From: Bacillales bacterium
Lineage (GTDB): Bacteria > Bacillota_I > Bacilli_A > RFN20 > CAG-449
Direction of reading: 5' to 3'
NCBI GenBank assembly: GCA_029006735.1
Contig: JAQXGN010000022.1
Coordinates: 9,640 to 73,639, forward strand
DNA length: 64,000 nucleotides
How positions within the stretch are numbered: the first letter of the stretch is position 1; each line of letters opens with the position of its first letter. The notes under the pieces are model-generated. The model searched no databases. It was not told the DNA's origin and worked only from the letters and a program-made list of their open reading frames with translations. Positions 1-64,000 of this stretch are shown piece after piece. Both the position numbers and the translations under genes were made by a program.

Positions 1-14400: not shown

Positions 14401-15684
14401 ATCTAACGCTGCAGATAATTGATAATCACCAATCATAATTGATGCAACATCTTCTTCAGGAATGATAGTTGTATAAAAATAACATGGATTATCTTCGCCT
14501 GGATTTTGTGTTCCACCTTTATATCTTAAATTTCCATTATATTGATCATGTAAAATTTTTGCAGGTTCTCCATTAGATTTTTTAAATGAATAAGAAACTA
14601 AATCATTTGATCCATTATGAGAATCATCTTGCCAAATAAATTGAACACTTTTCCCATCAAAATCAATAACAGATGAATTAGTATTTGTTGAAGCTATTTG
14701 GCTTGCTAAAATCTTTGTGCCACTTTTTGTAGTAAATGCACCATCTTCAAAATAAATTTTATCACTATAATCAACATAACCGGAAACATATGTTGCAGAA
14801 CCTTCTGGAACAAATAATTCTGTACCAATTGAAGTATAATCAATTGTTTGAATTGTCTTTCCATCAAGGTTCATGGTAGAAATTTCATAATAAGCATGGT
14901 CAAAGGAAGAAACATAATAACTAATATTTTCTTTTGATTGTAAAACTAAAGTATCAAATTCTTCATTTTCAAATGTGGAATCAGAATAGAATTTAATTTC
15001 ATTAAATAGTTTTCCTTGTTCATTCATAACATTATATTTACGAATATAGTTTGTTGTACCTAAAATAGTAACTTTTTCTAGATTAGGCATTCCATTAAAC
15101 GCACCATCATAAACATAATTAATCGTTCTTGGAATAATGACATGACGAACAATACTTGTTGAATTAAAACCATTAGATCCTAAATCATCATAAGTATTAT
15201 AATATCCTCCTAAAATTTGAGTGACAGGAATTGTAAATAATTTTGATTCATTAAATTTAGATTGATTTTTAACATCTTCTAAATCGTAGTTATACCAACG
15301 ATAATCTGTTTTACCTTTTTCATCAACAAAAGTAATTTTTAATTCTGGATATTCAGGAATATAAGCAATCTCACTAAATCCTTCATATCGAGCAATCGCA
15401 AAGCCTTCAATAGAATCGACTAAATCATAAGGAATACTATCTAAAGCATAATATTCATAACCTTGTTGGTTAACAATATTTGGAATTGCAGCATAAAAAG
15501 TAAAATCATTTTCAGTTGGGTTAATTGGCTCAGTAACGATAGGTTGTTGTTCTTCATTCTCAGCCCAATATGCTAATGCTATATGAATTGTCTCAATTAA
15601 AGAAGCGGTTGCAAAAATCGCACTTAAACAACCGATAATTAATTTTTTCTGATTTTTAACAATGAAATCTTTTATCTTTCCCAT
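1..15684 (-). CDS. Giant secreted/cell-surface repeat protein, 5' part only. 5,228 codons are visible and the stop codon lies beyond the left edge of the window.
   Basis: ATG at 15684-15682 (minus) follows an AAAGGAAAA RBS. I hand-translated one frame (plus-strand triplets starting at positions equal to 1 mod 3). It gives coherent protein with no in-frame tta/cta/tca at 15684-15061 (MGKIKDFIVKNQKKLIIGCLSAIFATASLIETIHIALAYWAENEEQQP...), 11941-12000, 9181-9600, 8041-8100, 6781-6840, 5281-5400, 2881-3000, 781-960, 661-690 and 1-120. Any in-frame stop would have produced a closed ORF starting at 15684, and that ORF would appear in the supplied track. It does not, so the ORF must run off the edge. 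Confidence 0.85.
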   Translation of the reverse strand, partial: MGKIKDFIVKNQKKLIIGCLSAIFATASLIETIHIALAYWAENEEQQPIVTEPINPTENDFTFYAAIPNIVNQQGYEYYALDSIPYDLVDSIEGFAIARYEGFSEIAYIPEYPELKITFVDEKGKTDYRWYNYDLEDVKNQSKFNESKLFTIPVTQILGGYYNTYDDLGSNGFNSTSIVRHVIIPRTINYVYDGAFNGMPNLEKVTILGTTNYIRKYNVMNEQGKLFNEIKFYSDSTFENEEFDTLVLQSKENISYYVSSFDHAYYEISTMNLDGKTIQTIDYTSIGTELFVPEGSATYVSGYVDYSDKIYFEDGAFTTKSGTKILASQIASTNTNSSVIDFDGKSVQFIWQDDSHNGSNDLVSYSFKKSNGEPAKILHDQYNGNLRYKGGTQNPGEDNPCYFYTTIIPEEDVASIMIGDYQLSAALDANTKYTLRFVKGKDYWTLTTVKYTYKINYTASDGRIVEDMLSLNVKEDSFEEYSYDLGVYNYPTLKVYETKTIYGVNEDRLLTSFDVSYLNASYASENHKYQVKFSPCHIYNSIHYYNEMINDVDYLLEVKTQSRIGVERIYYLNEIISVNDDKIIVNFTIPEYWDGYEGDVYLKAYSLYDKTQEVLYYDGKSNPTTNNEAYQMTKVGSTYKYEFDLDYGAPMYISFYRLDDSGKIIEGEDVPWTLTGAQTTSNTFTLNGKEYNYSYESEALNNEAIKSTTSAAVYTVKSMDNHVIHGTTNQYIYLDLYKGTSEIPDGGGIGGAIIGSTKETDEGIYSTYMTNGGYYDNRYKEDLQYIKVIFYKTNAITNDNYEYVVNHNYKTGDDLYYIEVPEGYNYCRFLWYSYADEKPIGDTNDTNTNGLLPVVFGDVYQGHTRLRRSGLLMFAYTFFSKEEAYQNGLDPNYIYVNASYITKTNYDILYAEQKDENGNKVVSKFEEVKTYYYKATSDATTGTRVEFDNAQDLYTSEISQLYIDATLKYPINDYFIRIEKIPNLDSFKMYVVSNYSIFTEKEQLSIIGSYEFIRNNANSSFEEYYYDGEIGKYIKEYNATNGTSLNATYLISSFLNDGEAGEKGIYNSYGTTTADSSLGAFSLDKENTLLLFTPNENCEYSNVSYNVIDETGNVVSKLSFDRNATSKNGYQTFVGTVPLRGRDDSYFKVVSTGNNPQVIGYFILLSNGNYQFVASSESKALSSGSSSIIGGTTTDTKVDLTTSDDIYSTIVNQGSSTGIDRQYDYYLIGSFNNWKVSNSYGLVYNKTLTDNLGTGSNKKGSVYTITGIFLNKGDKFRISTGDAFINTIENVSLPTDDIIYVNDATNSDYRKYIVQTTGYYNINVSHTTTNINIGNLNLYSNFQYKVTFEVNNNDEVLNESISLYFKDENEWSLVNGNTINYALYHDDTFIASGTMLEKDQNNKALIVNGQTGWLSAKYIYRYASLLPNKVVFSCTSDEVGVKTTVPLSFTITEQVKATGCIFFTPKIVNKEVAKNSDNNAYLYNDGTEYLYTIRSNKNWSVNLAGLLYDVKNDRFFAEDVQLDVGQQVLIYDWQGKSYTLNQDYSWDYVANASQALIVGKNGSYLVTLQVTANGKIGRIVEYTLPYVDTTDTELNNSIVLVSKADGLVSATYSLQSTFNRTQFYADIILAQNYTIRVSYKGKTYSYTPVGLSEEEKTYRLYFSAIENMNLDEYHEVIKNWDDTRCNLSNKEFLEITFSPAAIFDGSYINIDYDSNNIKNIASTGNAYSISFKEQTNEFYAIVGDKKLSMLWVNDFGGGIESEYSVYTTTVTTIEANQEIRIVDKDGNSLLKKPFIICFPGTYVIYYCGSEIYYNHDTAADGSFSNCDAVRVQGETNYFLYIANKVVYDSLTNKYNNEYEEYKLDSTFIVPNTIKLENNPIKVTDANENVVSEIKQVTLYDYIEVPFESIVAENNYYYYNKDSKSYSPIKGGNCVSGKTYYRLVINNISSIEPGVYDLDYSIDNRRRQDDTYFVFTYVKLTRLPASSINLFYYQNQYYNEDETYFATNVYVQEKVTSDNFDSLKDKLVEFVKTDELISGKTYYVITGTDPNGNPILSEVMVNAFEKDVDYYVFNKITKDDTYDPTVKYYYYGFTQVDVDASNFNDGEYFYYQETTKDDVFSPDVTYYIKTGSGYVPTAVSIFNPNVTYYVMKQFDDRIDTIDPNITYYVIKKDENGDDVFIESKLTVNTGLFVIGDVGTLNYIEYGTQIDDTKEYYIYFNNNGTETYTKVDKFYIDPQSGYYKIEYVNQDAAGNRKAVTLTSLDGAKSYFKYVDGHYESVNVIALSDAYYFIDDNETIYTNETVRLDDKSILDVDYYSMDINQSLTYEENQYLKNDTYYYVPGTTNTIINKGAAEDRIVYSKQDNKYVEANPNLANGIYYTMDTNSPKLNTIGDISNKYDKGELLVTKNGDNYAGILDIGDVILDNELYFERKINEDDEGVETCPVKSHSYVNGFSDYYFKINVGQNVYDKDGNEVELHFYNNVDGETNGLNYQYGSRTEGFWPFRVYYYYTCLAIKNGDSYTKVNVHDTYDPNQTYYKAEFDENGNYHANKDVDGIVVDSVYVYRYVNNSQYIATFKVDNNGKIVEDAAYNNFPNGPLMIVDFNNSELHYGTSVWNKSEVTKYSTTFAKKDDLKKNTWYTNGRVTNSEKYTGDIKVRTSIGVNESITLYPTNQGENQLIYDQVINVYKNLNKTYNNDYITYSNLLSIIDNDNISNNRSTAQLSYKDGEAYKKYIDLVTNSDSLSGNDLYIAIYKLIKTSDYYSVKNIVNEQYDPLVDYLRKTDDNKAIVQVQSGESMYLDGTYYKSPTKVDNSTSLKYLIDNDFTTLLVKNNNEYIERNEVSLDKVYYVISNGRQSNYYLDRDNRTLYKKTSDTTFEVVLEDTFNGVYVTAEQYENMHQYDTTGNEKYFALTNNDGKNILTQVNNVKLDQKYYYDINARATIKDELYVDSYHYFTYDAENGVYTQVSKKDALDTSVEGRYYISEVTQGKVDFVVGEDEVYTIKHDEGSVVDGILVAPVYRPTTFEEGDFTTAIRNGGYYYFKKATVYNDATTYYQKNNYLSLAGNNGDGKITENQFRISLNGGGPNGLNIIYYVMDEDADLSRFDPALRDNYFVGYIYKDTYIKAEFPELKNDNYYDKVDGVPSSFNEDSIYFVLSSAALSEKVIDVSTLVHDGKGYIVQPYEFSGGTEGYEYYYYGSYNQFVEKDSVISLVLYQSLGNNAPTGKRFAYWSVDYQDSVSLSNGGGTTGAKHYSDGAIIDLKELDGPLVLYPVFEEAKYVVTFSTGVGYSIEMKQNGVWERAQATTISNSELEIRIKIEKGYTKSNIMITGVDDLIPTESDGYIHYTIPSTITDDVNVRVFVIANTYSAFLDLNPSGNFTSNKDYRLDTTVVDDIVYNQSYTFPIPVKVEANVGYIFVGWFDQNDTQITNYLGKTLKSWSFDYDVTLYAHWTNAFSVNIERTYIEITKEGETVELKKETLTLNESYGNSVSVTVDNIPGYECDEGSIKIYTEAGNVPYSKTEKMYSFTMPLNNVDFKVTYIRKLYKIEYDLSSGTLAEGLENPTEFTVDTETFTLNNPTKVGYSFVGWKSTDGTTAKTVIINKGSVGDRKYVAVFTPEVYTISMRVQPTGEVKIQEYTIETETFTLTAPTVKGYTFSLFTDTSNNSTYTEIVIEKGTIGNKSYRCDYIPVTYSYSCYALEEDDTTCAAGTYTVLSNDISIPAPERRGYAFLGWSLLITDEGCEDINEITGPNAKIIKGSTGNRRYIARWEVVSYNIKYNLNGGSYGEDVVVPAQYNIEISVVIPTPSLRGYTFKGWYVNGEYVAYTGEDYVISIGNAGDITLEANWEKTIYTITYQVDVNGHVGALPDGETSFGPDTYMIDTPTFTLNNPYVEGYTFLGWKEEGEDDSLYQNPMTITINSVGNHNFVAVYSPNEYVVTYDCNGGNSLSSSTVTYDQEYTLKVPTRVAYEFAGWYIYLGLDENENKIYVPLDSNGIWTMADDVTVVAMWVPTIYTIEIVYPSYIDTDGNVVEQRIQKGEYTIETDSMIINLAEEIIGYTFINWTLELQLEKDGEILTSNVDYIQIIKGDSYGNRRYLANYEAIEYSLTYDLNGGSVSNNPTQFTIETETFSLNNPTRVGYNFTGWKVYVDGKYLEPTSENFNSVIAKGSINNRLYIATWEPIVYTLTYDLAGGTLSGENPSSYTIETSTFSLNNPTRLGYKFLGWIEEVDGTSKPANDHMEIAQGSIGNRKYIASWEEIVYTVTYQAINVETGKACIGDIIKNGIRETFTVTNPITFNVSNAISVNGYSFSYWEIENTNGVYEDIVVKAYFTINTYNVSYKVVNQSGNILFGYTYNTTIRDTFTVENPIDFTTYTPSLDGYEFKSWSKENTSSVYNDLEVVGTMEVIVYRATLSYVNQNNSVLNGVEGLTTIDFSVENPIDFTKLNASKAGYSFNSNNSWLYNDSSITSTNGIYEDINVVGKLTVIEYHVTYKAVNSKGDTLSNATTSAPTIFTVENPIVFIDYTMNRDGYSFSGWDRVNTSATYEDIVVTASMTPITYKITYEYKSTSGIILTEVSNNAPTTYIVEDVIDFVNDDYIVTKQGYNFKSYSIQKLENEYGDKIVTVTLEPITYTITYKVLSSSGKDITTSANLSSLPTTYTAENKVYFSGRVISINGYEFGSWSISSTEGYFENLDVTINMNLLTYTITYKVLSSSGKDITLKVDLSSLPTEFTVENEVRFNEYYITSSGYAFSNWDKNNTTSTYKDIVVTASMTPITYKITYEYKSTSGISLTEVSNNAPTTYIVEDVIDYDNYQATKLGYNFKSYSIQRLENEYGNKIVTVTLEPITYTISFEYGEALGSTIVTKPYPSSITYTIESNSINLSNPSRDGYVFNGWKDDGYPISVIKAGSHRDYELKASWTAKQYTLEFNSGEGSNVSSFVVTFDQPYSLSQPTLRGYEFVGWYYNGELLDQNGNWTYDCGDNKKTVTLNAIWDIIHYKITYNLNGGENNPNNPSTFTVKDKITLADASKPGYDFVYWVIGELTRISVIDGTTMQDISDIVLNAVYKVHTYNITYKIVNYDWEERTGNNFKINNNTTYTVKNYFELIDGSAEGYEFIGWYLEINNEESEITSLSGYLEDLTIYGRFKVIEYDINYKYVKKGSVDTIYNASDVIVSNTNSTKYSIEKPVLNDEIIKDNITVKEGYIVNSIGSYDDENYFNSITYETYKGAS
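1151..2065. repeat. Near-identical intragenic direct DNA repeats (recent duplication of Flg_new modules)
   Basis: 1264-1408 versus 1921-2065: about 145 nt with 2 mismatches, offset 657 nt. 1532-1581 versus 1751-1800: 50 nt identical, offset 219 nt (73 codons). 1151-1230 versus 1801-1880 are also closely similar, offset 651 nt. Other modules of the array are far more diverged at the DNA level. Confidence 0.85.
6700..9720 (-). repeat. Tyr-Tyr (D-P-x-x-T-Y-Y) repeat region of the giant CDS, about 20 aa per unit
   Basis: Hand translation of 9600-9181 gives FVKTDELISGKTYYVITGTDPNGNPILSEVMVNAFEKDVDYYVFNKITKDDTYDPTVKYYYYGFTQVDVDASNFNDGEYFYYQETTKDDVFSPDVTYYIKTGSGYVPTAVSIFNPNVTYYVMKQFDDRIDTIDPNITYYV. 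The YY pairs fall exactly 60 nt apart over five units. The same motif recurs at 8041-8100 (TYDPNQTYYKAEFDENGNYH), and related text occurs at 6781-6840 (DSYHYFTYDAENGVYTQVSK). The outer boundaries are approximate. Confidence 0.65.
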
Positions 15685-15727
15685 AGCATTTTCCTTTCTT
15701 GCTTACAAAATATTTTTACCCAACCTT

Positions 15728-17011
15728 TTATTCTTGCGGAGTTTCTACCTCTTTTACCTCAATTTCGTAAGCGATATTAATATCTAAACGATTTGCTAAC
15801 CATAAATCACCATCTAATAATTCATCTGGTACTTTATAGTAAACTGCAGTAAGTACATAATATGTCTTATTGAATTCAAGTCCTTCTAATGATACTTGCA
15901 TTGAGAATTTATCTTCAGTAGAAGTATCAAATGGAACAATATTATAATAATTTGCATTTGTATTAATCCAAGTTTCTGATTGAGAATCTGGCACTAATCG
16001 ATATGATGTTGAACCTTTATTCTCTTTAAATCGATATAAACGATTTGTAACATGTTCATAATATGTATCCATATCAGCATTTATTGGATTATCTACTTTA
16101 ATAAGGGTATAGAAATCCTTACCAGTAGTATCTTGCGTTGTACATAATTCATATTGATCTGCGTCTTTGTTATAAAAGAAATAACTTGGATTTATGATAG
16201 AAATTGAAGATGGAGTTTGAATTTTTGATGCAACATAATACTCTTTATTTGCATTTACAACTTTATCTTCGGTTTTAACATATCGGCCTTTTTCTAATGG
16301 ATCATAGAACATTTCTGAGATTGTTTTCTTACTTGAAGCATCTTTATTAATAACTGTAGAAATTTCAGATAATGTTCCATCATTAATTTTGCTATCAAAT
16401 ACATAGAAAGAGAATGCAAGTGCATCTTTTTGTTTTAATGAATGTAACCCAGCATTAGATTTATCGTGATGTAAAATATCATAATAATCGACATCAATTT
16501 TAAATAATGCATTCTTTTCAGCATCATTAGAAGTTGAACCAAGTCTTAATGAGAATTGACGATAAATAACAGAACCTGGTTCTTCTAAATATTCACTTTT
16601 TGGCACTAATTTCTTAATACCTAAGTTCTCATCATTATTTAATACATAACTTTCAAATAGTGGTTCATTATTTGATGGATTAAGAACTTCTGTTGTCTTT
16701 GCTAATGTATTTTTATCAACTGGAATGTGGAACATTGATTGTTCATATTTACCATTTAAATATTCTTCTTTATTGAATGTGTTATTTATAACACCTTGTT
16801 TCATTTTCGCAGGAACTAATGTACCATCAACATCTTTATACGATGAGAATGAGAAAGCAATCGCACTACCTTCTGTTGTTGGAACATCAACTTTTAAGTT
16901 ACCGCCATTAGACATTTTATACCAAGCAAAAGAAGCTACTATTAAAGTAGTAACAAGCATCAATGATGATGTTATTAATGTTATTTGTCTTTTTAAGTTA
17001 TTAATAACCAT
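15728..17011 (-). CDS. Hypothetical secreted/membrane-anchored protein (427 aa), second gene of the giant-protein operon
   Basis: Complete ORF in the track, with an AAAGGAAAAG RBS. N-terminus is MVINNLKRQITLITSSLMLVTTLIVASFAWYKMSNGGNLKVDV (basic n-region, hydrophobic core, FAWY motif). It lies 26 nt downstream of the 840-aa gene and 43 nt upstream of the giant gene. No family recognised. Confidence 0.8.
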   Translation of the reverse strand: MVINNLKRQITLITSSLMLVTTLIVASFAWYKMSNGGNLKVDVPTTEGSAIAFSFSSYKDVDGTLVPAKMKQGVINNTFNKEEYLNGKYEQSMFHIPVDKNTLAKTTEVLNPSNNEPLFESYVLNNDENLGIKKLVPKSEYLEEPGSVIYRQFSLRLGSTSNDAEKNALFKIDVDYYDILHHDKSNAGLHSLKQKDALAFSFYVFDSKINDGTLSEISTVINKDASSKKTISEMFYDPLEKGRYVKTEDKVVNANKEYYVASKIQTPSSISIINPSYFFYNKDADQYELCTTQDTTGKDFYTLIKVDNPINADMDTYYEHVTNRLYRFKENKGSTSYRLVPDSQSETWINTNANYYNIVPFDTSTEDKFSMQVSLEGLEFNKTYYVLTAVYYKVPDELLDGDLWLANRLDINIAYEIEVKEVETPQE

Positions 17012-17037
17012 AAACTTCTTTTCCTTTCTTTTCCTAA

Positions 17038-19560
17038 TTACTTAACGTCTAAAATATTGATATTACCATGAATTTCTGCTTCAGAAGATTCTTCATTGAT
17101 TATTTCATAATAATAAAGCATAAATGCATATGATCTCTTCTCAAGATTTTCAATTCTTCCTAAAACTGTAGATTGTTTAAAATATGGCATCGTTACATTC
17201 GATCCAGATTCACTAGATTCATAAGAGATACCAAATGGATTCAATGATTCATAGCCGAAATACAACATATTATTTTTATTAGCAATATTGAATTGTTGTT
17301 TATCTAATTCAATATATCTTAATGCCCCATTAGAGCAAGTGAAATATACCTTTGCATTAGTGATTGTTTTAGATGAACTATAAGCACTATTTACTTCATA
17401 TGTTTTTACAAAATACGAATTATAAACAGTTGAACCTGGTTCGACATCTACTTTAGTAAATGATGCACCAGTTGCTGATCCATCTTGATAGTAATACTTA
17501 CCATCATGTCCAACATAATTACCTGTACCATTACCACCCAGTTCATAATATTCAACACCTTCCATTGCTGTATAGTGATTGCAAAGAACATAATATGGAG
17601 TAAGCGATACATCGTATGTATTTGCTTCATAATATTCACCTTGATTAAATACAGTTTCGGATACACCAGTTGCAGGAGTGAAAGTGTAATAAATCTTTGA
17701 AGCAAGATAATTATCATCATTAGTCAATTTGTATGTATTACCATCTTTTACATAGTAGAAACGTAAATCAACATCATTTCCTTTACCCATTCCAATCTCA
17801 TTAATTGTAAAGTATTTTGTTTTTAAATCGAATGATGTAGCTTTACTAATAACACCTGGCATTTGTGTTAATTTATATGCATCAGTAGCAGTCCAAGAGT
17901 TAGTAACACATTTTACCCACCATTCTGCAGGTTGAGTTTCTACATCGTTAATTTTGTGATATACAACAGTAACATTATTTGCATCAGATACTTTTCCTGT
18001 ATCAACACTCTTTGGAACAATTGCATAGATATAATAAGTTCCTGGAGCAATAGTAATTCGATTGCCTAAACCATTTTGATAGACATCCATATTTGTGGAA
18101 ATCAAATCGAAATTAAAGATTTCTGTTGAAGTAATTGGTGTAGACGTTCTATAAATTGTATAGTCATTCGAATTAAATGAAGCTAAATGATCGATATACC
18201 ATTTATTAACTACTGCAGAATATACTCCATTAACTGCGTTTGTATATGCTTCATTAATGTAAGAAACTGCATCACCTAATTCATTAGCATCAGTTAATGG
18301 AAGAAGTTTATCTTTACCCCATGAGTTCGTATCGCCTTCGTATGCAATTTGGATACTTGCATCTGTAGTAACAATAATTTCATAGTGATCACGGAATACT
18401 GTAACAACAATTGAGTATTGTCCAGCAGCAAGAGTCTTGTAGTATTCAACTTCCTTACCATTAATAATCGTAGTTCCTACGCTAGATGGATCGAAGTTAA
18501 CAAATCCTTTAATATATTCTTCAGTTAAAACATTGTAAATACGTAAGTATTCATCCATTTTAGCATTATAATCATATGTGTATTTTGTAATCCAATCAGA
18601 TGTATCGACACGAGAAGAGTTATTTGTAATAGTTGTTGGAGCCATTCTTGTATCTGGATTTTCATTTGATTCAAGAGTGATATATTTGTTATTTGTTGAA
18701 GAAACAAATTTTAAATCCAAAGTAAATTGACAACCAGTAAACATCGTATCAGAGAATACGAATCGGTTATTTGATCCATTATGGAATTTAATACCGATAT
18801 AATAAACTAACGAACCATTTTCAGTCGCAGGATCATCTTTATCAAGAATCATAATAGAAGAAGAAGCGAATTTATAGATTGTCTCATTGACGCTTTCTTT
18901 TTCTAACATAATAACTTTCCATTGGTTATATGATAAATCATTTGGTGAAGTAACATTGCCCTCTTCATCACAAATAGGATCTAAATCAATTTGTAATCTC
19001 TTTGCTTCTTCATATGTTGTCACTTCTTCATCGTTACTATCTAAGTAAGCAATTTTTTCATCAGCCAAGAAATCCAAATCAGAAATATTGTTAATTAAAT
19101 TTTGATCAAATCCATTTCCATTTTCATCTTTCTCCCAATAAATAGAAACGCCATTGACATATGCCATATCAATTGAGCCATATTTTTCTAAATCAGGAAC
19201 TTCAATTACAGCTTTGATAAAGATAATGTAAGGGACATCATAGACTGAATCTAAATCAGGTAATCCTGTTTGTCCACAATAGCCAGCAAATTCAGTAGAA
19301 GAGTCAACTGTATAGAAATCAGTGACATTGCCATCGTCGTCTTTAGTAAAGGAATTTGAATAACTATCACCAATAATATCAATAATAGCATCGTAACCTT
19401 CTCCACCTTCATTGATAGTTGCAGTGATTGAAGTAGAGCAACTTGAATCTTCACTTTCAAGAACGAAAGTATACCATGCTAAAGTTGTGGTAACTAAAAT
19501 AAGAGCCATCAAAAAAGTAATGACAGGTGTAAATATTTTCATAATTAATCTTTTGCTCAT
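17038..19560 (-). CDS. Hypothetical secreted/membrane-anchored protein (840 aa), first gene of the giant-protein operon
   Basis: Complete ORF in the track, with an AAGAGGT RBS. N-terminus is MSKRLIMKIFTPVITFLMALILVTTTLAWYTFVLESED. It is rich in N/Y/T/D and contains D/T-N-S-W modules (YEGDTNSWGKDKLL, CVTNSWTATDAYKL) and YY-rich stretches like the giant protein. No family recognised. Confidence 0.8.
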   Translation of the reverse strand: MSKRLIMKIFTPVITFLMALILVTTTLAWYTFVLESEDSSCSTSITATINEGGEGYDAIIDIIGDSYSNSFTKDDDGNVTDFYTVDSSTEFAGYCGQTGLPDLDSVYDVPYIIFIKAVIEVPDLEKYGSIDMAYVNGVSIYWEKDENGNGFDQNLINNISDLDFLADEKIAYLDSNDEEVTTYEEAKRLQIDLDPICDEEGNVTSPNDLSYNQWKVIMLEKESVNETIYKFASSSIMILDKDDPATENGSLVYYIGIKFHNGSNNRFVFSDTMFTGCQFTLDLKFVSSTNNKYITLESNENPDTRMAPTTITNNSSRVDTSDWITKYTYDYNAKMDEYLRIYNVLTEEYIKGFVNFDPSSVGTTIINGKEVEYYKTLAAGQYSIVVTVFRDHYEIIVTTDASIQIAYEGDTNSWGKDKLLPLTDANELGDAVSYINEAYTNAVNGVYSAVVNKWYIDHLASFNSNDYTIYRTSTPITSTEIFNFDLISTNMDVYQNGLGNRITIAPGTYYIYAIVPKSVDTGKVSDANNVTVVYHKINDVETQPAEWWVKCVTNSWTATDAYKLTQMPGVISKATSFDLKTKYFTINEIGMGKGNDVDLRFYYVKDGNTYKLTNDDNYLASKIYYTFTPATGVSETVFNQGEYYEANTYDVSLTPYYVLCNHYTAMEGVEYYELGGNGTGNYVGHDGKYYYQDGSATGASFTKVDVEPGSTVYNSYFVKTYEVNSAYSSSKTITNAKVYFTCSNGALRYIELDKQQFNIANKNNMLYFGYESLNPFGISYESSESGSNVTMPYFKQSTVLGRIENLEKRSYAFMLYYYEIINEESSEAEIHGNINILDVK

Positions 19561-19639
19561 TTTACTTTCTACCTCTTATTTCTCAATTCATTCCAAGAGA
19601 GCGTAATACGCCCAAACCCAAAACTCATTTTGCGCATTT

Positions 19640-19668
19640 ATAGTATCATAGAGGCCAAGTAATGTCTA
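19640..19668 (-). promoter_or_regulatory. Candidate sigma-A promoter of the three-gene giant-protein operon
   Basis: Minus strand reads TAGACA (19668-19663), then 17 nt, then TG-A-TACTAT (-10 at 19645-19640, with an extended -10 TG). It lies about 80 nt upstream of the 840-aa start codon. Such matches are common in AT-rich DNA. Confidence 0.35.
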
Positions 19669-19952
19669 TAATTTTTGAATAACTTTTTATTTTATAAAAG
19701 TATTTTAGAAAGTTTTGTAAATTTACTTTTTTAAAAAAAGAAAAAAATCACTTTATTCAAGCAAATTAAAAGATATATATTTATATATATCTTTTTTTAA
19801 TCTATTTAATTTTTTTAACTCACTTTTTTTACTTTTTTAAGTATCTAAAAGTTTTTTTTATTTTTTTTGTCTTTTTTGCTTCATTTTTTTTATTCTTTAA
19901 ATACATTTTTTATACTTTTGTAGATAATTAATTTTCACTTTTCTATCTTTTT

Positions 19953-21167
19953 TTATAAAATCATTTCATGAATTTTTTTCAAAAATATACTCCAAAAAGT
20001 ATTTTTTTCTAAGTCACTTGAAGTTAAAACATTATACTTTAATACTTCTCCAGAAGGTAATTTTATCATTAGCGTTCCAACTTTTGAATCCTTTTTTATC
20101 GGGTATTTTAATTGATCTAGTTCAAATTCAACTGTTATTTCATTTTCATTTTCTTCTTTCAATAAAGTAATTTCAATAGATTGATCTACATAGAAATCAC
20201 ATCTATTATTCTTGCAATTTTCAAGGTAATAATCCTTAATAATTACTTCATTTTTCCCATATAAATGAATTCTTTTTAGTTTTGAGAACGCATAATTTGT
20301 TAACTTAACAGTATCTTGATTTCTCTTTTCAATCGAATCTTCTTTCATCACAACATTAAGAATCCTTATCCCATTTCTTTTAACAGTACTTGTAAGGTTG
20401 TATTTTGCTAATCTAGTATATCCAGTCTTTAGACCATCTAAGCCATCTAAATCACCCAAAAGTTTATTTGTATTCACTAACCAAAATGGCTTATCTGTAT
20501 TCTCTCTAATATATGATTCTGTTAAGGAAGAATAGTTTAATATCTCTGGATAATCAATAATTAATCTTCTTCCAATAATAGCCATATCATATGGAGTCGT
20601 ATAGTGGGATGGATCATCAAATCCAGTCGCATTTACAAAATTAGTTCCATTCATTTTTAATAATTTTGCTTTATTATTCATTGCTTTTACAAACGCTTCG
20701 TTTGTTCCAAAACAATGTTCTCCTAAACAGACAATTGCATCATTACTCGAATTAATTGCGACAGCTTTAAATAAATCTTCTAAACGCATCTTTTCATTTG
20801 GTTCTAAATAAATCTGTGTCCCACCCATTTTACTAGCATAAGAAGAACAAATTACTTCATCATCCCAACTAATTTTACTATTATGAATTTCTTCTAATAT
20901 CAAATACATCCCCATCATTTTTGTCATTGATGCAGGAAAACATTTTTCGTGTTCATTCTTTGATGTAATTACTTTCCCTGATTCAATTTCTAGGGAAATA
21001 TAATAATTTCCATGTAATGATATTTGTTCATCAACATCATCAATTATCTGATTAGTATCAATCGCGTTTTCTCTTTCATTTATTAAAATACAATTAACAT
21101 TAGAATGATTAAATGAAGGTATAAACGTAAAAATTAAAGATATAAATATAAAAATAGCGTTTTTCAT
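19953..21167 (-). CDS. Serine-type D-alanyl-D-alanine carboxypeptidase (peptidase S11, PBP5-like)
   Basis: N-terminal signal sequence. Active-site motifs SMTK (SxxK), SSND (SxN) and KTGYT (KTG). The C-terminal extension is of PBP5 length. Confidence 0.9.
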   Translation of the reverse strand: MKNAIFIFISLIFTFIPSFNHSNVNCILINERENAIDTNQIIDDVDEQISLHGNYYISLEIESGKVITSKNEHEKCFPASMTKMMGMYLILEEIHNSKISWDDEVICSSYASKMGGTQIYLEPNEKMRLEDLFKAVAINSSNDAIVCLGEHCFGTNEAFVKAMNNKAKLLKMNGTNFVNATGFDDPSHYTTPYDMAIIGRRLIIDYPEILNYSSLTESYIRENTDKPFWLVNTNKLLGDLDGLDGLKTGYTRLAKYNLTSTVKRNGIRILNVVMKEDSIEKRNQDTVKLTNYAFSKLKRIHLYGKNEVIIKDYYLENCKNNRCDFYVDQSIEITLLKEENENEITVEFELDQLKYPIKKDSKVGTLMIKLPSGEVLKYNVLTSSDLEKNTFWSIFLKKIHEMIL

Positions 21168-21220
21168 CTTCTTTTCTCCTAATTAAAAATATGAAAAAAA
21201 GAAGTAAATAGAACGCAAAA

Positions 21221-21949
21221 TTATTCTTCTAATAAAAGTTTTAAAATTTTCCCGATATCATCATGAAACACATAATCTGCTCGTGAGTCAAATTGTGTTT
21301 CTTCTTTATTTATAATAATTAATGAGTTTCCATTATAAAAACGAATAAGACCTGCCGCAGGATAAACATTTAAAGAAGTTCCTCCAACGATTAAAATATC
21401 TGCGTTTTTTATCGCATTAATTGCTTTTACTAAATCATCTTCAAATAACTCCTCTTCATATAAAACAACATCTGGCTTAATTAATCCTCCACAAGAGCAT
21501 CGTGGTGGATTATCCATTTCTAAAATATCATCTAAATAATAAAACCTATGACATCTATCACAATAATTCCGATAAATAGAGCCATGTAACTCTATCACGT
21601 TTTCTGAACCAGCTTTTTGATGCAATGCATCGATATTTTGGGTAATAATTATCAAATTATGGTGATTTTTTTGATATGAAGATAAAACAAAATGAGCTAA
21701 ATTTGGCTTAGCATCTTTATTGACCATAAATTCTTTATAAAATTGATAAAATGTATCTGGATGTTCATAAAAATAAGTATGTGATAACATTACTTCATAT
21801 GGTTTATTATATTTACTTTGAAGTTTATAAAGTCCTTCTTTACTTCGAAAGTCTTTTATTCCCGAATTTGTTGATACTCCTGCTCCACCAAAAAAGACTA
21901 TGCTTTTTGCATATTTAATTTTTGTTTTTAATAATTCTATAATTTCCAT
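21221..21949 (-). CDS. cobB: NAD-dependent protein deacylase, Sir2 family
   Basis: GAGVSTNSGIKDFRS and QNIDALH motifs, plus a zinc ribbon CDRC...CSCGG. Confidence 0.9.
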   Translation of the reverse strand: MEIIELLKTKIKYAKSIVFFGGAGVSTNSGIKDFRSKEGLYKLQSKYNKPYEVMLSHTYFYEHPDTFYQFYKEFMVNKDAKPNLAHFVLSSYQKNHHNLIIITQNIDALHQKAGSENVIELHGSIYRNYCDRCHRFYYLDDILEMDNPPRCSCGGLIKPDVVLYEEELFEDDLVKAINAIKNADILIVGGTSLNVYPAAGLIRFYNGNSLIIINKEETQFDSRADYVFHDDIGKILKLLLEE

Positions 21950-21951
21950 AA

Positions 21952-23262
21952 TTACTCTACTATTTCATGAATAATTGGATTAATATCAACTTTTGTATCC
22001 GAAAATTTAAATGATTCAATTACTTCATCAATATATACTTTGTAATCATCTTTATTTGTATGTATTTCACAAAGTTTTTCTTCTTTTGATACAAAATCTC
22101 CTACTTTTTTCGATAAAACAATACCTGCAGTTGGATCAATAATATCCTCTTTTGTTGATCTACCTGCACCTAGTTTCATCGCAGCTTCACCAATCTCTAA
22201 AGCGTTAATTTCTTTTATATATCCTTCTTTATTTGAATATATATTAATAATATATTTAGATTTTTCAAACAATGAAGTATCTTTTATATATTTATCATCC
22301 CCGCCTTGAGCTTTAACTAATTGACAAAGTTTTTCTAATGCTTCTCCACTAGAAAGTTTTGATTGAATTAATTCTTTCCCTTCTTGATAAGAAGATACTT
22401 TTTTAGCTTGCATTAACATTATTGATCCAGCATTAACACATAATTCAATTAAATCCTTTGGTCCTTTTCCTTTTAATGTTTCACAAGCTTCAATTACTTC
22501 TAAATTATTACCAATTGCCATACCTAGAGGTTGGTCCATATCAGTAAGAATTGCTCTTGTATCACGTTTTAACGAATCGCCAATTTCAACCATTGTTTTT
22601 GCTAATTCGCGTGCATCATCTAAGTTTTTCATAAATGCACCAGAACCAAATTTAACATCCAATAAAATTGTATCTGAACCAGAAGCTAATTTTTTTGACA
22701 TAATACTTGATGCAATTAACGGAATTGAATCTACAGTTCCTGTGACATCTCTTAAAGCATATAATTTTTTATCGCATGGAACTAGACTTCCTGTTTGTCC
22801 AACAAGAGCTATTCCAATTTCATTCACTTGCTTAATAAATTGCGTTCTTTCAATATTAATACTTACTCCTGGGATTGATTCAAGTTTATCTAAAGTTCCA
22901 CCAGTATGCCCTAATCCTCTTCCTGACATCTTAGCTAACTTTACCCCACAAGAAGCAACTAAAGGTCCTAGAACTAAACTAGTTTTATCACCAACTCCAC
23001 CAGTTGAGTGTTTATCTACTTTAATACCATTAATTGATGACAAATCAATTGTATCTCCGCTATATAACATTGCTTCAGTTAAGTTACTAATTTCATCTTT
23101 ATCCATTCCATTAAAGCAAATAGCCATGGCTAAACTTGATGCTTGATAATCAGGAATTGTTCCATTAGTAAATCCTTTAACAAAGAAATTTATTTCTTCT
23201 TTTAATAATTTCTTTCCTTCTTTTTTCTTAATAATAATATCGACCATTCTCATAAGTTTCAC
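21952..23262 (-). CDS. pdp: Pyrimidine-nucleoside (thymidine) phosphorylase
   Basis: HSTGGVGDKTSL signature. The 436-aa length is typical. The C-terminal PYNP domain is present. Confidence 0.9.
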   Translation of the reverse strand: MKLMRMVDIIIKKKEGKKLLKEEINFFVKGFTNGTIPDYQASSLAMAICFNGMDKDEISNLTEAMLYSGDTIDLSSINGIKVDKHSTGGVGDKTSLVLGPLVASCGVKLAKMSGRGLGHTGGTLDKLESIPGVSINIERTQFIKQVNEIGIALVGQTGSLVPCDKKLYALRDVTGTVDSIPLIASSIMSKKLASGSDTILLDVKFGSGAFMKNLDDARELAKTMVEIGDSLKRDTRAILTDMDQPLGMAIGNNLEVIEACETLKGKGPKDLIELCVNAGSIMLMQAKKVSSYQEGKELIQSKLSSGEALEKLCQLVKAQGGDDKYIKDTSLFEKSKYIINIYSNKEGYIKEINALEIGEAAMKLGAGRSTKEDIIDPTAGIVLSKKVGDFVSKEEKLCEIHTNKDDYKVYIDEVIESFKFSDTKVDINPIIHEIVE

Positions 23263-23363
23263 CTCATCAAATTAATTATAATTCATTTAAATTAAAATCG
23301 CACTATCAAAAATATATATAGAAAATCGAATATAAAATAATTATACTATTTTTGGAGATAGTT

Positions 23364-24674
23364 ATGGATTTTGTTGAACATTTAAAAAAATATTTATCTG
23401 ATAATGAGATTAATGAACTATTAAAATCATTATTAGAAAAAGAGGATAAACACGCGCTAGTATTAAATCAAGAAAAGATGAAAACAGAAGACTTTTTGCG
23501 TGAATTTCCAAATGTTACACCTCATCCAATAGTACCAAATTGTTTTATATATGATAAAAATAATTATCCATTTGGTAAAATGATTTATCATGAGATGGGT
23601 ATTTATTATATTTTAGAGCCTTGTAGTGCATTAGTATCTTATCTACTTAATCCTCAAAAAGATGATTTAATTTTAGATGTTGCTGCTTCTCCTGGAGGCA
23701 AATCAATTCATTCATCCATTTTAATGAAAAATGAGGGATTAATTATTTCAAATGAGATACAAACACAAAGATCTTTTATCTTATCGAGTAATGTTGAAAG
23801 AATGGGTAGAAAAAATATAGTAGTTACTAATAATACTATTGATGATTTTCTTCCATCTTATCAAAATACATTTTCCAAAATTATTTTAGATGCTCCTTGT
23901 TCTGGTAGTGGTATGTTTAGAAAATTAGATGCAATGAAACAAGATTGGACATACGCTAAAGTTACTTCATTATCCTCATTACAAAAAGATTTAATTTTAA
24001 AAGCTTACCAATTATTATCTAGAGGAGGAAGACTAGTATATTCTACATGTTCTTTTTCTTATGAAGAAGACGAAGAAGTAATCCAATACTTGCTTAGTCA
24101 AACCGATGCGAAAATATGTAATATAGAAGATAATGTATTATTTTATAAATCAACAAGTAAAATAGGAATTCATCTTTTCCCTAATTTATTTCCTGGAGAA
24201 GGTCATTATATTTGTTTAATAGAAAAGCCATTAATCGAAGAAAATATTAAATCGAATAAAACTCAAATAGATAAATATAATGATATAAGAAAATTATGCA
24301 ATATCGAAAATGGTTTTATATATAATCACGAAAAAACATTTTATTATTTGAATCATTATTTAAATTTAAAAGGGCTCCATCTAATACGTGGAGGCTTAAA
24401 GCTTGGAAATAATGAAAAATATGGTTTTGATTATGATCATGCTTTATCACATTATTTACATTCATTTAAAAATGAAGTTGAACTATCTTATGATGAAGCA
24501 AAAAAATATATAAAAGGAGAACAACTCATTAAAAACGTTAAAGATGGATATATTTTATTAAAATATAATCACGTAAGTTTAGGTTTTGGAAAGGCAAATA
24601 AAAATAAAATAAATAACAAGTATCCAAAAGGATTAAGAATAGATATCAAGAACGATTTTGATTTATCTAAATAA
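23364..24674 (+). CDS. RsmB/RsmF-family rRNA cytosine-C5 methyltransferase (intact)
   Basis: DVAASPGGKS (SAM motif I), ILDAPCSGSGMFRK (motif IV Cys) and YSTCSFSYEEDEEV (motif VI Cys). I prefer the ATG at 23364, 5 nt after GGAGA, over the TTG at 23352 used in the track. Confidence 0.85.
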   Translation: MDFVEHLKKYLSDNEINELLKSLLEKEDKHALVLNQEKMKTEDFLREFPNVTPHPIVPNCFIYDKNNYPFGKMIYHEMGIYYILEPCSALVSYLLNPQKDDLILDVAASPGGKSIHSSILMKNEGLIISNEIQTQRSFILSSNVERMGRKNIVVTNNTIDDFLPSYQNTFSKIILDAPCSGSGMFRKLDAMKQDWTYAKVTSLSSLQKDLILKAYQLLSRGGRLVYSTCSFSYEEDEEVIQYLLSQTDAKICNIEDNVLFYKSTSKIGIHLFPNLFPGEGHYICLIEKPLIEENIKSNKTQIDKYNDIRKLCNIENGFIYNHEKTFYYLNHYLNLKGLHLIRGGLKLGNNEKYGFDYDHALSHYLHSFKNEVELSYDEAKKYIKGEQLIKNVKDGYILLKYNHVSLGFGKANKNKINNKYPKGLRIDIKNDFDLSK

Positions 24675-24709
24675 TTAAAACAAATTGTTTGAAAATTATT
24701 AAATTTTAT

Positions 24710-24738
24710 TTGCAATAGCAACTCTATTTTGATAATAT
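24710..24738 (+). promoter_or_regulatory. Candidate sigma-A promoter of rpmB
   Basis: TTGCAA (24710-24715), then 17 nt, then TG-A-TAATAT (-10 at 24733-24738). It lies about 60 nt upstream of the rpmB ATG. Confidence 0.45.
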
Positions 24739-24798
24739 ACTATAGGTACACAACTTATATATGTAAGTTAATTTATGAACTAAGGAGGTTGAAGATAT

Positions 24799-24996
24799 AT
24801 GTCAAGAGTTTGTCCATTAACAGGAAAAGGACCACACGCTGGTAATAACCGTTCACACTCCTTAAGAGCTACACGTAGAAAATGGAATGTCAATTTACAA
24901 CCAGTTAAAGTAAATATCAACGGACGCGTTGTAACAATGAAATTATCCACACGCGCTCTTAAGACTTTACGTAAATCAAGCAAAAAAGCTGCTTAA
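24799..24996 (+). CDS. rpmB: 50S ribosomal protein L28
   Basis: [34 protein letters not shown] is the canonical L28 sequence. A strong AAGGAGG RBS sits at 24782-24788. Confidence 0.97.
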
Positions 24997-25015
24997 TTTA
25001 TCAAAAAAATTATTA

Positions 25016-25045
25016 CTCCATATGAATTGCATATGGAGTTTTTTT
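25016..25045 (+). terminator. Rho-independent terminator after rpmB
   Basis: CTCCATATG (25016-25024), AATTG loop, CATATGGAG (25030-25038), then T7 (25039-45). Confidence 0.8.
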
Positions 25046-25046
25046 A

Positions 25047-25673
25047 TTAGAATAGAATAATAATTTGAAGAAAAATTTGACATAATATACTTACCCAAAT
25101 TGAAAAAGAAAGGATATTGAATTTAGGACGAATATACTCTTTGTTATCTTCTTCTTTTTTAGCCTTAGACCATTTCAAAAATAAAGGGCTTAAACATATC
25201 ATTAGTAAAATAAAACAAATAACAAAACAAATAATTGACGTTATTAAACTATAACGATCTAAATTAGAAATCTGATAATATCCTAGTAAGCCAAAGCAAC
25301 CCATAATTAAAGCGATTTCTATCGCACTTACTAAAATATAGATTCGATAAATTCTCATATCGATTAAAAATAAAGATAACGATAAAATTGATACAAGTAA
25401 CGCTAAAATAGCCACAGTTTTTACGATAAAACTCGCATATATATCAAAATATAATATGGATAATATATTATAACAATTTAGTCCAATATATATTGATAAT
25501 ATCCCCCATAAAATAATATTAAAAGACGGATATTTTTTGCTTTTTAATTCAAATGGGAACATCTTAAAAAAACTATAATTTTGCTTATGTTCCATTTTAA
25601 ACAAAATCATTTCTATAACAATAAAAGTGATAAATAATGCGAAACTAGAAATAAATATACTAATATTTTTCAT
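25047..25673 (-). CDS. Hypothetical polytopic membrane protein (208 aa)
   Basis: Five to six hydrophobic helices, no recognisable motif. It occupies the position downstream of rpe. Confidence 0.6.
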   Translation of the reverse strand: MKNISIFISSFALFITFIVIEMILFKMEHKQNYSFFKMFPFELKSKKYPSFNIILWGILSIYIGLNCYNILSILYFDIYASFIVKTVAILALLVSILSLSLFLIDMRIYRIYILVSAIEIALIMGCFGLLGYYQISNLDRYSLITSIICFVICFILLMICLSPLFLKWSKAKKEEDNKEYIRPKFNILSFSIWVSILCQIFLQIIILF

Positions 25674-25674
25674 A

Positions 25675-26331
25675 TTATTTTAATAACTTAATTTGCTCAA
25701 TATATGGTTTTCTTTTAAGAATAAATGAACCTGAGACTACTAAATCTACGCCTTTTTCTTTACAAGGAATAATTGTTTCATCATTTATCCCTCCATCAAC
25801 TTGAATAAGATAATTTAAATTATGTGCTTTTCGATAATCATTTAAATATTCAATTTTATCTAAAGCTACATCATTAAACTTTTGTCCACCTCTACCTGCA
25901 ACAACACTCATTACTAAAATAAAATCTAATTTATTTAATAATTCATTTAATACAGTGACTGATGTATCTGGATTAATCGCAATACCAACTTTAATATTAT
26001 ATTTATGAAGGTCATCTATATAAGAAGATAATTCATTTTTATTGAATGCTTCATAATGAAAAGAAATCATTGTCGCACCGGCAGAAATAAAATCTTCAAC
26101 CCATTTTTTTACATCTGCAACCATCAAATGAACATCAAACATTATATTAGGAAAATAGTTTTTAAGTGATTTATAATGTTCAACACTAAATGACTTGTTT
26201 TCAACAAAAATACCATCCATTACATCATAATGTATATAATCAACTCCAGAAAGGATAAGTTCATTAATTATATTAATGATTTCCATATCTTTTGTTCCTA
26301 AAATACTAGTTCCAATTTTTACTTTACTCAT
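25675..26331 (-). CDS. rpe: Ribulose-phosphate 3-epimerase
   Basis: DVMDGIFV, VHLMV, MSV..G.GGQKF and QVDGGIN motifs. Confidence 0.93.
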   Translation of the reverse strand: MSKVKIGTSILGTKDMEIINIINELILSGVDYIHYDVMDGIFVENKSFSVEHYKSLKNYFPNIMFDVHLMVADVKKWVEDFISAGATMISFHYEAFNKNELSSYIDDLHKYNIKVGIAINPDTSVTVLNELLNKLDFILVMSVVAGRGGQKFNDVALDKIEYLNDYRKAHNLNYLIQVDGGINDETIIPCKEKGVDLVVSGSFILKRKPYIEQIKLLK

Positions 26332-27194
26332 TGATAACGATCCTTTCTGAATATTAATTCTTTACTTAACGCTACGTAATTATCGTAGTTTTCCTTTACA
26401 AGCTTATTTTGTATTAATGCTTCTTTTACTTTACATCCACTCTCTGTTATATGTAAACAATTATTGAACTTACATTCACCCAAAGAAGAAAATCCTGGAA
26501 AATAAGTTGCAAGTTCTTCTTTAAATAAAGGTAATTCTAAACTAGAAAATCCAGGTGTATCCGCGATAAGCCCATTTTCATAAGGGAGAATAATAACTTC
26601 TTTAGTTTGGTGTTTTCCTCTTCCTTGACCAATAGAATACTCTCCAATCGCGCGAACAAAATCAGGATCAATTTGATTAATTAAACTTGATTTCCCCACA
26701 CCTGTTTGTCCCATAAAAGCAATAACTTTTCCTTTAATAGTCTCTTTAATATCTTCTAAACCTTCTAGTGTTCTTTTTGAATATACAATTGTTTTAATTC
26801 CAATCTTTTCATAATTATTTTTTATAGTAAGTTCTAAGCCACGTTCTTCAAGTAAATCTACCTTAGTAAGTACGATTAATGGTGTAACATTACTCATATT
26901 TAATAATGTTAAAAACTTATCTAATAAATAACTAGAAAAATCAGGGTTTTTTAAAGAAATCACGATAATTCCATAATCTAGATTAGCAATTCTAGGACGG
27001 ATTAATGAATTATTTCTTTCCTTAATTTCATTAATCTGTTTATCTTCAATAGAAATAGAAACAAAATCTCCTACAAGTAAGTTTTTTTTGTGGTGTCTAA
27101 AAATACCTCTTGGCGTACAATCAAATATACGTCCATCTTCCAATAGGACTTTATATACTCCTCCAACAGTTGATATTATTCTTCCATCTATCAT
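26328..27194 (-). CDS. rsgA: Ribosome small-subunit-dependent GTPase A
   Basis: Circularly permuted GTPase with GQTGVGKSSLIN and a C-terminal zinc motif CKFNNCLHITESGC. Confidence 0.93.
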   Translation of the reverse strand: MIDGRIISTVGGVYKVLLEDGRIFDCTPRGIFRHHKKNLLVGDFVSISIEDKQINEIKERNNSLIRPRIANLDYGIIVISLKNPDFSSYLLDKFLTLLNMSNVTPLIVLTKVDLLEERGLELTIKNNYEKIGIKTIVYSKRTLEGLEDIKETIKGKVIAFMGQTGVGKSSLINQIDPDFVRAIGEYSIGQGRGKHQTKEVIILPYENGLIADTPGFSSLELPLFKEELATYFPGFSSLGECKFNNCLHITESGCKVKEALIQNKLVKENYDNYVALSKELIFRKDRYQ

Positions 27195-28084
27195 TATTTA
27201 CCCTCTTTTGGAATGCGATGAAATAATCGATCAAAGAATGATCTTTTTTTAATAAGTTCAGGATTACGTAAAATACGATCAATATCCTTTCTCATTTCAA
27301 AGCATGATTTATAACGATTATTTGGGTTCTTATCAGTTGCTTTATTAATAATCTTTTCAACAACTAATGGTACTTTAGGATTGATTTTTCTAACTGATGG
27401 CATCTTATTATTAATATGCATTAACGCAACAGTAACTGGAGATTCATCATCAAAAGGAACTTTTCCAGTTAATAACTCATAGAATGAAATTCCTAATGCA
27501 TAAATATCTGATTGAACTGTCGCAGGATTACCTTGAGATAATTCTGGAGCTAAATAATGAACTGAACCAACAACCACTTCACTTCTAGTAACTCTACTTG
27601 CATTTGTGAAAGTTGCAATACCAAAATCGCCAAGTTTTACCGTAGAATCTGGAGTTATATAAACATTTTTTGGCTTGATATCACGATGAATAACATTATG
27701 TTGATGAGCATTTAATACAGCAGAACATAATTGATACATAATATCACAAGATTCTAATACGGAAAACTTACCACGAACATTTAATACATCTCTTAATGTT
27801 TGTCCTCTGATTAGTTCAGTAACCATATATGGACGTCCTTCTGATGTACCAACATTAATGACACGAACAATGTTTTGGTGATTCAAAGAAGCTGCTGCAC
27901 GTGCTTCACGTTCAAAACGAGTAAGATTAATGGGATTCTTCATTGTATCTTCCTTAATAATCTTAACTGCAACATCTTTTTTGGATATTAAATCTTCTGC
28001 TTGATAAACAGTAGCCATTCCACCTTCACCAAGAACTGACTTAATACGATATCTTTCATCAATAATCTCACCAAGTTTCATCAA
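27194..28084 (-). CDS. prkC: Hanks-type Ser/Thr protein kinase, kinase domain only (no TM or PASTA region)
   Basis: GEGGMATVY...AVK, HRDIKPKN, DFG and APE motifs. The protein ends at 296 aa, directly after the kinase domain. It sits in the conserved prpC-prkC-rsgA position. Confidence 0.9.
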   Translation of the reverse strand: MMKLGEIIDERYRIKSVLGEGGMATVYQAEDLISKKDVAVKIIKEDTMKNPINLTRFEREARAAASLNHQNIVRVINVGTSEGRPYMVTELIRGQTLRDVLNVRGKFSVLESCDIMYQLCSAVLNAHQHNVIHRDIKPKNVYITPDSTVKLGDFGIATFTNASRVTRSEVVVGSVHYLAPELSQGNPATVQSDIYALGISFYELLTGKVPFDDESPVTVALMHINNKMPSVRKINPKVPLVVEKIINKATDKNPNNRYKSCFEMRKDIDRILRNPELIKKRSFFDRLFHRIPKEGK

Positions 28085-28815
28085 TCATTCACCTCCAATA
28101 ATGCAATTGCAATATTATCTAACCCGCCTCTTTCATTAGCCTTTTGTATTAATATATCGACTTTTTCATCAGTTGTTTTTTCTACTTGAATAAGTGTATT
28201 TATTTCTATATCTGTTAACATATTATATAGTCCATCAGAACATAGTAATAATTTATCCTTTGGTAGATCAATTACCTTTAAATCAATACTAATTGATGGA
28301 TAAGTACCTAAAGCATTCATAAGAACATGTCTTTTAGGATGAATTTTCATATCCTCTTTGGTAATTTTTCCAGTTTTATATAAAAATTGTACATAAGTTT
28401 GATCTTCGCTTATTTGTGATATATTTTGATTAGAAATATCATATAAACGAGAATCACCAATATTCGCCATAATAACTTTATTATTATGGATATATGCAGC
28501 GATCAAAGTTGTTCCCATATCTTGATATTGAAGATTATTAACACTTAAATCATTGACTTCCCTATTTGCTTTTTTTATTGCTTTTATTAAGTGGTTTTTT
28601 ATTCCAAAAAGAGTTTTAAACTTATTGTTTTCCTTAAATTCATCAATGATAATGTCCATTGCCATAGAAGAAGCTTTTTCTCCTTTATTATGGCCTCCCA
28701 TACCATCTAAAACCATCATTAAAACATCACCTGAATCGAATTTAATAATGCAGGCATTGTCTTCATTCTTATCTCTTACTAATCCTCGATCACTTTTATA
28801 AGCATAACTAAGCAT
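28081..28815 (-). CDS. prpC: PP2C-family Ser/Thr phosphatase
   Basis: RDKNEDN, LDGMGGH and DGLYN...GGLDNI motifs. It overlaps prkC by 4 nt. Confidence 0.92.
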   Translation of the reverse strand: MLSYAYKSDRGLVRDKNEDNACIIKFDSGDVLMMVLDGMGGHNKGEKASSMAMDIIIDEFKENNKFKTLFGIKNHLIKAIKKANREVNDLSVNNLQYQDMGTTLIAAYIHNNKVIMANIGDSRLYDISNQNISQISEDQTYVQFLYKTGKITKEDMKIHPKRHVLMNALGTYPSISIDLKVIDLPKDKLLLCSDGLYNMLTDIEINTLIQVEKTTDEKVDILIQKANERGGLDNIAIALLEVND

Positions 28816-28817
28816 AA

Positions 28818-29855
28818 CTAATCTCTTCTTTCATGTTTAGCTCTTAATTGACCACATGCTGCATCAATATCAGTACCAAACTCTTTTCTAATTGTCGTAT
28901 TTACTCCATGTTTAATACAATAATCCATAAAGGCATGAACAGCAGAGGATTCTGCTCTTTCATAACCATTCTCAATAACTGGATTATAAGGAATAAGATT
29001 TACATAAGCATAAGTTGGTTTAATTAATTCTATTAATTGTTTTGCACATTCAATAGAATCATTTATTCCCTTAATCATAATATATTCATAAGTTACTCTT
29101 CTTCCAGATAAATCGATATATTCTTTAACTGCAGGAATTAATTTTTCTAATGGATAAGCTCGATTAATCTTCATAATTCTATTTCTAATTTCATTATTAG
29201 GTGCGTGTAAGGAAATAGCTAGATTAACTTGTAATCCTTCTTTTCCATATTGAATAATTTTATCTGGTATTCCACAAGTTGAAACAGTAATATGACGTGC
29301 ACCAATTGCTAAAGCTTTTTGATCATTAATAATACGAATAAAATCAATTACATTATCATAGTTATCAAAAGGTTCACCAGTTCCCATAACAACTACATGT
29401 GTAATCTTTTCATTACTTTCTTTTAATAAATCATTCATTACTAAGATTTCTCCAACCATTTCAGAAACCTCTAAATTTCTTTGTTTTTTTAATAATCCAG
29501 ATGCGCAAAAAGAACATCCCATATTACATCCTACTTGACTAGTAACACATATGACATTTCCATAATTATAACGCATTAAAACAGTTTCTACTTTTGACTT
29601 ATCATCCATTTCAAGTAGAAGTTTAATTGTTCCATCACTTGCAACTTGCTTCACAAAAATAGATGGTTTTTTTAAACAATATTTTTCCTTTAAGACCTCT
29701 CTAAATGATTTTGAAATATCGCTCATATCATCAAAATCAATGCAGCCCTTTTCATAAATCCAAGTAAATAATTGCTTTGCACGAAATTTACTTTGACCTT
29801 CTTCAAGCATCATTTTTTCTAATTTAGATAAAGTAACACCATATAGATTAATCAT
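28818..29855 (-). CDS. rlmN: 23S rRNA/tRNA adenine-C2 methyltransferase (radical SAM)
   Basis: CNMGCSFCASG radical-SAM cluster motif and a C-terminal DIDAACGQL. Confidence 0.93.
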   Translation of the reverse strand: MINLYGVTLSKLEKMMLEEGQSKFRAKQLFTWIYEKGCIDFDDMSDISKSFREVLKEKYCLKKPSIFVKQVASDGTIKLLLEMDDKSKVETVLMRYNYGNVICVTSQVGCNMGCSFCASGLLKKQRNLEVSEMVGEILVMNDLLKESNEKITHVVVMGTGEPFDNYDNVIDFIRIINDQKALAIGARHITVSTCGIPDKIIQYGKEGLQVNLAISLHAPNNEIRNRIMKINRAYPLEKLIPAVKEYIDLSGRRVTYEYIMIKGINDSIECAKQLIELIKPTYAYVNLIPYNPVIENGYERAESSAVHAFMDYCIKHGVNTTIRKEFGTDIDAACGQLRAKHERRD

Positions 29856-31137
29856 TTTGTTCTACCTCATCTTTTTTTCTTTGCAATTTAGCATAGTACA
29901 TACCTGTAGTTTGATACACAAAAGGGAAAAGAGTTAATTCTTCAACAAGTTCAAAGTCTTCATGTTCGCTCAAAAAAGAACGAACCATTTTATCATTCTC
30001 TTTAATATTTAAAGTTTGTGTTGCATATAATAATGTTCCACCTTTTTTAGTAAATAAACTAGCTTCATCTAAATATTTCTTTTCATTTTCGATAATTCCA
30101 TCTAAATCTGCTTGATTAAATGTAACTAAGATTTCTGGTTTTCTTCTAATTAAACCAAAATCACTACTTGGTGGAATAACAAGTACCTTATCACATGAAG
30201 CATATTTTAAATGTGTACAAAGAAGATTTATGTTGCTTTCAAAAGTATTATTTGAATTTAATTTAAATTGGTCATTTATTTTAATCGCATTATAGTATGA
30301 TTCCATAGTTAAAGCTGCATAATACACCTTACCCATATCAAATATTCTCATTGATATAGCATTTGCTAATACTGCTTTATTTTCACCAATTAAAAGAATT
30401 TTATCTCCTTGCATTACCTCTAATACATCAACTAGTTTTTGTTCAACTTGATCCATAACAAAAACATGATGTTTCTTAAATAATTCATTATTAATTAATG
30501 GTTCTTTTCCTATATATTCATATGTATATTCACCAACTGCAGTTTTTACAAAATTTTTATCATTTATTGGTTGGTCATCAATCATTAAATTAGGTGTAAT
30601 ATTAATAGGTGAATTTCTTCTGCTTGAAGCAATTGTTTTATAAGCATTTTTGCTTCCATAGTGTTTTCTCATCATTCCGACTAACCATTCAGGATAAGAA
30701 TATATTAATGAAGTTTTCTTAACAAAAACATTCTCAAACATCTTATCAATTGATGTTGGATTATTACCAATTCTAGTAAATAATTTTTCACATTCATCCA
30801 TATCAAAAGACAATGAATTTTCTACATAATTCTCTTTCATCATTCTAATTGTGTCTGTGATTGTAAAATTACGTGCATATCGAGCAAAAGATAAACTAGT
30901 AATGAGATAGTCAATTTGATCTATATCTTCTACTTTGAGATTTGATACAATTTCAAACTTTAAAAAATAGTAACGATTAATTACTCCTTTTAAAGCATCC
31001 TTAATAATTGAAATTTCACTTGTTGAAAGACTCATTTCATTTATTTTTTTATTTACCGCGTTAGCAAAAGAATACTTTTTCTCTTTTATCCCCTTTAAAA
31101 GAGTACATGCATAATCAATCAAATTCATAGTTCTCAC
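29848..31137 (-). CDS. RsmB-like protein (NusB-like N-domain plus degenerate m5C methyltransferase fold), predicted catalytically inactive
   Basis: It is in the syntenic position of rsmB, upstream of rlmN. Alignable text: FVMDQVEQ, DKVLVIPPSSDFGLIRRKPEI and GGTLLYATQTLNIKEN. SAM motif I (xAAPGGK) is LIGENKAV. The motif IV Cys is Ser (aa 323-324). The motif VI Cys is Gln (aa 374, CAA at 30018-30016). Confidence 0.75.
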   Translation of the reverse strand: MRTMNLIDYACTLLKGIKEKKYSFANAVNKKINEMSLSTSEISIIKDALKGVINRYYFLKFEIVSNLKVEDIDQIDYLITSLSFARYARNFTITDTIRMMKENYVENSLSFDMDECEKLFTRIGNNPTSIDKMFENVFVKKTSLIYSYPEWLVGMMRKHYGSKNAYKTIASSRRNSPINITPNLMIDDQPINDKNFVKTAVGEYTYEYIGKEPLINNELFKKHHVFVMDQVEQKLVDVLEVMQGDKILLIGENKAVLANAISMRIFDMGKVYYAALTMESYYNAIKINDQFKLNSNNTFESNINLLCTHLKYASCDKVLVIPPSSDFGLIRRKPEILVTFNQADLDGIIENEKKYLDEASLFTKKGGTLLYATQTLNIKENDKMVRSFLSEHEDFELVEELTLFPFVYQTTGMYYAKLQRKKDEVEQND

Positions 31138-31160
31138 CTCATCGTTTAGAAAATTGTTAG

Positions 31161-31667
31161 TTAGTTATTTTTTAATATATCATCGAAATTCGTAGGTCCA
31201 ATATCATTATTGTCATCATCTATTCCATTATCTTCAAAAATATTTCCAAGATAAATATCATCTTCATCATAATCTTCTCTATTTTCATTGTAATTTGAAT
31301 CATCAATACCAACATCATGACTACTTTCTAAGAACTCTACATAGCTTTTATTAATTGATTCATAATATGAGTTCTCATCAAAATATGAGAAATATAATCT
31401 GACATGAATTGAATAATCTTTACAAGCTTCAAATAATACTTTTTTAACATCATTTTCATATGGAAAGTATTTTCTAGGAGCGTCAATTCGAATAACTAAA
31501 TTAAATGAAGTTTGTTCGTGCCCTTTATAAAACACAAAAGAATCAGATGCTGTAAAAATCAAATCTTCATCTTTAACATTAAATGCTTTCGCAACATTAG
31601 AATGACATTTTTCATTGAGTTCTCCAATTAAAAATAAATCTAAACCTGTAAAATTAACAATAATCAT
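31161..31667 (-). CDS. Hypothetical protein with a strongly acidic C-terminal tail (N-terminal ~105 aa possibly DUF1904/tautomerase-like)
   Basis: Complete ORF. The C-terminal 60 aa are rich in D/E/N (DDSNYNENREDYDEDDIY...DDDNNDIG). The family assignment is only an impression. Confidence 0.5.
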   Translation of the reverse strand: MIIVNFTGLDLFLIGELNEKCHSNVAKAFNVKDEDLIFTASDSFVFYKGHEQTSFNLVIRIDAPRKYFPYENDVKKVLFEACKDYSIHVRLYFSYFDENSYYESINKSYVEFLESSHDVGIDDSNYNENREDYDEDDIYLGNIFEDNGIDDDNNDIGPTNFDDILKNN

Positions 31668-31859
31668 AAATATAAATACCTCATTTTTTTATTTTATAAA
31701 AAAAAATCTATTATGTAAATAGTTTAAAAATATTTATCATACAAAAGACAAGTAGCAATCTATTAATTGTTATTTATACGAGAAAAAGCAGCATAGATTT
31801 TATGAATTTATGTCATTTTTACTTCTTATAATGTAACGCATATTCTCTTATAAAACCAA

Positions 31860-34058
31860 TTAATAGTCTACACTAGGATCGACATTTACACTAACTTCCA
31901 CTTTATTATCTTTGTTAATGTATTGAATTAATTCTGATATTTCATGATAAATATCATTGTATTGCTTATATTTAAGTAAAATCTTTCGGCGATATTTATT
32001 ATTAACCTTCATTAAAAAAGGAGAACTTGGACCAATAATATCCACTTTTTTATTAGCAAATTTTGTTTCTAAAAAATACTTAATTTTTATTGAAGAATCA
32101 ATCACATCTTTTTCATTCTTACTAGAAAGAGTTAAAATTGTACAGTAAGTATATGGTGGATATTGTCCAAGCTTACGATTAAGCATTTCTTCGTTAAAGA
32201 AGCGATTATAATCTTGAATCGAAGCATCATAAATAACATAATTTTTTGGCATATATGTTTGGATAATCGCTTTCCCTACTTTTGTTGATCTACCTGCTCT
32301 ACCAATCGCTTGAGTTAATAAGCAGAATGTTCTTTCTGCTGCTCTAAAAGAAGGAATATTCAAGCCTAAATCTGCTAAAACAATTCCTACTAAAGTAACA
32401 TTTTGAAAATCATGTCCTTTAGCAATAATTTGTGTACCTACTAAAATATCTGCTTCTTGATTTTCAAAAGATTTAATCACTTTTCCAGTAGCGCTTCGAA
32501 TAGAAGCAACATCAGAATCTAATCTTAATACTCTTGCAGTAGGAAATAATCTAGCAATTTCTAGTTCAACTTTCTCAGTTCCAAAACCAACTTTAGAAAA
32601 CTGAACACCACCACATTTTGGACAAGTAGAAGGGATAAAAGAAACCCTATCACAATGATGACATTTTAAAAGATTATCACTACTATGATAAGAATAAGGT
32701 AAATTACATTCTGGACATATTAAAGCTGCACCACATTTTCTACAAGATACATGTGGTGCAAAACCTCTGCGATTAACTAATAACATAATCTGTTCTTTTT
32801 TATTCAATCTATCTTGTATCTCATGTCTTAGTTGTAGTGAAAAAATGACACTTTCTTTATCAATGTTATGATAATCAAGCATATCAATAATTTCCGTTTC
32901 TGGTAAAGAAACATCATTAAATCTCTTAGTCAAATATAATTGTCTATACAATCCTTTTAACGCTCTTATCTTTGTTTCTAAAGAAGGAGTTGCACTTCCA
33001 AAAATAATTTTGCATGATGGATTGTATTTTTGCCTAAAAAGTGCTACTTTTCTTGCGTCATAATATGGGCTAACTTCTTGTTTATAAGTCTCAACATGCT
33101 CTTCATCAATTATTATTAATCCAATATTTTTTAATGGAGCAAATATAGCAGATCTTGCACCTACAACAATATTAACTTCTCCTTTGTTTATCCTTCTATA
33201 TTCATCATATTTTTCTGCAGAAGTCAGATCACTATGAAGAATTGCAATATTATCAAAGCGTGATTTAAAACGTCTTACCATTTGAATAGAAAGACTTATT
33301 TCTGGAACAAGCATTAATACAGTTTTCTTTTCTTCTAACACTTTTTTTGCTGCTTGTAAATATACTTCAGTTTTCCCAGATCCAGTTACACCTTCTAAAA
33401 GGTAAATAGTATCTTCTCCATTAACAATTTCATTCAATGCTTTTAATTGTTCTTCATTTAATGAAGGATCAATTACTTTTTTAACTTCTTCTTGGATTAG
33501 ACGAGTTTTTTCTTTATAAATATATCGAATTTTATTTTTTTCTTCTAATTTAGGTAATAATGTTGTCTTTAAATCTTTCTTTAATACTAAACCATATTCC
33601 TTGATTCTTTGATATAACTCCTTTTGTTTTGCAGTTAAATCTGAGATATCTTCATCAATGACTTGAACATAAACATCATACGCTATTTTTGGCTTAGTTA
33701 ACGAAGATAATTTTGGTTTTAAACTAGGTGGCAACATTGTTTGATAGACACTAATTTTACTAGCAAAATAATATGATGAAATGTCATTAGCCAATTGCAT
33801 TAATTCATCATTTAGAATTGGTTCATAATCAATAAGAGAAAATATTTCTTTAACATTAATTCCTGTTTCTGAAATATAATCTTTCAATGATAAATCTACT
33901 TCTTTAATCGATTCAACATAACCAATTATCTTTTTATTTCCAAATGGAACTAATACTCTTACCCCTGGAACTATTTTTTCTTTACCAAAATAAGCATATG
34001 AAAAAGGGCGGTTCAATGAACTGGCTGCATATTCGATTATTACATCTAATATTACCAT
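31860..34058 (-). CDS. priA: Primosomal replication restart helicase PriA
   Basis: GVTGSGKTEVY (Walker A), IIDEEH, and the double zinc finger CRKCGAALICPECN...CHHCD...CPKCGG. Confidence 0.95.
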   Translation of the reverse strand: MVILDVIIEYAASSLNRPFSYAYFGKEKIVPGVRVLVPFGNKKIIGYVESIKEVDLSLKDYISETGINVKEIFSLIDYEPILNDELMQLANDISSYYFASKISVYQTMLPPSLKPKLSSLTKPKIAYDVYVQVIDEDISDLTAKQKELYQRIKEYGLVLKKDLKTTLLPKLEEKNKIRYIYKEKTRLIQEEVKKVIDPSLNEEQLKALNEIVNGEDTIYLLEGVTGSGKTEVYLQAAKKVLEEKKTVLMLVPEISLSIQMVRRFKSRFDNIAILHSDLTSAEKYDEYRRINKGEVNIVVGARSAIFAPLKNIGLIIIDEEHVETYKQEVSPYYDARKVALFRQKYNPSCKIIFGSATPSLETKIRALKGLYRQLYLTKRFNDVSLPETEIIDMLDYHNIDKESVIFSLQLRHEIQDRLNKKEQIMLLVNRRGFAPHVSCRKCGAALICPECNLPYSYHSSDNLLKCHHCDRVSFIPSTCPKCGGVQFSKVGFGTEKVELEIARLFPTARVLRLDSDVASIRSATGKVIKSFENQEADILVGTQIIAKGHDFQNVTLVGIVLADLGLNIPSFRAAERTFCLLTQAIGRAGRSTKVGKAIIQTYMPKNYVIYDASIQDYNRFFNEEMLNRKLGQYPPYTYCTILTLSSKNEKDVIDSSIKIKYFLETKFANKKVDIIGPSSPFLMKVNNKYRRKILLKYKQYNDIYHEISELIQYINKDNKVEVSVNVDPSVDY

Positions 34059-34077
34059 CAGGAACCCCCCCTATAAC

Positions 34078-34680
34078 TTATTTTTTTAATTCTTGTTCTT
34101 TATGATAAGCGACAAGCTTTAATTCTATTATACGCGAAATTTCTTCACTTGCACGATTAACATTATCATTTAAGATAATAAATTGATAATTCTTCTTTAA
34201 ATCCATCTCACGTTTAGCTTTATTTAATCTTTGACGAATAACACTTTCTTCTTCAGAACGACGTCCACGAATTCTATTTTCTAAATCACGAAGAGATGGT
34301 GGAACTAAAAACATCGATAGAACACCTGGATCATCTTTATAATAATCTAATACTTGTTTTGCTCCTTCAACTTCAATTTCAAGGAAAACATTCTTACCTT
34401 CTTCTCTAAGTTTTTCAACATAAAATTTAGGAGTTCCATAATAGTTCCCAATAAATTGAGCATGTTCTAATAATTCATCCTTTTTTAAAGCTTCTTCAAA
34501 CTCTTCTTTAGTAACAAAGAAATAGTCTTGTTTATCTACTTCACCTTTTCTAGGTAATCTAGTTGTCATTGAAATAGAATAAGCCAAATTCAAGCTTTCA
34601 TTTTTAAATAGTTGTTTTCTTACTGTACCTTTTCCAACCCCACTAGGTCCTGAAAAGACGATTAATAATCCTTTTTTCAT
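34078..34680 (-). CDS. gmk: Guanylate kinase
   Basis: GPSGVGKGTV P-loop and TTR.PR.GE motif. Confidence 0.95.
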   Translation of the reverse strand: MKKGLLIVFSGPSGVGKGTVRKQLFKNESLNLAYSISMTTRLPRKGEVDKQDYFFVTKEEFEEALKKDELLEHAQFIGNYYGTPKFYVEKLREEGKNVFLEIEVEGAKQVLDYYKDDPGVLSMFLVPPSLRDLENRIRGRRSEEESVIRQRLNKAKREMDLKKNYQFIILNDNVNRASEEISRIIELKLVAYHKEQELKK

Positions 34681-34863
34681 ATAATAAACCCTTTTTTATT
34701 TATATATATTAAATAAATATAAGTAATTATTCAAGCAAAAACGCCACTTTTTTGTAAAAAACAAGCAAAAAAGTTCAATTTTTATCATTGTTTTTTTTAT
34801 AAACATAATATATTATTCTTTAGTATTATATTTGAGATATGATAAAATGAGAAAGGTGATTTT

Positions 34864-36447
34864 ATGGCGATTTCAAATTATACATTTACTAGAATTTATC
34901 ACGATTTAAAACCAAGAATCTTAAATGCTAGAATATCAAAAATTGTTAAAATTTCTCCTCTTGATTTTTCTTTTTACTTATATGCAAATAAGCAAGAATC
35001 ATTGATTTTTTCTTTTGATGGGATGAATCCATATATGTTGATTTCCTCTAGTTATTTTAAAATGATTTCGGAAACAAATGGATTTACTTCATCATTAAAA
35101 AAATATTTTGAAGGCGGAACAATTATTGATTTTAAAAAGATAAATGAAGATAAAATATTCATTTTTACCATCAAAAAAATGACTCCAACATATCAAATAA
35201 TTATTAATAAATTAGTAGTAGAATTAATACCATATCGTCCAAACGCAATCATTATGGATGAAAACAATATCATTATAGACGCATTAAAAAAATCATCTTC
35301 ATTAGATGATCCTAATTTAATTATTAAAGGTGTTCATTACCAACCAAATATTAAAATTGCACATGAATTCACTAAAGATGATACTTTAGAATCATTGAAA
35401 ACTAAATTAACTAAACTTGTATATAATGAAGTATGTTATCGAGTTGAACATGGTGAAGATATTCCTTCAATTATAGAGGAAATCTATAATTCGAATACTT
35501 ATTATTCCTATAATCAAGATATTGTTTCTATCTATCTAAAATCAGTTAATGGGTGTAAAGAAATTAAATTAGAAGACTTATCTTCTATTTACGAAGAAAA
35601 AGAGCAAAACAAATATAAAAAAGACCATTATTCTTTAGCACTTCATACAGTAGAACATAAATTAAAAGGATTAAAAAAGAAATTGATTAATCTTGAAAAC
35701 GATCTTAAAAAGGCCACGATAAAAGCTAATTATGTCGAAATTGGAAACCTATTATTTATGAATATAGATCAATATCAAAAAGGAATGACAGAAATTGAAA
35801 TTGAAGGTATAAAAATTAAATTAGATGAAAAACTAGATTTAATTGGAAATGCCAATAAATATTTTAAAGAATATCAAAAATCAAAAAAAGCATTAGAGCA
35901 GATTGAGATTCAAAAAAGTATTACTAAAGAAAAAATTGATTATTTTGAAAAAATCAATAGCCAAATAAAATTTGCTACTCCTAACGATATGGAAGAAATC
36001 TTACTTGAATTAAAAAATGATGGATATCTACCAAAAGAAAAGAATCAACATAATAAAAAGAACAAAGTTAAAACTTATAATCCACACTATTTATTTAGTA
36101 ATGATGGATTTAAAATCGGATTTGGTTTATCTTCTTTTCAAAATGATTACTTAACCTTTGAATTAGCAAGAAAAAATGATTATTTCTTACATGTAAAAGA
36201 TGAACATGGTCCTCACGTCATTATTTTTAGTGATAATCCAAGTGAAGAAGCTATTACTCTTGCATCAGAAATCGCTTTATATTTTGCAAATAAAAACATG
36301 GGAGAAGTATATTTATTAGATAAAAAAGATGTCAAAAAGATTCCTGGGAAATTAGGGAAAGTATCATTTACAAATTATCAAGTAATTACTCTTTCTTCTA
36401 TTAGAGAAGAATCAATAAAATTATTTAAAGAATCATTAAAAAAATAG
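34864..36447 (+). CDS. rqcH: Ribosome quality-control protein RqcH / fibronectin-binding protein A family (NFACT)
   Basis: NFACT-N start, a central coiled coil, and the NFACT-R/DUF814 motif DYFLHVKDEHGPHVII. Confidence 0.85.
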   Translation: MAISNYTFTRIYHDLKPRILNARISKIVKISPLDFSFYLYANKQESLIFSFDGMNPYMLISSSYFKMISETNGFTSSLKKYFEGGTIIDFKKINEDKIFIFTIKKMTPTYQIIINKLVVELIPYRPNAIIMDENNIIIDALKKSSSLDDPNLIIKGVHYQPNIKIAHEFTKDDTLESLKTKLTKLVYNEVCYRVEHGEDIPSIIEEIYNSNTYYSYNQDIVSIYLKSVNGCKEIKLEDLSSIYEEKEQNKYKKDHYSLALHTVEHKLKGLKKKLINLENDLKKATIKANYVEIGNLLFMNIDQYQKGMTEIEIEGIKIKLDEKLDLIGNANKYFKEYQKSKKALEQIEIQKSITKEKIDYFEKINSQIKFATPNDMEEILLELKNDGYLPKEKNQHNKKNKVKTYNPHYLFSNDGFKIGFGLSSFQNDYLTFELARKNDYFLHVKDEHGPHVIIFSDNPSEEAITLASEIALYFANKNMGEVYLLDKKDVKKIPGKLGKVSFTNYQVITLSSIREESIKLFKESLKK

Positions 36448-36456
36448 GAGGATTTT

Positions 36457-37074
36457 ATGAAAGAATACGAATTTTATATATTTGATATGGATTTAACTTT
36501 ATTAAATACATTAAAGACAGCAGAATTATCATACACTGCTGCATTTAAAGCTTTAGGATTAGAATTTGATAAAAATAGCATTGTCCATCATTTATCCATA
36601 TCGCTAGAAGAAACTTTTAAAGAATTAAATAATCCTTCTTTTTCTTATGAAATATTTTTCACTTCTTTCCAGAAAAAAGCAATTGAAACAATGGTTGAAT
36701 ATTCCCATATTTATGAAGATGGCCTAAATGTAATTAGAAAATTAAAGGAAAAAGGAAAGACACTCGGTATTGTTACAAATCGCGATCAAAAAGTTGTATA
36801 TGCTGTATTAGAGCATGCACATATTAAAGACTTATTCTCAACTATTATTACCTTCAACGATGTAAAAAACTTAAAGCCTGACCCAGAACCAATATTAACT
36901 TGTATAAAAAGAGCTAATTTTGATGTGAAAAATTCAGTATATATTGGTGATGCTAAAAATGATTATATCGCATCTAATAAAGCAGGAATCGACTTTATCG
37001 CGATTGAAAGATATAACAATTGCACATTTTCTTGTCCAACCATCATTCATTCCTTAGAGGAACTCATTAAATAA
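36457..37074 (+). CDS. HAD-superfamily hydrolase (phosphoglycolate-phosphatase-like)
   Basis: FDMDLTLLNT (DxDxT), VTNR and GDAKNDY motifs. Confidence 0.85.
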   Translation: MKEYEFYIFDMDLTLLNTLKTAELSYTAAFKALGLEFDKNSIVHHLSISLEETFKELNNPSFSYEIFFTSFQKKAIETMVEYSHIYEDGLNVIRKLKEKGKTLGIVTNRDQKVVYAVLEHAHIKDLFSTIITFNDVKNLKPDPEPILTCIKRANFDVKNSVYIGDAKNDYIASNKAGIDFIAIERYNNCTFSCPTIIHSLEELIK

Positions 37075-37233
37075 GTATTAAAAAGCGTACAATCAATAGG
37101 GATGGGGATTTTTAGATAATGGCGCGACATTCATAGTTACGCCACTTCTATTAACTTCGTTTTGTCTGTTTTCACAGGCGTTGTTTCATCACAATCAGAA
37201 ACTCTGACCGCTTCGATACAGTTGTAGATTATT

Positions 37234-37879
37234 TTAATTCTTTGAGTTTTTACTCCGTAGATTTATTTTCGCTTCATAGTCGATAATCTTTTCTATGAAC
37301 GTTCTGATGATTTCGGCATTGAGTTCGGTTATGTCAGCATAGTCCCGTCCGTCGTGACAGGTTTTATTAACTGTAATCGTACCTTTATTAAAGTCAATAT
37401 CCGACCATTCCAAAGCCAACAGCTCTCCGATACGAAGCCCCCGAATACAGGCAAAGCACAATCCCGAACAGTTTCGTCTTTTTGCATGTCAGTACGGCTT
37501 GTTCTATTTTCTTCTGTTCCGGAAGTGTAAAACAAGACACCTCCTTTTCTTTTGTTTTCGGGTGTTTGATTTTATCCGACGTGTATTCTTTGAGTTCTCC
37601 TAGCGTGCAGGCGAGTTTCAGCAAATTCTGTATCACCGTAATAATTCCGTTTACCGAGTTTGCCGCTAAATCTTTTCCTGCTACGATATTCCCGCTCTAC
37701 ATCAGTTCCGTAACACATCTCTGCAAAACGAGCGACGTCAGTTCGTCAAATTCATATTCTCCCAATTTTACTTTCAGGTGCTTCTCAATGATTTCAGAGT
37801 ACCTTTCGCAAGTTTTTATCTTCTACGATAGCTGTATGTAATTACGAAACCATTCGTCCAACCAAATTCCATACTTCAT
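37234..37879 (-). pseudogene. Decayed tyrosine-recombinase (integrase) gene fused to a fragment resembling a serine-recombinase C-terminus
   Basis: ATG at 37879 follows a GGAGA RBS. Reading: MKYGIWLDEWFRNYIQLS-TAG (37825-37823) ... CVTELM-TAG (37699-37697) ... KKIEQAVLTCKKTKLFGIVLCLYSG. A 1-nt insertion in the run 37438-37442 (G5 on the coding strand) shifts the frame. Reading continues LRIGELLALEWSDIDFNKGTITVNKT and then the unrelated text ITELNAEIIRTFIEKIIDYEAK. The catalytic H-x-x-R...Y part is absent. GC by hand count is 46% in 37381-37480 versus 28% in 36901-37000. Confidence 0.85.
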
Positions 37880-37950
37880 TACAAATCTCCTTTTTTTCTT
37901 TATCTATATTATAAATTTTCTACTTATAAGCAAAAAATCCCTCATAAAAG

Positions 37951-37989
37951 GTAATAAAAAAGGAGAGAATAGATTTTCTTGTTCTCTCC
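37951..37989 (-). terminator. Second (tandem) Rho-independent terminator downstream of the GPH transporter gene
   Basis: GGAGAGAA (37962-69) pairs with TTCTCTCC (37982-89), 12-nt loop. A T6 run follows on the minus strand. Confidence 0.55.
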
Positions 37990-38002
37990 TGTCAAAATGA
38001 AT

Positions 38003-38044
38003 ATAAAATTAAAAAGTCGGACTATCTTAACGATTATCCGACTT
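38003..38044 (-). terminator. Rho-independent terminator downstream of the GPH transporter gene
   Basis: AAGTCGGA (38014-21) pairs with TCCGACTT (38037-44). TTTTTAATTTT follows on the minus strand. Confidence 0.6.
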
Positions 38045-38180
38045 TAAGCTATCATTAGAAGGCTTTTTTTCGTATTTATTTTGTAGTTTTTTGGCATCTC
38101 TGCCGTATCAATTTTCCCATTGATTGCAACTACAAATATTGTAATTACGCTTATTTTTTACTTAAATATTTACAAGTTAA

Positions 38181-39812
38181 TTATTCTGCGACTGGTTCTT
38201 GAACAACATCTGTAACTTTTCTTGCTTCAAGAATGTTTTTATCTTCTTCAGTATGTTTTTCAACATTCATCCAGATAAACATAATACCCATAATTAAGTA
38301 TGCAAGAGATTCAACACCGAATCCTAAGAATGTATGAACGAATGGTTTTGAAGCTGCTGGAACAATTGAGTTAATACCAACAATAATACCATTACATACA
38401 CCAGCCATACAAACCATAATTGATCCGTAAACTGCCATTGTAAATCCATCTGTACGGATACCATGTCTTGCTTCTTGGTGGTCTAAGATGTTAGCCATTA
38501 ATGCTAATGAAATATACATTGCAGGAGCAGTACCTAATGCTTTAACACAGAAGGAAGCAACAGAGATTCCTGATACTGCAGCAACATTTGCTTGAATTGA
38601 TGGGATTAATGCAACGAATGAAGCACAACCACCTAAGAATGCTAATGCACAACCCATAACAATAGTTTTTGCTTTACTAAACTTATTTGCTAATGGCCAT
38701 ACAATGACCATACCAAGTGCAGTAGGAATAGCACCAACTGTATTAATCAATGAAGATAATGCATTTTGACCTGTCATTGCGATTGAATAGAATGACATAT
38801 CATTATTTTTCATTTGTCCACCAAATTGATATAGGAAGAAGAAGATAATAATCATCCACCAATATTTATCTTTGACACATACTTTAATTTGATCCATCAT
38901 TGAAACAGATTTTACTTCTTCATTAGAAGTATTTTTTGATGTTGTAACGATTTCTTCTGTAATTCTTTCTCTTGTGAAATAGTATTCTAATAAACAACCG
39001 ATAACTAAGCAAACGACCATGATAATCATTAAGATAATCCATTTTGAGTTAGCTTGATCTGGAGTAATACCTTCAAGATAGGAACCAGTTGGATTAGCTG
39101 CAGTTATTTCTGTAGCAACAGATAAGTCATTTGTGACTTTTTCCACAATTTGACCATTTGCATCAAAAGCAAAATATTTATATGTTGGCAATAAACCGAT
39201 TAAGTCAACTAATAAGCCACCTGCCATACCAGATAAACCAGCTGCACCTAATTGGGCTGCCATAATACATGTTGATAATAATCCACGTTTCTTTTCATCA
39301 CGAGTTGATAAGTTAACAAGTGCTGAGTGAGATGTGTAATATAATGGCCATGCTAATGCATAATATAAGTTATATGCAACAGCAATAACAATTGATGCTA
39401 ATAAATTAGAAGTAGTACCTTTTCCGCCTAACCATTGAGCTCCTTCTGGTAATGGAACAAGGAATAGTAATAATAAAGCAACGGCGATAATAGGCATACC
39501 AATTAAAATTAATGGTCTTGCTTTACCAGCAAATGATGGTTTCTTCTCCATCAATCTACCAACGAATAAGTTACCAATTATAATAACAACTGCTGATAAG
39601 ATAGGTAAAAGTGTTTCAAATAATGGTGCCCACTTTCCAAGCATTAATACTTTATCCCAGTATTGAATGAGCCAAATATTGACTACACCATTACTGATTA
39701 AAGCTAGGATAGGTCCAAGTAAATATCCAAGTCCAGCTTCAGGGAATAAAGTTACATTATCTTTTTTGATTCTTGTTTTAAATAAACGTTTTTCAAAAAT
39801 ATTTGTTTTCAT
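38181..39812 (-). CDS. Glycoside-pentoside-hexuronide (GPH):cation symporter family transporter (MFS)
   Basis: 543 aa with about 12 TM segments. It has a MelB/YicJ-like N-terminal region and an insert between the two halves. Confidence 0.8.
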   Translation of the reverse strand: MKTNIFEKRLFKTRIKKDNVTLFPEAGLGYLLGPILALISNGVVNIWLIQYWDKVLMLGKWAPLFETLLPILSAVVIIIGNLFVGRLMEKKPSFAGKARPLILIGMPIIAVALLLLFLVPLPEGAQWLGGKGTTSNLLASIVIAVAYNLYYALAWPLYYTSHSALVNLSTRDEKKRGLLSTCIMAAQLGAAGLSGMAGGLLVDLIGLLPTYKYFAFDANGQIVEKVTNDLSVATEITAANPTGSYLEGITPDQANSKWIILMIIMVVCLVIGCLLEYYFTRERITEEIVTTSKNTSNEEVKSVSMMDQIKVCVKDKYWWMIIIFFFLYQFGGQMKNNDMSFYSIAMTGQNALSSLINTVGAIPTALGMVIVWPLANKFSKAKTIVMGCALAFLGGCASFVALIPSIQANVAAVSGISVASFCVKALGTAPAMYISLALMANILDHQEARHGIRTDGFTMAVYGSIMVCMAGVCNGIIVGINSIVPAASKPFVHTFLGFGVESLAYLIMGIMFIWMNVEKHTEEDKNILEARKVTDVVQEPVAE

Positions 39813-39894
39813 ATGTAAACCCTTTCTTTTATATTCTTATTTTAGTACATTATCTTTTTTTTTGCATTAAAAATTATAAAATGATTATTTCAAA

Positions 39895-42447
39895 TTATAA
39901 ATTGCAATAAAAATCTTTTTTGCCATGAGTAATTTGATATTCTTCCCCGTTTGGTAAAACTACTTTTGCTTCACATCCATATGGAATTTCAACATGAAGA
40001 GAAAAAACATTTTGGTTGATTTTCCATTCAGAGATGATTGTTCCATATAATGTTTTTGTCGATGCTTTTGCATATGTTAATGTTCCACCAATAATAGGTT
40101 TTATAATCATTTTTCTATAGCCTGGTTCTAAATAATCAATACCTGCAACTCTACGATATAGGAAATCACCTACTGCACCACTAGCATAATGATTATAAGA
40201 AATCATACCACCAGTACCATCTTCTCCGATTGTACAAATACCATTTTCATCCAAACCATCCCATCTTTCCCAAATAGAAGTAGCACCTGCTTTTACTTCA
40301 TATAACCAAGATGGGCAATTTGTATTTTCTAACATTTTATATGCAACATCTGAATGTCCATTATCTGATAAAGCAAATAAGATATATGGAGTACCTGGGA
40401 ATCCAGTTCCAATACAATAATTATTCTTCTCAATTAAATTAATAAGATTTGTAATAGCATTAGCCATATTATTCTTGTTTAGCATATTAAAATGAAGTGG
40501 TAATACATAACCAGTTTGGAATTCGTTCTTTAATTTACCATTGCCATCCATCAATTTAGTTTCGTAAGCATTTGAAACATTATTTGCTAAATCTAGATAA
40601 AATTTTTCATCATCTTTTTTACCTAAAATACCAGCAACCTTACTTAATAAAGAAGAAGTATTTTTCAATGATGCAGTCGCAGTCCATTTACTGCGTGCTT
40701 GCCATTGACTCATCTTTGGAACATCAGGAGCAACCCAATCACCAAAATGGAAAATAGAAGGTGTATGCCATATATAGCGATTCTTACCGACACTTAATAA
40801 ATTAGCCCAGAATTTACAAGCATTAACATATTTTTTCATTGAATCATAAGATTTCTCTAGAAGAGAAACATCTCCTGTTTTTTCATATAATGCCCAAGGG
40901 ACTAATATAGATGCATCTCCCCAAAAATCAATTGCCATTTTTGGCATAGTTGCAGGGAATCCATACTTATGAACTGGAATAGTATTTGGAATACCACCAG
41001 TTTTTAATTGTTGACTTCTTAAATCTAATAACCATTTGTCCAAGAATCTAGTTACATCAAAATTAAAACAAGCAGTTGAAGCAAATACAGCGATATCGCC
41101 AGTCCAACCCATTCTTTCATCTCTTTGAGGGCAATCAGTTGGAATATCGACAAAATTAGATTTACTTGACCATTCGATATTCTTTTGTAATCTATTTATT
41201 AATGGATTTGAGCATTCAAATGAACCAATTTTTTCAATATCAGAATATAAAGCAATTGCTTCAATATCTATATCTTTAATATCAATACCAGATAATGAAA
41301 CATATCTAAATCCCATATATGTTAATGTTGGTGAATATACTTGCTCTCCTTCTTTACAAATATATGTCAATGTTGCTTTTGCACTTCTTAAAAATTTAGT
41401 ATTCAATGAACCATCTTTATTTAATATTTCCGCATGTTTAACAGTAACAATTTGTCCTTTTTTTGCATTTTTAATTTTTAATGAGACTACACCTGCAAAA
41501 TTTTGACCAAAATCAATAATATATTGATCAGTTAACTTTTTTATTGATTGGGGTTTAAACACTTCATGAGAAGTAACATTTGCTCCATAATCTAATAACA
41601 ATTTTGGAGAAACTCTTACTTTTTCTAAACAAACTTTATGAAAAGTAATTTCATTTAATGATACGTTTGCATCATAAGTTTCTCCATCATAAATATCCGC
41701 CATTAAAACAGGTGATTTACTAGAAACATCCCATGATTCATCACTTCCAATAACTTCCTTTTCACCATTTTCATATTCAATATGAATATCACATAATAAA
41801 GCTTGACGATCAGCAGCATCTTTATTTTTTCTTGTAAAAACAAATGAACCAACTGCCCATCCACCCGCTACTTCAAAAAATAAATCATTTTCTTCTTTTA
41901 TTAATGAAGTAATATCATAAACTTGATATTGCAATTGATGTTTATATGAAGTAAACCCTGGAGCAAAATAATAATCACCGACTTTTTTACCATTTAGTAA
42001 AAAATCATAAATACCTAAAGCAGTAGAATAAACTTTCACACTCTTTACTTTATTTTTTATTACTAGATGCTTTTTAAATAGTAAAGGAGTTGGTGATACT
42101 CCTTTTTCATTAAAAACAAAATCACCATCCGATATCCATTTTCCCTTAAAAGAACTTAATAAATATCCTGTTTCATAGATTAAACTAGCTGAATCTTTAT
42201 TCCCTAAAGAATCTTCTACTTCCAATATAACATCATATTTAGTAAATGGTTTTAAAGGTTCTCCTTCATAAACAATTCCATTTTGCGAATTAGTATGTTT
42301 TTCCCATCCATTCATTTTTAAAATAGCCTTTTTTAAATATGAATCTTTTTCATCTGAAATAATAGAAAAACTAAAGCTAGGATTAATACAATCAGAGCAA
42401 CAATATTCTTTTTTATAGTTTACTTTAAATTCATTTATTTTAAACAT
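39895..42447 (-). CDS. Alpha-L-rhamnosidase, glycoside hydrolase family 78
   Basis: DCPQRDERMGWTGD signature of GH78. The 850-aa length and domain layout are typical. No signal peptide, so it is predicted cytoplasmic. Confidence 0.9.
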   Translation of the reverse strand: MFKINEFKVNYKKEYCCSDCINPSFSFSIISDEKDSYLKKAILKMNGWEKHTNSQNGIVYEGEPLKPFTKYDVILEVEDSLGNKDSASLIYETGYLLSSFKGKWISDGDFVFNEKGVSPTPLLFKKHLVIKNKVKSVKVYSTALGIYDFLLNGKKVGDYYFAPGFTSYKHQLQYQVYDITSLIKEENDLFFEVAGGWAVGSFVFTRKNKDAADRQALLCDIHIEYENGEKEVIGSDESWDVSSKSPVLMADIYDGETYDANVSLNEITFHKVCLEKVRVSPKLLLDYGANVTSHEVFKPQSIKKLTDQYIIDFGQNFAGVVSLKIKNAKKGQIVTVKHAEILNKDGSLNTKFLRSAKATLTYICKEGEQVYSPTLTYMGFRYVSLSGIDIKDIDIEAIALYSDIEKIGSFECSNPLINRLQKNIEWSSKSNFVDIPTDCPQRDERMGWTGDIAVFASTACFNFDVTRFLDKWLLDLRSQQLKTGGIPNTIPVHKYGFPATMPKMAIDFWGDASILVPWALYEKTGDVSLLEKSYDSMKKYVNACKFWANLLSVGKNRYIWHTPSIFHFGDWVAPDVPKMSQWQARSKWTATASLKNTSSLLSKVAGILGKKDDEKFYLDLANNVSNAYETKLMDGNGKLKNEFQTGYVLPLHFNMLNKNNMANAITNLINLIEKNNYCIGTGFPGTPYILFALSDNGHSDVAYKMLENTNCPSWLYEVKAGATSIWERWDGLDENGICTIGEDGTGGMISYNHYASGAVGDFLYRRVAGIDYLEPGYRKMIIKPIIGGTLTYAKASTKTLYGTIISEWKINQNVFSLHVEIPYGCEAKVVLPNGEEYQITHGKKDFYCNL

Positions 42448-42460
42448 AAATGGCTCCTTT

Positions 42461-42501
42461 CGAAATAGAATAAAGGGCTACTAACATTATATTAGCAGCC
42501 C
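42461..42501 (-). terminator. Hairpin / candidate intra-operon terminator between the 153-aa membrane protein gene and the GH78 gene
   Basis: GGGCTACTAA (42475-84) pairs with TTAGCAGCCC (42492-501) with one mismatch, 7-nt loop. TTTATTCTATTT follows on the minus strand. Confidence 0.5.
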
Positions 42502-42518
42502 TATAACAAATCTAAAAT

Positions 42519-42980
42519 CTATTCTGCTACTTTTTTAACAAAATTTGTAGCTACAGATACAAAACCTGCTACGAGCATAAATGCTGTGGATACAATTGCT
42601 CCAATACATCCTGATCTAGCTACTTGGTTACCACTTTCTAAGTCTGAGAATAATGCGTAACCATAATAGTCAACTCTATCATTGATGAAGTAAATAGCTG
42701 CACCAATTAAGAAGAAAGTTGTAACTATTGATAATACATCACAAACTAATACAATATATTTATTTGATTTGAATGAAGTAAATCCTAATGCGACATTAAC
42801 TAGTTCAAAGATTAAAGCTAAAATTAAGAATGGAACGATTTGAGCAGAAACATTTGCTTCAATGAAATATGGTAATGCTTTATTAACTGCATAAGTAATA
42901 ATAGAAACTAATGTTAATACAACAAGACATACATTTAAGATGAAACTAGCACCTTGATTTTTAATTAATTTCATATTCAT
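42519..42980 (-). CDS. Hypothetical small membrane protein (153 aa, about 4 TM)
   Basis: Complete ORF, 11 nt downstream of the GH3 gene. Four hydrophobic segments. No family recognised. Confidence 0.6.
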   Translation of the reverse strand: MNMKLIKNQGASFILNVCLVVLTLVSIITYAVNKALPYFIEANVSAQIVPFLILALIFELVNVALGFTSFKSNKYIVLVCDVLSIVTTFFLIGAAIYFINDRVDYYGYALFSDLESGNQVARSGCIGAIVSTAFMLVAGFVSVATNFVKKVAE

Positions 42981-42991
42981 TTCCTCCTCTA

Positions 42992-45900
42992 TTAATCTTC
43001 TTTATCTTTTAATGCTAAGAGAGACATTAATATAGCGCCTGCAGCTAATGTTACACTAAATGTACCTGTTAATACATTGAACATAATTTGCCATGATGGA
43101 GTTACATTAATAACTTTTGTTGAAGCATCTAAACCATTTAAAAGATTTGAATTTGCATATGAATACCATTGATATTTCATATTTGTATGTAAATGTTCAT
43201 TTAATAATTTATCTTTTGCAATATTTGTTGCTTCATAGTCAACCCATTCTGTCTTTAAGTCTGCAATAGCACCTTTACCATTAGCCATCATAGTGACACC
43301 ACCAAGGATACATTCACCTGGTAAGAAGTAGTTTTGACCATTGACCATATCTGTAGAGATTAAGCCTTTGTAGCCCCATTCTTTTCTTAAGATATTTTGC
43401 ATTAAACCTTCATGAGCATTTAAGTTAGAACAACCAATTCTGTTGAATGCTGTCATAGTTGCTAAACATTCGCCTGATTCATAAGCTTTTTGGAATGATC
43501 TTAATTCTGTTTCACGAGCTGTTTGTTCTGTCATATATTCTGAAAGACCATATCTATTAAACTCGATTGCGTTGAATGCAAAGTGTTTTGGACCAATTAA
43601 ACATCCACGTTCTCTACCGCCAGATACCATTTCTTGTAATGCATATGCAGAAAGAATTGGATCTTCTGTAAAGTATTCATGTGTACGACCTTCATATGGT
43701 GAACGGTGTAAGTTAGCTCCACCTGCCCAAATAGTAGCACCACCATTCCAAATTGAGTGATCACCAATTAATTGTCCCATTTCTCTTTGAATTTCTTTAT
43801 CAAATGTAGCAGCAATTAATGGAGCGTTTGGAGCAGATGCTTTATAGCCTTCCCAAGTTTCTTTATCTGCTTCTTGTAATTTGTAAGGAGAATTATCTAA
43901 GATTGCATAACCTTGGTTAATACCAAATGATGAGAATCCGTTAGGACCATCAGCTTGTCTATTTCTTGGATTTGCGATTTCATCAATTGTCCAAGTTGTG
44001 TTACCACCAATAGCAATAATCTTAACAGCGTTATCTAATGTGATTTGATTGACAAAATCATCCCATCTTGGATCATCCCAATCTGCACCCTTCATATCTG
44101 CAAGAGTATAACTTGTTTCTTTTGAACCCCAAACTGTTTCAACAACATCATCTTTTTGAACAACGTGTTTTTTATTACGTAATTCTTTAATCATTTCTGC
44201 ATTTGGAGTAACAATTTGTCTACTTGGATATGTTCCTGCCCAGTCATTTCTTGATAAATATTTGACTGCATTTGGTTGATAGTAATTTAAATCTGCATTA
44301 TCTAATTGGTTTTGAATTAAAACGTTACCGCCTTTTGATCTACCAAATAATGAAGAATTTGATGAGTTATATGTTTTAACAATAGCATTTGCTGCATTAC
44401 CATCAGCATCCATACCATTAGATTTTGTTTTACCCATTTTTGCTAAGACGTTGTTAACAGCTTCATGTGCACCATTACCAATTGAGAAATAGTAATCACC
44501 TTCTGCTAATACATAACCACCAACAACACCATCATGTTCTAATGTATTGTCATATGATGTACAGTCTGATAAATCAGCAGTAATAGTATATGTTTTTGTT
44601 TCATTTGGAGCGATTACACCAGTTTTATGATAATCAATTAATTGAATAGCAGCTTTTTCAATGGTATCATTTGCTTTACGTGGTAATGAAACATATAATT
44701 CGATTGCATCTTTACCAGCTACTGAACCAGTGTTTTTAACATCAACAACAGCTGTAACTGTTTTGTCACTTGTATTGAAATCAATGCTCTTTAATTTTTG
44801 TTCAAATGTTGTATATGATTGACCATAGCCAAATGTATAGCTTACTTCATTGCCATAAACCCATGAAGTAGCACCTTCTTTTGCACCTTTTGCAGAACTT
44901 GCATTTGATGAAGGATTGACAACTGTATCAAAATATCTTGTTTCATAATATTTATAACCAGTGTAAATACCTTCTTGATAAACTGTATAAGCAGATGCTC
45001 TTAAGTTATCTGCAGATACTGCAGTCCAACCTTCTTGGTTATTTGTAATCTTATCTGCTTCTGTTGTAGCGATTTCATCTAAATTAGCATATGAGAAGAT
45101 ACCCCAGTTTTGAGCAGCAGGAGATACAGAAATATCAGCTGCATATGTATCTGGTAATTTACCAGATGGGTTTACTGTACCATCTAAGATCTTTGGAACA
45201 GCATTCATACCATATGTACCTGTAGTACCAATCCATAAAATTGCATCAATACCTTCATCATTCTTTAATTCATCAATTTCCATTGGTGAGTTTGAGTTAA
45301 TTAATACGACTACTTTATCACCTTGTGTTTTTGCCATATTAATCATATCGCGTTCTCTATTTGATAAACCTAATGGGTCTTTTGCGCCTTCATTTTTTTC
45401 ACCAACACCAATATTTGCAACACCTGCTTCACCTGGTAAGTAGTCACGACCTTCAGAATTGATTCTACCAAGGACTACTAATGAAGTTTTGTATTCACCA
45501 AAGTTTGTTGTTGTAACTCCTGGAGAAACTGATTCGAGTTCACCTAAACCAACTTCGTTAATATCGAATTTATATTTTGCAACATCAGCTTCATTAATCA
45601 TACCAAAGCCACCGCTAATCTTACTTGCTGCACGATATTTTCCATCATCAACTTTGTATGCTTCTGACATTACAGGATTGATTGTAAATCCATTCTTTTC
45701 TAATGAATTAACTAAGTTTGCTGTTTCACGTCCAGGAATTGTAACATTAGCAGCACCAGAACCCATTTGTCCACCTAAAATGCTAGAATATGCGATTTTA
45801 CCAACTAATGTAACTTTCTTTTCATCTGCTTTTAATGGTAATGCATTATTTTTATTTTTTAATAATACTGCGCCTTCTGCTGTGACCTTTTCTCCATAAG

Positions 45901-46132
45901 CCATATCAGCATTAGCGAGTTCTACTGGAGTGTTGTATTTAGATTTGAAATTAAATTTATCAACACTACCACTGCCTTCAATCTCAACAACTTTTGTAGA
46001 AGAAGTATTGAAAGCTAAGTCCATAAATGCCGCATTTTCTTTTGCAATTATTTGGCCAATTGTTGTAATAGCTAATAAAGCACAAGAAACACTTGCAACA
46101 CCACGGAATATGTTCTTTTTACTTTTTTTCAT
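42992..46132 (-). CDS. Glycoside hydrolase family 3 (beta-glucosidase/xylosidase type). Extracellular, domain order permuted, C-terminal transmembrane tether.
   Basis: Signal peptide MKKSKKNIFRGVASVSCALLAITTIGQIIA. The alpha/beta-sandwich domain comes first (VLLKNKNNALPL...VVVLINSNSPMEI...IDAILWIGTTGTYGMNAVPKILDGTVNPSGKLPDTY). Next is an Fn3-like domain (VKNTGSVAGKDAIELYVS). The (beta/alpha)8 domain comes last (HRSPYEGRTHEYFTEDPIL, GPKHFAFN, nucleophile motif GLISTDM). The C-terminal helix is GTFSVTLAAGAILMSLLALKDKED. Confidence 0.88.
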   Translation of the reverse strand: MKKSKKNIFRGVASVSCALLAITTIGQIIAKENAAFMDLAFNTSSTKVVEIEGSGSVDKFNFKSKYNTPVELANADMAYGEKVTAEGAVLLKNKNNALPLKADEKKVTLVGKIAYSSILGGQMGSGAANVTIPGRETANLVNSLEKNGFTINPVMSEAYKVDDGKYRAASKISGGFGMINEADVAKYKFDINEVGLGELESVSPGVTTTNFGEYKTSLVVLGRINSEGRDYLPGEAGVANIGVGEKNEGAKDPLGLSNRERDMINMAKTQGDKVVVLINSNSPMEIDELKNDEGIDAILWIGTTGTYGMNAVPKILDGTVNPSGKLPDTYAADISVSPAAQNWGIFSYANLDEIATTEADKITNNQEGWTAVSADNLRASAYTVYQEGIYTGYKYYETRYFDTVVNPSSNASSAKGAKEGATSWVYGNEVSYTFGYGQSYTTFEQKLKSIDFNTSDKTVTAVVDVKNTGSVAGKDAIELYVSLPRKANDTIEKAAIQLIDYHKTGVIAPNETKTYTITADLSDCTSYDNTLEHDGVVGGYVLAEGDYYFSIGNGAHEAVNNVLAKMGKTKSNGMDADGNAANAIVKTYNSSNSSLFGRSKGGNVLIQNQLDNADLNYYQPNAVKYLSRNDWAGTYPSRQIVTPNAEMIKELRNKKHVVQKDDVVETVWGSKETSYTLADMKGADWDDPRWDDFVNQITLDNAVKIIAIGGNTTWTIDEIANPRNRQADGPNGFSSFGINQGYAILDNSPYKLQEADKETWEGYKASAPNAPLIAATFDKEIQREMGQLIGDHSIWNGGATIWAGGANLHRSPYEGRTHEYFTEDPILSAYALQEMVSGGRERGCLIGPKHFAFNAIEFNRYGLSEYMTEQTARETELRSFQKAYESGECLATMTAFNRIGCSNLNAHEGLMQNILRKEWGYKGLISTDMVNGQNYFLPGECILGGVTMMANGKGAIADLKTEWVDYEATNIAKDKLLNEHLHTNMKYQWYSYANSNLLNGLDASTKVINVTPSWQIMFNVLTGTFSVTLAAGAILMSLLALKDKED

Positions 46133-46484
46133 ATTCTCTCCTCTCTATATTTGGATAGTAAGTCCAAGAGTTTATAATACTTTTGCCACCTGATACTTAA
46201 ACTCATCATATCATTTAAGGGTTTTCTATACAAATAATCCTATAGTACACAGCAAAAGTTGTAAGCGATTCCATTTTAATTCATTTTTTATACTATTCTC
46301 TATTTTGTCCTATTTTGCATTTTTTTAGTCTCAATTTGAAACTGCATATTTTAAAATCCAATTTTTTTATCTATGATAAAGAATTTTTTTAAGATTTCGA
46401 TAAAAATCTAACCATTTTTTTAGTTTGACTTAGTAATTTCTCTTAATATAAAATATGCTTAAAAGGATATTAAAGGAGAAAACG

Positions 46485-47789
46485 ATGGTCGACTTTTTTT
46501 ATAAATATGGTCTAGTATTAGAGTTATGGTTACCCTTAATATTATTTACATTAAGTTTAAAGAAAAGAAAACTCTTCTTTTTAAGAATGCTTCTCATTCC
46601 TATAGCAATTGGCATATTCTGTTTTGTTAGATCGGCATTCCCAATTAATTCAGTATTTGAAAAAATAGTAATTTACATGATTCTCTATTTTGTCCTATTT
46701 TTACTTAATTATTTTATATATGATGCCCAATTTAGAATTATTGTCTATTGTACTATGGGAGGTATTATTGCCCAGCACGTCGCTTATACATTATCTGATT
46801 TAGTTCGTTATTTTTTATTACCTTCCACTTCTTTATTATGGGCAAATATTGTTTATGCAATATTAGCAATTATCATTAATATTGTTTTATTTTTATCATT
46901 TTCTTTTAACCAAGATCCACGAGATTTTATTAGACTTCAAAAAGGTCCAATTATTATTAGTACTATCATGATTTTTATTATCTGCATTATTGTTTTACAA
47001 TTTTTTGAATACTACCGAAGTCAAGTCATTTTACCTTATTATATTCTATTTGTTGTCCTAGATATGACTTGTTGTTTGACTATTTATCTAATTCAAAAAA
47101 TATCATACATATCTGCGCGTGATACAATTGGAAAAGAAATAATGAAAAACCGACTTCATCAATATGAATCTCTTCAAAGTGTCATTGAAGTTATGAACAT
47201 TAGAATTCACGATTTAAAGCATCAGATTAGAAAGCTCGAAAAAGATAATAGCGTATCTCCTGATGTAATAAAACAATTGAATGATACAATATCAAAATAT
47301 AAGAATTTCTCACGTTGTGGGAATGATATTATTGATACTATATTGACAGAAAAAAATATCAAATTTGAAAAGGAAGAAATTAAATTTACATATAATTTTA
47401 ATGGGAGATTATTCAACCATTTTTCAATTCAAGATATCAACTCCGTATTTGGAAACGCACTAGATAATGCGATTGAATCGTTGATTACCTTACCTCCAGA
47501 AAAAAGATTTTTGACAATTAGATCATTTGAAAAAGGAAATATCGCAATCATTTCATTTGAGAATACTTTCTATGGTAAACCTTCATTTAATAAAGATGGT
47601 TTATTAAACACTACAAAAGAAAGTTCAATCTATCACGGATTTGGTTTAAAATCAATTCGTTCAACCGTTAAAAAATATAATGGAAACATGACGATTACAA
47701 TTGAAGAAGGAACATTCAAATTGCAATTGTTAATCCCACAAGATAATATAAAAACAAAGGAGAAACAAGATGAAAGTAGCGATAGTTGA
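46485..47789 (+). CDS. Sensor histidine kinase, AgrC/VirS-like (HPK10, GHKL ATPase), polytopic N-terminal sensor
   Basis: Six to seven N-terminal TM helices. H-box IHDLKHQIRKL, N-box FGNALDNAIES and G-box HGFGLKSI. I prefer the ATG at 46485, 5 nt after AAAGGAGA, over 46455. Confidence 0.85.
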   Translation: MVDFFYKYGLVLELWLPLILFTLSLKKRKLFFLRMLLIPIAIGIFCFVRSAFPINSVFEKIVIYMILYFVLFLLNYFIYDAQFRIIVYCTMGGIIAQHVAYTLSDLVRYFLLPSTSLLWANIVYAILAIIINIVLFLSFSFNQDPRDFIRLQKGPIIISTIMIFIICIIVLQFFEYYRSQVILPYYILFVVLDMTCCLTIYLIQKISYISARDTIGKEIMKNRLHQYESLQSVIEVMNIRIHDLKHQIRKLEKDNSVSPDVIKQLNDTISKYKNFSRCGNDIIDTILTEKNIKFEKEEIKFTYNFNGRLFNHFSIQDINSVFGNALDNAIESLITLPPEKRFLTIRSFEKGNIAIISFENTFYGKPSFNKDGLLNTTKESSIYHGFGLKSIRSTVKKYNGNMTITIEEGTFKLQLLIPQDNIKTKEKQDESSDS

Positions 47790-48468
47790 AGATAATATTG
47801 AATATACGGAAACTTTAAAAAAATATTTACTTCGTTTTGAAAATGAAAACAAATTAAATATTGCGATTTACACATTCACAAATGGTGAACAATTCATAAA
47901 CGAGTTTAAATCTGATTACGATATTATCTTTATGGATATTGAAATGCCGATAATGGATGGAATTGAATCAAGTACAAAAATACGTGAGATTGATTCAGAA
48001 TGTGTTATTATCTTTGTATCCAATTTTACTAAATATGCGATAAAAGGATATTCTGTTAACGCTTTAGATTATCTTACAAAACCACTTGCTTATGACATTT
48101 TTAAAAACACGATGTCAAAAGCAATTTTAAAAGTCCAATCAAAACAAAATAAAGCAATTGTTCTCCAATCAGGTGCAGAAACATATCGCATTGATATAAA
48201 CGATATCATTTATATTGAAGTATATAAACATCGTGTATTTTTCCATACAACAAAAGATGATTTTGATATAAGAAGTTCTCTACAAGAAGTCGAAAAACAA
48301 TTACCAAGTAATCAATTTATTCGTTGTAATTCTGGTTATATTATCAATTTAAAATATGTATCCGGTATACAAAAAGATAGTATTATCGTATTTAATAAAG
48401 AACTCCCTATTTCCCGCTCTAGAAAAAAAGAAGTTCTTGAAATATTAACTAGATATATTGGTTCATAA
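47770..48468 (+). CDS. LytTR-family response regulator
   Basis: Receiver domain (DIIFMDIEMPIMDG, SNFTKYA...K) plus a C-terminal LytTR DNA-binding domain (IIYIEVYKHRVFFHT...FIRCNSGYIINLKYV). It overlaps the end of the kinase gene. Confidence 0.9.
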   Translation: MKVAIVEDNIEYTETLKKYLLRFENENKLNIAIYTFTNGEQFINEFKSDYDIIFMDIEMPIMDGIESSTKIREIDSECVIIFVSNFTKYAIKGYSVNALDYLTKPLAYDIFKNTMSKAILKVQSKQNKAIVLQSGAETYRIDINDIIYIEVYKHRVFFHTTKDDFDIRSSLQEVEKQLPSNQFIRCNSGYIINLKYVSGIQKDSIIVFNKELPISRSRKKEVLEILTRYIGS

Positions 48469-48500
48469 ATCGAGCCTAAAAATTATTAAAGACACAACCT

Positions 48501-48533
48501 AAAAATCTTTAGATACTAAAGATTTTTTTATTG
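48501..48533. terminator. Bidirectional terminator between the convergent response-regulator and GH2 genes
   Basis: Perfect 12-bp stem: AAAAATCTTTAG (48501-12), ATA loop, CTAAAGATTTTT (48516-27). U-tracts follow on both strands. Confidence 0.75.
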
Positions 48534-50894
48534 TAACTTAATTGTTTGAAATGAAGAAATTTCTCCATTAGTCGCATTAATTTTAATATCCCCATTGCCA
48601 TTAGCTTTTATGACTGCTAAAGCACGTCCATAATAAACATCTGATGTATTAGAATTATATCCGTCTTCATTAAATGGACAAGCATGGCCAAACGCTAATA
48701 ATTCTCCATTTTCTATATCTAAAGTGATTTTCCCTTTGATTAATGGTTTAAATATACCATCTTGATCAGTATAAGCAACATTAACAAATACTAATTCATC
48801 TTTAGATACGCTTAATGATTCTGGAGAAAGAGAAATAATAGTGTCATTTTTCGCAGAAAACAAAGTATTTCTTCCAATTTCATGATGATTTTTGTCATAT
48901 GCAACTGCAGTAATTGATCCAGTTTTATATATTACATTAAAATCAAAACGGCAATTCTTTTTAAAACGTTTTTTGCCAACTAATTGATCATTAATAAATA
49001 ATTCAATATATTCTGCTTTTGAATAAACTTCAACATATGCTTTTTTTCCATCAAGTCCATTCCAAGACCAAGATGGAATCGCATTAGAAAACTTCCATGC
49101 ACTTGGCGAATGTTTTTCACCTGTATGTGATACTGGAACTACTGCAATTTGAGGTTTATCTTCTTTATCAAAGGCTACTTTTGTATAAAAAGCTTCACCT
49201 AATGGATTACCGATTAAGTCAATTCTTCCTGATCCTGCGGATACCCATCCTGGACCCCAATTAAAGTTTTTAGCGTACTCTTTATATTCCCAAGAACCAA
49301 CTCCTACTTCACCTAAATAATCCATACCTGCCCAAACAAAATCACCAATTAATGAAGGAATAATTTTTGCATACTCAAAAAATGCATATGCATCAGAACA
49401 GAATGTTTCACTACCTAAAATAATCCGATTTGAATATTTTTTACTGTCATGAATATATCGATTAATACCATAGTTATATCCTGCGACATCCATTTCTTTA
49501 TAGCAATCTCTAGTCTTTCTATCACATCCTGGAAGTTGAGCCATTGTTTTCATAAATCCAGCGCCAAATTTACCAGTTAAATCATTAAAGAATGCACTAC
49601 CGACTTTTGCTTGAGGATTCTTTTCTGCTTTTTCATCAGTATAAAAACCCAAACCGATACTATGAAGATAATTAAAGAAGATATTTACTCCTGTTGTTAC
49701 TGGTTTTTCACTATCGTGTTTTTTGCATTCTTCTTTCATTAATTTAAAGAATTCAATTCCCTTTTTTTGTCCAGTTTCAGCCACTTCATTCCCCAAAGAA
49801 AACATAATAACACATGGATGATTGTAATCTTTATCACACATGTCTTTAATATCTTGTTTATACCAATCTAAAACATAATTTGCATAATCATATTTAGTTT
49901 TATGAATATACCACATATCAACATATTCATCCATTACCATCATACCTAAATGAGAACAAGCATCTAACATTGATTTTGATAATGGGTTATGCGCACTTCT
50001 AATTGCATTATATCCATACTCTTTTAATAATTTTATTTTTCGATAACTTGCTTCTTTATAATCTTTTGCTCCTAATATTCCATTATCATGATGAATACAT
50101 GCACCTAAAATTAATGTTCTTTTTCCATTTAAAAGGAATCCATTTTCACTAGAAAAATCAATTGTTCTAATCCCAAATTCTTCAGAAACTATATCATCTT
50201 CAAACTTAGCTTCTAAACGATATAAATTAGGGTGTTCAACATCCCAAAGCTTAGCATTTTCAATCTCCATGTTTATCGTTTTTGATTCATTGATAAAATG
50301 ATTTTCTTCATTGACTAAACAATTCTTATCATCAAATACTTTTAAAGTTAAATTACCTTGATCATTAGTAGTTACTTTAACTTCGATTATGGCAGGGTTT
50401 ATTGATTTTGTATGTATTTTAATTCCATTTATTAGAATATGTTTCTTATCTTGAACTAATAAATGAACTGGACGATAAATTCCTGTTCCAGAATACCATC
50501 GAGAGTTAGGTTGGTCAGCATTTCTAGCGATTACTCTAATTATATTATCTTTTCCCCAGATGTATTTATTAGTAATATCAACATAAAAATTAGTATAGCC
50601 ATATGGTCGATACATCAATAATTCATCATTCAAATATACTTCTGCATTATGATAAACTGATTCAAATTCAATAGTTAATATTTTTCCTTTTAATGTTTCA
50701 TTTAATTGAAATACTTTGATATATTCATAATCATTTGCTAAAATCCATCCACTATTAACGCCACCTCGAGAAGAAATATCTCTTTTTTCCAAAATCATTG
50801 CATCATGAGGCAAGTCAATTCTTTGTAAATCACTATCACCTAATTTTCTATAAGACCAATCTTTATTAAAATCAATTATTTCCATATCTAACAC
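48528..50894 (-). CDS. Glycoside hydrolase family 2 (beta-galactosidase/beta-glucuronidase type), cytoplasmic
   Basis: YNAIRSAHNP and NHPCVIMFSLGNEV (acid/base Glu). N-terminal sugar-binding domain and C-terminal Ig-like domains. No signal peptide. Confidence 0.88.
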   Translation of the reverse strand: MLDMEIIDFNKDWSYRKLGDSDLQRIDLPHDAMILEKRDISSRGGVNSGWILANDYEYIKVFQLNETLKGKILTIEFESVYHNAEVYLNDELLMYRPYGYTNFYVDITNKYIWGKDNIIRVIARNADQPNSRWYSGTGIYRPVHLLVQDKKHILINGIKIHTKSINPAIIEVKVTTNDQGNLTLKVFDDKNCLVNEENHFINESKTINMEIENAKLWDVEHPNLYRLEAKFEDDIVSEEFGIRTIDFSSENGFLLNGKRTLILGACIHHDNGILGAKDYKEASYRKIKLLKEYGYNAIRSAHNPLSKSMLDACSHLGMMVMDEYVDMWYIHKTKYDYANYVLDWYKQDIKDMCDKDYNHPCVIMFSLGNEVAETGQKKGIEFFKLMKEECKKHDSEKPVTTGVNIFFNYLHSIGLGFYTDEKAEKNPQAKVGSAFFNDLTGKFGAGFMKTMAQLPGCDRKTRDCYKEMDVAGYNYGINRYIHDSKKYSNRIILGSETFCSDAYAFFEYAKIIPSLIGDFVWAGMDYLGEVGVGSWEYKEYAKNFNWGPGWVSAGSGRIDLIGNPLGEAFYTKVAFDKEDKPQIAVVPVSHTGEKHSPSAWKFSNAIPSWSWNGLDGKKAYVEVYSKAEYIELFINDQLVGKKRFKKNCRFDFNVIYKTGSITAVAYDKNHHEIGRNTLFSAKNDTIISLSPESLSVSKDELVFVNVAYTDQDGIFKPLIKGKITLDIENGELLAFGHACPFNEDGYNSNTSDVYYGRALAVIKANGNGDIKINATNGEISSFQTIKLQ

Positions 50895-50977
50895 CCTTTT
50901 CTAAGCGTATTATAAAATAATTTATAATTATTAAAAAGAAAATTACATATTTGGATGAAAAAACGGCGTATTTTGCA

Positions 50978-51409
50978 TCAAAAAATAATTCTTTGTTTTC
51001 CATAAAAATACTTTACTATTTGTCCTTCTTCAATGAATTGTATTAATGGGCAAGAAATAATTATTTGCTGATTTTGATTAAAATGAATATATGGAGCGTC
51101 TTTTTCTTGATAAGATATTAATTCATCGAAGCTTTTTTCTTTATTCACATTTATCCCATAAATAGTATTGCCTTCATCAATATATGATTTTAAGTAACTA
51201 TCCATCATATCAATACAATAAGAACATCTCAAAGAATAAAAAAAGACGACAAAATCGTCTTTATTTTCCATTTTTTCGACATACATAGAAAGTGAAATAT
51301 CACTCAATTTATTAAATAATCCTTCCTCAATATTTATTTCATCGTTTTTATTAGAACAGCTTATTAACATCAATAAGATAAGTACTACACCCATCTTTAT
51401 TTTTTTCAT
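50978..51409 (-). CDS. Thioredoxin-fold lipoprotein
   Basis: Lipobox LLMLISC at residue 18 and a CSYC (CxxC) motif. It overlaps the trmL stop by 4 nt. Confidence 0.7.
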   Translation of the reverse strand: MKKIKMGVVLILLMLISCSNKNDEINIEEGLFNKLSDISLSMYVEKMENKDDFVVFFYSLRCSYCIDMMDSYLKSYIDEGNTIYGINVNKEKSFDELISYQEKDAPYIHFNQNQQIIISCPLIQFIEEGQIVKYFYGKQRIIF

Positions 51410-51930
51410 TTATTTTTAATTTCCCTTTCTAAAAAATCTTCTCCTTTTATTGCTTCAATCGTTGATAAAGAAAAGAATTCTTGTTGTCTAGATGCTTCAT
51501 AAACAACAATCGCCACACTATTTGATAAATTCAAACTTCTCGCATTTTTCACCATTGGAATTCTGATCAAGTATTCCTCATTTGTTCTTAAAATATCATG
51601 AGGAATACCAGTTGATTCTCTACCAAACATAAAGTAAATATCCTCTGTAAAATCTGAATAATCATTAGAATCATAAGTAGTAGAAGCATATCTAGTTACA
51701 TAATAGATTTTTGCGTTTTTATTCTTTTTATAAAAATCATCGATATTATCATAAATTGTGTAATCGACTTCATCAAAATAATCCATTCCTGCACGTTTTA
51801 AAGATTTTTCATTTATTTCAAAACCTAGTGGTCTAATTAAATGAACTTTTGCACCTATCGCCATTGCAGTTCTGAATATATTTCCAGTATTTGCAGGTAT
51901 TTCTGGTTGAAACAAAACAATATGAATCAT
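51406..51930 (-). CDS. trmL: tRNA (cytidine/uridine-34 2'-O)-methyltransferase, SpoU/TrmL family
   Basis: MIHIVLFQPEIPANTGNIFRT start and a C-terminal SLNLSNSVAIVVYEA knot motif. Confidence 0.88.
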   Translation of the reverse strand: MIHIVLFQPEIPANTGNIFRTAMAIGAKVHLIRPLGFEINEKSLKRAGMDYFDEVDYTIYDNIDDFYKKNKNAKIYYVTRYASTTYDSNDYSDFTEDIYFMFGRESTGIPHDILRTNEEYLIRIPMVKNARSLNLSNSVAIVVYEASRQQEFFSLSTIEAIKGEDFLEREIKNK

Positions 51931-51946
51931 TTATTTGTCCTCCTTT

Positions 51947-53500
51947 TTAGATTATTTTTAAAGTAAAATCTTCTACATTAATAACTTGATCAACAAAGTC
52001 TTGATAGAATTCTTCATCATGAGAAACTAGAATAATCGTTCCTTTGAATTTTATTAATGCTTCTTTTAATGATTCTTTTGCCAAAGAATCTAAATGGTTT
52101 GTCGGTTCATCTAATACTAAAACATTATACTTTTCAATCATCAACTTAGCTAATCTAACTTTTGCTTTCTCTCCACCAGATAATACTTTAGTAACTGTCA
52201 TCATTTGTTCATTTAAAAGTCCAGAAGAAGCAAGTAATCCTCTAATCTCATTAGGTGTCATACTTGGATATAAATCCCAAATCTCATCTATTGGAGTTTT
52301 ATTTGTGCCATAGTCTTCTTGTTGGAAATATCCTACTTTAATATATGGATCACGAATCACTTCTCCACTATACTCCTTGAGCAATCCAATCAACGTTTTT
52401 AAGAATGTTGATTTTCCAATACCATTAACTCCTTTTAAAGCAATCTTTTTATTTCTTTCAAATTCGAAAGACATCTCTCTTGTTAAAGCTTCATCATATC
52501 CTAAGACTAAATTATTCCCTTTAAAACATACTTTACCAGGAGTCCTATCTTCTTTAAAAGAAAATGATGGTTTAACCTTTTCTTTGCCTAAAACTATTCT
52601 ATCCATTTTATCGAGTACTTTTTGTCGAGATTTAGCCATATTAGAAGTTGCAACACGTGCTTTATTTTTCGCGATAAACTCCTCTAATTTTTCAATCTCT
52701 CTTTGTTGACGAATATAACTAGCTTCTAGATTCCTTTTTTCTATTTCATAAACAGATAAGAAATTATCATAATTACCTTTATATCTAGTTAATGTTCCCC
52801 ATTCTAAATGGAGAATAACATTACATACCTTATTTAAAAATGAATTATCATGTGAAACAATCAAAAACGAATGTTCATAATTAATTAAATAATTAGTTAA
52901 CCATGCAATCTGGTTTTCATCTAAAAAGTTAGTTGGTTCATCTAAAACTAATAAATTTGGATTTTGTAATAATAATTTAGTTAATAAAACCTTAGAACGT
53001 TGGCCTCCTGATAAACTAGATACATCTTTATCTAAACCAATTTCCATTAAACCTAACCCAGAAGCAACTTCACCAATATTTGTTTCAATATTATAAAAAT
53101 CAGAAGAATCCAATATTGATTGAAGATTTCCTGTCATTTCAATTAATTTATCTAATTCTTCTCCCTCTAATTCTCCCATTTTCATATATGCTTCATTTAG
53201 TTTATTTTCAATATCATATAAATCTTGATATGCCTCTTTTAAAACCTCAAGAATCGTTTTTCCTTTTGTTAGAGTAGTATATTGATCTAAATATCCTAAT
53301 GTCAAATTCTTTGCTTTAATAATTCGTCCTTTATCAACTTCTTTATTACCAATAATACAATCGACTAAAGTTGATTTACCTTCTCCATTTGAACCTACTA
53401 ATCCCACTTTTTCACCTTCGTTTAAATTAAAAGAAGCATTGTTTAAAATGATTCTCCCACCAAAATCTAAAGTGATATTTTCAATTGAAATCAAGCTCAT
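51947..53500 (-). CDS. ABC-F family ATPase (two ABC domains, no TM domain). Subfamily not assignable by eye.
   Basis: GSNGEGKST and GVNGIGKST Walker A motifs. Two LSGG signatures (LSGGQRSK, LSGGEKAK). The interdomain linker reads QQREIEKLEEFIAKNKARVATSNMAKSRQK. Confidence 0.88.
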   Translation of the reverse strand: MSLISIENITLDFGGRIILNNASFNLNEGEKVGLVGSNGEGKSTLVDCIIGNKEVDKGRIIKAKNLTLGYLDQYTTLTKGKTILEVLKEAYQDLYDIENKLNEAYMKMGELEGEELDKLIEMTGNLQSILDSSDFYNIETNIGEVASGLGLMEIGLDKDVSSLSGGQRSKVLLTKLLLQNPNLLVLDEPTNFLDENQIAWLTNYLINYEHSFLIVSHDNSFLNKVCNVILHLEWGTLTRYKGNYDNFLSVYEIEKRNLEASYIRQQREIEKLEEFIAKNKARVATSNMAKSRQKVLDKMDRIVLGKEKVKPSFSFKEDRTPGKVCFKGNNLVLGYDEALTREMSFEFERNKKIALKGVNGIGKSTFLKTLIGLLKEYSGEVIRDPYIKVGYFQQEDYGTNKTPIDEIWDLYPSMTPNEIRGLLASSGLLNEQMMTVTKVLSGGEKAKVRLAKLMIEKYNVLVLDEPTNHLDSLAKESLKEALIKFKGTIILVSHDEEFYQDFVDQVINVEDFTLKII

Positions 53501-53602
53501 AAATCTTCCTCTAAATCGTAAATCGACTTATATATAATATAAAGAATTAACTAATAATACAACTTATTAACGAAAGATAAATATGATTTGTCCTTCCATA
53601 TA

Positions 53603-53629
53603 AAGTAAAAAGGTATGTATTACATACCT
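53603..53629 (-). terminator. Rho-independent terminator after glpK
   Basis: AGGTATGT (53611-18) pairs with ACATACCT (53622-29). TTTTTACTTT follows on the minus strand. Confidence 0.7.
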
Positions 53630-53637
53630 CTTAAACC

Positions 53638-55143
53638 CTAATTATTATCTTCCCAACCTTTGCACATTTTTACAGCTTTACGCCATTTACTTAAATAACC
53701 TTGTCTAATCGCATTATCCATATTAGGTGTATAAGATTGATCTAACGCCCAAATTTCTTTGATTTCATCTAAGGATGACCAAGTTCCTACATATAAACCT
53801 GCTAGGAAAGCTGCACCTAATGCTGTTGTTTCCATAATTTTTGCTCTTTCAACTTTAAAACAAGAAATATCTGATTGGAATTGCATTAAGAAGTTATTCT
53901 TTGATGCTCCTCCATCAACCTTAATACTTCTAATATCAATTCCTGTATCTAATTTCATCGCATCAATCAAATCATTAGTTTGATAAGCAATTGATTCTAA
54001 AGCTGCTCTAACAATATGATTTCGATTACTTCCTCGAGTTAATCCAAATATTGTTCCTCGAGCATACATATCCCAATGTGGTGCTCCTAAGCCAGTAAAA
54101 GCAGGAACAATATATACTCCACCATTATTTTTTGCTTTTATTGCAAAGTATTCTGAATCTGATGCATCAACAATGAATCTCATTTCATCTCTGACCCATT
54201 GAATAATAGCCCCACCAACGAATACTGAACCTTCTAAAGCATATTGTACTTTTCGATCTGCAGTTGCAGCAATAGTTGTGATTAATCCACTTTTCGAATT
54301 AACAAACTTTTCACCAATATTCATTAATAAGAAACATCCAGTACCATAAGTGTTCTTAATGTCACCTTTTTCAAAACATGCTTGACCAAATAATGCCGCT
54401 TGTTGATCACCTGCAACACCAGAAATAGGGATTTCATAACCAAATAAAGATACAGTACCAAAATCATCACTTGAATTTTTTACTTCTGGTAACATACACA
54501 TTGGAATATCAAAATATTCACATAGTTTTTCATCCCATTTTAAATTTTTTATATTAAATAACATTGTTCTAGAAGCATTAGTATAATCAGTCGCATGAAT
54601 CTTTCCATTAGTTAATTTCCACATTAACCATGTATCAACTGTACCAAATAATAATTCACCATTTCTTGCTCTTTCCCTTGCTCCTTCAACATGATCTAAA
54701 ATCCATTTAACTTTAGTCGCAGAAAAATAAGCATCTAATACTAAACCAGTATTTTCTTTAATATATTCTTCTAACCCATCTTTTTTCACTTGTTCAACAA
54801 TATCTGCTGTTCTTCTACATTGCCAAACAATCGCATTATAAATAGGTTTTCCGGTTTTTTTATCCCAAACAATTGTTGTTTCACGTTGATTAGTAATACC
54901 AATTGCTTGAATATGATTTGGATGAATACCACAACGAGCAACTGCTTCTGTTAATACAGAGTATTGCGATGCATAAATCTCCATCGCATCATGTTCAACC
55001 CATCCAGGATAAGGATAAATTTGTTTGAATTCTTTTTGTACGATATCAATAATATTCGCATAATTATCAAAAATAACGCATCTAGATGAAGTAGTTCCTT
55101 GATCTAAAGCAATAACATATCTTCTTTTCTTTACTTCCACCAT
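53638..55143 (-). CDS. glpK: Glycerol kinase
   Basis: [10 protein letters not shown] start, GITNQRETT, and FGGY-family signatures throughout. Confidence 0.96.
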
Positions 55144-55153
55144 ATTTACCTCA

Positions 55154-55495
55154 CTACATCTTTTTACATGCTACAATATTAACATCTGTACCTAAAATAT
55201 TCTCTAAAATCACATCACCAATGTTTACTGGAGAAGTAACTACAACATCATCTAATAATTTAATAACATCAAACATCAATCCTTTTGCAATTGCTTTATC
55301 AGTTTTTACTGGTAAACGATTAATATCTGAACCTTTAATTTTTACAGTTGAAGTAATGACTCTAACTGGATTTTTTATTTCATTGACACCATAGACTGCA
55401 CCACGAGGACAAGTATTTCCTTTTACTTCAAATGTTTCTTCATTAACTTGTAAATGGCATCCTCTTGGGCAAGCAATACAGATAAGTTCTTTCAT
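55154..55495 (-). CDS. DUF1667 domain protein (small Cys-rich partner of clostridial-type glycerol-3-phosphate dehydrogenase)
   Basis: [12 protein letters not shown]...GNTCPRG motif. 113 aa. Confidence 0.8.
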
Positions 55496-55497
55496 AA

Positions 55498-56754
55498 TTA
55501 ATCCTCCACTGCAATTACAATCTCATCACCACAATCTTGTAATTGTTCTTTTGTTAATTTAATATTTTCCATCTCTGATGGAGCTAAATGTAGTTTCATA
55601 ACTTTATAGATTACTTTATCATTACTTCTTACTACAATTCTTTTCTTTTCCATCACTGAACGAACTCTAAAGAATATTCCTAAACTATCATCAACATTAT
55701 CAAGTCGAACTTTTTGAGGAACTGTATATCCAATCAAATTGCCATTTGTTAATTTAATTAATCTTCCTTTATCTTTTTTATCATGTAGTATGTATTTTGC
55801 CGCAGAAACTCCTGCTTTTGCTGCTTCTTGAGATACATAATCGACTAAATCATGAACATGTAAAACATTGCCACAAGCAAAGACTCCTTCAATACTTGTT
55901 TCCATATTTTCATATACTACTGGTCCATTTGTTCTACGATCAATAACAATACCTGCTTCTTTTGATAATTCATTTTCTGGAATTAAACCAACAGAAAGTA
56001 ATAACGTATCACAATCAAATTCGATTTCACTACCCTTAATTGGTTTTAGTTTATCATCAACTTTAGATACAATAACCTTCGATACTCTTCCATCAGACTC
56101 GATAATATCAGTTACTGTATGCGATAAATATAATGGAATATCAAAGTCATTTAAGCATTGAACAATATTTCTATTTAATCCGTTAGAATATGGCATTAAT
56201 TCACATACTGCAAGAACTTTAGCTCCTTCAAGAGTCATTCTTCTAGCCATAATTAATCCGATGTCACCACTACCTAAAATAACTACCCTTTTCCCAACTA
56301 AATAGCCATCCATATTAACGTATTTTTGGCATGCTCCTGCAGTAAAAATACCAGCACAACGATCTCCTGGAATAGAAATAGCACCACGTGTTCTTTCTCT
56401 ACAACCCATTGCCAAAATTACTGCTTTTGCTTGGCATACTTGATATCCTTCATCTTTATTGACATAGTGAACTTGCTTATCATTAGTCAAATGAATAACC
56501 ATGGAATTTGATTTAACTTGAACATTAGTTTTATTAACCATTTCAATAAATCTACCTGCATATTCAGGTCCAGTCAATTCTTCTTTAAAACGATGAAGAC
56601 CAAAACCATTATGAATACATTGATTTAAAATACCCCCTAAAGTATTATCTCTTTCAATAATTAAGATATCTTCTACACCTGCTTGATAAGCTTCATATGC
56701 CGCAGAAAGTCCTGCTGGACCTCCACCAATAATAACTAAATCATGTTTATTCAT
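55498..56754 (-). CDS. NAD(P)/FAD-dependent pyridine nucleotide-disulfide-type oxidoreductase
   Basis: IIGGGPAGLSAA and ILGSGDIGLIMA dinucleotide folds. It is the second subunit-like gene of the glycerol operon. Confidence 0.85.
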   Translation of the reverse strand: MNKHDLVIIGGGPAGLSAAYEAYQAGVEDILIIERDNTLGGILNQCIHNGFGLHRFKEELTGPEYAGRFIEMVNKTNVQVKSNSMVIHLTNDKQVHYVNKDEGYQVCQAKAVILAMGCRERTRGAISIPGDRCAGIFTAGACQKYVNMDGYLVGKRVVILGSGDIGLIMARRMTLEGAKVLAVCELMPYSNGLNRNIVQCLNDFDIPLYLSHTVTDIIESDGRVSKVIVSKVDDKLKPIKGSEIEFDCDTLLLSVGLIPENELSKEAGIVIDRRTNGPVVYENMETSIEGVFACGNVLHVHDLVDYVSQEAAKAGVSAAKYILHDKKDKGRLIKLTNGNLIGYTVPQKVRLDNVDDSLGIFFRVRSVMEKKRIVVRSNDKVIYKVMKLHLAPSEMENIKLTKEQLQDCGDEIVIAVED

Positions 56755-58219
56755 CGTCTTTTCCTCCTTTTGTATAAGATAAGACTATATTTGAACCCTC
56801 TTTATCTTGAAGAACTTCATCTGCTTTAATATGTAATTCTCTTTTAATAATTTCTAATACTTTTGGTCCACAGAATCCGCCTTGACATCTACCCATACCA
56901 GCATTTGTTCGACGTTTAATTCCATCGATGGAATTAACGACAAATGGACGATGTAAAGCATCGACAATTTCTCCTTCAGAAACTGTTTCACATCGACAAA
57001 TGATTTGACCATATTGAGGATTCTCTTTTATTTTTTGATTAATCTCTTCTTTTGTCATATCTTTATAAAATTTAGGTAAAGGTAATATATCCCAATCAAC
57101 TTTTTTATTTAATGAAGCACCACATTTTCTTAGTAATTCAACAGCTTCAAGGCCAAAAGCAGGAGCAGCAGTTAATCCTGGTGATTTAATTCCACCAAAA
57201 TTAATAAATCCTTTAACGTATGGACTTTCTTCAATAATAAAATCATCAAGTCCTGGGATAGTTGCTCTAACACCTGCAAAATTTCTAATATTATCTCTAA
57301 AAGAAATATCTTTTATACTGATTGAAGATGCAACTCTTACATAATCAAAAGCTTCACTTGTATTTGATACATCGTTTTTTGAACGAGCTGAATATGATGC
57401 ATTAGGACCAACAATTAAATTGCCATGAACAGTAGGGCTAACTAAGACACCTTTTCCTAATTCATTTGGTGTTTGGAAAACAACATGATTTGCTAATTTA
57501 CCTTGTGTTTTATCTAATAAATAGTATTCACCCTTAACTGGAACAATCTTAAATGATTTTGCTTTTAAATCATTATCATTTAAAACCATTTTATATACTT
57601 CATCAGCATATAATCCTGCTGCATTAATTACATAATCAGCTTCTATCATTTTTTTATTTGTAATGATTTGGAAAACGCCATCAACTTTATTAATCTCAAC
57701 TACCTTTGTAGATAATTTAATATCTACACCATTTCTAACTGCATTTTCAGCAAGAGCAAGTGCCATTTCCCAAGGAGATACAATACCAGCACTAGGAGCG
57801 TATAAAGCACAATCTACATCATCTTGAATATTTGGTTCTAACTCCCTAACTTCTTCTTTTGAAAGAATCTTCATACCTGGAACGCCATTTTTTATTCCAC
57901 GTTCATATAAAGTTTCAATTAATTTTCTATTTTCTTCATTACGACCAATAACTAGTGAACCAATCTTTTTATAATGCACATTTAATTTTGGAGCAAGTTC
58001 CTCATACATTTTATTACCTAAAACATTAAGTCTTGCCATATTTGTTCCTGGTAAAGGATCATATCCAGCATGAACAATACCAGAATTAGCTTTTGTAGTT
58101 GCCATAGCAACATCATTATTAGCCTCAATTAAGCAAACATTTATATCATATTTACTTAACTCAAATGCAATTGCAGTGCCTGTAATACCCGCTCCTATAA
58201 TTGCGACATTATATTTCAT
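56747..58219 (-). CDS. FAD-dependent glycerol-3-phosphate dehydrogenase/oxidase with a BFD-like [2Fe-2S] domain
   Basis: IIGAGITGTAIA FAD fold. C-terminal CRCETVSEGEIVDAL...CQGGFC motif. GGAGGGAAAT RBS. Confidence 0.88.
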   Translation of the reverse strand: MKYNVAIIGAGITGTAIAFELSKYDINVCLIEANNDVAMATTKANSGIVHAGYDPLPGTNMARLNVLGNKMYEELAPKLNVHYKKIGSLVIGRNEENRKLIETLYERGIKNGVPGMKILSKEEVRELEPNIQDDVDCALYAPSAGIVSPWEMALALAENAVRNGVDIKLSTKVVEINKVDGVFQIITNKKMIEADYVINAAGLYADEVYKMVLNDNDLKAKSFKIVPVKGEYYLLDKTQGKLANHVVFQTPNELGKGVLVSPTVHGNLIVGPNASYSARSKNDVSNTSEAFDYVRVASSISIKDISFRDNIRNFAGVRATIPGLDDFIIEESPYVKGFINFGGIKSPGLTAAPAFGLEAVELLRKCGASLNKKVDWDILPLPKFYKDMTKEEINQKIKENPQYGQIICRCETVSEGEIVDALHRPFVVNSIDGIKRRTNAGMGRCQGGFCGPKVLEIIKRELHIKADEVLQDKEGSNIVLSYTKGGKDDE

Positions 58220-58236
58220 AATTTCCCTCCTGCATT

Positions 58237-58251
58237 TTGAAAACGCTTACT
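58237..58251. promoter_or_regulatory. cre (CcpA catabolite-responsive element) in the leader of the glycerol operon
   Basis: tTGAAAACGCTTACT fits every fixed position of WTGNAANCGNWNNCW. It lies 18-32 nt upstream of the start codon. Confidence 0.6.
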
Positions 58252-58257
58252 TATACA

Positions 58258-58286
58258 ATTATAAACATCCTTTATATTGTTAGCAA
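58258..58286 (-). promoter_or_regulatory. Candidate sigma-A promoter of the glycerol operon
   Basis: Minus strand reads TTGCTA (58286-81), then 17 nt, then TATAAT (58263-58). Confidence 0.5.
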
Positions 58287-58292
58287 TATAAA
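58271..58292. promoter_or_regulatory. Perfect 22-bp palindrome (candidate repressor operator) overlapping the -35 and spacer of the glycerol operon promoter
   Basis: TTTATATTG-TTAG-CAATATAAA: 9-bp perfect inverted arms with a 4-bp spacer. Confidence 0.5.
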
Positions 58293-58339
58293 TGTTTTAA
58301 TGCAAGAAGAAGAAGAAAAAAAATAAAATATCAATAAAA

Positions 58340-58872
58340 TTAATATTTTACTTTATAAAAATATACACATTGATGAATCTTTCCTTCATACTATATAACA
58401 ATTATTTGTTCAGAAGGAATCATTCCAGTTTTTTCCATTACTCTTTTGAAGCGATTTTTTCAACAAAATATCCAGTATTTACTCGTTCATAACCTATTTC
58501 AAACAATTGATTAATTGCTTCTTTTAAAACCTCACTAGCATATCCATTATTATGATATAGAGAGTCTATTACATATCATAATTCTATTTCATTCTTATTG
58601 CTTTCTACATCATTAATAAATCCAATTAACCTATCATTTAGATAAATTCCATAAGTGAATCTATCTTCATCTTTAGAAAGCAGCATAAAATAATCGAATA
58701 TGATATGCTTCTTATTTGTATCAAGAAGAGGGATCATATATGTTTTTCTTATTTCTTCATCACATAAAATACTAAGCAAATTATTTTTATCTACTATTTC
58801 AATTGATTTTAATACTAATCTTTCTGCTTTGAAACTACTTTTTTCTTCATAATATAATCCTACAATCCACAA
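58340..58872 (-). pseudogene. GNAT (RimJ/RimL-like) N-acetyltransferase pseudogene
   Basis: The reading ...RLIGFINDVESNKNEIEL is stopped by TGA (58578-76). The same frame continues YVIDSLYHNNGYASEVLKEAINQLFEIGYERVNTGYFVE. The frame changes near the A6 run at 58455-60. It then reads NRFKRVMEKTGMIPSEQIIVI, TAG (58393-91), YEGKIHQCVYF. Confidence 0.75.

Positions 58873-64000: not shown

Follow-up and report, generated by a model that had tools for sequence, protein, structure and literature searches.

Three consecutive genes in the analysed window, a stretch of DNA of 64,000 nucleotides, encode proteins whose N-termini share a motif beyond chance, each being composed of a basic stretch, some 21-26 hydrophobic residues, a small-x-small ending and two aromatic residues. 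The explanation that we favour, and that we consider moderately probable, is that these N-termini represent lineage-specific forms of the SipW-cognate signals of biofilm-fibre systems, direct Sec export and are cut by a dedicated SipW paralogue, and that the products of the first two genes, A and B, partner the giant adhesin encoded by the third, C, in an extracellular assembly. The genes are located on the minus strand in the order A, B and C, with gaps of 26 nt and 43 nt, and each is preceded by a purine-rich ribosome-binding site, while a terminator-like site was not found between them. The relevant features are (arrows marking predicted cuts):

17038-19560, minus strand: gene A, open reading frame of 840 aa
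15728-17011, minus strand: gene B, open reading frame of 427 aa
1-15684, minus strand: gene C, giant surface protein starting at 15684 and continuing beyond window base 1, 5228 aa or longer
19471-19485, minus strand: motif of A, T26-L27-A28-W29-Y30 (TLA↓WY), predicted cut after A28
16919-16933, minus strand: motif of B, S27-F28-A29-W30-Y31 (SFA↓WY), predicted cut after A29
15565-15579, minus strand: motif of C, A36-L37-A38-Y39-W40 (ALA↓YW), predicted cut after A38
19640-19668, minus strand: promoter-like site upstream of A, TAGACA, 17 nt, TACTAT, extended TG; weak candidate only
19953-21167, minus strand: D-Ala-D-Ala carboxypeptidase (DacA-like), NCBIfam match

The three N-terminal sequences given in a preliminary description of this DNA are present letter for letter in the translations, and the gaps and individual ribosome-binding sites that it listed are borne out by the sequence. 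The promoter candidate it proposed does fit the consensus, although the region shows no excess of such sites (26 observed versus 33.6 expected from shuffled sequence). Conservation of the three genes together, which it had put forward as a check, was indeed observed: the order A-B-C is kept in about ten other contigs (L004 and L082-L093), and L004 also exhibits the dacA-then-A-B-C order of the window. The DacA-like gene is a conserved upstream neighbour and a synteny marker, and stands outside the system.

Alignments of orthologues show the motif to be the best-conserved stretch within each family. In the A family the W and Y are invariant in nine members, with S/T at position -3 and A/S/G at -1; in the B family F28, A29 and W30 do not vary among 14 sequences whose overall identity is only 25-45%; and the 12 N-termini of the C family read [STA]-[FYL]-[AS] followed by [YIL]-W. 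Across the N-termini of five families, position -3 is occupied by S, T or A, position -1 by A, S or G, and position +2 by an aromatic residue in 41 of 41 sequences. Profiles of the A and B families align solely over the first 37 residues (E 2.8e-5), indicating that the tag is common to both, whereas the mature fold is not. As a background, 300 ORFs from unrelated low-GC loci were examined, all of them with a hydrophobic segment at the N-terminus: three carried the loose motif, and in none did it directly abut the segment (0/300). This low background, together with the conservation across orthologues, confirms that the common motif exceeds chance. A coincidental likeness between functionally unrelated neighbours could be argued from the aromatic residues in which membrane interfaces are rich, and which commonly flank membrane helices, and from the lack of significant mutual similarity between A, B and C past the N-terminus. 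Such a coincidence is extremely improbable given the rarity of even the loose motif, the retention of trio and motif in the other contigs and the short, terminator-free gaps, and it is refuted by the conservation data.

The predicted cut site is flush with the hydrophobic stretch, without a polar c-region, and the restriction of -3 and -1 to small residues fits the signal-peptidase rule, which membrane anchors do not require. According to the SipW-based explanation, A, B and C would be exported by the Sec pathway by means of a variant signal consisting of a basic n-region, some 21-26 hydrophobic residues and [S/T]-[F/Y/L]-[A/S/G]↓[W/Y]-[Y/W/F], and a dedicated archaeal/ER-type signal peptidase, i.e., a SipW paralogue, would cleave past the small -1 residue. 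The mature proteins would then have two aromatic residues at their start and a short, beta-prone stretch just behind them. A and B, transcribed together with the giant LRR/Flg_new adhesin C and acting as its partners, would build or nucleate an extracellular assembly by which the adhesin is carried or retained, a role modelled on TapA/TasA of Bacillus subtilis or BsaA/BsaB/BsaC of Clostridium perfringens. We infer cleavage at the motif, the peptidase responsible and any fibre or donor-strand assembly. An unlikely, though conceivable, alternative is that the three N-termini remain uncleaved and act as signal anchors. A, B and C would then be type II membrane proteins in which the juxtamembrane [S/T]-F-A-W-[Y/F] would pack the three helices and an A/B platform would hold the adhesin on a cell devoid of sortase anchoring, while SipW would serve other substrates or a module formed by neighbouring AAA+ and DUF2357 genes. 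Stretches of 21-26 hydrophobic residues suffice to span a membrane, and in the AlphaFold2 model of B a single continuous helix (residues 2-31) passes through the motif, as a membrane anchor would. However, the hydrophobic stretch of TasA is equally long (~21 residues), yet it is cleaved, and helix packing leaves the small -3 and -1 residues in all 41 sequences from five otherwise unrelated families unexplained.

Genes for SipW-type (archaeal/ER-type) signal peptidases are located beside the trio in four related lineages of gut bacteria. In L086 and L091 such a gene is found immediately upstream of A, the gene order there being exactly sipW-A-B-C, while in L004 and L093 it is positioned 3.9 kb and 3.3 kb upstream of A, respectively. 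The SipW-type peptidase of L004 passes TIGR02228 (55.9 bits versus a cut-off of 51.85), and SipW2 of L004 displays 35% identity to B. subtilis SipW, with the Ser/His/Asp motifs GSM, THRIV and KGD retained. Furthermore, L004 and L091 possess a second SipW-like gene following that of a small protein with the N-terminus GTYAWY, whose best Pfam match is, in register, camelysin/TasA (PF12389, E 0.02), and in relatives two SipW paralogues share a cluster with five motif-bearing proteins. The embedding of SipW genes in the cluster in four lineages argues against uncleaved anchors. No sipW was identified in the 64-kb window, of which 44 kb lie upstream of A, either by tblastn searches using SipW sequences or by scanning the small ORFs with NCBIfam models. 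This agrees with the preliminary description, which had noted the lack of a signal peptidase gene, and the absence favours the anchors. The other upstream cluster genes of relatives are absent from the window as well, and the available flanks of L088 and L092 contain no sipW. If the trio does rely on a SipW paralogue, the gene for which adjoins it in relatives, that gene would here necessarily be located outside the window. As the loci are derived from related genomes, the linkage of sipW to the trio could represent inherited synteny rather than functional coupling, and, since the SipW2 gene invariably adjoins a pair of genes, membrane AAA+ and DUF2357, SipW2 may belong to that module instead.

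The presence of the trio without a nearby sipW in the window, L088 and L092 also suits the view that these are ordinary Sec signals cut by the housekeeping LepB-type peptidase, the aromatic pair then being the first mature residues (with a role in, e.g., folding or mutual docking) and not a recognition element; a small-x-small ending is suited to any type I signal peptidase. We regard this as quite improbable, since, as in TasA-type signals, a polar c-region is lacking and the cut directly abuts the hydrophobic stretch, two SipW paralogues are clustered with five motif-bearing proteins, and residues that remain invariant at 25% identity are unlike those of ordinary signal peptides.

The interpretation of these N-termini as TasA/SipW-type signal peptides, offered in the preliminary description, is partly supported: the small-x-small ending followed by aromatics, the conserved trio, the sipW genes beside the trios of relatives and the weak top matches agree with it, while TIGR04088, the window's lack of sipW and the modelled fold of B do not. 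The N-termini of A, B and C from the window yielded no match to TIGR04088 at E<=10, while a TasA control scored 38 bits. Those of C from relatives reached at most 14.7 bits with TIGR04088 (cut-off 19) and 14.6 bits with TIGR04090 (cut-off 60), yet these two models were retrieved out of 18,950, and TIGR04088, TIGR04090 and Pfam camelysin recur as weak top matches of C orthologues and the neighbouring small protein. The unmatched curated model would be in keeping with both uncleaved anchors and LepB-type cleavage, while the repeated pointing of weak top matches to SipW-signal models speaks against the anchors. In contrast to the TIGR04088 class, the trio also lacks GGG ahead of the motif and [ST]-D behind it.

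Among known systems, the B. subtilis tapA-sipW-tasA operon encodes an archaeal/ER-type signal peptidase together with its substrates, as do the window's relatives, although not the window itself, and, similar to the trio, it combines a minor or accessory partner with a main product. The TasA cut, TWA↓AF, resembles SFA↓WY of B, both being small-aromatic-small followed by an aromatic pair, and a beta-prone stretch follows in each (...ASGTLDLS in TasA, ...NGGNLKVDV in B). Mature TasA begins at residue 28, and its donor strand is formed by the first 11 mature residues (PMC9674648). Residues 30-47 of B, directly past the motif, constitute the low-confidence portion of an otherwise fair AlphaFold2 model, which is compatible with a strand that would be ordered only inside an assembly. 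The mature proteins are, however, unrelated in sequence to the TasA jelly-roll, with insignificant TasA profile comparisons, and the main product here is a giant LRR/Flg_new adhesin, whereas TasA is a 26-kDa fibre subunit. The sipW-bsaA-bsaB-bsaC operon of C. perfringens encodes, besides SipW, two smaller secreted proteins and a larger adhesive protein, all taken as SipW substrates (PMC11580942). This order is matched by sipW-A-B-C in L086 and L091, and the BsaA family model, TIGR04090, is among the top weak matches of the relatives' C N-termini noted above. In contrast to the Bsa system, a vWA domain is absent here, C is 20 to 90 times larger than the 70 kDa of BsaC would suggest at the scale of the small partners, and relatives carry two SipW paralogues with the membrane AAA+/DUF2357 pair inserted. 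Archaeal bundling pili and TasA-like donor-strand fibres (AbpA and AbpX) reportedly consist of secreted beta-sandwich subunits assembled through N-terminal strand exchange, an idea on which the assembly part of the model draws as a purely conceptual link.

A and B represent new, rare protein families. Neither matched Pfam or NCBIfam, consistent with the earlier remark that they belong to no nameable family; a word-indexed search of a 5.8-billion-cluster protein collection returned a 99% identical protein as the sole match for A, while an exhaustive search of 1.84 billion cluster representatives returned 19 for B. Protein A has a hydrophobic stretch at its N-terminus, a ~220-aa conserved domain and a C-terminal extension of ~550 aa, and family alignments confine the extension to a 'long-A' subgroup and identify P12, W29, Y30 and GYxGQT as invariants of the conserved domain. 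In B, the hydrophobic segment is followed by a beta-rich core (residues 50-237 and 356-420), interrupted by an insertion peculiar to the window protein (residues 238-355). The TasA jelly-roll with which a comparison of B had been suggested was not recovered, its AlphaFold2 model, built with the family alignment (pLDDT 62.6, pTM 0.60), having neither TasA nor any other significant structural match in the PDB.

Protein C has N-terminal orthologues in L004, L082-L089 and L091-L093. It opens with the hydrophobic segment and then a conserved domain (FNATEEEFTFYA...GYDYY...), after which come a BspA-type LRR-like region (residues 165-254; Pfam LRR_5 19.2 bits, below cut-off), an extended, beta-rich central part in which short repeats of YY type occur and, towards the C-terminus, an array of Listeria-Bacteroides repeats (Pfam Flg_new 212.9 bits, 13 stretches). 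Complete C orthologues possess neither an LPXTG motif nor a C-terminal hydrophobic anchor, so that cleavage would free an adhesin-like protein, a point in favour of uncleaved anchors. Giant Flg_new/BspA-type LRR surface proteins usually have an ordinary signal peptide and LPXTG or wall-binding modules. C resembles those of gut Firmicutes in its Flg_new array in the C-terminal half and its weak N-terminal LRR match, and differs from them in its SipW-like tag, in the lack of LPXTG in its complete orthologues and in being always preceded by A and B.

Three consecutive genes, which encode an 840-residue protein (A), a 427-residue protein (B) and a giant surface protein (C), carry N-termini with a shared ending, in which a small-x-small pattern is followed by two aromatic residues. 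The genes and motifs are located as follows, with a slash denoting the predicted cut.

17038-19560, minus strand, gene A, 840 aa
15728-17011, minus strand, gene B, 427 aa
15684 (start) to base 1, where the frame is still open, minus strand, gene C, at least 5228 aa
19471-19485, minus strand, motif TLAWY of A, read as TLA/WY
16919-16933, minus strand, motif SFAWY of B, read as SFA/WY
15565-15579, minus strand, motif ALAYW of C, read as ALA/YW

The translated N-termini agree exactly with those quoted in the preliminary description, whose account of the gene spacing also holds, i.e., the genes are 26 and 43 nt apart and each has its own ribosome-binding site, rich in purines; the gaps contain no terminator-like site. 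Each N-terminus begins with a basic n-region, continues with ~20 hydrophobic residues and leads directly into the small-x-small pattern and then the aromatics. Upstream of A, the intergenic region (392 bp, 19561-19952) is very AT-rich and shows no enrichment of promoter-like sites, while an Rfam scan of the whole window returned zero RNA families, and hence no riboswitch upstream of A, and a tRNA scan found none. The trio is surrounded by housekeeping genes (dacA, cobB, pdp, rsmF, rpe, rsgA, a Ser/Thr kinase and phosphatase, and rlmN). The host is a low-GC Firmicute (28% GC), and its nearest genomes, as judged by the Pdp protein, are uncultured ‘Bacilli’ and ‘Erysipelotrichaceae’ MAGs with 73-74% identity.

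Conservation of the motif was assessed among 41 N-termini belonging to five families, namely those of A, B and C and two further families from relatives. Position -3 is occupied by S, T or A and position -1 by A, S or G in all 41 sequences; position -2 is F in 33 of them and otherwise Y, L or S; position +1 is W, Y, I or L; and position +2 is Y, W or F without exception (41/41). Within the B family, residues F28, A29 and W30 are invariant across 14 sequences with a mean column identity of 30%, and W29 and Y30 are likewise invariant in the A family. As background, 300 ORFs from unrelated low-GC loci whose products carry a hydrophobic segment at the N-terminus were examined; the loose motif occurred in three of them and in no case directly abutted the segment's end. 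The N-termini might in principle resemble one another by chance, yet the conservation of the motif and of the trio itself excludes this explanation, which we regard as highly improbable. Small residues at -3 and -1 combined with a bulky residue at -2 constitute the type I signal-peptidase rule, and small residues at these two positions are not required of an aromatic belt at the membrane interface.

The three N-termini had been proposed to be signals of the SipW/TasA type. When A, B and C of the window were compared, as full-length proteins (or their first 1000 residues) and as short N-termini, with the curated SipW signal model TIGR04088, no match was obtained at E<=10. Among short N-termini of relatives, the scores were 14.7 bits for the C protein of contig L091, the best, followed by 9.7, 9.1 and 8.8 bits, all of which lie below the curated cut-off of 19 bits, with TasA as positive control scoring 38 bits. 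The BsaA-family model TIGR04090 gave 14.6 bits for the L091 C N-terminus and 12.2 bits for that of L092, and the best of these falls short of its 60-bit cut-off, so that BsaA-family membership is not indicated. Similarly, no protein reached 22.5 bits against PF12389 (Peptidase_M73, TasA/camelysin), and A and B have no Pfam family at E<=1. Small proteins with a GTYAWY ending, encoded at loci L004 and L091, have camelysin/TasA as their best Pfam match (15 bits, E 0.02), which is sub-threshold, in register and limited to the signal region. These weak matches are not independent of one another, since the queried N-termini of the relatives are mutually homologous; nevertheless, the same few SipW-specific models recur out of 18,950. 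Ordinary signal peptides, cut by the housekeeping peptidase, would agree with the type I pattern and with the lack of TIGR04088 matches in the window; we consider this explanation improbable.

As the preliminary description had stated, A and B belong to no nameable family: both were without Pfam families at E<=1 and without any NCBIfam model. Against 5.8 billion protein clusters, a word-indexed search returned, for each of the two, a 99% identical copy as the sole match, and the same type of search found no relatives of C residues 1-1000; a 99% identical copy is present in sequencing run SRR17418317. When 1.84 billion representatives were searched exhaustively with HMMER, 19 relatives of B were identified, thirteen of them with E < 1e-10, which are mostly 290-390 aa in length and 29-45% identical to B. 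A genome collection scanned with B returned nothing, while a metagenome scan with the B profile led to one locus, L088. One short B N-terminus weakly matched TIGR04313, the Mycoplasma ‘aromatic motif membrane protein’, which was judged to be a fluke because no family recurs in an NCBIfam scan of all 14 full-length B-family members. Compared pairwise by BLAST, the three proteins showed no significant similarity, and comparison of the A-family and B-family profiles aligned only the first 37 residues (E 2.8e-5), i.e., the hydrophobic segment and the motif. The giant protein C contains an array of Listeria-Bacteroides repeats, with Flg_new (PF09479) matching at 212.9 bits in 13 stretches over the last 1700 visible residues and with repeated domains above the gathering score; near its start there is a weak match to the BspA-type leucine-rich repeat (LRR_5). 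Flg_new, Flg_new_2 and this weak LRR_5, all in C, are the sole Pfam matches of the trio.

The proposal that B adopts a TasA-type jelly-roll found no support. A single-sequence AlphaFold2 model of B was unusable (pLDDT 37), and a model built from a 14-sequence alignment (pLDDT 62.6, pTM 0.60) comprises a helix (residues 2-31), a low-confidence stretch (30-47), a beta-rich core (50-237 and 356-420) and a window-specific, low-confidence insertion (238-355). A Foldseek search of the PDB with the latter model (pLDDT 62.6) returned nothing at E<0.1 and only noise-level jelly-roll and lectin folds, and the 50 matches listed did not include the TasA structures (5OF1, 5OF2). Searches of PDB sequences with the A and B profiles, and with the small protein and the p344 protein encoded upstream of the trio in relatives, likewise gave nothing meaningful, and hhalign comparisons of the A and B families with TasA remained insignificant (probability <=1.3%). 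The last strands of A (Y.GS.F.L.IKF) do align with KYQGNSIKLQFSF of TasA in this insignificant comparison, which may serve as a lead.

Conservation of the trio is evident from the contigs that carry B relatives (L082-L096 and L004), in which an A-like gene, B and a C-like gene always occur in the same order on one strand. Two A subgroups can be distinguished, one with a short A of 221-261 aa and one with a long A of 737-840 aa, to which the window belongs, while the length of C varies between 1339 aa and more than 6298 aa. The complete C orthologues (L004, L091 and L092) possess neither an LPXTG motif nor a C-terminal hydrophobic tail; the end of the window's own C lies outside the window. At L002 (11405-17858), the genome closest by Pdp (74%), the genes after dacA encode a small membrane protein and an ABC transporter and the A-B-C trio is missing from that position, indicating that the trio is variably present among relatives. 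Contigs L089 and L090 carry an identical B gene and A genes of equal size; the C of L090 is called as 381 aa only and is followed by a short opposite-strand gene, while that of L089 continues for at least 576 aa, and the short L090 version may stem from misassembly or represent a truncated allele.

In agreement with the preliminary description, no signal peptidase gene was found in the 64-kb window. Several relatives, by comparison, encode SipW-type (archaeal/ER-type) peptidases, a kind covered by models TIGR02228 or NF046067, close to the trio. In L086 the gene (227 aa) is located 191 bp upstream of A; in L091 the orthologue (217 aa) lies directly upstream of A-B-C; in L093, of the long-A subgroup, it encodes 302 aa and lies 3.3 kb upstream; and in L004 it lies 3.9 kb upstream, with pdp, an Rpn-type gene and dacA in between. 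With 55.9 bits, the L004 protein exceeds the TIGR02228 cut-off of 51.85, and it exhibits 35% identity to B. subtilis SipW, with the Ser, His and Asp motifs (GSM, THRIV and KGD) retained. Loci L088 and L092 contain the trio and no peptidase within the short flanks covered.

The gene order in L004 and L091 is p344, the small GTYAWY protein, SipW1, a McrB-like AAA+ protein, a DUF2357 protein, SipW2 and A-B-C. The first sub-cluster (L004 2893-6004; L091 1617-4949) encodes a p344/p387 protein whose N-terminus ends in TS[AG]/YY (TSA/YY in p344), a small protein of 199-247 aa ending in GTYA/WY, and SipW1, a SipW-like peptidase (311-361 aa) that is more divergent and contains a large insertion; consequently, five motif proteins are encoded beside two SipW-type peptidases. 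The AAA+, DUF2357 and SipW2 genes (L004 6052-9970; L091 4989-8964; L093 1-4441) are always contiguous, overlapping by 14 nt or separated by 11 and 37 nt, and SipW2 may therefore belong to this three-gene module. The AAA+ protein has three N-terminal membrane helices and a core that matches the candidate defence protein PDC-M26A (about 1e-36, PADLOC), while SipW2 and DUF2357 have no defence model there; the module may serve defence or form part of the export system. Searches (tblastn) of the window with SipW1, SipW2, AAA+, DUF2357, p344 and the small protein returned nothing. As all loci derive from related genomes, the sipW linkage may partly represent inherited synteny.

The N-termini of A, B and C are best explained by a putative lineage-specific SipW-cognate signal, a reading that we hold to be somewhat probable. 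Under this proposal A, B and C would be exported by the Sec pathway, and a dedicated ER-type peptidase would cleave them behind the small residue at -1, such that the mature proteins would begin with two aromatics. The endings TLA/WY, SFA/WY and ALA/YW of the window follow the scheme of T-x-A/[AY]-F in TasA and camelysin, in which small-x-small leads into aromatic residues. Cleavage of TasA occurs at TWA/AF, and in the fibre the donor strand is made up of the first 11 residues of the mature protein (PMC9674648). The Bsa operon of C. perfringens (sipW-bsaA-bsaB-bsaC) shares the layout described here, a peptidase gene accompanied by genes for two small proteins and a larger one (PMC11580942). 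Reasoning from these parallels, A and B may act as partners that nucleate or support an assembly in which the giant adhesin is held.

Alternatively, the N-terminal segments may stay uncleaved and anchor A, B and C in the membrane as a complex of three proteins. Four observations favour this possibility, in that the hydrophobic stretch is long enough to span a membrane, the predicted helix is continuous, complete C orthologues have no other anchor and sipW is missing from the window; set beside the small -3 and -1 residues and the peptidases encoded in relatives, we judge it rather unlikely, if appreciable. Should the segments indeed remain anchors, the invariant motif would be the mark of a new three-protein membrane complex.

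Returning to the SipW-cognate reading, an extended and speculative version, which we consider unlikely, would describe an unrecognised sortase-independent surface-assembly machine. Two ER-type peptidases would unmask aromatic N-termini acting as donor strands, by which A and B, with a fold unlike that of TasA, would be linked into a stalk or base presenting an adhesin of >5000 residues, while the AAA+ and DUF2357 proteins would aid export or assembly rather than phage defence.

SipW-type peptidases are familiar from a few biofilm-matrix systems (TasA/TapA and BsaA-C), in which the substrates are small fibre subunits. Here, in uncultured low-GC Erysipelotrichales-like bacteria, the SipW logic would appear with two new protein families and with giant adhesins of 1300 to >6000 residues. 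The signal variant and the A and B families escape curated models, and none of the papers covered by a literature search describes this cluster. If processing takes place as proposed, the substrate range of SipW would be widened, [ST]-F-[AS]/[WY]-[YWF] could be used as an annotation signature, and a testable route would exist for the display of very large adhesins on Firmicutes that are poor in wall or sortases.

Of further note are short repeats of the type D-P-x-V-T-Y-Y-V, recurring about every 20-25 residues in the middle of C (6085-9987, residues ~1900-3200) and also present in the C-terminal extension of A (17461-17778, residues ~595-700) and in the window-specific insertion of B (15947-16300, residues 238-355). 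BLAST of B against C detects them at E 0.025 and no Pfam family matches them; they might represent a wall- or glycan-binding element common to the three proteins. In addition, motifs resembling those of carbohydrate-binding modules, (Y/F)IKGxxNxW and LIGSFNNW, occur in the C-terminal extension of A (17038-18700) and in the giant protein, as well as in relatives (L091 16835-20023; L093 from 11183 onward). Precomputed Pfam matches include a weak CBM26 for the giant protein of L093 and a faint one for a 1062-aa neighbour in L091, which hints at starch or glycogen binding. Finally, the Stk1/PknB-type Ser/Thr kinase of the window (27194-28084) is just 296 aa long and is without the extracellular PASTA part, given that the PknB_PASTA_kin model matched over the kinase part only; its gene adjoins that of its PP2C phosphatase.
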